DNA of 64,000 nt from Halarcobacter sp. (GCA_963676565.1 OY781089.1:192001-256000), one strand, 5' to 3'. Shown: positions 1 to 64,000, counted from the stretch's first letter. Numbers and translations are program-made. Notes: generated from the sequence alone by a model not told the origin.

Positions 1-524
1 AAAATTTTCCAATCTCTTTGCTCAATTGAACCAATATATCTATAGGCATAAGAACTACCAAAAGGTATTTTAATCTCCATAATTTCACCTTGTTTTAGCC
101 CAATATTTTGTGCCATAACAGGAATATTTGGAAGCCTTTCAACCATCCCATTTGCTAAAACTTCAATACCTTTGTAGATGTTTAAATATGGATCACTTAA
201 TTCAATCCCCCAATAATCTAAAACTGAAATTGGTAAATTATTTTTTCTACTTCTAATATTTTTAATTACATTTAACATCTCATCTTTTGAGTTAAGTGCA
301 ATTAATACTTGACTATGTATATCTTTATCTAAAACCATCGCTAGTTTAGACTCAGAAGTAGGATCAAATTTATAAAAAGTAAAATTGGAAGCTTTGTTTT
401 CAGGGACAATGGAATCGTTCATATAAACTACGTCATAGTTGTTGTCCCTAGTATTAGTTTCAACAATTCTTTTCATAAGTTTTTTAGCAACAATACCATC
501 TAAAATTACTAATATTTTTTTCAT
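1..524 (-). CDS. COG3400-like TrkA/RCK-domain protein, 5' part only (runs off the window start)
   Basis: Not in the ORF track. Manual translation from ATG at 524 gives MKKILVILDGIVAKKLMKRIV...GEIMEIKIPFGSSYAYRYIGSIEQRDWKIF, open to base 1. The IPFGSSYAY segment resembles TrkA_C-type proteins of Campylobacterota. Confidence 0.6.
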   Translation of the reverse strand, partial: MKKILVILDGIVAKKLMKRIVETNTRDNNYDVVYMNDSIVPENKASNFTFYKFDPTSESKLAMVLDKDIHSQVLIALNSKDEMLNVIKNIRSRKNNLPISVLDYWGIELSDPYLNIYKGIEVLANGMVERLPNIPVMAQNIGLKQGEIMEIKIPFGSSYAYRYIGSIEQRDWKI

Positions 525-569
525 AGGGTATTATATCAAAAAGTACTAAATATAATATTGCTTATTTGA

Positions 570-1415
570 TTAATTTTTTCCTGTAATTTTTAAATAATCT
601 TCATAAAATTTATCAAGGGGTTTTAGTTCATCATCTTTTAAAATCTTTATGCCATTTATATCTATATGTTTAAAACTTTCAAGTTGAAGATTATTTTCAT
701 TTATATCTTTATCTATACTATCATGTAAATATTTCAGTTTTTCTGCTAAATCTTTTCTATCTAGACTTAAAGAAATTGGAAATATTTGTTCAGACTCTTT
801 TATAATCTCAACTTTTGTTTTTATTTGAGGATTTATTTTAACCATAGTATCATATAACTCTTGTCTTACAACAGAAAATTCATTTTTAAAAAAAACATTA
901 AAAACTAATTTGTTATCTTTCTCAATTTTTTTAAACTCTACATTTTTTATATTATTTTTTAAAGTGTAATACTCAACCCAGTTTTTAGACATCTCTTCTT
1001 TATATAAAATTGTCAGGTTTTTTACATTTTTTATATTACCTTTAAAACTTTTGTTTTTTAATAAATAAAATTTTGAAAAAGTATTTTTTCCTCTTGTGAA
1101 AACCCATTTTAAATGAGTAATTTTATCAAGCTTTTCTTTGTCTAAATAATACTTTCTTGGGCTTAAAATTATTGAATATAATTTTTTATTTACATACATA
1201 TCTATCATTTCATCAAAGTCATCATATATTTTAATAATCACTTCATCTTTATATCTATTATCATTATTTACTTTTGTATTCCAAATTTTAGCAGCAACCA
1301 TAGCTTGTTTTTTAGAAACAAAAATTCCATCAGGATATATTCCCATATCGACAACATCCTTTGCATTTAGAAAAGAAAAGGATATGATTAAACCTATTGA
1401 AATTAGTATTTTCAT
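570..1415 (-). CDS. Periplasmic substrate-binding-like protein (PhnD/SsuA/transferrin-like)
   Basis: Signal peptide (MKILISIGLIISFSFLNA). Shares motifs FYLLKNK, VFNVFF and YDTMVKINPQIK with three neighbouring paralogs. Confidence 0.6.
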   Translation of the reverse strand: MKILISIGLIISFSFLNAKDVVDMGIYPDGIFVSKKQAMVAAKIWNTKVNNDNRYKDEVIIKIYDDFDEMIDMYVNKKLYSIILSPRKYYLDKEKLDKITHLKWVFTRGKNTFSKFYLLKNKSFKGNIKNVKNLTILYKEEMSKNWVEYYTLKNNIKNVEFKKIEKDNKLVFNVFFKNEFSVVRQELYDTMVKINPQIKTKVEIIKESEQIFPISLSLDRKDLAEKLKYLHDSIDKDINENNLQLESFKHIDINGIKILKDDELKPLDKFYEDYLKITGKN

Positions 1416-2260
1416 TTTAAAACCTCACCATAATTTTTATATAAAATCTCTAATTCTTCTAACTCATTATCTTCAATTAAAAAAACATTTTGAATTTGAA
1501 CATAAGATAATACAGCTAAATCAACTTTACCATTGTTAATTTTATCATTTAAATCTCTATATATCTTATCTAAAGACTCTCCTACTCCATCTCTTGTTAA
1601 ACCAATAGCCCTAAAAAAAATCTTAGGTGATTTTGCAATAATTTCCGTTTTATATTTAAATTGAGAATTAAACTGCAACATAAGGTCATATATATCTTTT
1701 GGTATGACTATGATTTTATCTTTATGAAAAAAGGCATCTAAAGCTACAGATTTTTCTGATTCTTTTTGTATATAATTTATTTTAGTTTTTTTATTATCTA
1801 TATTTTTACTTAATAAACTATGTGCCCAAAGTTTTTCTAAATCATTTTTATATGAAACTTTTATATTTTTAAAATCTTTAATATCAAAATTTGATTCTTT
1901 ATTTTTTAGCATATAAAACTCTACAAATTTAAGTTCATCTCTAGCTAATACCCATTTATATTTAGAATACTTTTCAAAAAACTCTTTATTTTCAAAATAG
2001 AAAGACCCAGTTGTTATAATGTTAGTGATTTTTTTATCTTTATAATCTTTTAATATGTCATCTTTATTTTCATAAAAGAACACCTCTAATTCTACACCGA
2101 AGTCGACTTTTTCCATATTTTTAAGCCAAAGTTTTGCACCTAACTTTACTTCTTTTTTTGAAAAATGTATATCTCCATACAATAATCCAAGAACTATTTT
2201 TTCCTTTGCATTTAAACAAAAAGATAAAAGTAATAGACTTAAAAATATTTTAATAAACAT
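1412..2260 (-). CDS. Periplasmic substrate-binding-like protein (PhnD/SsuA/transferrin-like)
   Basis: Signal peptide; paralog motifs FYMLKNK, ALDAFF, YDLMLQFNSQFK; 4-bp overlap with the next gene. Confidence 0.6.
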   Translation of the reverse strand: MFIKIFLSLLLLSFCLNAKEKIVLGLLYGDIHFSKKEVKLGAKLWLKNMEKVDFGVELEVFFYENKDDILKDYKDKKITNIITTGSFYFENKEFFEKYSKYKWVLARDELKFVEFYMLKNKESNFDIKDFKNIKVSYKNDLEKLWAHSLLSKNIDNKKTKINYIQKESEKSVALDAFFHKDKIIVIPKDIYDLMLQFNSQFKYKTEIIAKSPKIFFRAIGLTRDGVGESLDKIYRDLNDKINNGKVDLAVLSYVQIQNVFLIEDNELEELEILYKNYGEVLK

Positions 2261-2262
2261 TT

Positions 2263-3864
2263 TTATACCATTGGTATTTTAATGGTAAAAATTACACCAT
2301 CATTTATATTTTTAGCTGTTAATTTTCCTTGCATATTTTGTTCAACAATAACTTTAGACATATAAAGACCAATACCCGTACCTTGAGACTGATGTTTTGT
2401 AGTATAATATGGCTCAAATATTTTTGGTAAAACCTCTGCATCAATTCCACCACCATTATCTTCTATTTCTAAAACTCCACATTTATTTTCTTCATAGATT
2501 CTAATAATAACAAGTGGATTATCTATTTTTCTTTCAACTAAAATATCTTTTGCATTGGTTAAAATATTCATAACAGCCTGTGAAAACTCATTTGGTAATC
2601 CATAAACTTTACCACATCTTTCAAACACTTTTTCCACTTCAATATAATTAAATTTCAAACTTGCTCCAACCAAAGTTAAAGCCCTATCAAGTTCAGTTTC
2701 AATATCAAATTCTTGTTTTGTTTTATTTGGTCTAAAAAAGTTACTAAAATCATCTATTGTTTTAGATAAATAGTTAGAAGTTTTTACAATAGTATCAAGT
2801 TTGTCTAATTCCCTTTCATCATCAGACATTCCAAACTCTTTTTCTAATCTAATTCCAGAAGCTGATGTTGTAATTGCAGATAATGGTTGTCTCCATTGGT
2901 GTGAAATATTTGCAATCATCTCACCCATTGCAGCAAGTCTTGATTGTTGTATCATCAACTCTTCTTGTTTTTCTCTTTTTTTAAGTTCCTCTTTTATCCT
3001 AGAATCAAGACTTTTATTTAACTCTTCTAAAGCTTTTGTTTTATCTTCAAGTTCTTTATTTGTTTCATACAATTCTAAAGTTCTATCTTTTACTTTAATC
3101 TCTAAATCTTCTCTAGATTTTTGTAAAGCTTTTTGTGATTTTTCAATTGTTGAAATCATCTCATTGAAACTCGTAGAAAGTTCTCCTAATTCGTCATTTG
3201 ATTTATAATCGCTTCTAAGCTCCAAATTCCCTTTTTTTATCTTTTTTGCAACTTTATTTAATTCTATAACTGGCATTGAGAATTTCTTTGCAATAAGATA
3301 TGAAACTATAATAATTGTTAAAATACTAAAGAAAAAGAAAGCTGTAAATTCTAGATACATATTTTTTAAATTTGAATTATATTCTTTTAATGAAAGACTC
3401 ATATGCAATTCACCCCATTTTGTATTTGATAAAAAAATGGGATATGTGTATAAAAAAACATCTTTTTTTAAATTTTGGGAATAAACAATTTTATAAGATG
3501 GCTTATTAGAATTGTTATTATCATAAATTTTATGTAGTTTGTTTTCATAACTCCAATTACTATCACGAACAACATAAGAATCCCCAGAACTTCTTGAAAA
3601 GATTAATTCTTTAACCATTGAGTTTTGATTTAAAAATTTATCAAAAACTTCAACTATAATAGAACCATCATTTAAAATTATTGCATCTGAAGAGATATAA
3701 ATAAGCATCTTTGACATATTAAATGCCTGTGTGTCTAAAGCTTTAAGAATTTGTGATTTTTGCTTTGATAGAGTATATATAGAATATATAGTGGTAAAAA
3801 ACATTATAGAGATAAACATTACTACAAATATTTTAATAAAAATCTTATTACTTCTAATTAGCAT
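2263..3864 (-). CDS. Membrane sensor histidine kinase with HAMP domain
   Basis: Two TM segments, HAMP (DELGELSTSFNEM), H-box ANISHQWRQPL, G boxes DNGGGI and GTGIGLYM. Confidence 0.93.
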   Translation of the reverse strand: MLIRSNKIFIKIFVVMFISIMFFTTIYSIYTLSKQKSQILKALDTQAFNMSKMLIYISSDAIILNDGSIIVEVFDKFLNQNSMVKELIFSRSSGDSYVVRDSNWSYENKLHKIYDNNNSNKPSYKIVYSQNLKKDVFLYTYPIFLSNTKWGELHMSLSLKEYNSNLKNMYLEFTAFFFFSILTIIIVSYLIAKKFSMPVIELNKVAKKIKKGNLELRSDYKSNDELGELSTSFNEMISTIEKSQKALQKSREDLEIKVKDRTLELYETNKELEDKTKALEELNKSLDSRIKEELKKREKQEELMIQQSRLAAMGEMIANISHQWRQPLSAITTSASGIRLEKEFGMSDDERELDKLDTIVKTSNYLSKTIDDFSNFFRPNKTKQEFDIETELDRALTLVGASLKFNYIEVEKVFERCGKVYGLPNEFSQAVMNILTNAKDILVERKIDNPLVIIRIYEENKCGVLEIEDNGGGIDAEVLPKIFEPYYTTKHQSQGTGIGLYMSKVIVEQNMQGKLTAKNINDGVIFTIKIPMV

Positions 3865-3865
3865 T

Positions 3866-4750
3866 TTACCTCCTTTTTAAACTTTCATATTCTTTAAAAA
3901 AGTTTACCATATCTTTCATTTCTTCTTTACTAATTCTCTCTATTGAAGATTGATCCAATAATCTATAAATATACTCTAATTTTTTCATGATTTTAAGATC
4001 ATTGGTATATTTAAAAAACTTTTCAACAACCTCATCAGGTGTATTTTTATGAAAAGCCCCTACTCCATATAAAAATATCTTTTTGGATTCATCAACTATA
4101 GTTAATCTTTTTTTTAAAGCTGGATTGAGGTTAATCATATTATCAAAAACAACTTTTTTTACTACAGTAAAATCTGCTTTATTAAAATATAAATTCAAAA
4201 TTGCTCTACTTGCTTTTGCAACATTGATTTGTTCTTTAACTAAGGTTTTATAAGGTTTATTAACTTTTTTTAAACTTTTATAATCTAACCATGTATGAAG
4301 ATTATCATCTCCTAGAAAATTTACATAAGTTTTATTTTTAATATCTTTTATAGATTTTATTTTTGATTGTTTGTTTACTACAAGTACATAACTATGAAAT
4401 TTGTCTTTAGAAGAAAATGCAAAATAATCTCTAGTGTACTTATCTATTATCTCTCTATTTTTTAAAAAATAGTTAAGGTAAAAAACTGCATTGTTAAACT
4501 TTTTGAATTCTATATAAGATTGAAGCATTTCATCTTCACTATCAAAAAATTTTATATTTACTTCAAGTTCATTTCTCAAAATTTCAGTCAATAAAGCTTC
4601 AACTTTATAAACTGAACTTTTTATTTTATTTTGGTGAACTTTATCAAAACTATGAATTGTACAAGCTAGACTATAATTTTTATTGATGAATTCATCTGCA
4701 TTTAAAAACAATGCAAGAAACAATAAAAAAAACAACCTAAAAGTTTTCAT
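3866..4750 (-). CDS. Periplasmic substrate-binding-like protein (PhnD/SsuA/transferrin-like)
   Basis: Signal peptide; YVLVVNKQSKIKSIKDIKNK is a typical PhnD-like segment; FDNMINLNPALKK. Confidence 0.7.
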   Translation of the reverse strand: MKTFRLFFLLFLALFLNADEFINKNYSLACTIHSFDKVHQNKIKSSVYKVEALLTEILRNELEVNIKFFDSEDEMLQSYIEFKKFNNAVFYLNYFLKNREIIDKYTRDYFAFSSKDKFHSYVLVVNKQSKIKSIKDIKNKTYVNFLGDDNLHTWLDYKSLKKVNKPYKTLVKEQINVAKASRAILNLYFNKADFTVVKKVVFDNMINLNPALKKRLTIVDESKKIFLYGVGAFHKNTPDEVVEKFFKYTNDLKIMKKLEYIYRLLDQSSIERISKEEMKDMVNFFKEYESLKRR

Positions 4751-6197
4751 CTACCTTACTTCCAACAAGTTTATCAATGGTGGCTAAAGAAAGCATATAA
4801 TCATGTACACTTTTTAAATATGCTGATTTAACATACACTTCCATTAATTGAGATTGAACTAAATCTTCAGCCTCAACCATTTCATATTGATAACCTTTAA
4901 AGTTCATATCACTACTTTCAATTGCTGTATTAACTGCATCTTTTAAAGTTTGAACTTGTTCATATCCAATTGAGCTTTTTAGAAACTCATTTTTAAGTTG
5001 TAAGGCTACGCCCTCTTCTAAAAGAAGTTTTTGTTCATTTATAACTTTTTTGTCTAGTTTTTTCTCTATTACTTCATTTGTGGTTTTAAAACCATTAAAT
5101 AAAGACATTTTAACAGCAAGCCCTATGCTCCATCTATTTTCATCATCTTCATTTAGATAACCATATTCATATGAGTTATATGTATGGCTTGCATTTCCAA
5201 AAAGATTAACCATTGGATAGTAATCAGATTTTGATTCTTTAATTTGCTCATCTTTTATTTTTAAAGCTATATTTATTGTGTTTATCTCTGGGTTTAATGA
5301 AGAAGCTTTTTTTACTAAATCTTGAAGTTTTCTATTACTTTTTAAAATCTCTTTTTGATTATATTCAATTTTTAAAACATCATCATGTTTTAATCCCATA
5401 GTATTTGCTAAAGCTGACCTTAACATCTCTTTATTTAGTTCAATGGTTGATAAACCTGATTTAATCATAGAGGTTAAAAGTTTAATATTTAAATAATCAC
5501 TTCTATTAATTTTTAGTTCAGTTCCATTTTCTAAAAACTCTTTTGTTATGTCTCTACTGAACTTCATATTATTGTAAATACTTTCTATTAAAGTATGTAA
5601 TTCATTTGTAAGAACATAACCATAAAAATATCTTTTTATGTCATATATAACATTTGCTTTTTCTCTTATTATTGCTTGTTTTTTAATCTCTTTATTTAAT
5701 CGTGCTTGTTCAATAATAGCTGAGATTTTACCACCAGTATATAGGGGATAATTAACTTCAACTTGACCTCGTACAGTGTCTCTACCTTTTGCAATAGTAT
5801 CAATATCAGCAGGTAATGTTCCAGTGGGGAATAATGAAGCTGGAGTATTAGAAATAGTAGTACGCGCCGCTTCTCTTGCTACAGGATCATCAATTGATAA
5901 AGTATTTGCAAGGGCTAAAGTTTTAGTTAATTCAGAAGATAAAGTAAAACTTCCTCTTTGCTGATAAATAGTATCAGTACTATCTCTATTCACATATAAA
6001 ATAGCATCTATAGTTGGATAGTTTGCACTTAAAGCTTGTTCATATTGAGCATTTGCAATATCTAAATTTAATTTTGAGATTCTATTTAGTGCATTGTTTT
6101 TTAATGCAGTTTCTATTGCCTTATCAAGATTTACACTAACTTCATTTGCACATAAAGTTCCCATTAGCAAACTTGCTAGAATTAAATTTTTAAACAT
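4737..6197 (-). CDS. TolC-family outer membrane protein
   Basis: Signal peptide; LDKAIETALKNN start; two OEP repeats (ANYPTI...YPLYTGG and DYYPMV...MSLFNGF). Confidence 0.88.
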   Translation of the reverse strand: MFKNLILASLLMGTLCANEVSVNLDKAIETALKNNALNRISKLNLDIANAQYEQALSANYPTIDAILYVNRDSTDTIYQQRGSFTLSSELTKTLALANTLSIDDPVAREAARTTISNTPASLFPTGTLPADIDTIAKGRDTVRGQVEVNYPLYTGGKISAIIEQARLNKEIKKQAIIREKANVIYDIKRYFYGYVLTNELHTLIESIYNNMKFSRDITKEFLENGTELKINRSDYLNIKLLTSMIKSGLSTIELNKEMLRSALANTMGLKHDDVLKIEYNQKEILKSNRKLQDLVKKASSLNPEINTINIALKIKDEQIKESKSDYYPMVNLFGNASHTYNSYEYGYLNEDDENRWSIGLAVKMSLFNGFKTTNEVIEKKLDKKVINEQKLLLEEGVALQLKNEFLKSSIGYEQVQTLKDAVNTAIESSDMNFKGYQYEMVEAEDLVQSQLMEVYVKSAYLKSVHDYMLSLATIDKLVGSKVDENF

Positions 6198-6202
6198 ATT
6201 AA

Positions 6203-7489
6203 CTAATCCTTCTTATTGAAACTAGATAAAACCACTTGATTTCTTCCATTTTCTTTTGCTTCATATAATGCCTTATCTGCTAATCTATACATATCTTTTG
6301 AATCTAATAACTTTTCAGAATTTACAATAATTAGTCCTGCTGAGATCGTCACATAATTACTACATAAACTATTTTCATGGGGAATTTTTAATGATTCAAT
6401 CTCTTCTATAATAGACTCTAAAAACTCTAAAGATTCTTCAACACTATTACTAGTAAATACAAGTCCAAACTCTTCTCCCCCAAGTCTAAAGGCATAATCA
6501 CTAGCCCTAGAAGATTTAAGTTTTAGAACATTTGCAATTGCAACTAAAGTTTCGTCGCCCTTTGGATGTCCATAGGTGTCATTATAGTTTTTAAAATAAT
6601 CAACATCAATAATTGCCAAAGAAAGGCTTGTTTTTTCCCTTGTTAATCTTCTATTCTCTTTTTCAATAATTCTATTAAAATATCGTCTATTATAAATATC
6701 TGTTGTTTCATCTTTAATAGCTAATTGTTCCAATTTTTTCTTATTTGTAATATCTTCTCTAATAGCTAAAAAGTTTTCTATTTCACCCTCTTGATTTAAA
6801 ACAGGAGTAATTGTTAAATCAGACCAATAAACCTCTTGGTTCTTCTTTCTATTTTTAATTTCAGATTTAAATACTTTCCCTTTATTTATCTCTTTCCACA
6901 TCTCTTGGTAAAATTCATCAGGAGTATCTTCATGTCTAAGTATACTATGGGTATTTCCAAGTAGTTCCTCTTTTGTATAACCAATTAATTGACAAAAAAT
7001 ACTACTTGCATCGATGATAACACCATCTTTATCTGTAACTGACATCAATACATTTTCATCTAAAATTTTTAGCACATTCTCTTTTTCAAATAATCTATCC
7101 TGTAACCTTTTATTTACAACTGATTCTTGAATATTTATAAGTAGCTCTTTTAAATCAACTGGTTTTATTATAAATTTATTAACTTTAAGTTCTATTGCAT
7201 ATAGAAAATATTCTATATCAGAAAAAGCAGTAGTAATAATAACTGGCGTAGTAGTATTTAGTTCCCTTAACATATCAATACCGTTCATTTTAGGCATTTG
7301 AATATCGGTAACTATTACATCAGGTTTAACCTTTTTATAAACCTCTATACCCTCTAAACCATTTGAAGCTATATGAAAATTAGGAATAAATCTTTTGCAA
7401 AAGAAAGTGACCTCTTCTTTGATCATCTCTTCATCTTCAACATAAAGTACAGTTAGAGATTCCAGTAAATCTTTATTTAACTTTTTCAT
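6203..7489 (-). CDS. Diguanylate cyclase, REC-PAS-GGDEF
   Basis: REC (VLYVEDE, DIQMPKMNG, KP), PAS/PAC, DVDYFKNYNDTYGH, active-site GGEEF with RASD I-site five residues upstream. Confidence 0.93.
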   Translation of the reverse strand: MKKLNKDLLESLTVLYVEDEEMIKEEVTFFCKRFIPNFHIASNGLEGIEVYKKVKPDVIVTDIQMPKMNGIDMLRELNTTTPVIITTAFSDIEYFLYAIELKVNKFIIKPVDLKELLINIQESVVNKRLQDRLFEKENVLKILDENVLMSVTDKDGVIIDASSIFCQLIGYTKEELLGNTHSILRHEDTPDEFYQEMWKEINKGKVFKSEIKNRKKNQEVYWSDLTITPVLNQEGEIENFLAIREDITNKKKLEQLAIKDETTDIYNRRYFNRIIEKENRRLTREKTSLSLAIIDVDYFKNYNDTYGHPKGDETLVAIANVLKLKSSRASDYAFRLGGEEFGLVFTSNSVEESLEFLESIIEEIESLKIPHENSLCSNYVTISAGLIIVNSEKLLDSKDMYRLADKALYEAKENGRNQVVLSSFNKKD

Positions 7490-7625
7490 AAAATTTTTCC
7501 TAAATTGTAGTCTGGTATTTTCAAAACTTGAAACTACTGAATATTATAAGTTTATTATTTTTTTAATTTATTTTGTATTAATTAATTCTCCACCAAAGGG
7601 CTTTGCTGTTACATTTGTATTATTT

Positions 7626-8492
7626 TTATAAAGAGCTAATCTTATTTATTTTTTCTATAGCTCTTAGATAATCTTTTTTTTCTAAGTTTTTATTCAAGAG
7701 ATTATTTGTGATATTTTCAATTTTCTTTAATCTTTGCTCTTGGGTATCTATAAAAACTAGTACACTTTTATTTGTACTTTTAAAATACTTATGGGTAACA
7801 AAAAATTCACTTTTTAAATAGTGACCAGCTTTTTTCACTGAAACTAAATGGCTTTTATCACTATTTTGAACAATATGTTCAATCCAATTTTCATCTTCAT
7901 CTAAATTTTCAAGACTAAAAATATCTTTACATAACTTAGTTGCTTCTTTTAAAGAATTAATATTCTCATGCCCCAAATGTTCTAAAAACTTTTTACTCAT
8001 AAATTCAATCTCTTCCCCATGAAGAATAAACATAAAAGAGGGATTACTATCAAGTAAAAACTGCACATAATCATCAAAGCCATCACATAAATCATTTTTT
8101 TTGCCAAGATTTAATGATTTTTGAATAACAGTTAACATCTCAATCATATTTATTGGTTTTAAAAGATATTTTTCAATTCCAAGCTCAATAGCTTTTATTA
8201 AATAATCCCCATCACTATGGGCACTTGTTAAAATAATAGGAAAATCTTCTTTTATTTTTAAAATCTCTTCACACATATCTAGACCATTTTTAATAGGCAT
8301 TTGGATATCAGAAATTACAATGTCAGGTTCATGGGCTTTAAATAAATCAATTCCCTCTTGTCCATTTTTAGCAATTAGAAGTTTTTTTACACATTTTTTA
8401 AGAAAAAAACTAATCTCCTCAACAGTCATATCATCATCTTCTACATAAAGTACTGTTAAATTTTCAAATAAACTTTTATCAATTTTTTTCAA
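7626..8492 (-). CDS. Response regulator (REC plus PAS-like C-terminal region, no obvious DNA-binding domain)
   Basis: REC motifs VLYVEDD, SDIQMP, LLKP. Start moved to TTG at 8492, which follows an AAGGA RBS; the ORF-track start at 8540 lies deeper inside the upstream kinase. Confidence 0.85.
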   Translation of the reverse strand: MKKIDKSLFENLTVLYVEDDDMTVEEISFFLKKCVKKLLIAKNGQEGIDLFKAHEPDIVISDIQMPIKNGLDMCEEILKIKEDFPIILTSAHSDGDYLIKAIELGIEKYLLKPINMIEMLTVIQKSLNLGKKNDLCDGFDDYVQFLLDSNPSFMFILHGEEIEFMSKKFLEHLGHENINSLKEATKLCKDIFSLENLDEDENWIEHIVQNSDKSHLVSVKKAGHYLKSEFFVTHKYFKSTNKSVLVFIDTQEQRLKKIENITNNLLNKNLEKKDYLRAIEKINKISSL

Positions 8493-10050
8493 TATTAAAT
8501 TCCTTATATAGGGGTATTTTAACTGTAAATAATGCTCCATTTTTAGTATTTTTTACACTTAATTTACCCTCCATATTTTGTTCAACTATAATTTTTGACA
8601 TATATAAACCAATTCCTGTCCCTTTACCCTCTTCTTTTGTAGTAAAATATGGTTCAAAAACTTTATCTATAATATTTTGTGGGATTCCCCCTGCATTATC
8701 TTTAATACAAACAATTCCATAATCTTTATCATTTTTTACAGTAATAGTGACTTTTGCATTAGATATTGAATTCTCGCTAAAAGCATCCTTTGAATTATTC
8801 ATAATATTTAAAATGGTCTGTGAAAACTCATTTGAAAACCCAAATACTTTAATTTCACTCTCAAAGTTCTGTATAATCTTAATATTATGGTGTTCAAAGG
8901 TAGAATCAACAATATCTAGGGTTTTTTTAACAATATCATTTAAAACAAAAACCTCTTTCTCTTTATTTGGTTTAAAAAAGTTTCTAAAATCATCGATTGT
9001 TTTTGACATATTCTTAGATAATAAATTTACTTTATTTACAGATTTTTCCATAAATTCATCATCTAATTCATTAAGTTCATAGGCAAATTGGATATTTTGC
9101 ATCACTAAACTTAAGGCATTTAAAGGTTGTCTCCATTGGTGGGCAATATTTCCAATCATCTCACCCATTGAAGCTAGTTTTGATTGTTGAATTAATAATT
9201 GTTCTTGTTCTTGTCTTTTTCTAATCTCTGCATCAACTCTTTTTTCCAAGTTTTCATTTAAATCATTAAGCTCTTTTGTTCTTTGTTCAACCCTCTCTTC
9301 AAGTTTGGAATGAGACTCTCTTAATCTTTTTTGAGTCTCACTTAAAGCAGTAACCATTTTATTAAAACTTTGAGCTAACTTTCCTATCTCATCATTAGTT
9401 TTAATATCAACTTTCATAGATAAGTTACCCTTTGTTATCTCTTCTGTTATAGAGTTGAACTGAATAATTGGTGCGGTAATCATTTTAGCCAAAGTATATG
9501 AAATGATTAAAGATGTGAAAAGTAAAATTACGCCTAATGTTATAGCATTATTATCGATTTTTTCAAGCTGTTTTTGATACTCTAGTAGGTCTAATTCTAA
9601 AATTAAATCTCCCCAAATTATACCATTAAAATAGACTGGAAAAACATACCTAAAAATCTCTTGATTAAACTCTTTTGAATCAATAATTAAATACGAAGAT
9701 TTCTCAGCAGTTTTTATATCTCCTAACTTACCTCTTTCTATTAAACTCCAATTATCTTTTTTTACAATTATTCTATTACCATGATCCCTTGTAATTGTAA
9801 TAGATTTTAAATTTTCATTTAAAGAAACAAAATTTTGTACTGATTCTAAAAGTGTAATTTCATCCTCTACAACCATAGCATCGCTATTAGAGATATAAAT
9901 ATTTTGAGCAATACTTTTTGCTTTGATTTGTTGACTGTCTAAAATAGCCTCTTTTTGAGTAAAAATAAATTGATATGTAAAAAATACAAAAATAATAGTC
10001 ATTGTAAAAAATATGAGTATAAAAATTTTTAGGAATAAAGTAGATCTCAT
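8479..10050 (-). CDS. Membrane sensor histidine kinase with HAMP domain
   Basis: Two TMs, HAMP (DEIGKLAQSFNKM), H-box GNIAHQWRQPL, DNAGGI, GTGIGLYM; paralog of 2263-3864. Confidence 0.93.
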   Translation of the reverse strand: MRSTLFLKIFILIFFTMTIIFVFFTYQFIFTQKEAILDSQQIKAKSIAQNIYISNSDAMVVEDEITLLESVQNFVSLNENLKSITITRDHGNRIIVKKDNWSLIERGKLGDIKTAEKSSYLIIDSKEFNQEIFRYVFPVYFNGIIWGDLILELDLLEYQKQLEKIDNNAITLGVILLFTSLIISYTLAKMITAPIIQFNSITEEITKGNLSMKVDIKTNDEIGKLAQSFNKMVTALSETQKRLRESHSKLEERVEQRTKELNDLNENLEKRVDAEIRKRQEQEQLLIQQSKLASMGEMIGNIAHQWRQPLNALSLVMQNIQFAYELNELDDEFMEKSVNKVNLLSKNMSKTIDDFRNFFKPNKEKEVFVLNDIVKKTLDIVDSTFEHHNIKIIQNFESEIKVFGFSNEFSQTILNIMNNSKDAFSENSISNAKVTITVKNDKDYGIVCIKDNAGGIPQNIIDKVFEPYFTTKEEGKGTGIGLYMSKIIVEQNMEGKLSVKNTKNGALFTVKIPLYKEFNIEKN

Positions 10051-10949
10051 AAATTATATCTTTTTTCTAGTTCAAAATAATTTTCAAAAAATCTATTTAA
10101 ATCTTCTAAACTCTCATCTTCAATAACAAAAATAGCATCAACTTTTAAAATATTTATTATTCTTAGGGCATTTTTTGCTTTTAAATTTTGTGGGTTTTTA
10201 CCTTTTTCAAAGAAAAACTTTCTTGATGAGGCATCTGCATCTTTTGCATAAATACCTAAGTTATCAATAAAAATATTATCTGACATATCAATAATTTTTA
10301 CTTTCTTCTTAATTGCTGGATTAAAACTAACTATAACATCCCATGCTTTTTTTGTAATAACCCCGTAGTCTGATTTCCCAAAAAATACACTAAAAATGAC
10401 TCTTCTATCATTTTTTTCTTTCTTTAATTCCCCTAAAAGTTTATCTGATGATTTTTCATTTAGAATTAAAGAGTTTTTATCAAGCCAAATTTTTGCAATT
10501 TTATCATCGGCTTTTAAAACTAGCTTTTTATTTTTTAAATCTTTAAAACCTTTTAATTCTTTTTCTCCATTTGCAATTAGGTAATATCTTGATCTTTTCT
10601 TTTTACTTAAAGATATCCCCCATTTTTTATATGTCAAAGGGTCTAATACATCTTTATTTCTAAAATATGTCACTGCATCTAAAATAATTGTGTCCATTTT
10701 TTTGTTTATATAATCTTTTAAAATTGCTTCATTTTCATTGTAGATTTTAAGCTGTATTTTCATTTTTTCAGTTTTTGCAATTTCTGTTAACCATGAATTC
10801 ATAGCAACATTTCTATCTTTAAATTTTGATAAAATTCCTGCACCACTTGAGATACCAATGTTAGTTTCATAGATATAATTTATTTTTTCTGCAGAAAAGG
10901 AAAATATATTCAAAAAAAATATTATTGTAAAAATTCTAATTATTTTCAT
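10047..10949 (-). CDS. Periplasmic substrate-binding-like protein (PhnD/SsuA/transferrin-like)
   Basis: Signal peptide; YYLIAN...FKDLKNKKL, VIFSVFFGKSD, WDVIVSFNPAIKK; AGGAGA RBS. Confidence 0.7.
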   Translation of the reverse strand: MKIIRIFTIIFFLNIFSFSAEKINYIYETNIGISSGAGILSKFKDRNVAMNSWLTEIAKTEKMKIQLKIYNENEAILKDYINKKMDTIILDAVTYFRNKDVLDPLTYKKWGISLSKKKRSRYYLIANGEKELKGFKDLKNKKLVLKADDKIAKIWLDKNSLILNEKSSDKLLGELKKEKNDRRVIFSVFFGKSDYGVITKKAWDVIVSFNPAIKKKVKIIDMSDNIFIDNLGIYAKDADASSRKFFFEKGKNPQNLKAKNALRIINILKVDAIFVIEDESLEDLNRFFENYFELEKRYNL

Positions 10950-11087
10950 CTATTCTCCTATTTATTATTAAAAAAATTATAGCATTTTTGAGATTATAAA
11001 TGTTTATTCATTAATTATTTGTAAAGCAAAATATATTTCAAATTGAAGATTTGATATAATCGTATTTTATAATAAGGGATAAAATTA

Positions 11088-12212
11088 ATGCAATTTAATA
11101 TTGATGCAAATGCAAATAAAGCTAGAGCTTGTACAATTAAAACAGCTCATAGTACAATAGAAACACCAGTTTTCATGCCAGTAGGAACACAAGCAACAGT
11201 AAAGGCTCTTGATGCCAATGATATGTTAAGCATGGGTGCAAAAATCATACTTGGAAATACTTATCATCTTTATTTAAGACCAGGAAGTAAATTAATCAAA
11301 AAATTTGGTGGACTTCATGGCTTTTCAAAATTTCCAAATTCTTTTTTAACAGATAGTGGTGGGTTTCAAGCATTTTCTTTAAGTGATAATAGTAAACCTG
11401 ATGAGAATGGAATTATGTTTAAATCACATATTGATGGTTCGAAGCATTACTTTACACCACAAAGTGTACTTGATACACAATACGATTTAGGAAGCGATAT
11501 TATGATGATCTTAGATGATTTAGTAGCTCTTCCAAATACAAAAGAGAGAATTAAAAAATCCATTGAAAGAACAACAAAATGGGCAAAAGAAGCAATTGAA
11601 TATCATAAAAGCCAGCAAGCAAAAGGGATTGGAGTAAATCAAAATATCTTTGCAATTATTCAAGGTGGTACAGATAAAGAGTTTAGAAAAATGAGTGCCG
11701 AACAACTTTGTGCTTTAGAGGATTTCGATGGCTATGCAATTGGTGGACTAAGTGTTGGTGAACCAAACCAAGATATGTATGATACAGTTGAATGGACAAC
11801 GCAATTTATGCCAGAAAATAAGCCAAGATATCTTATGGGAGTTGGAACACCTGAAGATTTAATAGAAAATATTGAGCGTGGTGTTGATATGTTTGACTGT
11901 GTAATGCCTACAAGAAATGCAAGGAATGGGACACTTTTTACTAGTTTTGGAAGAGTAAATATCAAAAAAGCAAGCTTTAAAGAGGATGAAAAACCAATTG
12001 ATGAAGAGTGTACTTGTTATACTTGTCAAAACTTTACAAGAGCATATATGAACCATTTATTTAGAGCAGGAGAGATTACATATTTTAGACTTGCATCATT
12101 ACACAATATCCATTACTATTTAAACTTAATGAAACAAGCAAGAGCTGCAATATTAGCTAACAAGTGGGATGAATTTAAAAAGGAATTTTATTCAAAAAGA
12201 GGTGTAAATTAA
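11088..12212 (+). CDS. tgt: tRNA-guanine transglycosylase
   Basis: [36 protein letters not shown], Zn motif CTCYTC. Confidence 0.97.
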
Positions 12213-12276
12213 AGCTTTAAACTCTTTTTCGATAAAATATTAGCCATTTTAATACTTAAAAGTATAAAGGAAAATA

Positions 12277-12567
12277 ATGACAGTTGATGATAAGTTAATT
12301 GATAAATTAGCAAAACTTTCAAGTTTAGAGATTGATGATTCTAAAAAAGAGGGTTTAAAATCAGAACTTGCTGATATTATTAATTTTGTTGAAAATTTAA
12401 ATGAGATTGATGTATCAGATATTGAAGCTACATTTAGCACAATAGAAGGTGGTACCCCTTTAAGAGAGGATGAATCTAAACAAGATTTAGAGATGTCTAA
12501 GCATATCTTAAAACATGCACCACAAAGTGAAGAAGGGTATTTTATAGTACCAAAAATTATAGAATAG
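12277..12567 (+). CDS. gatC: Asp/Glu-tRNA amidotransferase subunit C
   Basis: LAKLSSL...TPLRED...APQSEEGYFIVPKIIE signature. Confidence 0.93.
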   Translation: MTVDDKLIDKLAKLSSLEIDDSKKEGLKSELADIINFVENLNEIDVSDIEATFSTIEGGTPLREDESKQDLEMSKHILKHAPQSEEGYFIVPKIIE

Positions 12568-12575
12568 GACTAATA

Positions 12576-12920
12576 ATGAATATTACTGTTTATGGAATTA
12601 AAACATGCGGTAGTGTTAGAAATGCACTTAAATTTTTTAAAGAAAACAATATAGAAGTAGATTTTTTTGATTTTAAAAAAGAAACTCCTAGTGCCCAAAA
12701 AGTTAAAACTTGGACACAAAAAGCAGATATAAATATTCTATTTAATTCAAAAGGTACAAAATATAAAAACTTAGGATTAAAAGAGTTAAATCTTGATGAA
12801 AATGGTAAATATGAATGGTTGGTTAAAGAACCTATGCTATTTAAAAGACCAGTAATTGAATATGATGATAAAGTTTTAGTTGCTTGGAATGAAGAAATTT
12901 ATAAAGATACTTTTTTATAA
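12576..12920 (+). CDS. ArsC/Spx/YffB-family thioredoxin-fold protein
   Basis: YGIKTCGSVRNA at the N terminus and PMLFKRPVI near the C terminus. Confidence 0.85.
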   Translation: MNITVYGIKTCGSVRNALKFFKENNIEVDFFDFKKETPSAQKVKTWTQKADINILFNSKGTKYKNLGLKELNLDENGKYEWLVKEPMLFKRPVIEYDDKVLVAWNEEIYKDTFL

Positions 12921-12932
12921 AAGTATCTTTAT
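12901..12932. terminator. Probable bidirectional hairpin terminator between convergent genes
   Basis: ATAAAGATACTTTT-ttat-AAAAGTATCTTTAT inverted repeat. Confidence 0.55.
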
Positions 12933-13973
12933 CTACTCTATATTTATTTCAGGTTTATTTTCCACATTAAAAGTTTCTATAGAATATTGTCTATTTGAAT
13001 GTTTTAATAATATATAAGCTTTTTGTATTTCTGGATTTTTCAATAAAAAACTATCCTCTTTATCTATTTTAACATTTGTAAAACCAAATGATTTATACTG
13101 TTTTATTAACATATTTTTTATCTGCTCAAAAGATATCTCATACCTATCATCAATATTAATTTTATAACTATTTTCATTTTCTAGATACTCTATATCTTTT
13201 ACTTTCTCAATATTTTCAACACTTTTAGGCTGTTTACTCATTATAAATTCGTAGGTTACTGATAAAAAACCTATTGTAAATACTGTTATAAAAATATTTA
13301 AAAGGGATAAAAGAATACTTAGTTTAGAAGATATTAATCCCATTAAAAAATTTATTGCTAAGCCATAAACAAAACCTACAAGTAATCCTAATAGTACAGG
13401 AATTATAATAACACATACAAAAATTAAAAGTTTATACTCCTTTGAAATTTCAAAAGCATCCCCAAAACCCATAGGTTTATCAATAGCAATAGCAGGGAAA
13501 ACTAAAGAAACCCGTGAGAAAATAAGCCCTAAGAAAATTGAAATCACTATAGTGATAGCTAAAGTAAAATACAAACTAAACTCTTTTCCTAAAAAACTTC
13601 CCACTAATTTTTCAAATAATGACAATATAAAAAAGAATATTACTCCTAAAAATGCTAGAAGTAAACCTAAACCTATTGCTTTAAAAGCAAATGTTACTTC
13701 TCTACCTGTAAATTTATAAATACCCCACTTAGGAGTAGCATTTTCATCTAACAAAAGTATTCTATGAATTGTAATTGACATCACTATAGTTACTAAAAAA
13801 GATACTCCTACTAGTAAGTAGTAACTTGCACTACCTATTGTCTCTTTTACATCAGGGGTAGTAAAATACTCAATAATGCTTAATAATATAAAAGGTATTA
13901 ATAAACCTTTCATTAAACTATATTTTTTTTCAAAAATAGAATCAAAGGTTTTTTTAAATATGTTGAAATACAA
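12933..13973 (-). CDS. Hypothetical integral membrane protein (~6 TM plus soluble C terminus)
   Basis: Hydrophobic segments through about residue 245, then a hydrophilic tail; family not recognised. Confidence 0.6.
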   Translation of the reverse strand: MYFNIFKKTFDSIFEKKYSLMKGLLIPFILLSIIEYFTTPDVKETIGSASYYLLVGVSFLVTIVMSITIHRILLLDENATPKWGIYKFTGREVTFAFKAIGLGLLLAFLGVIFFFILSLFEKLVGSFLGKEFSLYFTLAITIVISIFLGLIFSRVSLVFPAIAIDKPMGFGDAFEISKEYKLLIFVCVIIIPVLLGLLVGFVYGLAINFLMGLISSKLSILLSLLNIFITVFTIGFLSVTYEFIMSKQPKSVENIEKVKDIEYLENENSYKINIDDRYEISFEQIKNMLIKQYKSFGFTNVKIDKEDSFLLKNPEIQKAYILLKHSNRQYSIETFNVENKPEINIE

Positions 13974-14094
13974 AGTAGTCCTTTTTTCATCTAATTTAAT
14001 TAGATTTATAAAATAATTTTAGACTATAATATATAATATAGAAGATTATGTTTAATTTTGTAAAAAAAGAAAGGTTATTCACCTCTCTTTTTAT

Positions 14095-15447
14095 TTAAGA
14101 TCTAGCTTCTTTTAAAGTTTCTGCTATCATAAATGATAATTCTAATGCTTGATCTGCATTTAATCTTGGATCACATTGTGTATGGTATCTACTAGCAAGT
14201 CCATCTGCTGTAATTGCTGAACTTTTACTTCCTGTACACTCTGTCACATTTTGTCCAGTCATTTCAAGGTGAATACCACCTGCAACTGTACCTTCTGCTT
14301 TATGAATTTGGAAGAACTGTTTTACTTCAGTTAAAATATTATCAAAGTCTCTAGTTTTATAACCATTTGGTGCTTTTTCAACATTTCCATGCATTGGATC
14401 TGATGACCATACAACATTTTTACCCTCTTCTTTTACTCTTTTTAAAAGATTTGGGAATTTGTCAGCAATTTTATCATGGCCCATTCTAACAATAAGATTT
14501 AATCTTCCTGCTTCATTTTCAGGGTTTAAAGCATCAATTAATTCGATTAATTCATCTTCTTGCATAGAAGGTCCAACTTTACATCCAATTGGATTATTTA
14601 TACCTCTAAAGTATTCTAAATGAGCCCCATCTAGTTGTCTTGTTCTATCACCTATCCATAACATATGAGCAGAACAATCATACCATTTACCACTTAATGA
14701 ATCTTTTCTTGTAAGAGCTTCTTCATAATTTAATAATAAAGCTTCATGGGAAGTATAAAGTACTGTTTCTCTTAATTGTGCTGTATTTTCACTTGTGATT
14801 CCACATGATTCCATGAATTTTAACGTTTCAGAAATTTTTACTGCTAATTGGTCATATTTTTCACCAAGTGCATTGTCTTTTACAAAATCTAAATTCCATG
14901 CATGAACTTTGTGTAAATCTGCCATACCACCTCTTGCAAATGCTCTAAGTAAATTTAATGTTGCAGCACTTTGATTATAAGCTTTTAAAAGTCTTTTTGC
15001 TTTTGGTGTTCTATCTTTTTCGGTAAAATCTACATTATTGATAATATCACCTCTATATGAAGGTAAGGCGATACCATTTATCTCTTCAAAATCAGCAGAT
15101 CTTGGTTTTGCAAATTGTCCTGCAATTCTTCCTACTTTTACAACTGGTTTTCCACCTGAAAAAGTTAAAACAACTGCCATTTGCATCATAACTTTAAATA
15201 AATCTTTTATATTATTTGCATCAAAAGCATTAAAAGATTCAGCACAATCTCCACCTTGAAGTAAAAATGCATCACCTTTAACTACATCTGCAAGTTTTGA
15301 TTTTAAAGTTTCGGCCTCTCCAGCAAAAATAAGTGGAGGATATGTCGCTAATTCTTTTTCAACTTTAGCAAGTTTCTCTAAATCTGTATATGTTGGTTGT
15401 TGTTTAATTGGAAAATCTCTCCAAGAGCTAGGATTCCAAGTATTCAT
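14095..15447 (-). CDS. Class II DAHP (3-deoxy-7-phosphoheptulonate) synthase
   Basis: [43 protein letters not shown]. Confidence 0.96.
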
Positions 15448-15540
15448 AGCTTATCCTTATTTTTAAATAGAGATGATTTTATCTAAAATATTCTTAAGCT
15501 AGATAGTACAAACCCAAAGCTTAGCCTCGGGTTTATTTAA

Positions 15541-16536
15541 TTAGTTTTTTTGAAGTTTTTGTAATAGGTCTTTAAATGACTCTTTAAATGACTCTAATCC
15601 ATCATTTAATAATTTCTCATATATAGCATCAATATCAATTTGACTTGATTTCATTGTTTTGAAAAACTCATCACACTCACTCTCACTAATGATTTCACTA
15701 GCCTCTTTTGAACCATTTTCTAGCCATTCATCGATTGTTGCTAGTGGAGCAGTATTAACAGAGTTTGGATAGATTAAACTATCTACATAATAACTTCCTG
15801 GCAAGTCATCACCTTTTACACCTGTACTTGCAAATAAAGTTCTAATATTTTCATTAGCAAATTTTTCAACTTCATGGTAACATTTAGCTGCATTTACAAT
15901 TCCAAGTCTTCCTGTTTTTAAACCCTTTGCTCTAAATTCAGAATCACACATTCTATCAAATCTAGAAACAAATACAGAGATAACTGCCTTAATATCTTTA
16001 TTTGATGCTTTAATCCCTTCATTTAAAGCTTTTGCACACTCTTTTGCTTGTTCAGGAGAGAATATTAAAGTAGCATTTACATGAATTCCTGCACTTGTTA
16101 ATTCTTTCATAGCTTCATAACCAGCTTTTGTTGCTGGAACTTTAATCATTACATTTTCAGCACCAATTTGAGAATTTAATCTCATACCCTCTTCAATAGT
16201 TGCCTTAGCATCATCGCATAAAGCAGGATCTACTTCAATTGAGATAAATCCATCGTTAGTATTGTCTAAATAAAGGTCATTTAATAATTCTGCTGCTCTT
16301 TTAATATCTGTAATAGCAAGCTCTTCGTAAATAACTTTCGGCTCATTTGCCTTTAACATTTCAAACTGCTGTCCATAGGCAACAGAGTTTGTAATTGAAG
16401 ATTCAAATATTGCAGGATTCGATGTTGCACCATGAATAACTTCATCTTTGATAAGAGTTTGAAATCTGTTTTCTAAGAAATCTCTTTCTATAAAATCACA
16501 CCATAATGAAAAATTTATATCCTCTTTTAAACTCAT
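15541..16536 (-). CDS. tal: Transaldolase
   Basis: ATSNPAIF, MIKVPAT (Schiff-base Lys), NATLIFS, SVFVSRFD, LFASTGVK. Confidence 0.95.
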   Translation of the reverse strand: MSLKEDINFSLWCDFIERDFLENRFQTLIKDEVIHGATSNPAIFESSITNSVAYGQQFEMLKANEPKVIYEELAITDIKRAAELLNDLYLDNTNDGFISIEVDPALCDDAKATIEEGMRLNSQIGAENVMIKVPATKAGYEAMKELTSAGIHVNATLIFSPEQAKECAKALNEGIKASNKDIKAVISVFVSRFDRMCDSEFRAKGLKTGRLGIVNAAKCYHEVEKFANENIRTLFASTGVKGDDLPGSYYVDSLIYPNSVNTAPLATIDEWLENGSKEASEIISESECDEFFKTMKSSQIDIDAIYEKLLNDGLESFKESFKDLLQKLQKN

Positions 16537-16656
16537 ATTTTTCCTTTTAATAATCCCTATTAAAAGGGACTTTTTTAATTTCTAATTTCTTTTATCGAAA
16601 GAAATAAATTCTTTCTAAAGAAACAAATCTAAAGAGCGTCAGAAGACGCTTTGTAA

Positions 16657-17277
16657 TTAAATATAGTCTAATATCTTTGTTAAATCTTTTTCATCAACAA
16701 TGATATTAGCTTCTTTTTTTAAAATATCTTTTGCACAAAAAGCAACTCTTTTTGATGCATATGGGAACATTGAAACATCATTTGCCCCATCCCCAGCAAC
16801 TAAAGTATTTTCTTTAGTCACACCTAGCATTGATTGAACCCTTTGAATCATATCACCCTTAGAAAAACCAAACATCATATCTCCACCAACAAGACCAGTT
16901 AAAATACCATCTTTTTCGTGTAAAATATTTGAAAAGTCTGCATCTAAACCTAACTTTTCTTTAGCTGGTGAGGTTCCAATCCTAAAACCACCTGAGAAAC
17001 AAACCACTTTATAATCTTGCTTTTTAAGTTCACTAACTAATTCGTAAGCACCTGGCATCAAAGGTAAATCTTTACAAATCTCTACAGCTTTAGAATACTC
17101 TAAACCTTTTAATAAAGATACCCTTTCAACTAGAGACTCGAAAAAGTCAAGTTCTCCAGCCATTGCTTTTTCAGTAATACTTGCAACTTTTTCTTCAAGA
17201 CCCAAAGGCTTTGCTAAAAAATCGATAGTTTCACCATCCATAAGTGTTGAATCAAAATCAAAAACAGCTAATTTCAT
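16657..17277 (-). CDS. serB: Phosphoserine phosphatase
   Basis: HAD motifs FDFDSTL, SGGF, GDGAND. Confidence 0.93.
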   Translation of the reverse strand: MKLAVFDFDSTLMDGETIDFLAKPLGLEEKVASITEKAMAGELDFFESLVERVSLLKGLEYSKAVEICKDLPLMPGAYELVSELKKQDYKVVCFSGGFRIGTSPAKEKLGLDADFSNILHEKDGILTGLVGGDMMFGFSKGDMIQRVQSMLGVTKENTLVAGDGANDVSMFPYASKRVAFCAKDILKKEANIIVDEKDLTKILDYI

Positions 17278-17344
17278 ACTTAGTTTTCCTAGATTTATTT
17301 TTTTGAAGGTATAATAGTATCCAAATTTATCTAAAGGATACTAT

Positions 17345-17728
17345 TTGAAGCTAGCTTCTATTGATATTGGACTTAAAAGAATTGGCGTTGCCATCAGTCT
17401 TACAGGTACAATTGTAACACCCCAAAATGCTATTTTAAGAAAAAATAGAAACCAAGCAGCAAATGATGTAAATAGTTTTTTAAAAGAATGGGAGATAGAA
17501 AAACTTATTGTTGGATTTCCTAGTGCAAGTGATGATATGCAAAAAAGAATTGCTCACTTTGTAAAACTACTTGAACTTGAAATCCCTTATGAGTTTCAAG
17601 AAGAGAATATGAGTTCTATTGAAGCTGAAGAACTTATGAGAGGTGATATAAAATATAAAAGAGATGGAAGAGTTGATTCCCTTGCAGCTAAAATAATACT
17701 TGAGAGATTTTTAGCCAAAAAAGATTAA
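17345..17728 (+). CDS. ruvX: YqgF/RuvX-family RNase H-like nuclease
   Basis: IDIGLKRIGVA, VGFP, DSLAAKIILERFL; TTG start after AAGGA. Confidence 0.9.
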   Translation: MKLASIDIGLKRIGVAISLTGTIVTPQNAILRKNRNQAANDVNSFLKEWEIEKLIVGFPSASDDMQKRIAHFVKLLELEIPYEFQEENMSSIEAEELMRGDIKYKRDGRVDSLAAKIILERFLAKKD

Positions 17729-18087
17729 TTTTTTTTACTCTTTTTTTCTATATTAACTACAGCTATTGCAAAACCTGCATCATGACTTATTGAAAGGTAT
17801 GATTTTTTTATATTAAATTTTTTTCTAATCTCTTTTTTGTATTTAATTTTTGGAGCACCTTTTTTATCTTTTTTTATTTTTATATCATGAAAAGAACACT
17901 CTTTACCAATTCCTGTACCAATAGCTTTACTTGCTGCTTCCTTTGCTGCCCAAAATCCAGCAGCAGTTTCAGGTCGTTTAATTAATTGTATTTCATCTTC
18001 ATCTAAAAACCTTTGATATGCTTTTAAACCAAACTTTTCATACATATTTTTTATTCTATTTACTGAAGTTACATCTATTCCAATCAT
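17725..18087 (-). CDS. acpS: Holo-[acyl-carrier-protein] synthase
   Basis: MIGIDV, WAAKEAASKA, SISHD. Start placed at ATG 18087, which removes the overlap with the divergent gene. Confidence 0.93.
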   Translation of the reverse strand: MIGIDVTSVNRIKNMYEKFGLKAYQRFLDEDEIQLIKRPETAAGFWAAKEAASKAIGTGIGKECSFHDIKIKKDKKGAPKIKYKKEIRKKFNIKKSYLSISHDAGFAIAVVNIEKKSKKN

Positions 18088-18118
18088 TATTAACCTGTCT
18101 TTTTGTATAATCTGCTTT

Positions 18119-19078
18119 ATGAAATTATTTATTAGAAAAGTATTATACCTTATCATCATGTTATTTATTATTAGCCTTATTTCATTTATGGCTATTCATC
18201 TTGCACCTAATTCATTTTTTGCAAGTGGGGAATTAAATCCTAATATTACACAAGAATCAATTGAGCAATTAAAAGCTATATATGGTTTAGACAAACCTTT
18301 ATATATTCAATTCTTTTCTTGGGTAGCAGCTATAGTACAACTTGACTTTGGTATATCTTTTGCAAGTGGAGAGATGGTTAAAAATGAGATTCTTGATAGA
18401 ATTCCAATTACTTTAACTATAAATATAATTTCAATGTTTTTAATATTTGTTATATCTTTATATCTTGGGATAAAAGCAGCACTAAATAAAGATAGTAAAT
18501 TAGATAGAGGTATTGGTCAATTATCACTTTTAAGTTTTTCGATGCCATCATTTTATCTAGCACTACTTTTAGTTTTAGTATTTGCCATAAACTTTGAGAT
18601 TTTACCAATTGCTGGACTTCATTCTGTACCAGATGATGGAAGTTTAACCTATTATTTAGATTTTGCTTGGCATTTGATTTTACCAATTTTTATTATAGTA
18701 TTTGGTGGTATTGGAAGTTTAATTTTATATATTAGATCACTTACCATTGAAATATTAAAATCAGATTATATATTTTTTGCAAAATCTAGAGGCTTAGATA
18801 AAAAAAAGATTTTAAGATATTATATTTTACCAAATTTGTACCCTCCTGTTATCACCTTACTTGGACTTTCACTTCCAGGAATTATTGGCGGCTCAGTGAT
18901 TTTAGAGTCAATTTTTTCAATTGATGGGATGGGATTATTGTTTTACCAAAGTGCTTTAAGTCACGATTATCCAGTTATTATGGGGATTTTGATAATTGGG
19001 GCATTTTTAACACTGCTAGGAAATATGTTAGCAGATTTAGTTTTATTAAAATTGAACCCAAATTATGATGGGAAATAA
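18119..19078 (+). CDS. Peptide/nickel ABC transporter permease (DppB/OppB type)
   Basis: YGLDKPLYIQ, LDFGISF, EAA-like loop DYIFFAKSRGL, ESIFSIDGMG, DYPVIMG. Confidence 0.9.
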   Translation: MKLFIRKVLYLIIMLFIISLISFMAIHLAPNSFFASGELNPNITQESIEQLKAIYGLDKPLYIQFFSWVAAIVQLDFGISFASGEMVKNEILDRIPITLTINIISMFLIFVISLYLGIKAALNKDSKLDRGIGQLSLLSFSMPSFYLALLLVLVFAINFEILPIAGLHSVPDDGSLTYYLDFAWHLILPIFIIVFGGIGSLILYIRSLTIEILKSDYIFFAKSRGLDKKKILRYYILPNLYPPVITLLGLSLPGIIGGSVILESIFSIDGMGLLFYQSALSHDYPVIMGILIIGAFLTLLGNMLADLVLLKLNPNYDGK

Positions 19079-19098
19079 ATTTATTTTGAGGAAAATAG

Positions 19099-19917
19099 TT
19101 GATTATAATTAAGACAGTTGAACAACTGCAAGAGATTAGAAAAAATATAAATGGCACTGTTGGTTTTGTTCCAACAATGGGAGCACTTCACAATGGCCAT
19201 ATCTCTTTAATAAAAAAAGCAAGAGAAGAAAATGAAATTGTAATAGTTTCTATTTTTGTAAACCCAACACAGTTTTTACCAGGTGAGGATTTAGATGCTT
19301 ATCCTAGACGCACCGAGGCAGATAAAAAAATTTGTGAAATGTGTAAGGTAGATTATCTTTTTATGCCTGAAATCTCTACTATGTATAGTGAAGAAGAGGT
19401 TTTAATTAAAGCTCCAAATAAAAGCTTTATATTAGAAGGGAAAAGTAGACCTGGACATTTTGATGGTGTTTTACAAGTGGTTTTAAAACTATTTGGAATA
19501 GTTCAACCAACAAATGCCTACTTTGGGAAAAAAGATGCACAACAATTAAGTTTAATACAACAAATGGTAAAAAATCTATTTTTACCAGTAAATATTATTG
19601 CATGTGATATTGTTAGAGAATCTGATGGCTTAGCACTTAGTTCTAGAAATGTTTATTTGGATGAAACCCAAAGAAAAGATGCTCTTTTAATTTCAAAATC
19701 ACTTTATAGTGCCGCTTCATTAATTGCAAAAAATGTTTTTGATGTAAATATTATCAAAGATAGAATTTATGAAGTTATGGAAAAACTTGATGTTGAATAT
19801 GTAGCAATAGTTGATAGAGAGTTTAATGAGATAAAAACTATTCAAAGGGGCAATACTATAATTCTAGTTGTTGCTAGATTTGGAAATACTAGATTATTAG
19901 ATAATATCTGGCTTTAA
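19099..19917 (+). CDS. panC: Pantoate-beta-alanine ligase
   Basis: [47 protein letters not shown]. Confidence 0.97.
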
Positions 19918-19942
19918 AGAAAACTCATTAAGAGTTTTCTTT
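19917..19942. terminator. Probable bidirectional hairpin terminator
   Basis: AAGAAAACTC-atta-AGAGTTTTCTT-like inverted repeat between convergent genes. Confidence 0.5.
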
Positions 19943-19944
19943 AT

Positions 19945-20328
19945 TTATTGATTCTTTAGCCACGTTATAGCATCTTCTTCATTTTCAAAAAACTTAACTT
20001 CGCCACTTATAAACCAAGAAGCAATTTTTGAAATATACTCTTGCCATTTTTCATTGCCATATATTGCGATTTGTTCAAACTCACTACCATGTTTTAAACC
20101 TAATTTAAAATCATCCCAAACAGCTCTTAACTCCCAACCTTCTAATTGAGTAATATCTATCAAAGCTTTTATTTTTGCATCAGTTACCCCAACTAATGCA
20201 TTATCAATCATAGGATTGATTTTTTCATAATCTTCATGGGTTAATTTTCCTACAGCTTTTAAAAGTAAAAAAAACTCATCATCTACCCTATTTATACCTA
20301 TACTAAGGCCATGTTTATATAATTTCAT
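19945..20328 (-). CDS. STAS/SEC14 (SpoIIAA-like) domain protein
   Basis: GKLTHEDY, GWELRAVWDD, EQIAIYG, EVKFFE..EDAITWL pattern. Confidence 0.85.
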   Translation of the reverse strand: MKLYKHGLSIGINRVDDEFFLLLKAVGKLTHEDYEKINPMIDNALVGVTDAKIKALIDITQLEGWELRAVWDDFKLGLKHGSEFEQIAIYGNEKWQEYISKIASWFISGEVKFFENEEDAITWLKNQ

Positions 20329-20449
20329 AACATCCTCCTTCTAAGTATCTTATCATCTAATTATATCCAAAGTACTAAATTTTTTATATAAACTTATACA
20401 TTAAAAAAATATGATAAAATTGCAAAAAAATTAAGGCAATATTTTATTT

Positions 20450-21802
20450 ATGAAATTTACAACAGAAAAACCAACAAAATCTTTGCATCTAGTAAGCCTA
20501 GGTTGTACTAAAAATCTAGTTGATTCAGAGATTATGTTAGGAAAATTAAAAGACTACCAGATTATAGATGATGCTTCAAATGCTGATGTTATTATTGTTA
20601 ATACTTGCGGATTTATTGATAGTGCAAAAGAGGAAAGTATCAATACAATTTTAAATCTTCATGATGAAAGAAAAGATGAGTCAGTTTTAGTAATGGCTGG
20701 TTGTCTAAGTGAAAGATATAAAGAGGAGCTTCAAAAAGAGTTACCTGAAATTGATATTTTCACAGGAGTTGGTGATTATGACAAGATTGATACATTAGTT
20801 AATGAAAAAAGAAGTGCATTTACAGATGAAGTTTTTTTATTAAATGAAGAAAATGATAGAGTTATTACTGGTTCTTCTTACCATGCTTATGTAAAACTAA
20901 GCGAAGGGTGTAACCAAACCTGTTCTTTTTGTGCAATCCCTTCATTTAAAGGAAAACTTCACTCAAGAACTTTAGAATCTTTGGTAAAAGAGGTTAAAAA
21001 CCTTGTATCAAATGGTTATAGTGATTTCTCTTTTGTATCACAAGACTCTTCATCATTTTTAAGGGATTTAGGGATTAAAGATGGTTTAGAACAACTAATT
21101 GAAGAGGTTGAAAAAATTGATGGTGTTAAAACTGCAAGAATTTTATACCTTTATCCTTCAACTACAACTTTATCTTTAATTGATAAAATTGCTGATTCTA
21201 AAAAGTTTGTAAACTATTTTGATATGCCTTTACAACATATAACTCCTTCAATGCTTAAAATCATGAAAAGAGGAAAAGGGGTTGAGCAACTAAATGAACT
21301 AATGAATCATATGAAATCAAAGCCAAACTCTTTTGTTAGAACAACTTTTATTGCAGGACACCCTGGAGAAACACAAGAAGATTTTGAACTCTTATGTAAA
21401 TATTTAGAAGAGTTTAAATTTGATAGGGCAAATGTATTTTCATACTCTGACGAAGAAGGAACATCTGCTGCAACCCTTGAAAATAAAATTCCACAAGAAC
21501 TTATTGATAGCAGAGCTGAAGCCTTAGGTGAAATTATTTCTAAAACTACCCAAGAATCTTTAGAAAATGATGTAGGAAAAGAGTTTGAAGTTTATATTGA
21601 TGGAGAGAGCCAAGAACATGAATATCTATTAAGTGCAAGAAAAACAATTTGGGCACCTGATATTGATGGTGAGATTTATATCAATGATAATGAACTTTTT
21701 GAAGAAAATGGTGAACAACAACAATTAAAATTTGGACAAAAATATACTGTAAAAGTTACAGAACTTGTTGGAGATAAATTACTAGCAACTGTAATTGCAT
21801 AA
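20450..21802 (+). CDS. rimO: Ribosomal protein S12 methylthiotransferase
   Basis: SLGCTKNLVDSE, NTCGFI, radical SAM CNQTCSFC, APDIDG in the TRAM region. Confidence 0.96.
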   Translation: MKFTTEKPTKSLHLVSLGCTKNLVDSEIMLGKLKDYQIIDDASNADVIIVNTCGFIDSAKEESINTILNLHDERKDESVLVMAGCLSERYKEELQKELPEIDIFTGVGDYDKIDTLVNEKRSAFTDEVFLLNEENDRVITGSSYHAYVKLSEGCNQTCSFCAIPSFKGKLHSRTLESLVKEVKNLVSNGYSDFSFVSQDSSSFLRDLGIKDGLEQLIEEVEKIDGVKTARILYLYPSTTTLSLIDKIADSKKFVNYFDMPLQHITPSMLKIMKRGKGVEQLNELMNHMKSKPNSFVRTTFIAGHPGETQEDFELLCKYLEEFKFDRANVFSYSDEEGTSAATLENKIPQELIDSRAEALGEIISKTTQESLENDVGKEFEVYIDGESQEHEYLLSARKTIWAPDIDGEIYINDNELFEENGEQQQLKFGQKYTVKVTELVGDKLLATVIA

Positions 21803-22778
21803 AATGAATCTTCAAATTTCAAAAATCAACACCCAAAAAAACCTACTAGCCTTTAGTGGGGGTGTTGATTCCTCAGCTTTATTTTTTCTACTTCTACAAA
21901 ACAATATTCCCTTTGACATTGCAATTGTTGATTATAATATTAGAATTCAATCTAAAGAAGAAGTTTTATATGCAAAAGAACTTGCAAAGAAATATAAAAA
22001 AGAAGTTTTTGTAAAAGAGATTACAGAAAATATCCCATCTAATTTTGAAAAAAGAGCAAGAGATTTAAGATATGCTTTTTTTGATGAAATTATTGAAAAA
22101 AACTCCTATGAAAGTTTAATTACAGCTCATCAATTAAATGATAAACTAGAATGGTTTTTAATGCAATTTTCTAAAGGGGCAGGGATAGTAGAGCTTTTAT
22201 CCTTTGAAGAGATTACTTTACGAAAAAACTATCAAATAATAAAGCCCATGCTAAATATTTCAAGGGATGAGATTCTAGTTTTTTTAGAACAAAATAGAAT
22301 AAAATACTTCATTGATGAAAGTAATGAAGATAGTAAATATAAAAGAAACTATTTTAGAAAAAACTATGCAAATAAATTTTTAGATGAATATAAAGAGGGC
22401 ATAAAAAAGAGTTTTGAATATCTTAAAAAAGATAAAGAATCACTACACAAAGAAGAACTAATTTTTCAAGAAAAAGAGCTTGAAATATTTAGAGTATCGA
22501 ATGATTTTAATATAGATATTAGAACTATTGACAAGAGTTTAAAAAGAAGAGGAATATTACTTTCTAAAGCATCAAAAGATGAGATTTCAAAACAAAAAGA
22601 GTGTGTAATTTCCCATAAAATATCTGTGGCTATAAATAAAGATTTTATTTATATTTGTCCATATACAAAAAATATAATGCCAAAAAAATTTAAAGAAAAA
22701 TGTAGAATAAAACAAATTCCTAAGAATATAAGAGCTTATATCTTTAAAGAAAATTTGCTTGAAAATTTAGTTATTTAA
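21795..22778 (+). CDS. tilS: tRNA(Ile)-lysidine synthase
   Basis: PP-loop SGGVDS, ARDLRY, TAHQLND, DESN...RNYFR. Confidence 0.93.
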   Translation: MHKMNLQISKINTQKNLLAFSGGVDSSALFFLLLQNNIPFDIAIVDYNIRIQSKEEVLYAKELAKKYKKEVFVKEITENIPSNFEKRARDLRYAFFDEIIEKNSYESLITAHQLNDKLEWFLMQFSKGAGIVELLSFEEITLRKNYQIIKPMLNISRDEILVFLEQNRIKYFIDESNEDSKYKRNYFRKNYANKFLDEYKEGIKKSFEYLKKDKESLHKEELIFQEKELEIFRVSNDFNIDIRTIDKSLKRRGILLSKASKDEISKQKECVISHKISVAINKDFIYICPYTKNIMPKKFKEKCRIKQIPKNIRAYIFKENLLENLVI

Positions 22779-23036
22779 GAACCTTTTCATCTTTCTATTT
22801 TCAACCATTGATTGCCTAAGTTCTTCTTTGTGGGTTTTTAAAAAGTTGATATTTTTATAGAAAAGTTCTGATAGTTTAAGTAAGTCATCTTGTTCTAAAT
22901 CAAAGTCAGTGATTTTTGTTTCAATTAGATATTTATTATTCCATCTAACTAGGGCTTGAGCCCTTTCTTCCGTATCTAGAGAATCAAGATAATTTAATTC
23001 CTCTAGAGCTTTTAAAGACCTGTCTCTTCTTTCCAT
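22767..23036 (-). CDS. Small helical hypothetical protein in the FliT position after fliD-fliS
   Basis: 89 aa, charged and helical, overlapping the fliS 3' end; identity inferred from position only. Confidence 0.5.
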   Translation of the reverse strand: MERRDRSLKALEELNYLDSLDTEERAQALVRWNNKYLIETKITDFDLEQDDLLKLSELFYKNINFLKTHKEELRQSMVENRKMKRFLNN

Positions 23037-23368
23037 GCGTCAATCAAACCTTGAACAACTTTCATAACTTGATTGATAGAATTAACATTATCATCAATAC
23101 CTGCGCTAAATAAAGTTTCAATTTGATAAAGATATAAACCATCAAGATAATATGCTACATCCCCACCATCAAAATCTAGTACATTTCTAAGTTCATCAAA
23201 AATTGCAACAGATTTATTTATATATGTAAATTTAGACTCAATATCTCCACTTTCCATAGATGCTTTAACAAATGAAAGATACTTCAATAAACCTTCATAA
23301 AGTTTAAGTACCAATACATAAGGGTCGTCAGATACTGCATTATGTTGTTGATAGGCTTCAATTCCCAT
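23012..23368 (-). CDS. fliS: Flagellar export chaperone FliS
   Basis: AYQQ...P..LVLKLYEG, ELRNVLDFDGGDVAYYLDGLYLY, LIDAWKE. Confidence 0.9.
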   Translation of the reverse strand: MGIEAYQQHNAVSDDPYVLVLKLYEGLLKYLSFVKASMESGDIESKFTYINKSVAIFDELRNVLDFDGGDVAYYLDGLYLYQIETLFSAGIDDNVNSINQVMKVVQGLIDAWKEETGL

Positions 23369-23435
23369 ATATTAACTCCAATTAATTCATTTGAGGTAAA
23401 GTATATTATATCTTTACTTAAAGAAAGTTATGAAA

Positions 23436-23470
23436 AAAAAAGCCAATACTACGAATGAGTATTGACTTTA
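23436..23470 (-). terminator. Probable hairpin terminator after fliD
   Basis: On the minus strand AAAGTCAATACT...AGTATTGGCTTT followed by a T-run. Confidence 0.55.
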
Positions 23471-23489
23471 TAATTTTTTATTATTTATA

Positions 23490-25172
23490 TCATTTTGCAG
23501 TAGATTGCTCAATCATAAGACTTAAACCAGAGAACGAAGATTCCATTTGAGTTATTATTGTTGCATAAGAAGCAAATTGCTGAGCTAATAAAGCATATTT
23601 ACTTTCTAAAGCTTTTTCAGCTTTTTCTTTTTCAGCTTCTAATGATTCTTGTCTTGCGTTAAGTCTATCTTCATAAGTATAAAGGATACCATCAAATCCA
23701 TCTAAAGCATCAATATACTCTTTAAGTTCAGACCCTAAACCCATTATAGTTTGAGATTCACCATTTTCATCTTTTCCATAAGAATCAAAAAATAGATTTT
23801 TTAAACTTTCATAATCATCTGCTATAACTTCATTTAGTCTTTCAGTATTAACTGATAATGTACCTGATTTATCAAGGTCTAATCCTAGATTAAAAACATT
23901 AAGATCACCATTTTCACCATAATTTTTGAAAATCTTATCTTTAATACTTTCCATCATAGTTCTTAATGAATCAGTATCCTTCATTGGAGAATCAGCACTA
24001 TAAAGCTCTTCATTTACCATGTCAACTAATTCATTATATTTATTTACAAAATTTTGTAAATAAGTTTCTACATATGTTGTATCCTCTTCAATAGAGATAG
24101 TTGAATAATCGTTTGGATCATTAGGATCATTTGCTTCAACAGCAGTGATTTTTAATCCTCCATCAACTGTAATTACATTTGAAGAGACATCATATTCAAC
24201 ACCATTTACAGTTGCATTAAGATTTTGAGCTTGAATAGTTTGTCCATTTTTACTTGATTCAAGACCAAAATTAAAATCATCTTGAGTAACCGAAACTTCA
24301 GCACCATCAACTCTACTAATAATAAGTTTATCATTTTCATAAGATGCATTAAATGTAGCACTAGCATCAATTTTAGTAGCTAAATCTTGATAACTTTCAG
24401 TACTTCCATCTAATGTAAAAGTTTCACCATCTATAACTATTGAACCTGCACTTGGGATATCTGTTGATGTATAACTATTTGTAGCTGTACTACTTGCTCC
24501 AAAACCAAGACTTTGTGAAGTACTTTGAGAAATTTTTAAAGCATTTGCTTCACCTGAATTTGCACTTTTTATAACAATCCTATATGAATCATCACTAACT
24601 TGTTCTAATGATGCTGTAATATTAGCATTGAAATTTATTTCTGTAACTAACTCTTTATAGTTTTTATTGGTTGTATCAAAAGTATAACTTTCAGAAAATA
24701 AACCATCATCACCTGCAATTGCAATAGTTAATTCACCACCATTTATATCATTTTCAAGATTTGCACTATTAATTAACACCGATTGATAAACATCTCTTGT
24801 TGCTAATTGATCAACTTTTACGATTGTTGAACCTGTATTAAGTGAACTTTCACTTGCTGCGTCAAAAACTACAGAAGTACCTGTTGTATTTGCTGACTTT
24901 AAATCAAAAACTGTAGTTCCCGAACTAGTAAACTGATAAAAAGGTTCAACTGCTTCTAAAAGTTCATTTGCTTTTGTTGTAATAGCAGCTAACTTTAATG
25001 CCTCACCATCACTTGTTTCACCATCTTCACTTGCAACCCTTGTAATAGCATCAAGTCTATTTTCAATAGGTTCAACAGTTGATTTTCTTTCTGCATCTTT
25101 TAATTTATCGATTAACTCTTGGTTTAGTGTTGAGGCTTGTCCACTTCCAAGTCCTAAAATACCATCAGCCAT
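23490..25172 (-). CDS. fliD: Flagellar filament cap protein
   Basis: GILGLGSG...LIDKLKDAE N terminus; VDQLATRD; FVNKYNELV; C-terminal coiled coil ending in QFASY. Confidence 0.92.
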   Translation of the reverse strand: MADGILGLGSGQASTLNQELIDKLKDAERKSTVEPIENRLDAITRVASEDGETSDGEALKLAAITTKANELLEAVEPFYQFTSSGTTVFDLKSANTTGTSVVFDAASESSLNTGSTIVKVDQLATRDVYQSVLINSANLENDINGGELTIAIAGDDGLFSESYTFDTTNKNYKELVTEINFNANITASLEQVSDDSYRIVIKSANSGEANALKISQSTSQSLGFGASSTATNSYTSTDIPSAGSIVIDGETFTLDGSTESYQDLATKIDASATFNASYENDKLIISRVDGAEVSVTQDDFNFGLESSKNGQTIQAQNLNATVNGVEYDVSSNVITVDGGLKITAVEANDPNDPNDYSTISIEEDTTYVETYLQNFVNKYNELVDMVNEELYSADSPMKDTDSLRTMMESIKDKIFKNYGENGDLNVFNLGLDLDKSGTLSVNTERLNEVIADDYESLKNLFFDSYGKDENGESQTIMGLGSELKEYIDALDGFDGILYTYEDRLNARQESLEAEKEKAEKALESKYALLAQQFASYATIITQMESSFSGLSLMIEQSTAK

Positions 25173-25182
25173 AATAAACCCC

Positions 25183-27456
25183 TTATCTTCTTATACCAAG
25201 TAAAGTTTGAAGCATCTCATCAACCACAGTAATAATTTTTGCATTTGCTGTATAGGCTGCTTGAAATTGAATCAAATTTATCATTTCTTCATCACTATCA
25301 ACTTTTGTTAATTGCTCATAACTAGCTTCAAGTGATTGAACAACTGCTGTTTGTGTTTCTTTTAAGAAATCATTGTTTTCTTTATCCGATGAAATATTTA
25401 CCCTTACTTCTTGAAAAAATTCACTAAAGGATGTTTTTTCTTGAGTACTTCCATCTTGGGCAAAACCATCAAAATCAATATCATCTTTCCATTGCATTGA
25501 ACTTATATAATCTAAATCCTCTTGATCTAAATCATTCACCATCTCTTCATTAAACACTAATGTTTTAACAGTACTTCCACTAAAAAGACCTAAGTTTTCT
25601 ACTGTTTCAGTGCCATTGTAAGAATCTGTTGAAGTATGTCCATATGTATAACTTCCATTATCTTCAACAACATATTTATTATAAATATCACTTAATGTTG
25701 AAGCTAATGAATCTAATTTATCTTTATAATCTATAATTTTGTTATTTGGTGATGTAGTCGTTAAATTTTCTATTTGTGCTTTTATAATACCTGAGCTTAC
25801 ATTAACCTCACTATCATAAACTGCTAAATATACTTTATTTTCTGCATCAACACTTTGGTAATCATCTTTAAATATTGTATCATTTCCATCTGTTGCAGTT
25901 GTGATTGAAATTCTTCCTATAAAAGATCCATCTGTTCCATCTTTATTTGCTTCAACTACCAAAAATTTATCAGAAGAAGATAAATCAATTTTATTTCCAT
26001 TTTCATCAACTTGATAGTTACCATTAAATGCAGTCACTTTTTCAGAAATATAAGTGTTATGATTTATTTCATATTTAAGTGCTCTAATAAAATTGCTTTC
26101 ATCAATTTGATCTGCAACTCCATCATTATCTAAATCAACTTGATTTCCGTTTGCATCGAGAACATAGTCTCCAAAAGTTACTGAAACTTCATGGGTATTA
26201 TCAAATTTATAAGTTACAGTTGTATCAACTTCAGATAAACCTGTTCCTACAGTTCTTTGCACATTTATACTATCTCCAGCATCGGGAAAATTAACTGTAT
26301 TATCTGAACTTGCAGTAAAGGTTCCATCTCCATTATCTGTCCAGTTTGCACTTCCTGAAATAAATGTTGTTAAATCACTATCTGTATCAGTTGTTATTGT
26401 TATTGTATCTCCAGCCTTAAAGTCAAAGCTATCTCCGTTTGCTTGTGCAGTAACATCAAAAGTTAAAACACCCTCTTGGGTAATTTTAAATGGTTCATTA
26501 CCATTTATTCCTCCATCTATTAAAACTTTTCCATTAGTTTCATCATAATCAAGATCTATTGCTGACTCTCCAGTTGGAGTAAAAGTAATTCCTGAATCAA
26601 GAATCATATTATTATTAGAAGCACCCGTTAAAACCAATTCTTGGATTTCAAAAGTTCTTCCATTTGCAATACTATCAATTGCATTTCCATTTGCATCTTC
26701 AGTCGCAAATCTATCAATTTGTGTAGTGTTGTCTTCTACTAAATTCACTTCTCTAATATTTGTGTTATATCTAACAGCTATTGCTCCACCAATTTTTAAT
26801 TGATAATCACCATCGGTTCTATCAACATCTATATCAACTAAAGCAGATAATTCTTTTTCAAGCTGATCTCTTTTATCAAGTAAATCATTTGTAGAATTAT
26901 TAGATAATCCCATTTGTTGATTTAATTCACCAATATCATTTAATATTGCATTTATCTCTTGAACATTATCTTCAAGTCTATTATAAGTGATACTTTCTTG
27001 CTGTTCTATATTTTCATATAAATTTTGTAAAGAATCAACTAAATTACTACCTGTAGTTTTAAGTGTCGTTTTATAAAGTTCAGAACTAGGTGTCGTTCTT
27101 AAATTTTCAACAGCTTGAAAAAATCTGTTTAAATCGTTTGAAAAACCAGAAGTATCAGTTTCTTTAAACATTTGTTCAACATTTCCAACTATAGATGAGA
27201 TTTCATCATAATAACTATTTTTAGTATTCTCTTTCATTATGTTATTAAACATATATTCTGAAGTGATTCTATATGCACTATCTGCTCTAACACCACTTCC
27301 TGTAAATCTAGAGTCTCCTAAAGTTAATTCATTTAGTTGAACTACCCTTTTTTTGTAGCCAGGAGTGTTTTCATTAGCTATATTGTTTGATACATTTTCA
27401 ACAGCTATTTTTGCTGCACTAAGCCCAGTTTGAGCTACATTTAAAGATTTAAGCAT
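25183..27456 (-). CDS. flgK: Flagellar hook-associated protein 1 (long form)
   Basis: LNVAQTGL...SNNIANENTPGY; LLDKRDQL; VDSDEEMINLIQFQAAYTANAKIITVVDEMLQTLL. Confidence 0.93.
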   Translation of the reverse strand: MLKSLNVAQTGLSAAKIAVENVSNNIANENTPGYKKRVVQLNELTLGDSRFTGSGVRADSAYRITSEYMFNNIMKENTKNSYYDEISSIVGNVEQMFKETDTSGFSNDLNRFFQAVENLRTTPSSELYKTTLKTTGSNLVDSLQNLYENIEQQESITYNRLEDNVQEINAILNDIGELNQQMGLSNNSTNDLLDKRDQLEKELSALVDIDVDRTDGDYQLKIGGAIAVRYNTNIREVNLVEDNTTQIDRFATEDANGNAIDSIANGRTFEIQELVLTGASNNNMILDSGITFTPTGESAIDLDYDETNGKVLIDGGINGNEPFKITQEGVLTFDVTAQANGDSFDFKAGDTITITTDTDSDLTTFISGSANWTDNGDGTFTASSDNTVNFPDAGDSINVQRTVGTGLSEVDTTVTYKFDNTHEVSVTFGDYVLDANGNQVDLDNDGVADQIDESNFIRALKYEINHNTYISEKVTAFNGNYQVDENGNKIDLSSSDKFLVVEANKDGTDGSFIGRISITTATDGNDTIFKDDYQSVDAENKVYLAVYDSEVNVSSGIIKAQIENLTTTSPNNKIIDYKDKLDSLASTLSDIYNKYVVEDNGSYTYGHTSTDSYNGTETVENLGLFSGSTVKTLVFNEEMVNDLDQEDLDYISSMQWKDDIDFDGFAQDGSTQEKTSFSEFFQEVRVNISSDKENNDFLKETQTAVVQSLEASYEQLTKVDSDEEMINLIQFQAAYTANAKIITVVDEMLQTLLGIRR

Positions 27457-27521
27457 ATTACCTCCTTGACTATTATGGGTATATTATTGCTTATTATTGC
27501 ATTACAATTCTTAAAATTAGA

Positions 27522-28235
27522 TTAAAAAGGATAGAAGAAAAACTTTAAGATTTTCCATCCAAAAGGTATATGCATAACATCTTGCTCTTCCCCCTCTTTC
27601 TCATAAAGTATTTTTAAATTGGCAACTTGAGAAGAATCTACACTATTATCAGATGAGATATCATAAGGTCTTATAACTCCAGTTATTGTGATTGATTGTT
27701 TTTGTCCATCTACTAAAATTTCTTTAAAACCTTTTACAAAATAATTACCGTTTGCATATGTTTCTTCAATTATAACAGAAACAGTTGTTGAAAATTTTTC
27801 ACTTAAACTTGTAGTTACATCACCTTTATTACTTGAAGATGAACTTGACTCATATCCTAAATTTGTAATTGGATTTATAAAATTAGCAACTTTTTCAGCA
27901 ACTCCACCAGTTGTCCCTGCTGTTGCACTTAATCCTGTACTTGAAGCATTTCTATCTGAAGTAGTTTCCCTTGAATTACTAGTATTTGAAGATAAAGACT
28001 CATTTATATTAATTTGAAGGATATCACCAATTTGTAAATCTTTTTTATCGGCAAATAAAGAGGGACCTTTTAGGGTATATAAAGATCCTTTGTTTCTTTT
28101 TACAACTGGAGCTGGCTTTGGAACTTGCATTTCTGGTTTTTTAAAGTCTATCTTTGGCTCTTGAGAAACACAACCTAAAAAAAGTAAAGATGTGAAAAAA
28201 ATTAATAAACTAGTTTTCATTGTATTTACTTTCAA
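27522..28235 (-). CDS. flgH: Flagellar L-ring lipoprotein
   Basis: Lipobox LFLGC; SLFADKK...IGDILQI; ITGVIRPYDI. Confidence 0.92.
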   Translation of the reverse strand: MKVNTMKTSLLIFFTSLLFLGCVSQEPKIDFKKPEMQVPKPAPVVKRNKGSLYTLKGPSLFADKKDLQIGDILQININESLSSNTSNSRETTSDRNASSTGLSATAGTTGGVAEKVANFINPITNLGYESSSSSSNKGDVTTSLSEKFSTTVSVIIEETYANGNYFVKGFKEILVDGQKQSITITGVIRPYDISSDNSVDSSQVANLKILYEKEGEEQDVMHIPFGWKILKFFFYPF

Positions 28236-28638
28236 TAATATATTTTAAATCTAATGCTATTTTTATATCTTTTAAATCTTTTTTGATAAGTGCAGTTGTT
28301 CCATATCTTACTTTCAATGCATCTAGATTAGTATCAGGGTCAACAACAATAAGTGCCTTATTTGATATAAGTTTTACATCAATAACTTTTCGTTGACCTA
28401 TTAAATCAACTGCGGTTTCAATTTCACGATAAATAATTCGCTCAATTTTCCTATTTTTTTCTTCTTCTTTGTTTTTTTCAATTAATTGTAACTGCTTTTG
28501 ATTTTCTAATTCTTGCTGTTTAGCATATTCTTCACTCATGTGAAAATAGTAATATACAAACATACCTACAACAGCAAAAGCTGAGATAAGTTTGATAAGA
28601 TTGCGTTTTTTATTATTTCTTTTTACAGCTACAATCAT
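28210..28638 (-). CDS. Hypothetical single-TM protein in flagellar operon
   Basis: Basic N terminus, one TM, coiled coil and a small domain; lies between fliL and flgH. Confidence 0.6.
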   Translation of the reverse strand: MIVAVKRNNKKRNLIKLISAFAVVGMFVYYYFHMSEEYAKQQELENQKQLQLIEKNKEEEKNRKIERIIYREIETAVDLIGQRKVIDVKLISNKALIVVDPDTNLDALKVRYGTTALIKKDLKDIKIALDLKYIIESKYNEN

Positions 28639-28643
28639 ATTTT

Positions 28644-29174
28644 TTATTTAATCACAAATGTTGTGAATAATATCTTCTTGATATTATTTCTTTTTATATC
28701 TTCATTATTAGCTGTAACTTCATTGATGATATTATTAATATCTTCCATTAACTCTTCTTTTAATAACTCTTTACCACCAACAGTTAACAACTCTTCTGAA
28801 CTTCTTGCACTAATTTGTGCAATTACAACATCAACAATCTCTGGCTTATACTCTTCAACAATCGCTTCTATTGTAGGTTCTGTACTTTTTAAAGAGAAAG
28901 AAAGTTTCATTAGTTTTTCTCTTCCCTTAGCATTAGTGATATTTAAAACTAAGTCATTAATTGCAGCTTTATATGTTTCATTTGAATCACCAGACTCTTC
29001 TTTTTTAACCTGTTCAGTTCCTTGTTGTTGTTGCCCTGATAATACTCCACTAGAATACAATAAATATCCTCCAGCACCAACTGCAATTAATAAAATAACA
29101 ATTAAGGCAATAAGAACTATCATTAGTCCTTTTCCACCACCAGATTTTTTTACCTCTTCGTTTTCTTCAGCCAT
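28644..29174 (-). CDS. fliL: Flagellar basal body protein FliL
   Basis: N-terminal TM; LVLNI; EELLTVGGKELLKEEL; ILFTTFVIK end. Confidence 0.92.
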   Translation of the reverse strand: MAEENEEVKKSGGGKGLMIVLIALIVILLIAVGAGGYLLYSSGVLSGQQQQGTEQVKKEESGDSNETYKAAINDLVLNITNAKGREKLMKLSFSLKSTEPTIEAIVEEYKPEIVDVVIAQISARSSEELLTVGGKELLKEELMEDINNIINEVTANNEDIKRNNIKKILFTTFVIK

Positions 29175-29177
29175 TAA

Positions 29178-29675
29178 TTACCCTTCATCTTTATTATTTA
29201 TTTTATACTCTTGTAACATCTGTGTCAATAAAGAGGCATTTTTAGGACTTAAATACCTCATAAAAGATGTTACCTTTGCCTCTTTTAATCTTAAAATTAT
29301 ATCGAAAACTTCTTCAAGATTTCCATCACTAATCATTTGATTAAAAATTTCTGCAGCAATTTTAGGCTTCATTTTATTATAAATTGTTGAAAGTTTACTA
29401 TCAACTTCACCTTTTATATTAGATAAAAGCTGTTTATTTTCATCCCTTAGGGCTTGAATTTGTTTCTTCTCACTTTCTATTTTTTTTAATAAAGTTTCTA
29501 ACTCTTTTTTTCTTTCTTGGTATTCTTTTTCTTTTTTATTATAAAAATTGTTAAGTTCTTTTTTTAATTCTCTAACTTCTATTTTTTGTTTAATTAACAC
29601 TGCACTACTTACTCTTTCCTCTTGGGCAAAAGAAAATGAAAACAATAAAAATGTTGCTAAAATTAACCTATTCAA
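29178..29675 (-). CDS. MotE-like flagellar protein (MgtE N-terminal-like domain)
   Basis: Signal peptide, coiled coil, IYNKMKPKIAAEIF motif. Confidence 0.75.
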   Translation of the reverse strand: MNRLILATFLLFSFSFAQEERVSSAVLIKQKIEVRELKKELNNFYNKKEKEYQERKKELETLLKKIESEKKQIQALRDENKQLLSNIKGEVDSKLSTIYNKMKPKIAAEIFNQMISDGNLEEVFDIILRLKEAKVTSFMRYLSPKNASLLTQMLQEYKINNKDEG

Positions 29676-30100
29676 AAATTCTCCTGTTCACTAATATATT
29701 TACTTTGGATATATTCACTTGCGGCTTCTTCTTCCATATAAAGAACTTTTCTAAAAGCTTCATCTTTTTGTTCTTTTAGAATGTAAGCGTATTGTTCCGT
29801 TTGCTTTTGTAATTCAACAATTTCTATAACTAAACTCTCAACTTGTTTTTGTAAAATAATCTTTTCATTATTAAGTTTTATTATATACTCTTTCATAGTG
29901 TTTTTATGAATTGCCAATACTGCAAAATCTGATATCGCTCCATGCTTTTGAACTGAAGTTGTATTAATTTTATTTTCTGTAAACATAATCTCATCTTCAA
30001 TACGAGAGATTTTTGCCATTAATTGACCTTTTTCAATTAACTTCTGATCAGTTTGCATTTTTTTTAATTCATGAAGCTTTGCTATCATATTACTGTCCAA
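29672..30100 (-). CDS. FliJ-like coiled-coil flagellar export protein
   Basis: About 140 aa, two-helix coiled coil ending in EEEAASE; located between fliQ and the motE-like gene. Confidence 0.55.
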   Translation of the reverse strand: MDSNMIAKLHELKKMQTDQKLIEKGQLMAKISRIEDEIMFTENKINTTSVQKHGAISDFAVLAIHKNTMKEYIIKLNNEKIILQKQVESLVIEIVELQKQTEQYAYILKEQKDEAFRKVLYMEEEAASEYIQSKYISEQENF

Positions 30101-30350
30101 AGGTTAATATCAAACCCCACAAATCGTTTGTATAGGTTTGGATATTATCACCTATCCAAGGTAATGAAATAAGAATAAAAACTGAAACAAATATAACTTT
30201 TGGGACAAAAGTTAATGATGCATCTGATACTTGAGTTACTGCTTGAAAAATTGAAATTATCAGACCAATAATCATACTTACTATAAGTGAAGGTAAACCA
30301 AGTATTAGGATTATTTTTACTGTATTTTCTGCAATACCAATTAAATCCAT
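30090..30350 (-). CDS. fliQ: Flagellar export protein FliQ
   Basis: GLIISIFQAVTQVSDASLTFVPK signature. Confidence 0.95.
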   Translation of the reverse strand: MDLIGIAENTVKIILILGLPSLIVSMIIGLIISIFQAVTQVSDASLTFVPKVIFVSVFILISLPWIGDNIQTYTNDLWGLILTFGQ

Positions 30351-30351
30351 A

Positions 30352-31278
30352 CTAATCTTTAACTTTTACTGTAATCTCCAGCGTTTTGTTATTTAATAAC
30401 TGTGAGATTAGTTTTGCTATATCATCCACACTAGAACTTCCAATATCAATACTTTCTGATTTATTATCTTTTTGAAATTCAGTTGTTTGTATTTTTTTTG
30501 GAAGTGGTTGAGTTGACACCTCTTCATTACCTAAACCATCTAAAGCTGCCAAAATATCAGCTTCATTTAATGCATCAAATTCTGCAAATTCATTGGACAT
30601 GTCAACCCCTTGAGTATTCTCTTCTTTTTTTTCTTCTATAATATCAAAATCTTCTTCAAAACTCAAATCTTTAAGTGAAGATAACATATCTTCATTTTGA
30701 TTACCTTCTAAGCTTTCAATCTTTTTTTCATCTATTTGCTCAACAATTGAAGATAAATCATCAATCTCTTCAATCAATGGTTCTGATAAAGATTCTTTTT
30801 CATCCCTATGGGACAATAAACTACTTAATTCATCATCTAATTGAAAATAATTCTTTTCATCACCCTCATCTTTTTCATAAGCATCTTCAACAATCTCTAC
30901 AATTGAATCTTGAATATCATTTGATTCTTGTACAAACGCTTCAGCTTCAAGTTTTTTTATAATATGTCTTGATAATTCTTCCATTGAATCAACTGATATA
31001 TCACCAATTCCATGGTCTAATAAATACTCCTGATCAATACCATCTTTTGGCTTCAAAAAATTTATTTTTTGATTTAAAGTATTTTTTTTGATAATTTTGG
31101 AATCATCAATCAAATAGATGTTTTTTGGATTATCTTCAATGGCATTTTTTAGACTTTCTAAGGTTTTTAATTCTTTGATTTCACCGTTTTCGTCAAGCCT
31201 AAACTTTATGTTTGAATGATTTAGTAATTCTTTTATCTCTTTTTTGAAGCTTTCACTTCCATAAATATATATAATCAA
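30352..31278 (-). CDS. Highly acidic hypothetical protein heading the flagellar operon
   Basis: 308-aa ORF with a folded-looking N terminus, Asp/Glu-rich middle and short C-terminal beta segment (TLEITVKVKD). Confidence 0.65.
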   Translation of the reverse strand: MIIYIYGSESFKKEIKELLNHSNIKFRLDENGEIKELKTLESLKNAIEDNPKNIYLIDDSKIIKKNTLNQKINFLKPKDGIDQEYLLDHGIGDISVDSMEELSRHIIKKLEAEAFVQESNDIQDSIVEIVEDAYEKDEGDEKNYFQLDDELSSLLSHRDEKESLSEPLIEEIDDLSSIVEQIDEKKIESLEGNQNEDMLSSLKDLSFEEDFDIIEEKKEENTQGVDMSNEFAEFDALNEADILAALDGLGNEEVSTQPLPKKIQTTEFQKDNKSESIDIGSSSVDDIAKLISQLLNNKTLEITVKVKD

Positions 31279-31362
31279 AGATAACCCTAAAATTATTTTT
31301 TAAAAAAATTATACCTATATTTTATAAAATTTTAGATAAAATATTTCAACAATCTTAGAGGT

Positions 31363-32424
31363 GTGAATTTGAGGATACTAATAACTTTTTTTCTAATTAT
31401 AAATTTTTTATGTGCCATTACAATAAAAGATATTTCTAATATAGTTGGAATTAGAGATAACCAACTTATTGGATATGGTCTTGTTGTTGGATTAGCAGGT
31501 ACTGGAGACAAATCACAATTTACTATGCAATCTTTGCAAAATTTACTTAGAAACTCTTATATTAAAATACCAACATCATCAATAAAATCAAAAAATATTG
31601 CAGCTGTTATGGTAACAGCAGAATTACCTCCTTTTTCAAGACAAGGGGATAAAATAAAAGTAAAGATATCAGCAATTGGTGATGCTAAATCAATCGACCA
31701 TGGACAACTTTTACTAACTCAATTAAAAGCAGTAGATGGTCAAGTTTATGCATTAGCACAAGGTGCAATTGTTTCAGACTTAGAAAACCCAACAACAGGT
31801 TATATCTATGAGGGTGGAACTATTGAAAATGAGGTTGATTATTCTTTACAGAATGAAGATTCTATTACCTTAAGTTTATTTAAAAATGACGCTAAACAAG
31901 CCTTTACAGTAGAAGAAAAAATAAATAAAAAATTTGGTCAAAATATTGCTATGGCTATTGATACAAGAACAGTAAAGGTAAAAAAGCCTGCAAATATTTC
32001 AACAGTAAAATTTATATATGATGTTCAAAGTATTCAATTAGATTCTGATTTTAAAAAGAAAATTGTTATTGATATGAATAGAGAAACAATAATTGCAGGT
32101 GCGGATATACCAATTGACCCGGTTACAGTTGCTAGAGAAAATTTTACAATTAGAATAAAAAAATCTCCCTTAGATGAAAATCAATGGGATGATAATAAAG
32201 CAAACCCTGGTAAAGATATTGGAGATGATGTAAAACTCGATAATAAGCCAATTGCTGTAAATATTGATAATACCCTAATGAATTCAAAAGGAGCTCCAAC
32301 AATTTCTGATTTAGTTAGAGCTATGAAAGTAATGAAACTTCCAATGACCGATATAATTGAAACAATTAAAATCATTAAAGAGATGGGTGCATTAAATAAC
32401 GTTGAACTGGATATAAGAGGATAA
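31363..32424 (+). CDS. flgI: Flagellar P-ring protein
   Basis: IKDI..IVGIRDNQLIGYGLVVGLAGTGD; NIAAVMVTAELPPF; DGQVYALAQG. Confidence 0.96.
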   Translation: MNLRILITFFLIINFLCAITIKDISNIVGIRDNQLIGYGLVVGLAGTGDKSQFTMQSLQNLLRNSYIKIPTSSIKSKNIAAVMVTAELPPFSRQGDKIKVKISAIGDAKSIDHGQLLLTQLKAVDGQVYALAQGAIVSDLENPTTGYIYEGGTIENEVDYSLQNEDSITLSLFKNDAKQAFTVEEKINKKFGQNIAMAIDTRTVKVKKPANISTVKFIYDVQSIQLDSDFKKKIVIDMNRETIIAGADIPIDPVTVARENFTIRIKKSPLDENQWDDNKANPGKDIGDDVKLDNKPIAVNIDNTLMNSKGAPTISDLVRAMKVMKLPMTDIIETIKIIKEMGALNNVELDIRG

Positions 32425-32425
32425 T

Positions 32426-33526
32426 ATGGCTGAATTTTTAAGTCAAGATGAAATTGATGCACTTTTAGATATTGCTGAAGCTGGAGAAGATATAGATGCT
32501 TCTACAGAAGAACAGATAATATCAAAAGAAAAAAACTATTCTATTTATGATTTTAAAAAACCAAATAGAATCTCAAATGAACAGTTTAAAGCTTTTTCAA
32601 CTTTACATGATAAGATGTTAAGAGACTTAATTACTGACCTCTCAGCAATGCTTAGAAAGATAGTTGATATTAAACTTTATTCCATTGAACAAATGACTTA
32701 TGGTGAGTTTATCCTTTCAATTCCACAATTAACTTCACTAAATACACTTTCAATTAAACCACTTGATGGAAGAATTGTTATTGAGTGTAACCCTGGAATT
32801 TCACACAAGATTATTGCAGAATTATTAGGAAGTGGAGCAGTTGCTGCAAGTGATAATTTAGATAGAGAATTAACAGAAATTGAAGTAAATATCTTTGAAC
32901 ACTTCTATAAAATGTTCATAAAGCATATGTACAAAGCTTGGGATGAAGTAACAACATTAAACTTTAAAATTGAGTCAAGGGATACAAATGCTAATGCAAT
33001 TCAAATTATCTCTGACCATGAGATTGTTTTACTAGTTGTACTTGAAATTACAATAGATGAAGAATCAGGCTTTCTTTCTATTTGTTACCCTATTTCATAT
33101 ATTGAAACACTATTAAATAAAATCGTTGAAAAGATGTTTAATGAAGGTAAAAATAAAAAAGCTAGTAGAAAAAAAGATATAACAACATTAATTTCTGGTG
33201 CAAAAATGAAAGTTGAAGCAATAATGGCTGAAACAGAATTAACAGTTGAAGACTTATTAAAAATAAAACCTAATGATGTAATAGTATTTAATAAAAATGC
33301 TAGCTCTTCATCTTCAAAACTTTATGTAAATAAAACTGAAAAGTTTTTAGGTGTTTCTGGAATATCAAATAATAGAAAAGCAGTTCAAGTAAAATCTAAT
33401 TTAGACCATGAGAAACAAGAAACTTTAGAGATTTTAAGATTAATGAGAGAAGATAGAATTAAAAAATCACAAGAGTCTAAAGAAAATATCAAAAGACTCT
33501 TAAGTGAAAGAGGAACTAGAAGGTAA
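32426..33526 (+). CDS. fliM: Flagellar motor switch protein FliM
   Basis: CheY-binding peptide LSQDEIDALL; YDFKKPNR; RELTEIE. Confidence 0.96.
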   Translation: MAEFLSQDEIDALLDIAEAGEDIDASTEEQIISKEKNYSIYDFKKPNRISNEQFKAFSTLHDKMLRDLITDLSAMLRKIVDIKLYSIEQMTYGEFILSIPQLTSLNTLSIKPLDGRIVIECNPGISHKIIAELLGSGAVAASDNLDRELTEIEVNIFEHFYKMFIKHMYKAWDEVTTLNFKIESRDTNANAIQIISDHEIVLLVVLEITIDEESGFLSICYPISYIETLLNKIVEKMFNEGKNKKASRKKDITTLISGAKMKVEAIMAETELTVEDLLKIKPNDVIVFNKNASSSSSKLYVNKTEKFLGVSGISNNRKAVQVKSNLDHEKQETLEILRLMREDRIKKSQESKENIKRLLSERGTRR

Positions 33527-33528
33527 AT

Positions 33529-34545
33529 TTACCCTTCAATACTCCAAGCTAAAGTTTCACTAGCATACATTGGTACTACATTTTCACTATTATAAGTATA
33601 AATTTGTGGTACAACAAAATCTTTTTGTACTAGTTTAATAGTTTTTTCTACGGGTTTAAAATCATATATGTTTTGTGCATTTAAACTAACAAATGCATTT
33701 AAATTTTCTAATTTACCATTCTTATCAAATAGTTCAGTTAATACTTGTAAAGCTATAGGAGATGTAAATACTCCAGCAGCACAACCACAACACTCTTTTT
33801 TGTGTTTTGGATGGGGAGCACTATCACTTCCAAACATCAATTTTGGATGTGCTTCAAGTGCAGCATTTAATAATGCATCTCTATCTTCTGGTCTTTTTGC
33901 AATAGGTTTACAAAAAAGATGTGGCTGTAACATACCTCCAGCAACATCATCTAAAGTAATTAGTAAATGGTGTAAAGTAACTGTTGCGTATAAATTATCA
34001 TATTTATCTAATAACTCGATTGCATCTTTTGTTGTGATGTGTTCCATAATGATTTTTAGATTAGGGAATGAAGAAGCAATAGACTCATATATAGGCATAA
34101 ACTCTTTTTCCCTATCCATAACAAAACCATTTGTTTCACCGTGAATACATAAAGGAATTCCAAGTTTACTCATTGATTCCAATGTTGGTCTTAAATTTTC
34201 AATATCCATTGATGATACACCTGTCTCAGAATTGGTTGTAATCCCAGCTGGATAAAGTTTAATTGCTATAATTTCATCTTTAATATCTTCTAAAAAGTCA
34301 TAAGAATAATCATCTTTAAAAAATAAGGTTACATAAGGTTCAAAATCATCACCTTTACAAGCTTCAATGATTCTTTGTTTATATGATAAAAGTGCTTCTT
34401 TAGTAGTAACAGGAGGCACTAAATTAGGCATGATTAGAGCTCCTGAAAAAGTATTTGAAGTAAGTGGTCCCACAAGTTTTAGCATCTCACCATCTCTTAA
34501 GTGAAGATGCATATCAAGTGGAGAATTGATTTCAAAACTTCGCAT
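33529..34545 (-). CDS. pyrC: Dihydroorotase (homodimeric type)
   Basis: [39 protein letters not shown]. Confidence 0.96.
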
Positions 34546-34546
34546 A

Positions 34547-34888
<342 letters not shown>

Positions 34889-34971
34889 TCATTTCCTTTT
34901 TTTGATTGTCTTATTTTAGCAAAACTTAGTTAAATCTAAATTATTACTCTCTTTTACATCTAAATTATTAA

Positions 34972-36159
34972 TTAAAATGCCCTTTTGAATTCAGGATAAG
35001 CTTCAACACCACACTCATCAACATCAAGTCCTTGCATCTCTTCATCATCTGCTGCTCTTAAAGCAACTATTTTGTTAAGAATAAACAATACAACAAAAGA
35101 GACACAAAAGGCGAAGATTCCAACTACAACAACACCTTTAAGTTGTCCCATAAATGTTATATCATCTCCATTACTTGCAAAGATTCCAACTGCTAAAGTT
35201 CCCCAAATACCATTTAATAAGTGAACCGATAAAGCACCCACTGGATCATCAAGTTTTAATTTATCAAAGAAAGATACTCCAACAACAACAATCACACCAC
35301 CAATTGCACCAATTAAAATTGGAGTATATATATCATATAAATCAGGCCCTGCAGTAATTGCAACTAATCCACCTAAAGCTCCATTTAATACCATTGTAAT
35401 ATCAAGTTTTTTATACTGAAAATACATAATTATTGAAACAATAATTGCACCAGCAAGTCCAGCTGTATTTGTATTCATAATAGTTAATGCAACTGCATCA
35501 GCACTCTCTTTTGAAGCGATTGAACCAACAGAACCTCCATTAAATCCAAACCAACCAATCCATAATAAAAAAGCACCTAAAGTCACAAGTGGGATATTTG
35601 ATGCAGGGATTACTCTAACTCCACCACTTTTTGGATATCTTCCTTTTCTAGCTCCAATTATAATAATTGCAGCTAATAAAGCCCATCCACCAGTACTGTG
35701 AATAACAGTAGAACCAGCTAAATCATACATTGACAAATCTAAGAATGTTCCATCAAGCATGTCAGCTCCCCACGACCAGTTTACTACTGTAGGATAAATA
35801 AAACCACCCATAATTACAGTAAAAATTGCTAAAGGAATAACTTTTGCTCTTTCACTTACACCACCTGACATAATATTGATTACTTTACCAACAAAAGCCA
35901 TTTGAAATAAAAATGCTGCCCATTTTGACATTGAATCACTTCCAAAATCACCAAATGCAATTGAATAACCTACAAGTAAAAATGCCATAGATGCTATTGC
36001 ATAAATCATTGTGTTTACCATTAACACAGCAGAAACATTCTTTGTTCTAACAAGTCCAGCCTCTAGCATAGCAAACCCAGGAACCATAAAAATGATTAAC
36101 GTCATCGCAAAAAGTGCAAAAAACGTGTCAATAACATAACTAACTGATTGTAAATCCAT
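34972..36159 (-). CDS. amtB: Ammonium transporter (second copy)
   Basis: GFAMLEAGLVRTKN, DLAGSTVIHSTGG, LWIGWFGFNGGS, DDPVGALSVH; both conserved His present. Confidence 0.95.
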   Translation of the reverse strand: MDLQSVSYVIDTFFALFAMTLIIFMVPGFAMLEAGLVRTKNVSAVLMVNTMIYAIASMAFLLVGYSIAFGDFGSDSMSKWAAFLFQMAFVGKVINIMSGGVSERAKVIPLAIFTVIMGGFIYPTVVNWSWGADMLDGTFLDLSMYDLAGSTVIHSTGGWALLAAIIIIGARKGRYPKSGGVRVIPASNIPLVTLGAFLLWIGWFGFNGGSVGSIASKESADAVALTIMNTNTAGLAGAIIVSIIMYFQYKKLDITMVLNGALGGLVAITAGPDLYDIYTPILIGAIGGVIVVVGVSFFDKLKLDDPVGALSVHLLNGIWGTLAVGIFASNGDDITFMGQLKGVVVVGIFAFCVSFVVLFILNKIVALRAADDEEMQGLDVDECGVEAYPEFKRAF

Positions 36160-36228
36160 ATTTAACCCTCATCAAATTTTTTGTAATGAGCATTATATAG
36201 TTTAATAAGATATTTTTGAGAATAAAAA

Positions 36229-36245
36229 TGTATAAAAAATATACA
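36229..36245. promoter_or_regulatory. 17-bp palindromic operator, copy 1 (TGTAT-N7-ATACA), upstream of amtB copy 2
   Basis: TGTATAAAAAATATACA is the exact reverse complement of the copies at 37941 and 38089; a minus-strand TATAAT lies at 36192-36197. Confidence 0.8.
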
Positions 36246-36256
36246 GTGAGATAAAT

Positions 36257-36293
36257 TTTATATCAGTGAAGAATAAATCTCCACCGATATAAA
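36257..36293 (-). terminator. Hairpin terminator after the amtB-PII operon
   Basis: Minus strand TTTATATCGGTGGAGA-tttat-TCTTCACTGATATAAA, a stem with G-U pairs. Confidence 0.6.
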
Positions 36294-36298
36294 GGGGC

Positions 36299-36640
<342 letters not shown>

Positions 36641-36657
36641 TTAAATCCTATTCTCTA

Positions 36658-37872
36658 TTAAGCTTTTTTGAACTCTGGATAACATTCAAGACCTGTTTCG
36701 TGAATATCAAGACCAGTGATTTCAGTTTCTTCATCAACTCTTAGTCCAACAACTAAGTCTAAAATTTTCCAAACAATGAATGAAACAATGAATACGAATG
36801 CACCAATTACAACAATACCTTTGATTTGAGCCATGATTGTTACATCAGGGTTAAAGATACCAACTGCTAGTGTTCCCCAGATACCTGCTACTAAGTGAAC
36901 AGATAAAGCACCCACTGGATCATCAATTTTTAACTTATCAAAGAATGGAACTGCAAATACAACAATCGCACCACCAACAATACCTTCAATAAATGCAACT
37001 AACATACCTAAGTCTGGACCAGCTGTACAAGAAACAAGTCCTGCTAATGCACCATTTAGAACCATTGTTAAATCAACTTTTTTGTATAGAAGTTGAGTTA
37101 AGATAGCAGCCATAACAGCACCTGCTGCAGCAGCCATATTTGTATCAGCAACAACTAATGCAATTCCATCAATATCAGCTTTTGAACCTAAAGCTAATTG
37201 AGAACCACCATTAAATCCAAACCATCCCATCCATAAGATGAATGTACCTAATGTAGCAAGAGTTAAGTTTGAACCAGGAATTGGTCTTACTTTACCATCT
37301 TTAGTATATTTACCTTTTCTAGCTCCAAGGATTAAAACACCTGCTAATGCAGCCCATCCACCAACAGAGTGAACAATTGTAGAACCAGCGAAGTCAGAGA
37401 AACCAGCAATTAAACCACCAAGCTCAGTTCCACCCCATGTCCAGTGACCTTGGATTGGATAAATTACACCTGATAAAACAACAACGAAAATTAAGAAAGG
37501 CCATAATTTCATTCTTTCTGCAACAGATCCTGAAATAACTGAAGCAGCTGTAGCAACGAACATAACTTGGAAGAAGAAATCTGCTGCAGCTGGATATCCA
37601 GAGTCAGGACCATTTTCCATAGAAATTGTCGAGAAACTTCCCATGAAAGAAGAACCGTCACCATACATTAAGTTATACCCAATAAAGTAATACATAATAC
37701 AAGAGATTGCAAATAACGCAATATTTTTTGTTAAAACCGTCGCATTATTCTTTGATCTTGTAAGACCAGATTCTAGCATTGCAAAACCTGCTGCCATCCA
37801 CATTACTAATACACCAGAAAATACAAATAGAAACCCATCTAATATGTATTTTAAGTCGTTAAAATTTTCCAT
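36658..37872 (-). CDS. amtB: Ammonium transporter
   Basis: GFAMLESGL, DFAGSTIVHSVGG, LWMGWFGFNGGS, DDPVGALSVH. Start placed at ATG 37872, which follows AAGGA. Confidence 0.95.
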   Translation of the reverse strand: MENFNDLKYILDGFLFVFSGVLVMWMAAGFAMLESGLTRSKNNATVLTKNIALFAISCIMYYFIGYNLMYGDGSSFMGSFSTISMENGPDSGYPAAADFFFQVMFVATAASVISGSVAERMKLWPFLIFVVVLSGVIYPIQGHWTWGGTELGGLIAGFSDFAGSTIVHSVGGWAALAGVLILGARKGKYTKDGKVRPIPGSNLTLATLGTFILWMGWFGFNGGSQLALGSKADIDGIALVVADTNMAAAAGAVMAAILTQLLYKKVDLTMVLNGALAGLVSCTAGPDLGMLVAFIEGIVGGAIVVFAVPFFDKLKIDDPVGALSVHLVAGIWGTLAVGIFNPDVTIMAQIKGIVVIGAFVFIVSFIVWKILDLVVGLRVDEETEITGLDIHETGLECYPEFKKA

Positions 37873-37940
37873 ATTTTTCCTTTTCAAAAAATGTATGTCG
37901 AAATTGTAACAGATAAAAACCTGAGTGAATACATATACGG

Positions 37941-37957
37941 TGTATATTTTTTATACA
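37941..37957. promoter_or_regulatory. 17-bp palindromic operator, copy 2, upstream of amtB
   Basis: TGTATATTTTTTATACA; a minus-strand extended -10 (TGtTACAAT) lies at 37903-37911. Confidence 0.8.
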
Positions 37958-38088
37958 ATAGTGAGTTGATAATTAGTTAGTCATTATATAAGAGCCTAGT
38001 CTTCATGGTATCTCTAGAGATTATTAGTTAAAAAATAAATTTTAAACGTTTTTTTATTAATTTTACATATTTGTATTTTTTAAATAAT

Positions 38089-38105
38089 TGTATATTTTTT
38101 ATACA
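38089..38105. promoter_or_regulatory. 17-bp palindromic operator, copy 3, upstream of the sensor-regulator-glnD genes
   Basis: TGTATATTTTTTATACA; a plus-strand extended -10 (TGtTATAAT) lies at 38124-38132. Confidence 0.8.
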
Positions 38106-38147
38106 TAGATTTTATATACAGTGTGTTATAATAAAAAAGGAGTATTA

Positions 38148-39008
38148 ATGAAAGAATATTTAGATGTATATTTTCAAAATAGAAATAAAATTGAAGACTT
38201 TATAGAAGAGACTTTTTTAAAAATTGGAGAGCTTAAAAACTTAAGAGATACAGGCTTTAGAGATGTATTTAAACTTTTCCCATCATTAGAATTAGTCTAT
38301 ATAATTGATAAAAAGTCAAAGATACAGATTTCTCCTAACTATTTTAGAACCTATGAAGATAAAAAAGCTTTAGGTATTTCTAGAGATTATCTTTTAGGAA
38401 AAATTCATTTTGATCAAAAAACAAATTCTGCTTTTACCTCAGCTTATGTAAGTAGTGCTACAAAGAACTCTTGCATAACCTTTTGTGTGCAAGAGGAAGA
38501 TTATATTATATTTTTTGATTTTAAAATAGAAACTATTTTGGAAAGATTAAGTTTAATAGAACTAAATAAACCTTTTCATACTATAACTAAGACTTTTTAT
38601 TCCATTGCTGGATATTCGATGTTTGCTTTGTCTTTATTTATAGTTTGTTATTCAATATATGATTTCACTCATTCATTTTTGATAAAAGGTATTTTTGATT
38701 TAGACACAATTTTTAAACCTATTATTGCATTAACTTTAGGTATTGCAATATTTGATTTAGCAAAAACAATTTTAGAGCAAGAAGTTTATTTTAAAAGTTA
38801 TTCAAAAAACTCTAAAGTTGAAACAAAAATGATTACTAAGTTTTTAATTTCAATTATTATTGCTTTATCAATTGAGGCTTTAATGGTTGTATTTAAAATT
38901 GCAATTAATGATTACGACAAAATGATTAATGCATTTTATTTAATTGCTGGTATTTCATTGATAATGATAGCATTATCGATATTTATATATTTAACAAAAA
39001 AGAAATAA
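38148..39008 (+). CDS. Membrane protein with soluble N-terminal PDC/Cache-like domain and four C-terminal TM helices
   Basis: FTSAYVSSATKNSCITF resembles the Cache S-x-P-Y segment; four hydrophobic helices at the C terminus. Start at ATG 38148 after AAGGAG. Confidence 0.6.
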   Translation: MKEYLDVYFQNRNKIEDFIEETFLKIGELKNLRDTGFRDVFKLFPSLELVYIIDKKSKIQISPNYFRTYEDKKALGISRDYLLGKIHFDQKTNSAFTSAYVSSATKNSCITFCVQEEDYIIFFDFKIETILERLSLIELNKPFHTITKTFYSIAGYSMFALSLFIVCYSIYDFTHSFLIKGIFDLDTIFKPIIALTLGIAIFDLAKTILEQEVYFKSYSKNSKVETKMITKFLISIIIALSIEALMVVFKIAINDYDKMINAFYLIAGISLIMIALSIFIYLTKKK

Positions 39009-39036
39009 ATTATAGTATAATATAAGAAGGTGAAAC

Positions 39037-39795
39037 ATGGAAAACTATATAGCTATATCTAAAAACTCAAAGGAGATTTTAAACTCTGCACATCTATTGC
39101 AAAGTGTAGAAGTTAATGCTTTAATCTCAGGTGAAGCAGGTGTTGGTAAAAAATCTCTTGCAAAGTATATATTACCAAAAGCCCCGCTATTTAAAGCAAA
39201 AAATCTGCAACAAGATATTGCTGATAATATTATCAATCTACAAAACTGTTCAATAATTATTGATAAAATTGAAAATATTACAAATATTGATTTACTAATT
39301 AATTGGGTAAATGAAAATGGTATTAGAGTTGTTGCAACAACAATGAAAGATGATTTAAATTCAAAGTTAGAAGAGCTTTTCTCAATCACAATTGAATTAC
39401 CACCTTTAAAAGATAGAGAAGAGGATGTAAAAGCTCTAACTACAAAATTTTCAAAAGAAGCAAGTAGTACATTAGATTTGGATATAATAGTACCTTCTAG
39501 ATTAATGATAAATATCTCAAATAATGCTCATAGTTTAAGAAAATCTATATATTTTTCATACCTTTTTGAAACTATTGGTGAAGATGAAATTTTAATGTTT
39601 ATGGAAAACTATATGTTCTCAAATATGGAAGGGGAAAACTCATATAAAGATTTTCTATATTTATTAGAAGTACCTATGTTAAAAGCAGCAACAAAAAAAT
39701 ACAAATCACAAGTACAAATGGCAAAACATTTAGGACTTAATAGAATTACACTTCGAAAAAAACTAGACGGTCACAAGGAATTTTTAGATGGTTAG
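39037..39795 (+). CDS. Truncated AAA+ (NtrC-like) regulator with Fis-type HTH, no receiver domain
   Basis: Walker A GEAGVGKK, LPPLKDREEDV (bEBP-type motif), HTH MAKHLGLNRITLRKKL; no GAFTGA motif. Confidence 0.8.
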   Translation: MENYIAISKNSKEILNSAHLLQSVEVNALISGEAGVGKKSLAKYILPKAPLFKAKNLQQDIADNIINLQNCSIIIDKIENITNIDLLINWVNENGIRVVATTMKDDLNSKLEELFSITIELPPLKDREEDVKALTTKFSKEASSTLDLDIIVPSRLMINISNNAHSLRKSIYFSYLFETIGEDEILMFMENYMFSNMEGENSYKDFLYLLEVPMLKAATKKYKSQVQMAKHLGLNRITLRKKLDGHKEFLDG

Positions 39796-42319
39796 CGAAC
39801 TAAATATTGAAATTGAAGAACTTATATCTCAAGGAGCACAAGATTTTGAAATTTCAAAAATTTTTAGAAACTACTTTAAAAACTATGTAAACTCTATTGA
39901 TACTACTCTTGAAACAACAGGAGGGAAAGACTTCTTTGTTCAACACACAAAACACACTGATAAATTTTTAATAGCTTTATACAAATACATATTAAGAAAA
40001 CATTTTAAAAACTATCAACCAATGAGTACCTCAATACCTATTACCTTAATTGCATTAGGAAGTTATGGAAGGGAACAATTGTGTATCTACTCTGATGTGG
40101 ACTTAATGCTTTTATATGAAGATGTTCCAGGTTATAACTTAAGAACTATTATGGAAGATTTTATCACTTTAGCTTGGGATTGTGGCTTAAAACTTGGTTC
40201 AAGGGTACATGAACTAAAGGATATTGCAGAGGGTGTAAAAGAGGATATTACAATAAAAACCTCTATTATTGAATCAAGAATGATTTATGGATCAAAATAT
40301 CTTTGGTATGGTTATGAAAATGTACTTAAAAAGATAAAAGAAACAGACAAAAAACAATTTGTATTAGAAAAACTTGAAGAACATAAACAAAGACTTTTAA
40401 AATTCCCACTTAAAATGGAACCAAATATTAAAGATGGTTATGGGGGAATGAGAGAATCGAATATGGTATTTTGGATGGCAACAGTTATCCATGGAGTTTA
40501 TGATACAAAAGAGCTTATTGGTCAAGAGTTTACAGAAGATGAATACAAAAAATATAGAGCTGCTTTAGAATATATTTTTCAAGTAAGAAATGCTTTACAT
40601 AATATCTCAAAAAAGAAACTTGATGTTGTAAATTTTGATATCTTGCCAGAACTTAGTACAAAATTAGGTTTTAATCATACTCCACGTTTAACTAAAGAGC
40701 GTCAGTGTATGTCTAAACTTACTGAATCTTTACATAGGATACATCATTTTTCATGCACAATGGTTAAAAAATTTACAAGACAAGTTTTATTTGAAAAAGA
40801 GAATATATCTAAACTCAAAAAATATAGATTTAAAAAAAATCTTTATATTATTGATGATAAATTATATTGTTCTTTTTCAAATAAACCAAAAACTTTAAAT
40901 GCCTTAATTAAAGAATTTATTGAACTTCCTGATACAATTAAAGCTTTTGATAGGTCATATCTTTATTATGTAAGTAGAACTAAAATTCCAAGTAAACAAA
41001 CTAAAGAGTTAAAAAAGAATATAAAAACTTTATTATATAAACCAAATTTGTATCCACTTATAAAGATGATTTATAATGGTAGACTTTTTCAAGCAATTTT
41101 ACCAATAGGTAAAAAAATTGTAAATCAACCTCAATTTGATGGCTATCATCAACACCCTGTTGATATCCACTCAATAAAAACACTTAAAAAATTAGAAGAG
41201 ATAAAAGACCCTTATGTTCGAGAAGTTTATGACTCAATGGATGAAAAAGATAGAGCTTTAGTTAGACTTGTTGCCTTACTACATGATGTTGGAAAAGGAA
41301 GAGTAGTAGACCATCATATTGCAGGAGAAAAACTATTTAAAAATATGACTAAAGCATTTGAATTCGACCCAATCCATATTCAAAGGGGTGCAGTACTAGT
41401 AAGATACCATAATATGATGAGTAAGTTTGCAACTAGCAAAGATATTTACTCTGAAAAAGTGATTCTAGCCTTTACTGCATTATTAGAAGATGAACTAACT
41501 CTAAAAATGCTTTATGTTGTTACATATGCAGATATTTCTGCTGTTGGTGATAGTGTATATAAAAGTGCAACCTCTTCACTTTTAAGACAATTATATCTTC
41601 AATCTTTACCTGCATTTGAAAATAAAAATCTATTAAATGAGAATGTAAGAAGACACAAAAAAGAAGAAACAATTAAAAAATTAAAAAGATATAAAGAGTT
41701 GTCTCAAATTAAGAAGAAAAAACTTATGTATATTTCTTCAAATCAAATTTTCTTGCAACTTAGAGCAAGTGAAATCATGGATATTGCCCTTGATGCATAT
41801 GAGGTTAAAGATTTTAAATATGAGATAGATAATACAAAAAATCTAAGAATAAAAATTATTAGAGCAATACCTCTAAACTTGGGTTATATGCTTGGTAAAT
41901 TAGAGTTTTTAAATATCTCAACATTAAATATTTTCAAACTTTATGACGATAAAAAATACTTTGAAATTAGATTTGATGAAGGAGTTGAGGAAGGGGATTT
42001 AATCTATATAGATAGTGTTATAAAAGATTCATTTGATATGAGTAAAAAAACTAAACTTCTTTCACCTGAAATAAAAAAAGAAAATATCACAATTGATTGT
42101 AATCACTCAGCATATCTTGCTTCTATGCACGTAGTTGCTAAAGATCAAAAAGGTCTTTTTGCTTATATTGCAAAGGTATTTGATGATTTTGAAGTTGAAA
42201 TTGAAAGTGCAAAATTGAGCTCTATGAAAAAAGTGGCAAATGATTTATTCCTTATTGAAAAAGATGGAAACTTTTGTGCAAATCAAGATGAAATCATTGA
42301 ATCCCTTTGTAGCAAATAA
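39788..42319 (+). CDS. glnD: PII uridylyltransferase / uridylyl-removing enzyme
   Basis: NTase ALGSYGREQL..YSDVDL, EPNIKDGYGGMR, HD domain (YHQHPVDIH, LHDVGKG), C-terminal ACT (DQKGLFAYIAKVF); adjacent to PII genes. Confidence 0.92.
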   Translation: MVSELNIEIEELISQGAQDFEISKIFRNYFKNYVNSIDTTLETTGGKDFFVQHTKHTDKFLIALYKYILRKHFKNYQPMSTSIPITLIALGSYGREQLCIYSDVDLMLLYEDVPGYNLRTIMEDFITLAWDCGLKLGSRVHELKDIAEGVKEDITIKTSIIESRMIYGSKYLWYGYENVLKKIKETDKKQFVLEKLEEHKQRLLKFPLKMEPNIKDGYGGMRESNMVFWMATVIHGVYDTKELIGQEFTEDEYKKYRAALEYIFQVRNALHNISKKKLDVVNFDILPELSTKLGFNHTPRLTKERQCMSKLTESLHRIHHFSCTMVKKFTRQVLFEKENISKLKKYRFKKNLYIIDDKLYCSFSNKPKTLNALIKEFIELPDTIKAFDRSYLYYVSRTKIPSKQTKELKKNIKTLLYKPNLYPLIKMIYNGRLFQAILPIGKKIVNQPQFDGYHQHPVDIHSIKTLKKLEEIKDPYVREVYDSMDEKDRALVRLVALLHDVGKGRVVDHHIAGEKLFKNMTKAFEFDPIHIQRGAVLVRYHNMMSKFATSKDIYSEKVILAFTALLEDELTLKMLYVVTYADISAVGDSVYKSATSSLLRQLYLQSLPAFENKNLLNENVRRHKKEETIKKLKRYKELSQIKKKKLMYISSNQIFLQLRASEIMDIALDAYEVKDFKYEIDNTKNLRIKIIRAIPLNLGYMLGKLEFLNISTLNIFKLYDDKKYFEIRFDEGVEEGDLIYIDSVIKDSFDMSKKTKLLSPEIKKENITIDCNHSAYLASMHVVAKDQKGLFAYIAKVFDDFEVEIESAKLSSMKKVANDLFLIEKDGNFCANQDEIIESLCSK

Positions 42320-42426
42320 TAATCTTAAAACAACTAAGTAAATAACTTAATTATTTATTAAGACTTGTAGCATTATAATTTGATTAGAGGATATCTCTAA
42401 TATCATGATATCTTTTAAAAGGATGT

Positions 42427-42744
42427 GTGGTGAAGATGCAGCAAGCTTTTGGGGCAAAAGTTACTACTTTAAAGTTCGAAAATAAATTCGCAACATATGC
42501 TGTATTTTTAAAAAAAACAGCAAATAGAGATCAAAGAATATCACTATTTAACAATTTAAAAAGATTAGTATCAACTGAAATATGGACAAATGAAAACATT
42601 GATTTTATTATTATAGAATTAACTCTGAATAAGAAAAAGTATGTTCAAAATAATAATCTAATCTCATACATTGGTGAAGTACAAATTGATTTAAAAAAAT
42701 TAAATAGTCTAATGACAGGAGATTTCTCTTTAGCTGAAATGTAA
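42427..42744 (+). CDS. Hypothetical protein, first gene of an uncharacterised operon
   Basis: 105-aa ORF with AAGGA RBS, TATAAT at 42374-42379, and 12 bp to the next gene. Confidence 0.55.
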   Translation: MVKMQQAFGAKVTTLKFENKFATYAVFLKKTANRDQRISLFNNLKRLVSTEIWTNENIDFIIIELTLNKKKYVQNNNLISYIGEVQIDLKKLNSLMTGDFSLAEM

Positions 42745-42756
42745 AAAGGATATACA

Positions 42757-43293
42757 ATGAGCGTAGGACAAGAACTCTTAGATGTACCATTACCACAGAT
42801 GGTAGCCGACTTAGCCATGGGTGTAGCTACAGCACAAGAAGCTTTAGATAACAATTCACTACAAACAACATTAGAACTCGCAAAACCAGAAAATGCTATT
42901 AGTTTCGTACCAAAAATTGTAGGAACAATTAATCCTGATACAGGGGAATCAAACATAACACAAGTTGAGGCAAAGGATATTCCACTTATTGCATTTATAA
43001 GACCTACTTGGTATCAGTTTTCTGAAACATCAATTGAAGTATCTATGGATATTAAAACTTCAATGCAAAGGGAAACAAATGTAAAAGTTGGGTTTAAAGC
43101 AAAAGCTGGATGGGGTCCATTTTCTGCTTCCATAAAAACAGATGTTGAACATAATAGAAAATTTGGTAAAGAAGTACATGGAACAAGTAAACTTACTGTA
43201 AAAATGGTTCCTGTACCTCCACCACCTTTATTATTGCCAGAGGTTGATATTCAGGTTTTACAACCAGCTAATCCAACACCACCTGTTAATTAA
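42757..43293 (+). CDS. DUF2589-like protein (helix plus long beta-hairpin)
   Basis: N-terminal helix LAMGVATAQEALDNNS; PTWYQFSETSIEVSMDI; alternating hairpin NVKVGFKAKAGWGPFSASIKTD; SKLTVKMVPVPPP. Family recalled by eye. Confidence 0.6.
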   Translation: MSVGQELLDVPLPQMVADLAMGVATAQEALDNNSLQTTLELAKPENAISFVPKIVGTINPDTGESNITQVEAKDIPLIAFIRPTWYQFSETSIEVSMDIKTSMQRETNVKVGFKAKAGWGPFSASIKTDVEHNRKFGKEVHGTSKLTVKMVPVPPPPLLLPEVDIQVLQPANPTPPVN

Positions 43294-43303
43294 TAGTTTT
43301 ATT

Positions 43304-43331
43304 ATTCATAGTAGAATTTTCTACTATGAAT
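43304..43331. terminator. Perfect intergenic hairpin inside the operon (attenuator or stability stem)
   Basis: ATTCATAGTAGAA-tt-TTCTACTATGAAT, 13-bp arms. Confidence 0.7.
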
Positions 43332-43364
43332 TAAAACCTTAACCATAGATATAAGGAATATATC

Positions 43365-43841
43365 ATGCCTATACCAAAAGAATATAAAGAGATATCAGCA
43401 AGTTTATCTGATTTCGTGGAGGAGATGTCTTTAGCTATTGCTCAATCTAAAAAAAATTTAGATGAAAGCTCATTGAATACCTTAAAAGAATTAGCAAAAA
43501 CAGATATAGAAATCCCTATCTTAAAACAAGAAGTAACTCAAAATGGAGTAAGGGACAAAATTTCATATGTGAAAGTTTCTGCTTTATCTTTAGGAATGAA
43601 ACCAACTTTTTATGAATTTAGTGAAACTAAAATAGAAGTTTCTATGGATTTAAGCGTTGCAGAAGAAGTAACTTCAACCACAAATACTAAAAAGAAAAAA
43701 CTGTTTGTTAATACTAAAGATATAAAAAATGAAAGGCGATTCGAATCTAATATGAATGCTTTTAGTAAACTATCTATAACAATGGTACCCGTACCTGCAC
43801 CTAATAATATACCTGGGATAATTCAAGATTATGAAAGCTAA
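43365..43841 (+). CDS. DUF2589-like protein, paralog of 42757-43293
   Basis: MSLAIAQSKKNLDESSL, PTFYEFSETKIEVSMDL and SKLSITMVPVPAP align directly with the upstream gene. Confidence 0.6.
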   Translation: MPIPKEYKEISASLSDFVEEMSLAIAQSKKNLDESSLNTLKELAKTDIEIPILKQEVTQNGVRDKISYVKVSALSLGMKPTFYEFSETKIEVSMDLSVAEEVTSTTNTKKKKLFVNTKDIKNERRFESNMNAFSKLSITMVPVPAPNNIPGIIQDYES

Positions 43842-44070
43842 TGATTTCTTTGGAATAGTTTCAGATTCTTTATTAGATGTCTACAAGATTAACAAAAAGA
43901 TTGAAAAGAATAATCTTTTAATAAAAGATATTGAACTAGAGATGAGTTTCTCTCCTGATTCTGAACTTAAGAATATATCTTTAGCTAAAGTGGAAAATAA
44001 ATTTATGGATAGATATAAAGAGACTAGCTACTTTAATATTAATATAAAAGCATCTGTAAAAAGGAAATAA
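43831..44070 (+). CDS. Small hypothetical protein, Trypco-like helix plus two strands
   Basis: DFFGIVSDSL helix, LLIKDIELEMSF strand, FNINIKASV strand; overlaps the upstream gene. Confidence 0.5.
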   Translation: MKANDFFGIVSDSLLDVYKINKKIEKNNLLIKDIELEMSFSPDSELKNISLAKVENKFMDRYKETSYFNINIKASVKRK

Positions 44071-44071
44071 A

Positions 44072-44569
44072 ATGCCAAATTTTGAAAAAATAACAGAGAT
44101 AGAAAGAAAACTTAATACAATTGATAAAAAGCAATTGCAAAGTTTTAAACAGAGTTATAAAATTCAGGAAATAAAAGCTACAAAATTAAGTGATGAAAAT
44201 AAAACCTTGAAAATGGAAGTTAAAAATATAGAAAAGGAAAAAGTAAATCTTCAAAAACTTTTAGAAAAGCAAGAGATTCAACTAAAACAATTTGAAGAGT
44301 TAAAAAAAATCAAACCTCTATATCAAAATGATTTCAATAATTTCATAGCAGATTCAGTAAAAGCATTACAAAACAATTTAGAATCAGATGATGATAGTGA
44401 TTATGAATTTATGATTAGAGATGTACAAATTGAAGCTCTAGTTTCCACAGAAAATCGAAATGGAAAATTATCTTATGTGATTCCAACCTCTACCCAGCTA
44501 AAAGAGATTGATGGGAATAAGTTACAAAAACTGAAATACTCTTTAAGTGTAGTACCAAAAACTAGATAG
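44072..44569 (+). CDS. Hypothetical protein with N-terminal coiled coil and C-terminal Trypco-like module
   Basis: Heptad-rich first ~80 aa, then DFNNFIADSVKALQNNL, FMIRDVQIEALV, KLKYSLSVVP. Confidence 0.55.
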   Translation: MPNFEKITEIERKLNTIDKKQLQSFKQSYKIQEIKATKLSDENKTLKMEVKNIEKEKVNLQKLLEKQEIQLKQFEELKKIKPLYQNDFNNFIADSVKALQNNLESDDDSDYEFMIRDVQIEALVSTENRNGKLSYVIPTSTQLKEIDGNKLQKLKYSLSVVPKTR

Positions 44570-44618
44570 TTTTATTAAGGAGAAGACTAAAGTTAAAATC
44601 TTCTCCAAAATAATTTCA

Positions 44619-47600
44619 TTATTGACTCTCTAAAGCCATTTTAGAAGCCAATTTAAAATCTGTTTTTCCACTTCCTAATTTTGGAACATTTTCAACTATT
44701 CTGTATATACTTGGTATCATTAACTTATTATCAAATTCGTCTTTAATTTTGTTTTTCAAAGTAAGTAATTGTTTTTCATCTATATTTGAAATTAAGGCAA
44801 CTATTTTTTCACCCTTTTTTTCATCTTTAATTGAGCTTGTAACAACATCTATTTCATCATTTGGTAAAACTCTTCTAATATTCTCTTCAACTGCTCCAAG
44901 ACTAATCATTTCGCCACCAAGTTTAGCAAATCTTGAATATCTATCAACAATTGTTAAAAAGCCATCTTCATCAAGTCTACCTTTATCTCCTGTTATATAA
45001 TAGGTTTTACCATCTAATTGTTTTAATACCTCTTTAGTCTTTTTCTCATCTTTTAAATAACCTTTCATAACTTGAACACCAGATATTAAAATCATTCCCT
45101 CTTCATTTGTTTCAAGCTCTTTATAGGTATCAGGGTCTACTATTTTAAATGTTGTTCCAGGAATTGGCATACCTACAGTTCCTACTTTTGCCCCAACTTG
45201 AATAGTTCCATCTTTTCCTTTCATTAAAGGCAGATTACATGCTGCAACAGGTGTTGTTTCAGTAACACCATAACCTTCTAAAATCTCTTTATCGAATTTT
45301 GTTTTAAAATCTTCCCTAACTTTTAAAGATAACTTTTCAGCTCCAGCAACTGTAAGTCTTAAGCTTTCAAACATCTGCTTAGTTACCTTTGCATTTCTTG
45401 TATAAAGTCTAAAGAAAGTGGAGGTTCCAAGCATAATTGTTCCTTTATATTTTTCTACTAACTTACCAATTGCATAACCATCAGTTGGATCAGGGTGTGC
45501 CACACAACGAATCCCTTCTATTAAAGGTAAAAAAAGTGTTACAACAGTACCAAATGCATGAAAAAATGGTAATGAGCCAACTATAATATCATCATCATTT
45601 ACATTTAAAATTGCAGCAATTTGTTGAGAGTTTCCTACTATATTTTGATGAGTTAATTCAATACCTTTAGGTATCCCTTCACTTCCACTAGAAAACATTA
45701 TTAAAGCTGTATCATCTTTTTTAGTTCTTTTTATATGTAAATTTTTTAGTAAAAAAGTAGGGAAAACAATCACACTTAATAGAGTTAATAATCCCTTAGT
45801 TTTAGTAATTTGACTTTTCATATCTTCAACATATAAAATTTCACATAAATCTAATACCTCATCAACATCAACACCTTTTTCTTTTAGTTTAACTATAAAC
45901 TTTTGTGAAGCAACAATTGTTTGGATTTCTGCTTTTTTTACACTTTCAACTAAAGCTTCAATGGATGCTGTAAAATTTAAATTAACGGCAACTTTTCCCA
46001 ACATTAAAATTGAAGTATTTAAAAAAGCTCCCCCTGCACTAGCAGGAACTAAAAGTCCAACATTTTGCCCTTTTACTTTTCTTTTTATAATATTTTTGAA
46101 AAGAATTGAAGCTGTTAAAAACTTATAAGCTGTTAATTCAACTCCTGTTGAATCGGCAAAGATTAAATCACCTTTAATCTGCTTTAGTCTATCAAATATC
46201 ATTTCGGAAATAGTATCAAGAGTTTTTGTATGCTCTTTCCAAGAGATTGTTGATAAAGTTTTAACAGCTTTCTTAACTGTAACTATAGTTGCTTTTTCTT
46301 TTTTCATAGCCCTTGAAAAAGATACCGTAACACAATTGGTTCTTTTACTTTTTTTGTATTTTTTATTTGCCCTACTAAACATAGACTCCCATAAACCTCT
46401 AATATAAAAAGCTATAACAGGCACATCTGTCTTTGTTTGTTTTAAAATTAGTTCAAAGCCTCTTTTAAACTCCCCTAAGTGTCCATTTCTAGTAATTCCA
46501 CCCTCAGGGAAAAGTACAACTACACTTCCTTTGTCAAGCTCTTTTGCTACAGTTTTAATAGTCTCTTTACTGGCATCATTAGATATAGGAATTGCTTTAA
46601 AAAGTTTTAGAAGCCAATTTAAATACCATTTTTCATATATTGGTTTGTGCATTACAAATTTTATTTGTCTTGGACTACTCATCAAAATCACTGCCCAATC
46701 TATCCAAGATACATGATTTCCTAAAAGTAAAGCCCCTCCTGAAGATGGAATATGCTTAACACCTTGAACCTCTAAATTGTATTTTAATCCAACAACAAAC
46801 TTCATAAATAATAAAATTAAAGATTGAGGCAATTTATAAATGGTATATGCCATCCCTGCTATTGTTATAAATAGTATTAGATATATTGTATTTAAAGGGT
46901 CAAGATTGTTTAAAGATACAAAAGTTGTGATACTAAGCATTAAAAACATTGCTAAAGAATGAAACCAATTATTCCCAGCTAAGATTGTCCCTAAGTTTTT
47001 CTTTTTAGCATTAAATTGAATCAAAGAGTTTAATGGAACAACAAAAAGTCCACCAAAAATACCAAAAGTTAAAAAGGTAAGAGCTAATAAGCTTGCACTA
47101 TCAACCAATGTAGAAAGATACATCATTACAGCCATACCAATAGCTGCAAGAGGAATAGTTCCAGCTTCAATATAATGTTTTGATAGTTTTGAATATATAA
47201 TTGAACCAATTGCAATTCCAATTCCTGAGGCTGCTATTACACCATTTATCACAAATACATCTGTGATATTTAAATATTGTTTTGCAAAAGATGGGAAAAC
47301 AGCCATAAGACCTTGGGATACTCCCCAAAAAACTGATAAGCCAATAACCGATAAAAATATTATATTATTTGAATAGATTGTTTTTATATTTTTCGTTAAA
47401 AGCTTCCCTTGAAGAAGTGCTTTTCTATCAAGGTATAAACCTTCATTTTTAACATATAAGGTTTTTAATCTTCTTAAAATAACTAATGATACAGCCATCT
47501 CTAAAAAAGCAACTGGGACAATATAATAAGTCAATGGTAAAATCGCATCTAAGAGTTGCTCTTTTGTTGTTAAAACTTGTAGATTATTTGCATTATAAAA

Positions 47601-48098
47601 AGATTCAAATACAAAAGAACCACATGCAATCGAAAATAAAATTGCTATTATTGATACTGCTTGTAAACTAGCATTTCCTTTTGCTAAGTTTTTCTTACCC
47701 CAAATATCTATAATAATACCAAATTTAGCAGGGGAATAAATTGCACTTTGTACTGCTAATAAAACAAGGTTTAACATAGCTATATAGAAGTTCCCACTTA
47801 AATAGGAAAATATCATTAAAATTGATAAAGAAAAAGAGGATATTGCTCCATATATTAATATATTTTTTTTATTATATTTATCTGATAAATATCCACTTAG
47901 TGTAAAAAGGAGTAAGAAAGGGATAATTATCATGGCATTTATAATAGATATCCAAACAACTTGAGTACTACCATCAAATATCTTAAATGCTATATTTTGT
48001 AAAAGCACTTTATGTGCAACATCAACTATTACATTACAAAAGACTACAAATAAAAACGCTAATTTTATAACTAGTAAATTACTTGATAATTTATTCAT
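44619..48098 (-). CDS. aas: MFS (LplT-like) + acyltransferase + acyl-ACP synthetase fusion (Aas-like)
   Basis: N-terminal MFS (GYLSDKYNK, YSPAKFG), PlsC NHVSWID and FPEG, AMP-binding FSSGSEGIPKG, EGYGVTE, TGD, DRYSRFAKLGGE. Confidence 0.9.
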   Translation of the reverse strand: MNKLSSNLLVIKLAFLFVVFCNVIVDVAHKVLLQNIAFKIFDGSTQVVWISIINAMIIIPFLLLFTLSGYLSDKYNKKNILIYGAISSFSLSILMIFSYLSGNFYIAMLNLVLLAVQSAIYSPAKFGIIIDIWGKKNLAKGNASLQAVSIIAILFSIACGSFVFESFYNANNLQVLTTKEQLLDAILPLTYYIVPVAFLEMAVSLVILRRLKTLYVKNEGLYLDRKALLQGKLLTKNIKTIYSNNIIFLSVIGLSVFWGVSQGLMAVFPSFAKQYLNITDVFVINGVIAASGIGIAIGSIIYSKLSKHYIEAGTIPLAAIGMAVMMYLSTLVDSASLLALTFLTFGIFGGLFVVPLNSLIQFNAKKKNLGTILAGNNWFHSLAMFLMLSITTFVSLNNLDPLNTIYLILFITIAGMAYTIYKLPQSLILLFMKFVVGLKYNLEVQGVKHIPSSGGALLLGNHVSWIDWAVILMSSPRQIKFVMHKPIYEKWYLNWLLKLFKAIPISNDASKETIKTVAKELDKGSVVVLFPEGGITRNGHLGEFKRGFELILKQTKTDVPVIAFYIRGLWESMFSRANKKYKKSKRTNCVTVSFSRAMKKEKATIVTVKKAVKTLSTISWKEHTKTLDTISEMIFDRLKQIKGDLIFADSTGVELTAYKFLTASILFKNIIKRKVKGQNVGLLVPASAGGAFLNTSILMLGKVAVNLNFTASIEALVESVKKAEIQTIVASQKFIVKLKEKGVDVDEVLDLCEILYVEDMKSQITKTKGLLTLLSVIVFPTFLLKNLHIKRTKKDDTALIMFSSGSEGIPKGIELTHQNIVGNSQQIAAILNVNDDDIIVGSLPFFHAFGTVVTLFLPLIEGIRCVAHPDPTDGYAIGKLVEKYKGTIMLGTSTFFRLYTRNAKVTKQMFESLRLTVAGAEKLSLKVREDFKTKFDKEILEGYGVTETTPVAACNLPLMKGKDGTIQVGAKVGTVGMPIPGTTFKIVDPDTYKELETNEEGMILISGVQVMKGYLKDEKKTKEVLKQLDGKTYYITGDKGRLDEDGFLTIVDRYSRFAKLGGEMISLGAVEENIRRVLPNDEIDVVTSSIKDEKKGEKIVALISNIDEKQLLTLKNKIKDEFDNKLMIPSIYRIVENVPKLGSGKTDFKLASKMALESQ

Positions 48099-48100
48099 AC

Positions 48101-48736
48101 TTAAACCTTCTTAAACTCAATAATTGTATGTCTGTTAAAAATGTATGGCTTAAATGAATTTAAAATATTTAAAACTAAAACCTCTGGTAAGAAGCCTGTG
48201 TTTTCTAACACCTTTGTACTAAGTTCCCTTTCAAGCAAAGCTAGTTTTTTACTTGTTTTTACATATTCATTTATAAGTTCACTAGCAATTTGATAATCTC
48301 TCAACTCTTCATATACTTTTAGAACTTCAATTTCTGTTTTAAAATATATATCTTTATCATCAAGTAAATCTAAAGCAATAGCCTCTTTTATAATCTTTTT
48401 ATTTAAATCTTTTTTTGATATTGGATTTTTAATCTCACTTGATAACATCTCAATTGATTGTAAAATAAGTTCAGACCTATCGTCAAAATTTATATTATAA
48501 TAATCAAAAAGTTCTTTTATATAATCAATAGAAAAACTAAGATTATCTTTAAAATATTTAATCAAATTTAAAACTGATACAGTAATCTCTGGGTAGTATT
48601 TCATATTTTTTGAAGTGTATACTGTATTTGGGAGTAAACCTTTTTTACTATAAAAAGATATAGTATGATTAGAAAGGTCAGTTTCTTCTACCAACTCACT
48701 CATTTTATAATATGGTTTTCCATCTATAATTTTCAT
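48101..48736 (-). CDS. MerR-family HTH transcriptional regulator
   Basis: YKMSELVEET...TISFYSKKGLLP...FSIDYIKE is a MerR-type wHTH. Confidence 0.85.
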   Translation of the reverse strand: MKIIDGKPYYKMSELVEETDLSNHTISFYSKKGLLPNTVYTSKNMKYYPEITVSVLNLIKYFKDNLSFSIDYIKELFDYYNINFDDRSELILQSIEMLSSEIKNPISKKDLNKKIIKEAIALDLLDDKDIYFKTEIEVLKVYEELRDYQIASELINEYVKTSKKLALLERELSTKVLENTGFLPEVLVLNILNSFKPYIFNRHTIIEFKKV

Positions 48737-48748
48737 CTTTAATTCCTT

Positions 48749-48828
48749 AAAGTAAAGAGTTCAACTCTTCACTTTTGAAATTGTAGAGAAATTTAAAATA
48801 AAAGTCAAGAGTAAAACTCTTTACTTTT
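48749..48828 (-). promoter_or_regulatory. Sigma70 promoter of merR-aas with two palindromic operators
   Basis: Minus strand TTGACT (48803-48808), 17-bp spacer, TACAAT (48780-48785). Palindromes AAAGTnAAGAGT-N3-ACTCTTnACTTT at 48749-48775 and 48801-48827. Confidence 0.8.
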
Positions 48829-48871
48829 TAGTTTTGTAACTGTTTGGTAATTTATAAGTTCTAGATTAATA

Positions 48872-50386
48872 TTAGCTTTTACTACTCTTACTAAACTCTT
48901 TTATCATTGCTAATATTTCCGATTCATTTGCGGCATCTTCCCTAGTAATAAGTCCTGATTTTAAGGTTTCTAATTTGGATAATGCAGTTTCTATTCGTTC
49001 TAAAAACTCATTAGCTTCTGTTCCTTGAGTTTTTTTATCTTCTTGTTTTAAATTATCTCCTTCTGTTTTTACAATAGCTTGACCCATAACTCTTTTTTCC
49101 ATAGCAGCTATCTCTTTTTCTGTTTTACTTAATAAGGCTTCAATCTCTTTTTTTGAGTAATTCCCCTCTTCTATTTTCTCTTTTAGTTTTCGAAGAAGCT
49201 CTTGTAAAGATTCAAGTTCAGAAACTGTAAAACCAGTTTTCATTAAAGAGAAAATATCTTCAACCATAGCCCTTAACTTTTCTATATCTTCTTTTTCCTT
49301 TTTGTTAGAACTTGTGGTATTGTTTTTTTTGTTTTCATCATTATCACTAGCTTTATAATTGTCAAAAAAACTCAGAACACTATTTAATAAATCTAACATC
49401 TCTGAAGGATCTCCACCAAACTTTCTTGCACCCTCTTCAAGGTCAGAGATTTCATCTTTAAAATAATCTTTTATGCTTTCTAAAGATGCAAACTCTTTTT
49501 TAGGATTTTTCTCATGATTTCCAGGAACTATATTTCCATTTTCATCTTCCATAAGTCCACTTCCAAAAGAAGACCAAAAATTAGCACTTAATTTCATATA
49601 GTCACGAACATCTAAATTTGATAAAAAGTTAACAAATTCATCTTTTAAATTTGCATCCTTTGAAAAAGCAGAATCTTCAAACCAGAAATCATTCCCTGCT
49701 TTAAAACTATTATATCTTTGTAAACCCGTGCTATATTTTTCATCTATTATAGAGCTATCATCTAAAGAGTTTTTATATGAAGTTAAAATATTTTTATAGG
49801 CATTTGCGTATGGCATTGCTTGTTCTTTACCCACCACTCCTGAAAGTGATATATGGGAATTAGACATTGTTGAGAAGAAAAAATTAAATTCTGTTGCAGT
49901 CATATTTTTAAAATATTCCCTTGTATTAACATCATCTGAACCATAATTGATATAACCATTTTCTACATCAACACTATAACTTGCTTTTAACTCCTTACCC
50001 GAAAGGTATCTATTGGCACTCATATGCATATCAAAAGAGAAAGTCAAAATTTCACTTTTTGACATAGTTGAAGTTGTTTCAAATACTGCTTTTTGCATAT
50101 TTATATCTCCAAAACTTGCAGCCATCCCAAAAGCTATAGATTTTTCAAATCCAGACTCTTCACTAATAAATTTTAAATGTGCACTTTTTTCCTCATCTGT
50201 TAAACTATTAAAATACTCAAAATCATATAGATCAACTTCTTCAGAATTTGTAGACTTATCTTTTTTATTAGATGTATCAGCTAGTGTTTGTTGAAAACTA
50301 TTTGTTTCATTTTCACTCTTAACAACTTTTCTATAACTTATACTTTCATAGCTATTATATGATACGTGTGTTGATGCAACTGTCAT
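48872..50386 (-). CDS. Hypothetical protein; C-terminal domain paralogous to 51530-52705
   Basis: Long ORF, start placed at ATG 50386 after AGGAGA; VEDIFSLMKTGFTVSELESL...EKRVMG. Confidence 0.75.
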   Translation of the reverse strand: MTVASTHVSYNSYESISYRKVVKSENETNSFQQTLADTSNKKDKSTNSEEVDLYDFEYFNSLTDEEKSAHLKFISEESGFEKSIAFGMAASFGDINMQKAVFETTSTMSKSEILTFSFDMHMSANRYLSGKELKASYSVDVENGYINYGSDDVNTREYFKNMTATEFNFFFSTMSNSHISLSGVVGKEQAMPYANAYKNILTSYKNSLDDSSIIDEKYSTGLQRYNSFKAGNDFWFEDSAFSKDANLKDEFVNFLSNLDVRDYMKLSANFWSSFGSGLMEDENGNIVPGNHEKNPKKEFASLESIKDYFKDEISDLEEGARKFGGDPSEMLDLLNSVLSFFDNYKASDNDENKKNNTTSSNKKEKEDIEKLRAMVEDIFSLMKTGFTVSELESLQELLRKLKEKIEEGNYSKKEIEALLSKTEKEIAAMEKRVMGQAIVKTEGDNLKQEDKKTQGTEANEFLERIETALSKLETLKSGLITREDAANESEILAMIKEFSKSSKS

Positions 50387-50590
50387 GATTTCTCCTATAT
50401 TAATTAGCGATTTCATATTCATAATCAAACTTTTTATTTATCCATATGAAATTATAACACCGATAAAACTTTTAATCATTTTTTTTCTAACAAAAAAAAT
50501 TATATTTTTTTAAATTTTAAAAAGAACTACTAAAAAAGCGTAACTATAAGAATATAATAAAATTGAATATTTAAAAAAAAGGAAGAGATT

Positions 50591-50609
50591 TGTGACACAA
50601 GATGTGACA
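50591..50609. promoter_or_regulatory. Direct repeat TGTGACA-N5-TGTGACA, candidate winged-helix regulator site
   Basis: GTGAC repeated at 50592 and 50604 (12-bp period); same arrangement at 51458 and 51470. Confidence 0.5.
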
Positions 50610-50635
50610 GATAGAAATGTATTAAACTAATTGTT

Positions 50636-51325
50636 TTAAAAAACAGGTGTTAATTTAAATCCTTGAGGAGGAACTGCTTCTATTAATTTATGCTCTAATT
50701 TTGTCCTTAACCTATAAACTAGAGTTCTAATTGCACCATTTGTTACTTGTGAATGGGGCCAAATAATATATTCTATTTCATAAAAAGAAACAGGACTTCC
50801 CTTTGCTTCAACAAGTATACTTAAAAGTTTTCTCTCTTTTACACTAAGTTTTATAGGTGTTGTTTTAAAAAAAAGTGATTGGGTTTCCATATCAAAATAA
50901 TAATCAAATCCTAAAGGTGTACATCTTTTATCTATTATTACTTGATTTGATCTATTTATTTTAAATATTGCCAAAAGTAAAGCAGACTTTAGTTCCTTTT
51001 TATTAATTGGTTTTAAAAGATAACTTATTGGATTGGTTTCAATTGCCCTTGTCATAGTTTCATCATCATCGCAAGAAGTAAGATAAATAATAGGTATATT
51101 CTTAAATTTCTGGACCTCTTTTGCAAGTTCAATTCCATCTTGACCATTTTCTAAATTTATGCCAATTGTGATAATATCAGGTAATTTTATATCTATTACT
51201 TTAAAAGCATCATTATAGTTTGACACTACATCAATAACTTCATAACCAAATTCAAGAATAGTATTTTTTATATTAATAGCTTCTGCATTTTCTTTTTCAA
51301 CAATTAAAATCTTTGTTTTATTCAT
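50636..51325 (-). CDS. Orphan OmpR-like response regulator with degenerate receiver
   Basis: REC-like N terminus, but ILIVEKE replaces the acidic pair and DIITIGINL has Gly at the phosphoacceptor Asp position; C-terminal wHTH (IRTLVYRLRTKL...QGFKL). Confidence 0.85.
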   Translation of the reverse strand: MNKTKILIVEKENAEAINIKNTILEFGYEVIDVVSNYNDAFKVIDIKLPDIITIGINLENGQDGIELAKEVQKFKNIPIIYLTSCDDDETMTRAIETNPISYLLKPINKKELKSALLLAIFKINRSNQVIIDKRCTPLGFDYYFDMETQSLFFKTTPIKLSVKERKLLSILVEAKGSPVSFYEIEYIIWPHSQVTNGAIRTLVYRLRTKLEHKLIEAVPPQGFKLTPVF

Positions 51326-51457
51326 ATTAGACCTAAAAAAATATAATAAAATTATAGTAAAATAATCTTACTCTTTATACTTTAGATTTTTAAAATTCAA
51401 AAAATTCTAATCTAGGCACTTAAAAATAGAGTCTAAAAATTAAGAAAAATTAAAACC

Positions 51458-51475
51458 GTGACTGTACATGTGACA
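51458..51475. promoter_or_regulatory. Direct repeat GTGAC-N7-GTGAC just upstream of a TATACT -10 box
   Basis: GTGACTgtacatGTGACA; TATACT at 51485-51490 ahead of gene 51530. Confidence 0.5.
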
Positions 51476-51529
51476 CTCTTTTGGTATACTTTTTTGTTGA
51501 CGATATTAAAATGTTGAAAGGCTTTTTAA

Positions 51530-52705
51530 ATGCAAATTAAATCATATCTAGATAGCTTTAGTAAAAATGCTGTAAATGCACAAGATAACAATCAAAAAGC
51601 AGAAAACATCCCTTTTGATAAACTTCTAATTGAAAAAAATATACAAAATAATATTCCCAAAGAAGTTCCTGTTCATCTAGAAAAATATGATGATTCAAAA
51701 TTAACTCAAGAGCAGTTTGATAAGCTAATAGATAAACTTGATTTGAATTATTTATCCCAAGAGGAAAAAGAACTTTATAAATCAATTATTGATAATGGAT
51801 ATATAAGCAATGAAGAGATAAAAGATTTATCCTATGAAGAGATGAAAACCTTAGGTAAATTTGTTTTCAAAAAAGATGAATCGGGTGAATATATAGATGA
51901 AACCCTTTTAAATAGTGATATGAAAGCAGGAACCCTTTTAAGTACTGCTGTTATTAGCGATAATGATGATTTTAATAAATCAGTATTTAAAATGGTTGAA
52001 AACCTTGAAAAAGATGAGGATATAACAAACTTCATGTATCTAATTACTGGAACTTTTCATAGTAATAAGCTCATTGCATTTCCCCAATTACAAGAGATAG
52101 ACTATGAAGGAAAAGATATTAAAGAGTTTTTAAAAGACAAAATCTCTACTTTTGAAGATATGATTGAAGTTTCTGCAAGTAGTGAGCTAAGTAAAGTACT
52201 TCAAGGTGTTATCAATCAATTTGATGATTTATTAAATCTTTTTAATACTATCTCAAAAAATAAAGATGAACCAACTACAAAGTGTTCTTATGAAGTAGAT
52301 ATTACCCAAAAACTTATTGATGATTTATTCTCTTTAATGGAAACTGGATTAACTAAAACAGAACTTGAATCCATAGAAAAACTAATGAATCAAATAAAAG
52401 AAAAAATAGAAGATTCAAAAGAAAAAAAAGTATCAGAGGATAAAATAAGAGAACTTCTTAAAGAGCTAGAAGACAAAATAAAAGAGATACAAAAAAGAGT
52501 AATGGGTAATGATAAGATTGAAATTGAAAAGGACTCAAATAATATAAAAGATGATGAATTATCAGTAAATATGCAAGAGTTTAAATCTACTCTACAAAGT
52601 CTGAAAATTGCCCTTGAAAAAATAAAAGAAGAGGGTGCAAATAAAACCAATCCTCTTTCTAGTCATGAAGAGTTGAGCTTAAGAGAACAACTTAATCAAA
52701 ACTAA
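51530..52705 (+). CDS. Hypothetical acidic protein; C-terminal domain paralogous to 48872-50386
   Basis: IDDLFSLMETGLTKTELESI...QKRVMG. Confidence 0.75.
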   Translation: MQIKSYLDSFSKNAVNAQDNNQKAENIPFDKLLIEKNIQNNIPKEVPVHLEKYDDSKLTQEQFDKLIDKLDLNYLSQEEKELYKSIIDNGYISNEEIKDLSYEEMKTLGKFVFKKDESGEYIDETLLNSDMKAGTLLSTAVISDNDDFNKSVFKMVENLEKDEDITNFMYLITGTFHSNKLIAFPQLQEIDYEGKDIKEFLKDKISTFEDMIEVSASSELSKVLQGVINQFDDLLNLFNTISKNKDEPTTKCSYEVDITQKLIDDLFSLMETGLTKTELESIEKLMNQIKEKIEDSKEKKVSEDKIRELLKELEDKIKEIQKRVMGNDKIEIEKDSNNIKDDELSVNMQEFKSTLQSLKIALEKIKEEGANKTNPLSSHEELSLREQLNQN

Positions 52706-52730
52706 TAGTGGGTAAGAGTTTACCCACTAT
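52705..52730. terminator. Hairpin terminator between convergent genes
   Basis: ATAGTGGGTAA-gagt-TTACCCACTAT. Confidence 0.7.
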
Positions 52731-52762
52731 ATCACAATATTTATCTAACAATTTACTTCAAG

Positions 52763-54181
52763 TTAAACAAATACTTTTCTAAGTGCTGAAACCCTAGATA
52801 AAATTAAAAAGTCAAAGGCTAAGACAGCTATTAAAGTAAGTCCTACTAGTGGGAAAAATAAAGATACTGCTAGCATTAAAAGCATTGCATTTTTCCAATG
52901 GGGTAAATTTTTTGGCATTGGTGGAGCAACTAGTTTAAATCCTGCACCCGTTGGTCTTCTTTTCCACCACATTATAAGTCCTGTGATACTTAAAGCAATT
53001 ACAGATAAACAGATTATAGTATTTATAAGTAGATTCCAAATAGTCACTAAACCCATATGTATAGGAATAGATAGAGCCATTGTCTTTCCAGCAAAAGAAT
53101 AGTCATCAAAGGTAACTTTTGCAAGAACTTTTCCCGTATACCTATCAATATGGACTGTCTTATCATCAAATGGATTTTTTGCATCACTATTCATGGTATC
53201 TTGATTTAAAGTCCATACTCCTATTTCACCTTTAGGAAAAGAAACTCTATATCTTCCTTCAAAACCTAACCTTGTGGCTAATCTTTCAATACTATCTATA
53301 TTTACTTTTTCACCTTTTAATGTTCCTTTTACTCCTTCTTTTGAACCTGAAGCTGGTAATTGGGTATGTTCAATAGCCCATGGCATTCCTTCACTAGGAC
53401 CATGATTTAAAGAAGCATGAGTTTTATCTGATAAAGGGATTTTATCCCATTTTTGAGCAGGGAAAGTACTCCAAGCTTGAACTAACTTTCCACCCCAAAC
53501 TCCAGTCCAAGACATTCCAGAAAGTAAAAATAAAAAGAAAAAAATAGCAACATAAGTTCCTAAAACTGAGTGAAAGTTCTTAAAAAACTCCCTACCTTTT
53601 AAAGAAAAATCAAAAGCTAATACTTTATTTATTTTTTTACCTCGAGGCCACCAAAGATATAAACCAGTAATAATTAAAATAATAGCAAAACCAGCAGCAA
53701 TTTCTAATATCCTATCTCCAGTTTTACCTATGAGTAAATCACTATGGATATTGTCTGCTAAGTCATACCAACCTTGTCTTCTTTTCCAGTCTTTTACAAT
53801 CTCTCCTGTGTAAGGATTTACTGCAACCATTGTTTGAGAACCATCTTTTAACTTCAATCTAAAAACATTTACTCTATCTTTTTTAGGAGCCATAATTAGC
53901 TCCACTAAAGTAGAATTAGGAATTGTACTTTGAGCAAGTTTTGACTGTTTTTCCAAACTAATCTTAACAACACCTTGAGGGACAGGAACAATTACTCTTT
54001 CCCCATCTCGCCCATCAAAGAAACCTATATACATCATCATAATACCAGTTATAGCCAAAATAAGCATAAAAGGGACTACAAAAACACCAGCATAAAAATG
54101 CCATCTCCATACCGCTTTATAAAAAACACTATCTTTGTTTTCTATATCTTTTTTTTGATTTAATTTCATCTGCACATCCAA
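52763..54181 (-). CDS. PepSY-associated TM helix domain protein
   Basis: WRWHFYAG, VNPYTGEI, IHSDLL, ITGLYLWWPR, HIDRYTGKVL, IHMG, MWWKRRP. Confidence 0.9.
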   Translation of the reverse strand: MDVQMKLNQKKDIENKDSVFYKAVWRWHFYAGVFVVPFMLILAITGIMMMYIGFFDGRDGERVIVPVPQGVVKISLEKQSKLAQSTIPNSTLVELIMAPKKDRVNVFRLKLKDGSQTMVAVNPYTGEIVKDWKRRQGWYDLADNIHSDLLIGKTGDRILEIAAGFAIILIITGLYLWWPRGKKINKVLAFDFSLKGREFFKNFHSVLGTYVAIFFFLFLLSGMSWTGVWGGKLVQAWSTFPAQKWDKIPLSDKTHASLNHGPSEGMPWAIEHTQLPASGSKEGVKGTLKGEKVNIDSIERLATRLGFEGRYRVSFPKGEIGVWTLNQDTMNSDAKNPFDDKTVHIDRYTGKVLAKVTFDDYSFAGKTMALSIPIHMGLVTIWNLLINTIICLSVIALSITGLIMWWKRRPTGAGFKLVAPPMPKNLPHWKNAMLLMLAVSLFFPLVGLTLIAVLAFDFLILSRVSALRKVFV

Positions 54182-54220
54182 TTAAGAAAATAACTGGAGA
54201 GTTTATAAAAAAAGTGTTAA

Positions 54221-55108
54221 TTATCTATTAATTAAAACTTTCTTTATAGAATCAAAAGAGAATATAACTAAAGCAAGCCAAATTAAAATAAAAGTGATTA
54301 ACTTATCAGTATTAAAATCTTCATTGTAAATAAAAATTGCCAATAAAAAAGAAGCTGTTGGACCAATATATTGAAAAAAACCTAAAGTTGTAAGTCTTAT
54401 TCTAATTGCAGCACTATTGAAAAGCAAAAGAGGTATTACAGTTACAAATCCGGCTAAAAATAACATAAAAGATATATATGAAGAACTATTTTGAATAAAT
54501 GATAGATTTCCATATAGATATAAATATATTAAATATCCAATAGCAAAAGGGAATAAAAGTAAAACCTCAACAAACAATCCAACTTGAGAAGAAACATTTA
54601 TTTTCTTTCTAAGAAGCCCATAAAATGCAAAACTAAAAGCAAGAGAAAAGGCAATATATGGAATATGTCCTAAGGTTAAAAGTTGATAAATTACAGCTAA
54701 TAAAGCAATAAAAATAGCAAAATATTGACTTATACTTACTCTCTCACTAAAAAAGAAATAACCAAATACAACATTTACTAAAGGATTAATATAATATCCC
54801 AAAGATGTTTCTAAAATTTTACCATTTGACACTGCCCAGATAAAAATAAGCCAATTAACTGATACAAAAAAAGTTGAGGCTAAAAGATATTTTATTTTTC
54901 TCATATCCTTTATGGTAATAAAAAACAAACCTATCTCTTTTTTATAAAAAATCAATGGCAAAAGGATAAAAACAGAAAAAACAATTCTATATAATAAAAC
55001 TTCTGTAGAGTCTATTGTTGCAACTTCTTTAAAATAAATTGGTGATAATCCACCCCAAAAAAGAAAAGCAAAAGTTGCATAAAAATAACCTTGAGCTTCT
55101 TTACTCAA
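54221..55108 (-). CDS. rarD: EamA-family transporter RarD
   Basis: NWLIFIWAV, ETSLGYYINPLVNV, YGLLRK, LGFFQYIGPT. Confidence 0.9.
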   Translation of the reverse strand: MSKEAQGYFYATFAFLFWGGLSPIYFKEVATIDSTEVLLYRIVFSVFILLPLIFYKKEIGLFFITIKDMRKIKYLLASTFFVSVNWLIFIWAVSNGKILETSLGYYINPLVNVVFGYFFFSERVSISQYFAIFIALLAVIYQLLTLGHIPYIAFSLAFSFAFYGLLRKKINVSSQVGLFVEVLLLFPFAIGYLIYLYLYGNLSFIQNSSSYISFMLFLAGFVTVIPLLLFNSAAIRIRLTTLGFFQYIGPTASFLLAIFIYNEDFNTDKLITFILIWLALVIFSFDSIKKVLINR

Positions 55109-55176
55109 AATAACTCCTTAAAAAAGGAATTATTTTATCCAAACTTCAATTATTAATATAGTAAAAAATTGCTCTT

Positions 55177-55404
55177 TTAAAAAAACTTCTTAATCTCTTC
55201 TGGATTTAGTAATTTTCCTGTGCTTTTTACCTCTCCATTTATAACAAGACCTGGCGTATTCATAACACCATATTCCATGATTTTTACCATATCTTCTACT
55301 TTTTCAACTTGTGCAAAAACTCCAGCTTCAGCAACTGCTTTTTTTGCATTTTCAGTTAATGCTTGGCACTTTGAACAACCTGTTCCTAAAATTTCTATTT
55401 TCAT
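55177..55404 (-). CDS. Small redox-active disulfide protein (thioredoxin-like, ars-associated)
   Basis: ILGTGCSKC (CxxC), YGVMNTPGLVING. Confidence 0.9.
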   Translation of the reverse strand: MKIEILGTGCSKCQALTENAKKAVAEAGVFAQVEKVEDMVKIMEYGVMNTPGLVINGEVKSTGKLLNPEEIKKFF

Positions 55405-55482
55405 CTATTCTCCTATAGAATGCCCTATTTCAGGAGGGCAATATAATTAATATTTCTTAAACTATCTAAAGCAATTTATTCT

Positions 55483-56442
55483 TTACAATATTGCATTAAA
55501 GATATAACCAATTAATATTATACCACTACCTATTATTGCAAAAAATATTGCAATTAATTTTATATGCAAAACTCTTTTTAAAATCATTGCTTCAGGAAGA
55601 CTTAGGGCTGTAACTGCCATCATAAAAGATAAAGCACTTCCAAGCAACATCCCCTTTGAAGTTAAAACCTCAACAAGAGGCATAACCCCTGCAGCACTTG
55701 AATACATTGGAATTCCTAAAACAACTGCTAAAGGAACTGTATACCAAGCATCTCCGCCTGTATATTTTACTATAAAATCTGTAGGAACATATCCATGAAT
55801 AAATGCACCAACTCCTACACCTAAAATCACATAAATATAAATCTTTTTAAAGATATCTATTGTGTAATCCCAAGCTTCTTTAACTCTAGATTTTGCATCC
55901 AAATTAATATCAGGATTTTCACAACACCCTTCCATCGGTTTTACATCAATAAGTATATATTTTTCTGCATTTGTTTTACCAATTAAGTATCCACCAATAA
56001 TTGCAATTAAAAGCCCAAACCCTATATAAATAGCCGTGATTTTCCAACCAAAAAGGCCAAATAACATAGCTATTGCTATTTCGTTGTTTAGTGGGGCACT
56101 TATTAAAAAGGAAAAAGTAACTCCAATAGGAATTCTAGCTTGTAAAAAACCTAAAAATAAAGGAATAGCAGAACAAGTACAAAAAGGAGTAATTATTCCA
56201 AAAAGAGATGCTAGGATATTTCCTGTAAATTGTGACTTTCCTTGCAGGTAAGCTCTTACTTTTTCAACATTAAACCAAGTTCTAAGATATGAAACTACAA
56301 AAATAATAGTAATTAAAAGTATAAAAATCTTAACAGTATCATAAATAAAAAAATGTACAGCACTTCCAATAGTAGTATCTGCATCTAATGCAAATAAACC
56401 ATATACTAACTTGTCAACAATTTTTTCCCACCAAGTAAACAT
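55483..56442 (-). CDS. arsP: ArsP-family (DUF318) permease
   Basis: TPFCTCSAIP, FLISAP, AVTALSLPE; ars operon context. Confidence 0.85.
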   Translation of the reverse strand: MFTWWEKIVDKLVYGLFALDADTTIGSAVHFFIYDTVKIFILLITIIFVVSYLRTWFNVEKVRAYLQGKSQFTGNILASLFGIITPFCTCSAIPLFLGFLQARIPIGVTFSFLISAPLNNEIAIAMLFGLFGWKITAIYIGFGLLIAIIGGYLIGKTNAEKYILIDVKPMEGCCENPDINLDAKSRVKEAWDYTIDIFKKIYIYVILGVGVGAFIHGYVPTDFIVKYTGGDAWYTVPLAVVLGIPMYSSAAGVMPLVEVLTSKGMLLGSALSFMMAVTALSLPEAMILKRVLHIKLIAIFFAIIGSGIILIGYIFNAIL

Positions 56443-56443
56443 T

Positions 56444-56848
56444 TTATAAACCTAACTCTTCTTTTACCTTTGGAAGTAAAGTTTCATAAATCTCTTCATA
56501 TGTTGCTTCAAATGCATCAAAACCTTTCCCATCTGGATCTTCAAAACCAACATGGATAACTTTCACTGCATTTGGGAACATTGGGCAAGTCTCATTCGCA
56601 TGGTCACAAACTGTTACAACTAAATCATACTCATTGTCAATAACTTTATCAATAGTTTTTGAGTGATATTCCTCTTTCCAAATACCTTTTTCTTCTAATA
56701 GTTTTTGTGCATTTGGATTTACTCTTCCACTTGCTTTTACACCACTACTATCACTTACTGCACCTTCAATAAATGCATTTATTTGAGCCTCAGCTATAAT
56801 ACTTCTACAAGAGTTCCCTGTACATAAAATTAAAACTTTTTTATCCAT
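56444..56848 (-). CDS. arsC: Thioredoxin-coupled arsenate reductase (LMW-PTP fold)
   Basis: CTGNSCRS P-loop, VTVCDHANETCP, FEDP. Confidence 0.93.
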   Translation of the reverse strand: MDKKVLILCTGNSCRSIIAEAQINAFIEGAVSDSSGVKASGRVNPNAQKLLEEKGIWKEEYHSKTIDKVIDNEYDLVVTVCDHANETCPMFPNAVKVIHVGFEDPDGKGFDAFEATYEEIYETLLPKVKEELGL

Positions 56849-56881
56849 CTTTTTTCCTTTAAAATATGCTTTAAACTATTT

Positions 56882-57006
56882 GGCTACCGAAAGATTTTAT
56901 TGAGTTTATTTGAACGATTCTGGAACTTTAGGGTCAACATCTTTGATGTTGGGGTACCCAAAGTGAAGCTCTAGTGAAAATAAACTACAATAAAATTCTA
57001 TTAGCC
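56882..57006. repeat. ~125-bp imperfect palindromic element (MITE/REP-like or structured RNA)
   Basis: Nested complementary arms GGCTA/TAGCC, ATTTTATTG/CAATAAAAT, AGTTTATTT/AAATAAACT and CAACATC-ttt-GATGTTG. Confidence 0.65.
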
Positions 57007-58260
57007 TTATATTAGTGTCAACAACACAACAAACAGAACTGGTGGCGTTACAATAAGACCAAATTTACTATATTGCCAGAAACCAATTTTCACACCCTTT
57101 TGACCTAAAACATGAAGCCAAAGTAAAGTTGCTAAAGAACCGAATGGAGTCATTTTAGGGCCTAAGTTACATCCAATGATATTTGCATAAGCTAAAGCTT
57201 CATTTGGTATATCTTTCATTGCAATATCCATGACCATAATTGTTGGCATATTGTTCATAATAGCACTTAATATTGCACTTAAAAAACCTGTTCCAATAAT
57301 TGCAATTGCATCACCTCTTTGTACTAAATCTTGCAATATTAAAGTCAAATAATCAGTTAAACCTTCATTTTTAAGACCATAAACTACTATATACAAACCA
57401 ATAGAAAACCACACCACTTGCCAAGGTGCTGTTTTAATTATCTCTTTTGCATTTGCATATTTTGAAACACTTGCAATAATTAAGAAAATCAAACCCCCAC
57501 CTAAGGCAAATACAGAAACTGGTAAATCAAATCCATCACCAATAAAATATCCAACTAATAAAAGTGCTAAAAATATCCATGAAAATTTAAATAATGTCTT
57601 ACTTTTTAATACCTCATCTGGATTTTTTAATAAACTAACATCTACAGTTTTTGGAATATCCTTTCTTAAAATAAGCCATAAAACAACAATAGAAACAATA
57701 GTACTTACTATATATGGAATAATCATATTTGATAAATACTCTAAAAATCCTATGTCAAAATAGTTTGCCGTAACAATATTTGTTAAGTTTGAAAATACAA
57801 AAGGAAGTGAAGCTGAGTCACTAATAAATCCACCTGCTAGTAAAAAAGCTAAAATTGTTTTTGCATTTAATTGTAAAATTCTCATTTTTGCAAGTAAAAT
57901 AGGAGTTAAAATAAGTGCTGCTCCATCATTTGCAAAAAGTGCTGATACAAAACTTCCAAGTAATAAAGCATAGACAAACATCAGATGCCCACTTCCCTTT
58001 GATAGTTTTGCCATTTTAATTGCACACCATTCAAAAAATCCAATCTCATCTAAAACCATCGATAAAATTATAATCCCAATAAATGCTAAAGTTGCATCCC
58101 ATACAATATCTGTAACAATTAAAACATCATCTAAACTTACAACACCCACTATTAAAGCAATAATTGCTCCAATTACAGCTGTCGTTCCTATTTGTAAACC
58201 CTTGGGTTGCCATATTACAAAAATAAGTGTTATCAAAAATATAGCACTAGCTTGTATCAT
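57007..58260 (-). CDS. arsB: Arsenite efflux permease (ArsB family)
   Basis: FANDGAALILTP, SNLTNIV, MNNMPT, IGCNLGPKMTPFGSLATLLWLHVL. Confidence 0.95.
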   Translation of the reverse strand: MIQASAIFLITLIFVIWQPKGLQIGTTAVIGAIIALIVGVVSLDDVLIVTDIVWDATLAFIGIIILSMVLDEIGFFEWCAIKMAKLSKGSGHLMFVYALLLGSFVSALFANDGAALILTPILLAKMRILQLNAKTILAFLLAGGFISDSASLPFVFSNLTNIVTANYFDIGFLEYLSNMIIPYIVSTIVSIVVLWLILRKDIPKTVDVSLLKNPDEVLKSKTLFKFSWIFLALLLVGYFIGDGFDLPVSVFALGGGLIFLIIASVSKYANAKEIIKTAPWQVVWFSIGLYIVVYGLKNEGLTDYLTLILQDLVQRGDAIAIIGTGFLSAILSAIMNNMPTIMVMDIAMKDIPNEALAYANIIGCNLGPKMTPFGSLATLLWLHVLGQKGVKIGFWQYSKFGLIVTPPVLFVVLLTLI

Positions 58261-58279
58261 TTTTTTTAATCTCCTAAGT

Positions 58280-58309
58280 TTCTAATATATCAAGATATAT
58301 TGATGTATT
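58280..58309. promoter_or_regulatory. Probable ArsR operator upstream of arsB
   Basis: TTCTAATATATCAAGATATATTGATGTATT, an imperfect palindrome and the exact reverse complement of 59044-59073. Confidence 0.8.
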
Positions 58310-58334
58310 TTATAAAAAAAGAGTAACTAACTAG

Positions 58335-58688
58335 TTACTCTTCAGCTAATTCATAAATTTCTGGTTTTAAAGTATAGATGAACGTATCAACTTCAAGTTC
58401 ATCATATCTTTCAACAGTAACTGGTGTTCTAACAAACTCTTCACCCTCAAACTCATCTAAAAATTCCCAATGATTAATTAAATTTGATGAATAAAAAAGA
58501 TACCCATGAATAGTATCTCTATCAATATCAAGTCTAATTCCAGGATATCCCATACCTGCAGACCAGCCTGCATCTATTAGTTTCCCTTTTACAGTTGCTG
58601 GTACAAATTTTCCAACAATATTTTCCAAAACATGTCCATTTGGACAGTTTGGCATCAATGTTCCATATACAAAAAGTGTTTCAGTCAT
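58335..58688 (-). CDS. Gamma-glutamylcyclotransferase (YtfP/AIG2-like) family protein
   Basis: LFVYGTL, GYPG, LDEFEG..F.R motifs. Confidence 0.88.
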   Translation of the reverse strand: MTETLFVYGTLMPNCPNGHVLENIVGKFVPATVKGKLIDAGWSAGMGYPGIRLDIDRDTIHGYLFYSSNLINHWEFLDEFEGEEFVRTPVTVERYDELEVDTFIYTLKPEIYELAEE

Positions 58689-58996
58689 TAATTATTACAA
58701 GCCTTTACTAAATTTGGTAATTCAATATCTAAAGTCATAATCTCTCTTATGGCACCTTGACGAAACTCATCTAAAGGTGTTCTAATAGAATAATATGCCC
58801 ATCGCCCTTCTCTGTCAACTCTTAAAAATCCTGCTTCTTTTAGAATTTTAAGATGTCTTGAAAGTCTAGATTGAATCATATCAAAAGAGTTTTCTAAATC
58901 ACATACACAACATTTTCCATGGATATTTAGAAACTTGATTATTTTTACTCTTGTTTCGTCATTTAATGCGGAAACAGATTTTAAGAATATATCCAT
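58688..58996 (-). CDS. arsR: ArsR/SmtB-family repressor
   Basis: ALNDETRVKI, metal-binding CCVCDL, QSRLSRHLKILKEAG, REGRWAYYSI. Confidence 0.93.
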   Translation of the reverse strand: MDIFLKSVSALNDETRVKIIKFLNIHGKCCVCDLENSFDMIQSRLSRHLKILKEAGFLRVDREGRWAYYSIRTPLDEFRQGAIREIMTLDIELPNLVKACNN

Positions 58997-59043
58997 CGAT
59001 TTTTTCCTCTCTTTTGATTTTGAAAGTATATCATAAAAATTCT

Positions 59044-59073
59044 AATACATCAATATATCTTGATATATTAGAA
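59044..59073. promoter_or_regulatory. Probable ArsR operator upstream of arsR
   Basis: AATACATCAATATATCTTGATATATTAGAA, inverted copy of 58280-58309. Confidence 0.8.
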
Positions 59074-59128
59074 TAAAGTAAATAAAAATTGTCAATTTGA
59101 TTTCATTTAAAGTTCTGTATAATTTATA

Positions 59129-61042
59129 ATGAGTTATAAAAATGAAAAACAACTATTAATTTTTATTAGGTTCACTTTACCTATATTAGCATTATTATTT
59201 ACTATTGCTATAACAACTTTTTTATATATTGAAAAAAGAACAAAAGTTAATAAATTGAAAGAAGAGATTCAATCTACTTTTATAAAAAATAAAAAACAAA
59301 CAATAAAAGAACAAATTGACAACCTATATTATTACATAGTGTCTGAACAAAAAGATTTAGAAGAGAATCTTGCAAAATCTCTAACTTATGAGGTTAGACA
59401 AACTCACAAAATTGCAAAAAGTATATACTATAGATATAAACATAATCACTCGAAAGATGAAATAAAAGAGATGATTAGAGCTGCCCTTAGAGAGATAAGA
59501 TTCAATAACGATAGAGCTTACTTTTTTATTTTGGATAAAGAGGGCAAAAATCAATTACATCCAATGATGCCAGAACTAGAAGGAAAAAATGTTTATAATA
59601 CAAGAGATACAAAAGGATCTTATATTGTAAAAGAGCCCCTTGAATTATTGAAAAAAAAGGATGAAGTATTCTATAACTGGTATTGGATAAAATCACAAAA
59701 GAATAAAAAAGAATATAAAAAAATAGGATTCCTTAAAAATTTTCATGAATTAAATTGGGTTATTGGTACAGGTGAATACCTTGAAGACTTTTCTAAAGAT
59801 ATTCAGAAAAAAATATTAAACCAGATTGAGAAATTAAGGTATGGAGAAAATAGTTATTTCATTGTAACAAATAAAGATAAAAAATATATAAGTCATATAA
59901 ATAAAGATCTTATCAATAAAAACGTTTTTAAAATTCTTGGAAAAACAAATACCTCTGAATCAGTTAATACAATTAAAGAGATAACAAAAACAAAAGAGGG
60001 TTTTGTCACTTTAAATTTTTTTAAACCAAACTCTAATATTGTATCATCAAAAATAATATATCAGAAGAAAATTCCAAATTGGGGATGGACTATTAGTACA
60101 GGGTTTTATATAGATGATGCTTCTAAAGCTATTGAATATGAGAAAAATAGAATTGAAAAAGAATATCAAGATAATATAAAGAATCTACTTTTTATTTTTT
60201 TAATTTCAATTATTATCTTAGTTCCACTATTCTTTTATATCTCACTTATAATTGAAAAGAAATTTAAAAAATATAAAGATAGTATTCAAGAATATATTGA
60301 TGAAAATCAAAAACAATATGAACTATTGGCACAAAAAAGTAAATTGAGTGCAATGGGTGAGATGTTAGCAAATATTGCCCACCAGTGGAAACAACCTTTA
60401 TCTCTTATCACTACTGCAACTAGTGGTATAAAATTAAACAAAGAGTTAGAAATCAAAGATGATGAATTTTTATATAAAGCAGTTGATGATATACAAATTA
60501 GTGCTAATCATTTAGCTGAAACAATAAATGATTTCACAGACTTTTTTAAGCCAGATAAGAAAAAAAATCAATTTTTTATGAAAGATGTTGTTGCTAAAAC
60601 ACTAAAACTTTTATCTTCACAATTTCAAACTAAAAATATAAAGATTATAAAACAAATAGAAGATATTTCTATTATAAACTATGAAAGGGAATTGCTACAA
60701 GTTTTATTAAATATTATAAATAATTCAAAAGATGCAATTTTAGAAAACAAAATAGAAAATGGCTTGATTTTTATTGAAGTATATCATGATGAAAATAATG
60801 TAATAATTGAGATAAAAGACAATGCAAAAGGGATAGATAAGAAGATAAAAGAACGTATTTTTGAACCATACTTTACTACAAAGCATGAATCAAAAGGAAC
60901 AGGAATAGGTTTATATATGTCTCAAGAAATAGTTACAAAACATATGAATGGTACAATTGAAGTAAACAATACTCAGTACGAGTATAATAAAGAAATACAA
61001 AAAGGTGCCATATTTAAAATAACTCTTCCAATATCAAATTAG
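59129..61042 (+). CDS. Sensor histidine kinase with two tandem Cache-type periplasmic domains
   Basis: Two TMs; repeated Cache signatures (YFFILD...HP...WVIGTGEY and YFIVT...H...WTISTGFY); H-box ANIAHQWKQPL; GTGIGLYM. Confidence 0.92.
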   Translation: MSYKNEKQLLIFIRFTLPILALLFTIAITTFLYIEKRTKVNKLKEEIQSTFIKNKKQTIKEQIDNLYYYIVSEQKDLEENLAKSLTYEVRQTHKIAKSIYYRYKHNHSKDEIKEMIRAALREIRFNNDRAYFFILDKEGKNQLHPMMPELEGKNVYNTRDTKGSYIVKEPLELLKKKDEVFYNWYWIKSQKNKKEYKKIGFLKNFHELNWVIGTGEYLEDFSKDIQKKILNQIEKLRYGENSYFIVTNKDKKYISHINKDLINKNVFKILGKTNTSESVNTIKEITKTKEGFVTLNFFKPNSNIVSSKIIYQKKIPNWGWTISTGFYIDDASKAIEYEKNRIEKEYQDNIKNLLFIFLISIIILVPLFFYISLIIEKKFKKYKDSIQEYIDENQKQYELLAQKSKLSAMGEMLANIAHQWKQPLSLITTATSGIKLNKELEIKDDEFLYKAVDDIQISANHLAETINDFTDFFKPDKKKNQFFMKDVVAKTLKLLSSQFQTKNIKIIKQIEDISIINYERELLQVLLNIINNSKDAILENKIENGLIFIEVYHDENNVIIEIKDNAKGIDKKIKERIFEPYFTTKHESKGTGIGLYMSQEIVTKHMNGTIEVNNTQYEYNKEIQKGAIFKITLPISN

Positions 61043-61045
61043 AAA

Positions 61046-61074
61046 AAATAGATGGGAAATTATCCCACCTATTT
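61046..61074. terminator. Hairpin terminator between the convergent kinase and tkt
   Basis: AAATAGATGGGA-aatta-TCCCACCTATTT. Confidence 0.65.
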
Positions 61075-61078
61075 AATA

Positions 61079-62989
61079 TTATAAATCGTTTTTAATTTTT
61101 GCTTCTAAAGCTTCAGTTGTGAAACCAAAGTGTTCAAATAGTTTTTCAGCAGGAGCACTTGCTCCAAATGTATCCATACCATATACTACATCAGCAAATT
61201 TATAGTATTCCATACCACGTGCAGCCTCAACTGCAAATACTTTTGTATTTGGTTTAATAATTGTGTCAATATACTCTTTATCTTGCTCAACAAGTAAATC
61301 AAAACAAGGAACAGAAACAATATTTGCTTTAATTCCTGCTTTTTCAAGATTACAAGCAGTTTGAAGTGCTAACATAACTTCAGAACCTGATGCCATAATT
61401 GTTATAGTCGCATCTTCTCTTTCTTTTAATAAATAACCACCATTTGAAACATCTCCAAATGCTTTTTCAGGTTTTAAAACTTCTAAGTTTTGTCTTGAAC
61501 AAACAAATGCAGTTGGTGCATTCATTTTAAGTGCAACTTTCCAAGACTCAACATTTTCATTTGCATCAGCAGGTCTAAATGTATAGAAGTTTGGTAAAGC
61601 TCTAAATTGAGATAAATGTTCAATTGGTTGGTGAGTTGGTCCATCTTCACCTACACCAATAGAATCATGAGTCCATACAAAGTGTTGTGGAATAGATGCT
61701 AATGCAGCAATTCTAGCACTTGGTTTTAAATAATCTGAGAATACAAAGAATGTAGCAGAGAATACTCTGTATAAACCATAAAGATTCATTGCATTTGTCA
61801 TTGCTGCCATTGCATGTTCTTTAATACCAAAGTGAATATTTCTTCCTTGTGGGAAATCACCTTTACCAGAAAGTTCTGTTTTGTTTGATGGAGCAAGGTC
61901 AGCAGAACCACCTAAGAAACCAGGAATTGCGTCTGCTATTGCATTTAAAATTTTATGATTAGAAGATCTTGTAGCAACACTAGTACCTGCATCAAATACA
62001 GGGTATTTAATTGCATCAAAATTTGGATTTTGTAATTTCTCAATTTTTTCTTTTGTTTCAGCAGACAATGAAGCATTCCATGCATTTTCAGCTTCAATTC
62101 CAACGATTAATTTATCAAAAGAACCTTTTATATCATAAGGTACTACAAATTTCTCTTCTGGATCAAACCCAGCTTTTTTCTTAGAAGCTTTAAGCTCATC
62201 TTCACCTAATGGAGCACCATGTGTATGATGACTTCCCTCTAAAGTTGCTGCACCTTTTCCAATTGCTGTTTTTGCAATAATTAAAACAGGTTTATCAGAA
62301 GCTTTTGCAGTAACAATAGCTTTATCAATTTGATCAAAATTATGTCCATCAATCTCTAATACTTCAAAGTTTATCGCTTGAAATCTTTTCTTAACATTTT
62401 CAGACCAAGCAATAGAAGTATCACCTTCGATTGTAATATCATTTGAATCATAAATTACAATTAAGTTATCTAGTTCTAAGTGACCTGCAGTTGCACAAGC
62501 TTCATATGAAATACCCTCTTGTAAATCTCCATCACCACAAAGGCAATAAACTTTATGATTGATTACATCTTTTCCTAAAGTGTTTTGTGCATATTTTGCA
62601 GCCATTGCAAAACCAACTGCATTTGCAATACCTTGACCTAAAGGACCAGTTGTAATTTCAACACCATGAGTGTGCCCATATTCTGGGTGACCTGGAGTTT
62701 TAGAGTTATATTGTCTAAACTCTCTCATATCTGGGATACTAACGTTAAATCCCCAAAGGTGTAAAAGAGAATATACTAAACCTGTAGCATGTCCCCCAGA
62801 GAAAACTAATCTATCTCTGTTTAACCATTTTTCATTTGTTGGGTTTAAATTTAAGTGAGAACTTAAAACTGTAGCAATATCTGCCATACCCATTGGAGCA
62901 CCTGGGTGACCTGAATTTGCTTGTTGAACCATATCAGCTGCTAAAAATCTAATTGTATCAGCTTGCTTTTGAAGTAATTGTTTTGACAT
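61079..62989 (-). CDS. tkt: Transketolase
   Basis: SGHPGAPMG, TPGHPE, TTGPLGQG, GDGDLQEG, THDSIGVGEDGPTHQP. Confidence 0.97.
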   Translation of the reverse strand: MSKQLLQKQADTIRFLAADMVQQANSGHPGAPMGMADIATVLSSHLNLNPTNEKWLNRDRLVFSGGHATGLVYSLLHLWGFNVSIPDMREFRQYNSKTPGHPEYGHTHGVEITTGPLGQGIANAVGFAMAAKYAQNTLGKDVINHKVYCLCGDGDLQEGISYEACATAGHLELDNLIVIYDSNDITIEGDTSIAWSENVKKRFQAINFEVLEIDGHNFDQIDKAIVTAKASDKPVLIIAKTAIGKGAATLEGSHHTHGAPLGEDELKASKKKAGFDPEEKFVVPYDIKGSFDKLIVGIEAENAWNASLSAETKEKIEKLQNPNFDAIKYPVFDAGTSVATRSSNHKILNAIADAIPGFLGGSADLAPSNKTELSGKGDFPQGRNIHFGIKEHAMAAMTNAMNLYGLYRVFSATFFVFSDYLKPSARIAALASIPQHFVWTHDSIGVGEDGPTHQPIEHLSQFRALPNFYTFRPADANENVESWKVALKMNAPTAFVCSRQNLEVLKPEKAFGDVSNGGYLLKEREDATITIMASGSEVMLALQTACNLEKAGIKANIVSVPCFDLLVEQDKEYIDTIIKPNTKVFAVEAARGMEYYKFADVVYGMDTFGASAPAEKLFEHFGFTTEALEAKIKNDL

Positions 62990-63085
62990 AATGTTCCTAA
63001 TTATCGAAGTTTCGTTGTTGTAAATTTTGTGGATTATAGCTAAAAATAGTTAAATAGTTTTTGAAATAAAACTTATCTAAAGATT

Positions 63086-63113
63086 AAGAGAAAAGGAATG
63101 ATCCTTTTCTCTT
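63086..63113 (-). terminator. Hairpin terminator after the adhesin gene
   Basis: AAGAGAAAAGGA-atga-TCCTTTTCTCTT. Confidence 0.7.
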
Positions 63114-63119
63114 CATATT

Positions 63120-64000
63120 TTAAAGATCTGGGTCAATAGATACATCTTCATCTATTAAGATTTTGATGTTTGAAGCTCCATCTGTTCCTTGATAAACATT
63201 AAATATTTCACCATTTATCTCCTCTTTACCTTGAGAAGTCCAGTTAGAATCTCCACCTTCAAGTGTTACTTTGTCGTCACTATCACCAAAGATTTTTAAC
63301 TCTTGATCATCATCAATAACTAAATCATCTACATTTATTTCTAAATTATTTGCATGAGAATTAGTCATATCAACGGCATCAGTATTTGCTGATAAAACTC
63401 CACTTAAATCAATAGTATCTGCATCTACTAAATCAATAACATTTTCAGTTTGTGTTGGTGTAAGATCAACTTCAATAGTTACATCTACTGTTGTACTATC
63501 TCCATCTTCATCAGAAGCTGTTACACTAAATAGTTTTGAAGTATCAGTACTAAACTCTGAAGATTTAGCAGTATATGTATAATCTCCTGATGTAAAATCA
63601 AATGTTAGTGTACCATCACCATCTAATTCTACTCCAGAAGAAGGGAAGTTTGCACTTGTATATGCATTTCCATCAACTTCTATACTATCAATAGAAATTT
63701 CACCATTTCCTTCTGAAATATTTTCTAAGACATTTCCATTAACAGAAGCTGTAACTGTTCCTGCTAGTACATTTCCAAGTGTTGAATCATCAGTTACCAT
63801 AAGAACTTCATCTCCATCTTGAACTTGAACAATTTTAAGTGGACCCTCTGTTGCTCCTGAACCTACACCAATTACATTTAATTTATCTATATTATTTGAT
63901 ACATAATTAGACCATTCAACTATTGTATGATCAGAATCTTCATCAATTCTCCAACTATCGTTATTTGGATTACCATCAGATAAGAAATATGCAATAGTTG
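63120..64000 (-). CDS. C terminus of a large acidic vWA / Ig-like secreted protein (probable type I-secreted adhesin); starts beyond the window
   Basis: The frame stays open to the window end: TIAYFLSDGNPN...LNVIGVGSG (end of a vWA domain), then GTLTFDFTSGDYTYT...DEDGD (Ig-like) and LKIFGDSDDKVTL. Confidence 0.75.
   Translation of the reverse strand, partial: TIAYFLSDGNPNNDSWRIDEDSDHTIVEWSNYVSNNIDKLNVIGVGSGATEGPLKIVQVQDGDEVLMVTDDSTLGNVLAGTVTASVNGNVLENISEGNGEISIDSIEVDGNAYTSANFPSSGVELDGDGTLTFDFTSGDYTYTAKSSEFSTDTSKLFSVTASDEDGDSTTVDVTIEVDLTPTQTENVIDLVDADTIDLSGVLSANTDAVDMTNSHANNLEINVDDLVIDDDQELKIFGDSDDKVTLEGGDSNWTSQGKEEINGEIFNVYQGTDGASNIKILIDEDVSIDPDL

Follow-up and report, generated by a model that had tools for sequence, protein, structure and literature searches.

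The nearest characterised system to which the locus described here can be related is Pepco/Trypco2, for which a preprint reports a role as a defence effector and a 9-10-mer beta barrel that is assembled in advance, with amphipathic helices at its base and a C-terminal tail rich in proline and charged residues (bioRxiv 10.1101/2025.11.14.688446). The barrel is described as resistant to heat and SDS and as turning toxic once the tail is cleaved, and its gene as neighbouring a trypsin-like or caspase-like peptidase with a fused or adjacent sensor (STAND, vWA-MoxR). Pepco is a single homo-oligomerising protein, and most of the genuine Trypco2 genes that we fetched are directly adjoined by an ORF of about 350-480 aa (known by its length). 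Two further families come into consideration, namely DUF2589 (PF11655), an uncharacterised family whose members are often paralogs in tandem (canonical members occur as two nearby paralogs in each of two genomes), and the beta-pore-forming toxins. In the library searched, no paper describes the five-gene cassette presented below, DUF2589 is mentioned only in passing and DUF4332 only in an unrelated context, and PF11655, PF19631 and IPR024510 were not found; this agrees with an earlier note on this DNA, which had recognised no described system with this composition. In one annotated record of the cassette, all five genes are labelled "hypothetical protein".

The cassette lies in a window of 64,000 nt from Halarcobacter sp. 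(the whole stretch of DNA that was analysed) and consists of five plus-strand ORFs, O1 to O5, listed in Table 1. The ORFs had been noted as tightly spaced between glnD and aas, and their coordinates, spacing (O1-O2 12 nt, O2-O3 71 nt, an 11-nt overlap of O3 and O4, O4-O5 1 nt) and flanks all match this description, one flank being a GlnD-type uridylyltransferase (PF08335 5.6e-26, HD, ACT) and the other a convergent Aas-like gene with MFS, acyltransferase and AMP-binding domains. The sequence motifs quoted at that time are all present in the translations, and the statement that signal peptides and transmembrane helices are lacking is borne out, since none of O1-O5 has a transmembrane helix (the highest 19-residue Kyte-Doolittle mean is 1.17) or a signal-like N-terminus. 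The first ORF is real as well, but its start is probably not GTG 42427: as the orthologs of O1 begin with MQ.(S/P)FGAK, and AAGGA (42420-42424) is found 11 nt 5' of ATG 42436, the ATG is most likely the start codon, judged from the sequence. No significant match was obtained in Pfam, NCBIfam, PADLOC or PHROGs for any of the five proteins.

Table 1. Positions of the five ORFs and of the associated DNA and RNA elements in the window.
Feature	Position	Strand	Length or source
Upstream intergenic region	42320..42435	+	TATAAT, palindrome, AAGGA read from sequence
O1	42436..42744 (from GTG: 42427-42744)	+	102 aa from ATG; 105 aa from GTG
O2 = subunit A	42757..43293	+	178 aa
Stem-loop after O2 stop	43296..43337	+	RNAfold
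O3 = subunit B	43365..43841	+	158 aa
O4, reduced slot-4 protein	43831..44070	+	79 aa
O5	44072..44569	+	165 aa
8-bp hairpin, O5 / aas-like convergent stops	44579..44606	.	read from sequence

At least 14 phyla, haloarchaea among them, contribute to the 80 non-redundant loci in which the cassette order O1-A-B-slot4-O5 was found, and this order is fixed apart from one rearrangement in haloarchaea. Because the same gene set recurs in so many loci, the five ORFs are far beyond chance, and chance ORFs were ruled out as an explanation. Among 150 other genomes of the family to which the window organism belongs, the cassette is present in 2. Co-occurrence as an operon together with a patchy distribution, for which a neighbourhood survey had been proposed, is what we observe. 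In this genus, the cassette is a 2.3-kb stretch cleanly inserted between glnD and aas; it is horizontally transferred and self-contained.

Outside the five genes, no neighbour family recurs across the loci, and the neighbours of the cassette are ordinary metabolic genes. Examination of 95 flanking genes from 54 loci gave 2 subtilases, 1 M13 peptidase and 1 integrase, no trypsin-like or caspase-like peptidase, and no wall hydrolase, endolysin or spanin, while tblastn of O2 found no match in 50,697 phage records and one match in 72,556 plasmids, on a large non-mobilizable replicon. In PADLOC-DB 2.0.0, there was no match for O1-O4, and O5 matched only DruC (E 0.022), over its helical N-half; within the cassette, no sensor, protease or enzyme was found. 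A gas-vesicle or microcompartment shell was also considered and dropped, as no such families appeared in any scan. These data bear directly on anti-phage abortive infection, in which the cassette would form a latent Pepco-like pore that is set off in trans, either by a factor of the phage or by a protease of phage or host, with O1 serving as its guard or inhibitor. Such a role would suit the patchy distribution and the cross-phylum transfer, the distant kinship to Trypco2/Pepco as a reported defence effector, and the proline-rich tail that A and B carry behind their last strand, which resembles the tail that is cleaved in Pepco. It is difficult to reconcile, however, with the lack of any PADLOC match, with the absence of a defence-island, integrase or phage context (the single integrase and single plasmid match given above), with a cassette that contains neither sensor nor protease, and with a conservation far above that usual for defence genes. 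Including the evidence on O1 discussed further below, we regard it as quite improbable.

The core of the cassette is formed by O2 and O3, here called subunits A and B. As the earlier note had claimed, they are paralogs (BLASTP E 4e-18, 30% identity over 145 residues; hhalign probability 100%), and they are always found together and sometimes fused: A- and B-type matches are present in 83 of 83 loci, and at least 14 contigs carry A-B fusions, which comprise six distinct sequences with a length of 345 or 360 aa. The strict co-occurrence and the fusions indirectly favour an association of A with B. At E<=1e-3, A has 578 relatives, and its alignment shows a mean column identity of 65% across bacteria and archaea, with about 55% identity between Campylobacterota and haloarchaea, while at E<=1e-10 the wider A family falls into at least 451 clusters of 50% identity. 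For B, the corresponding mean column identity is 42% (alignment A3).

Subunit A is laid out as an N-terminal amphipathic helix, beta strands, an amphipathic hairpin and a C-terminal VPVPPPP tail. The hairpin (V109-W119 / F122-V130, about 22 residues with a G-P turn) follows a strict hydrophobic/polar alternation, and in 74 orthologs the hydrophobic fraction over residues 109-130 alternates at about 1.0/0.0. B ends in VPVPAP and has no amphipathic hairpin, the equivalent segment being polar and non-alternating. The N-terminal helices of O2-O5 are all amphipathic, with helical moments of 0.85-1.45. The AF2 monomer of O2 reached a pLDDT of only 50.8, which is too low for a fold search, with the lowest confidence at residues 88-152, as would be expected if this segment needs the oligomer to fold; the prediction of the O2 + O3 complex with alignments gave scores of 0.01 and 0.05 (mark 0.32), which count neither way. 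A thus resembles beta-pore-forming toxins in having an amphipathic hairpin within the region that is least confident in the monomer model, but no relationship to any solved toxin could be detected in sequence or fold and, unlike the toxins, the cassette proteins have no secretion signal and would act from within the producer. Sequence searches of the PDB with the A and slot-4 profiles, with genuine Trypco2 and with genuine DUF2589 returned nothing.

With curated Pfam cut-offs of 23 bits for PF11655 and 24.2 bits for PF19631, window O2 and O3 do not match PF11655 even at E<=1, and no window protein matches PF19631. PF11655 is matched by 6 of 25 A orthologs (best E 4.4e-5) and is reached at E<=1e-3 by 1 of 121 wider relatives of A. 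The A-family HMM detects a bona fide DUF2589 member at E 4e-5 over 130 positions in an 11-sequence database, hhalign of A against 4 canonical DUF2589 members gives E 1.1e-3 with a probability of 21%, and DUF2589 clusters account for 29 of 30 ESM-feature neighbours. Trypco2 is matched by 5 of 25 A orthologs (best E 0.024) and by 6 of 38 slot-4 orthologs (best E 0.011), for which it is the top weak Pfam match, and the alignment of the slot-4 N-domain with the Trypco2 profile covers 82 columns (E 1.6e-4). The resemblance to DUF2589 and Trypco domains, which the earlier note had pointed out, is present, to a weak to moderate degree.

DUF2589 proteins share with A and B an N-terminal G-EL..P...AQ motif and a central P..Y/F strand, and the adjacency of A and B has its likeness in the canonical DUF2589 pairs. 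The neighbours of these pairs, however, match no O1, slot-4 or O5 profile, the VPVPPP end of A and B was not seen in four canonical DUF2589 sequences, and the genome of one cassette carrier (locus L062) has no PF11655 match. With Trypco2/Pepco, the cassette proteins have in common that they are small and soluble and combine an N-terminal amphipathic helix, beta strands of which one face is hydrophobic and the other charged, and a proline-rich C-tail; in the window, this layout is seen in the helices of O2-O5, the alternating strands of A and the VPVPPPP and VPVPAP tails of A and B. The profile similarity between Trypco2/Pepco and the slot-4/O5 module is weak but spans the full domain. Unlike Pepco, the cassette has no adjacent trypsin- or caspase-like protease and no STAND or vWA-MoxR sensor, it contains three or four different paralogs in place of one protein, it adds the partners O1 and O5, and it is far more conserved and is also archaeal. 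By analogy with Pepco, we tentatively suggest, at a probability of roughly 0.4, that the cassette encodes a hetero-oligomeric, Pepco-like ring or β-barrel that acts on a membrane.

Whether the fourth and fifth proteins belong to the same fold was addressed through their families. O4, predicted to contain a helix plus about 3 strands, is a reduced form confined to the 10 rows of a marine sulfur-oxidiser clade (the window plus 8 non-redundant loci), while in 49 loci elsewhere a protein of some 165 aa fills its slot; the slot-4 profile found only 47 orthologs in a set of 5.8 billion proteins. HMM searches with O4 gave nothing significant among all the profiles and sequences tried, the A and B HMMs did not reach significance against O4 or O5, and the pairwise comparison of O4 with O5 was not significant either (E 0.12), with whole-length hhalign of O4 against O5 and against slot-4 at E about 0.01. 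O5 consists of a charged, K/E-rich N-terminal helical region (about residues 1-83), which is probably a coiled coil, and a helix/beta C-module (about 84-165), and its orthologs are present in 77 of 83 loci. The slot-4 family aligns with the O5 family at a probability of 97.6% (hhalign, E 3.4e-12), and the slot-4 N-domain aligns with the O5 C-domain of the window clade at 81.7% (E 1.1e-5, 85 columns), with the O4 family at 42.5% (E 2.6e-4, 51 columns), with A at E 5.2e-5 and with B at E 3.3e-5. The haloarchaeal slot-4 protein is related to B over its full length (97.2%, E 3.2e-11, 121 columns). The idea that O4 and the C-terminus of O5 are reduced copies of the module thus receives moderate profile support by way of the slot-4 family, and the slot-4 protein (here O4) and the O5 C-domain are more distant relatives of A and B. 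One slot-4 protein bears the automatic UniRef label "DUF2993", which our own Pfam scan did not reproduce.

In other lineages, O5 carries additional domains, i.e., PASTA in 22 of 68 proteins, HHH_5 in 20 and DUF4332 in 12, none of which is found in window O5, and a BsuPI proteinase-inhibitor domain in two proteins, both from Natronomonas. Longer relatives contain an OmpA-like domain in 18 of 22 cases, inserted at the position of the A hairpin, and the N-termini of these relatives resemble A and are unlike signal peptides. The domains raise the question of a holin-like or secretion-type device that would pass signal-less, wall-directed partner domains across the cytoplasmic membrane. The pairing of A with a hairpin and B without one would fit such a device, as would the PASTA domains of O5 and the signal-less relatives with a peptidoglycan-binding, OmpA-like domain at the site of the hairpin, whereas the flanking genes include no wall hydrolase, endolysin or spanin, neither the phage records nor PHROGs provide a phage link, and the window cassette lacks any wall-binding domain. 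Haloarchaea are not known to have peptidoglycan, so the PASTA domains of haloarchaeal members argue against a simple wall-binding reading, and we find a holin-like role very doubtful.

The same domains, taken together with conservation and neighbourhood, are relevant to a cytoplasmic assembly (scaffold, cage, ring or filament) whose role would be of a housekeeping kind, such as ordering the nucleoid or the envelope's inner face, and in which no pore is formed and the amphipathic strands pack inside the oligomer. Structural proteins that self-assemble typically show a conservation as extreme as that of A (65% across two domains of life), none of the five soluble proteins has a transmembrane helix or signal peptide, the neighbours are metabolic, the cassette has no trigger, sensor or enzyme, the helix-hairpin-helix of 20 O5 proteins is typically DNA-binding and is accompanied by a coiled coil, and the stem-loop after A suggests one major building block. 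On the other hand, as the distribution is very patchy and the insertion clean and recent, the cassette is dispensable; moreover, the nearest characterised relative is a membrane pore, and the OmpA-like and PASTA fusions of the relatives indicate the envelope. We consider a purely cytoplasmic assembly unlikely.

O1 is the only window protein with a confident model (AF2 pLDDT 81.3), which predicts a ferredoxin-like beta-alpha-beta-beta-alpha-beta fold; the N-terminal FGA peptide is conserved but poorly modelled. Its orthologs occur in 80 of 83 loci, with a mean column identity of 27% (alignment A4) in which A7 and G80 are nearly invariant. The best VIA structural matches are subtilase propeptide/I9 domains (8gko_A, Z 9.0, rmsd 3.0, 70 aligned; 3whi_B, Z 8.9, rmsd 2.4, 64 aligned; 1v5i_B, Z 8.7, rmsd 3.9, 72 aligned), at a sequence identity of only 11-17%, while unrelated ferredoxin-like domains (ACT, RAM, ribosomal S6) reach Z 6-7.7, and Foldseek against the PDB gave no match at E<=0.001 (best E 0.02). 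For the abortive-infection reading, these propeptide/inhibitor matches and the BsuPI domain in the Natronomonas O5 proteins speak in favour; however, the ferredoxin-like fold is very common, a Z of 9 is middling by the tool's own note, and BsuPI is confined to 2 of 68 O5 proteins. Of the 95 flanking genes, only 2 are subtilases.

Returning to the Pepco-like ring acting on a membrane, the cassette would consist of small soluble structural proteins only, most of them diverged copies of one module in which an N-terminal amphipathic helix is followed by beta strands and a proline-rich tail. By analogy with Pepco/Trypco2, A and B would co-assemble into a ring via their helices and strands, and the hairpin of A would join a beta barrel able to enter the cytoplasmic membrane from its inner side. 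An excess of A is probable in view of the stem-loop behind its gene, which has a 12-bp perfect inner stem (43304-43315/43320-43331) and a 6-bp outer stem (RNAfold, -17.4 kcal/mol, z -4.6 vs shuffles); strong hairpins, unrelated in sequence, stand behind gene A in 19 of the 34 loci whose A-B gap is 40 nt or more. O4 and the module of O5 may dock onto it as minor subunits or as a cap, O5 may dimerise or tether through its helical N-half, and O1 could be an assembly chaperone or could hold the complex latent. In the earlier note, the coiled coil of O5 was a putative adaptor and O1 a putative accessory. As output, the membrane would be permeabilised in a regulated way or material would pass through it, perhaps for defence, access to the envelope or a response to stress.

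This reading draws on the conservation of the cassette, the paralogy and fusions of A and B, the profile links within the module and to DUF2589 and Trypco2, the hairpin of A, the low confidence of the monomer model around this hairpin, the amphipathic helices of O2-O5, the stem-loop after A, and the envelope link given by PASTA and OmpA-like domains in relatives. Several observations speak against it: Trypco2 and DUF2589 are linked only marginally, with E values from 1e-3 to 1e-5 and probabilities of 20-70%, alternating strands also occur in ordinary soluble sheets, window O5 is without a PASTA or HhH domain, and a suicide effector would not usually be so highly conserved or lie in housekeeping surroundings. 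Since no protease lies beside the cassette, the activation logic of Pepco has no visible counterpart, and in the lineage where A and B are fused, their ratio is implied to be 1:1, which is at odds with an excess of A. A bolder proposal, rather improbable in our view, is an endogenous hetero-oligomeric beta-barrel in the cytoplasmic membrane of Bacteria and Archaea, built from three or four Pepco/DUF2589-like paralogs, assembled from inside and without a protease trigger, which would act as a gated channel or translocon, e.g., for signal-less, envelope-directed domains or other cargo. If true, it would mean that beta-barrel pores are native to prokaryotic inner membranes, beyond toxins and outer membranes.

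A is among the most conserved uncharacterised proteins likely to be met, and its family is barely seen by current Pfam models and addressed by no paper in the library searched. Should the Pepco analogy hold, a helix-plus-hairpin barrel module would have given rise to a machine of several subunits that needs neither proteases nor sensors, the repertoire of prokaryotic membrane-active assemblies would be wider, and five small soluble proteins in culturable hosts, such as the carriers Rhodoferax ferrireducens, Halorubrum saccharovorum DSM 1137 and Sphaerotilus sulfidivorans D-507, would offer a tractable system. Should it fail, the cassette would still be a cross-domain, mobile structural complex worth solving.

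With respect to expression, three RNA runs contained zero reads and give no test, while one metatranscriptome contained contigs of a 90-95% identical relative over 42300-43908 at a depth of 2.7-6.8, for which DNA carry-over is possible. Upstream of O1, we read a TATAAT box (42374-42379) and a palindrome, TTAGAG-GATAT-CTCTAA, with a 6-bp stem (42385-42401); a promoter scan called no plus-strand site in 42320..42435, and we infer from these elements a candidate promoter or operator. At the other end of the cassette, the terminator scan did not call the hairpin at 44579..44606, and no T run stands behind it; with its arms GGAGAAGA / TCTTCTCC and a 12-nt loop, this hairpin may be considered a candidate terminator.

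The five plus-strand genes of the cassette (O1-O5) were placed by ORF listing exactly where the earlier note had put them, between a GlnD-type gene (PF08335, HD, ACT) and a convergent MFS-acyltransferase-AMP-binding (Aas-like) gene, and all motifs quoted in that note were found in the translations. As had also been claimed, none of the five products (0/5) has a transmembrane helix or a signal-like N-terminus, and searches of O1-O5 against Pfam, NCBIfam, PADLOC and PHROGs returned no significant match. For O1, the second of the two starts listed is indicated, because the starts of its orthologs and an AAGGA box both point to that ATG. In the gap between glnD and O1 lies a palindrome, with a TATAAT box just upstream of it, that could be a terminator of glnD or an operator of the cassette. 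A further gene, whose end overlaps glnD by 8 nt, encodes a protein whose only Pfam matches, all near or below the cut-offs, are a Fis-type HTH and part of a sigma-54 interaction domain, and may represent a degenerate NtrC-like regulator coupled to glnD. An acidic Lys/Glu-rich ORF with long helical-looking stretches was also seen in the window.

Coordinates of the cassette genes and of other features, in the window unless a fetched locus is named
Feature	Position	Strand	Source
O1	42427/42436-42744	+	ORF listing
O2	42757-43293	+	ORF listing
O3	43365-43841	+	ORF listing
O4	43831-44070	+	ORF listing
O5	44072-44569	+	ORF listing
O1 residues 1-17	42436-42486		
TATAAT box	42374-42379		
Palindrome TTAGAG-GATAT-CTCTAA	42385-42401		
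Gene of 252-aa sigma-54 interaction/HTH protein	39037-39795	+	
518-aa Lys/Glu-rich ORF	48872-50428	-	
O5 of uncultured Natronomonas, L030	1483-3120		
O5 of uncultured Natronomonas, L038	1108-3111		
272-aa neighbour in DUF2589 locus L113	4925-5743	-	

Relatives of O2 (the A-type subunit; O3 is its paralog, B) number 578 at E<=1e-3 in a 90%-clustered protein collection, and identity to O2 is still 54-59% in haloarchaea, Chloroflexota, Cyanobacteriota and others; the alignment of A has a mean column identity of 65%, with the N-terminal, IEV.MDIKT and PVPPPP motifs invariant. A pattern scan with one genome per species gave 137 stretches encoding an O2 relative, from which 80 loci were taken, and iterated profile searches covered 5,944 ORFs of 83 loci (including 3 duplicates). 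Both A- and B-type proteins were matched in 83/83 loci, O1 in 80/83 and O5 in 77/83, and the order O1-A-B-slot 4-O5 recurs across the loci, which bears out the proposed operon; in most haloarchaea, the order is changed to A-B-slot 4-O5-O1. Slot 4, the position of O4 in the window, is filled by a ~165-aa family in 49 loci, in haloarchaea by a 130-aa protein, and by the short O4 (79-89 aa) in only 8 non-redundant loci plus the window. No other family was found to recur beside the cassette among the loci, and the flanks scanned (95 genes from 54 loci, out of 136 selected, leaving out near-duplicate genera, invalid coordinates and a few long ORFs) are heterogeneous housekeeping genes, including two subtilases, one M13 peptidase and one integrase, with no wall hydrolase among the 95. 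Every one of the cassette genes carries the name "hypothetical protein" in the only record with annotation, which is a Sphaerotilus replicon of 303 kb. The earlier view that this composition is undescribed agrees with the literature searched, where no paper on the cassette was found, DUF2589 is mentioned only in passing, DUF4332 appears in an unrelated context only, and the family accession numbers are absent. Four short DUF2589-related genes of A. fulgidus, AF0414-AF0417, are reported to be induced on lactate.

The paralogy of O2 and O3 was readily recovered (BLASTP E 4e-18, 30% identity; hhalign probability of A vs B 100%), and as judged by sequence A and B are certainly homologous. O4 and the O5 C-terminus, which the earlier note took for reduced copies of the same module, showed no similarity in pairwise comparisons (O4/O5, O2/O5, O3/O4), but were connected at the profile level through slot 4. 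With domain-trimmed alignments, the haloarchaeal slot-4 protein matched B (97.2%, E 3.2e-11) and A (89.5%, E 2e-6), both over 121 columns, while the slot-4 N-domain matched A (E 5.2e-5, 53 columns), B (E 3.3e-5, 59 columns) and haloarchaeal slot 4 (E 1.7e-4, 87 columns). The same N-domain was matched by the O5 C-domain of the window clade (81.7%, E 1.1e-5, 85 columns) and by the O4 family (42.5%, E 2.6e-4, 51 columns), and the entire slot-4 and O5 families were matched at 97.6% (E 3.4e-12). HMMs built on A and B alone hit haloarchaeal slot 4 (down to 1.9e-13, limited to the N-terminal ~35 residues) and neither O4 nor O5; the O4 HMM gave no significant match, its best non-self matches all being cassette proteins. 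Slot 4 is thus probably related to A/B through the haloarchaeal bridge, the O5 C-domain is likely related to slot 4, and O4 is a probable relative of slot 4 from its position and profile.

As for the suggested resemblance to DUF2589 (PF11655), it holds for 6/25 A orthologs (best E 4.4e-5) but not for the window proteins themselves, which have no match. In the ESM Atlas, the neighbours of O2 are DUF2589 clusters in 29/30 cases (score 0.96), and the A HMM matched one bona fide DUF2589 protein with E 4e-5 over 130 positions. An exhaustive search gave 1,016 relatives of A at E<=1e-3 (451 at <=1e-10, 16 at <=1e-30), yet only 1/121 of the more distant ones reached PF11655 at E<=1e-3; because of these partial matches, A and B appear to form part of a large family that is sister to DUF2589 and has motifs of its own. 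In the canonical DUF2589 loci L113 and L114, the genes likewise lie in small cassettes, each with a pair of paralogs beside unassigned neighbours; one such neighbour (in L113) has a similar starting helix followed by an EVEIDLKF-type strand. The likeness to Trypco is weak in Pfam, where Trypco2 is the top weak match of slot-4 proteins (6/38), and weak at the profile level as well, where the slot-4 N-domain matches a set of 13 genuine Trypco2 proteins with E 1.6e-4 (82 columns). In a control with equally shallow alignments, E was only 0.008-0.019 between genuine DUF2589 and genuine Trypco2. Sequence search returned no solved structure for A, slot 4, Trypco2 or DUF2589.

In the literature, Trypco1/2 were defined by their place beside trypsin-like peptidases of conflict systems (eLife 2020;9:e52696), and, recently renamed Pepco, are reported to form heat- and SDS-stable 9-10-mer beta-barrels with basal amphipathic helices, where cleavage of a Pro/charge-rich tail activates the pore (bioRxiv 10.1101/2025.11.14.688446). 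Unlike Trypco/Pepco, the cassette is flanked by no trypsin-like or caspase-like peptidase (0/95 genes, 54 loci), and we rate it as a relative of the Pepco/DUF2589 module that has several paralogs and no protease. It is real, highly conserved, experimentally tractable and widespread in two domains of life, while its mechanism rests on distant analogy.

The observations on the cassette fit an assembly of several subunits, built of related helix-plus-strand modules, in which A would be the main subunit and B an obligate partner. The most likely form, with a probability of roughly 40%, would be a ring or beta-barrel acting on the cytoplasmic membrane, by analogy with Pepco; a structural assembly that forms no pore is the main rival, and we consider it rather unlikely. 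The N-terminal helices of O2-O5 are amphipathic, and in 74 orthologs, A residues 109-119 and 122-130 alternate strictly between hydrophobic and polar/charged around a G-P turn, whereas the B segment at this position is polar and non-alternating; in the O2 model the hairpin is the least confident part. Behind the O2 stop lies an 18-bp stem-loop (z -4.6, although against mononucleotide shuffles), and gene A is followed by strong hairpins, unrelated in sequence, in 19/34 loci with an A-B gap of >=40 nt (the gap is <40 nt in 40/74 loci with clean, non-overlapping A,B pairs; in the rest of the 80 non-redundant loci these are cut by contig ends or overlapping ORF calls), which fits A being made in excess. 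Natural single-chain fusions of A and B (345 or 360 aa) comprise six different sequences from at least 14 contigs, among 15 of the 20 cluster members. One half aligns to O2 (E 5e-51) and the other to O3 (E 3e-20), a Rosetta-stone hint at joint action of A and B. In these metagenomic proteins (P0317, P0346-P0349, P0351), the two domains are joined by a Pro-rich linker.

An envelope-crossing role is one candidate purpose, as wall-binding domains occur in relatives: an OmpA-like domain (PF00691) was found in 18/22 longer relatives of A, located where A carries its hairpin in the three proteins inspected, with an A-like (hhalign 97.2%), not signal-like, N-terminal part and a C-terminal stretch resembling, by eye, the end of A (…F….V.G.S…….VS.PAPP). 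Proteins P0318-P0338 (~600 aa), which lack a signal-like N-terminus, have roughly 450 aa of OmpA-like, peptidoglycan-binding sequence inserted into the A-like domain at the hairpin position. The N-terminal part of O5 is charged and helical, probably forming a coiled coil, and is followed by the module; O5 proteins of other lineages carry PASTA (22/68), HHH_5 (20/68) or DUF4332 (12/68), with BsuPI in two Natronomonas MAGs. Against this role, such wall-binding domains are absent from the window cassette, whose O5 is without PASTA, HHH_5, DUF4332 or BsuPI, and PASTA is present in haloarchaea, organisms not known to have peptidoglycan. The Natronomonas O5 proteins (L030, L038) are arranged as coiled coil-PASTA-BsuPI-DUF4332/HhH, and their BsuPI (intracellular proteinase inhibitor) match, at E 1e-24 to 1e-26, is the sole protease-related domain seen in any cassette member. 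The O1 model is a confident ferredoxin-like domain (pLDDT 81.3), with subtilase propeptide/I9 domains as best VIA matches (Z 9.0, 8.9, 8.7) and many ferredoxin-like folds at Z 6-7.7; Foldseek gave no match at E<=0.001. Its first 17 residues are the most conserved stretch (FGA motif, A7 nearly invariant) yet poorly modelled (pLDDT 50-72), and may serve to dock a partner subunit.

Defence is the other candidate purpose, to which the kinship with Trypco/Pepco lends itself, as does the patchy distribution, the A profile matching in 2/150 other genomes of the family and 2/21 of the genus, while the extreme conservation, the lack of a sensor, protease or island context and the absent PADLOC match speak against it. 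The source genome has a single copy, and the insertion site is identical in both other carriers. In 4/5 congeners without the cassette, glnD and aas are convergent with ends ~30-50 bp apart (the search for aas in the 5.5 kb fetched from the fifth found none); therefore, the cassette, 2.3 kb in length, was inserted cleanly between them. An ML tree built on 75 A proteins groups the window and a Halarcobacter MAG (95% identical) with Thiomicrorhabdus, Thiosulfatimonas, Thiotrichales and Sulfurimonadaceae in a clade of 10 rows (support 100/99), whose loci are precisely those that have the short O4. For Pseudomonadota, this tree requires at least 4 label changes, by themselves no proof of transfer; since they combine with the patchiness and the clean insertion, we read the spread as horizontal. 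No match of O2 to phage records was found. Of the words sampled from the cassette, 86-100% are present in six public runs (X2-X7), which come from four studies, and four of the six share one organism label; as the other libraries of that organism are poly-A/oligo-dT RNA-seq, this suggests that a eukaryotic host harbours the source bacterium or a close relative.
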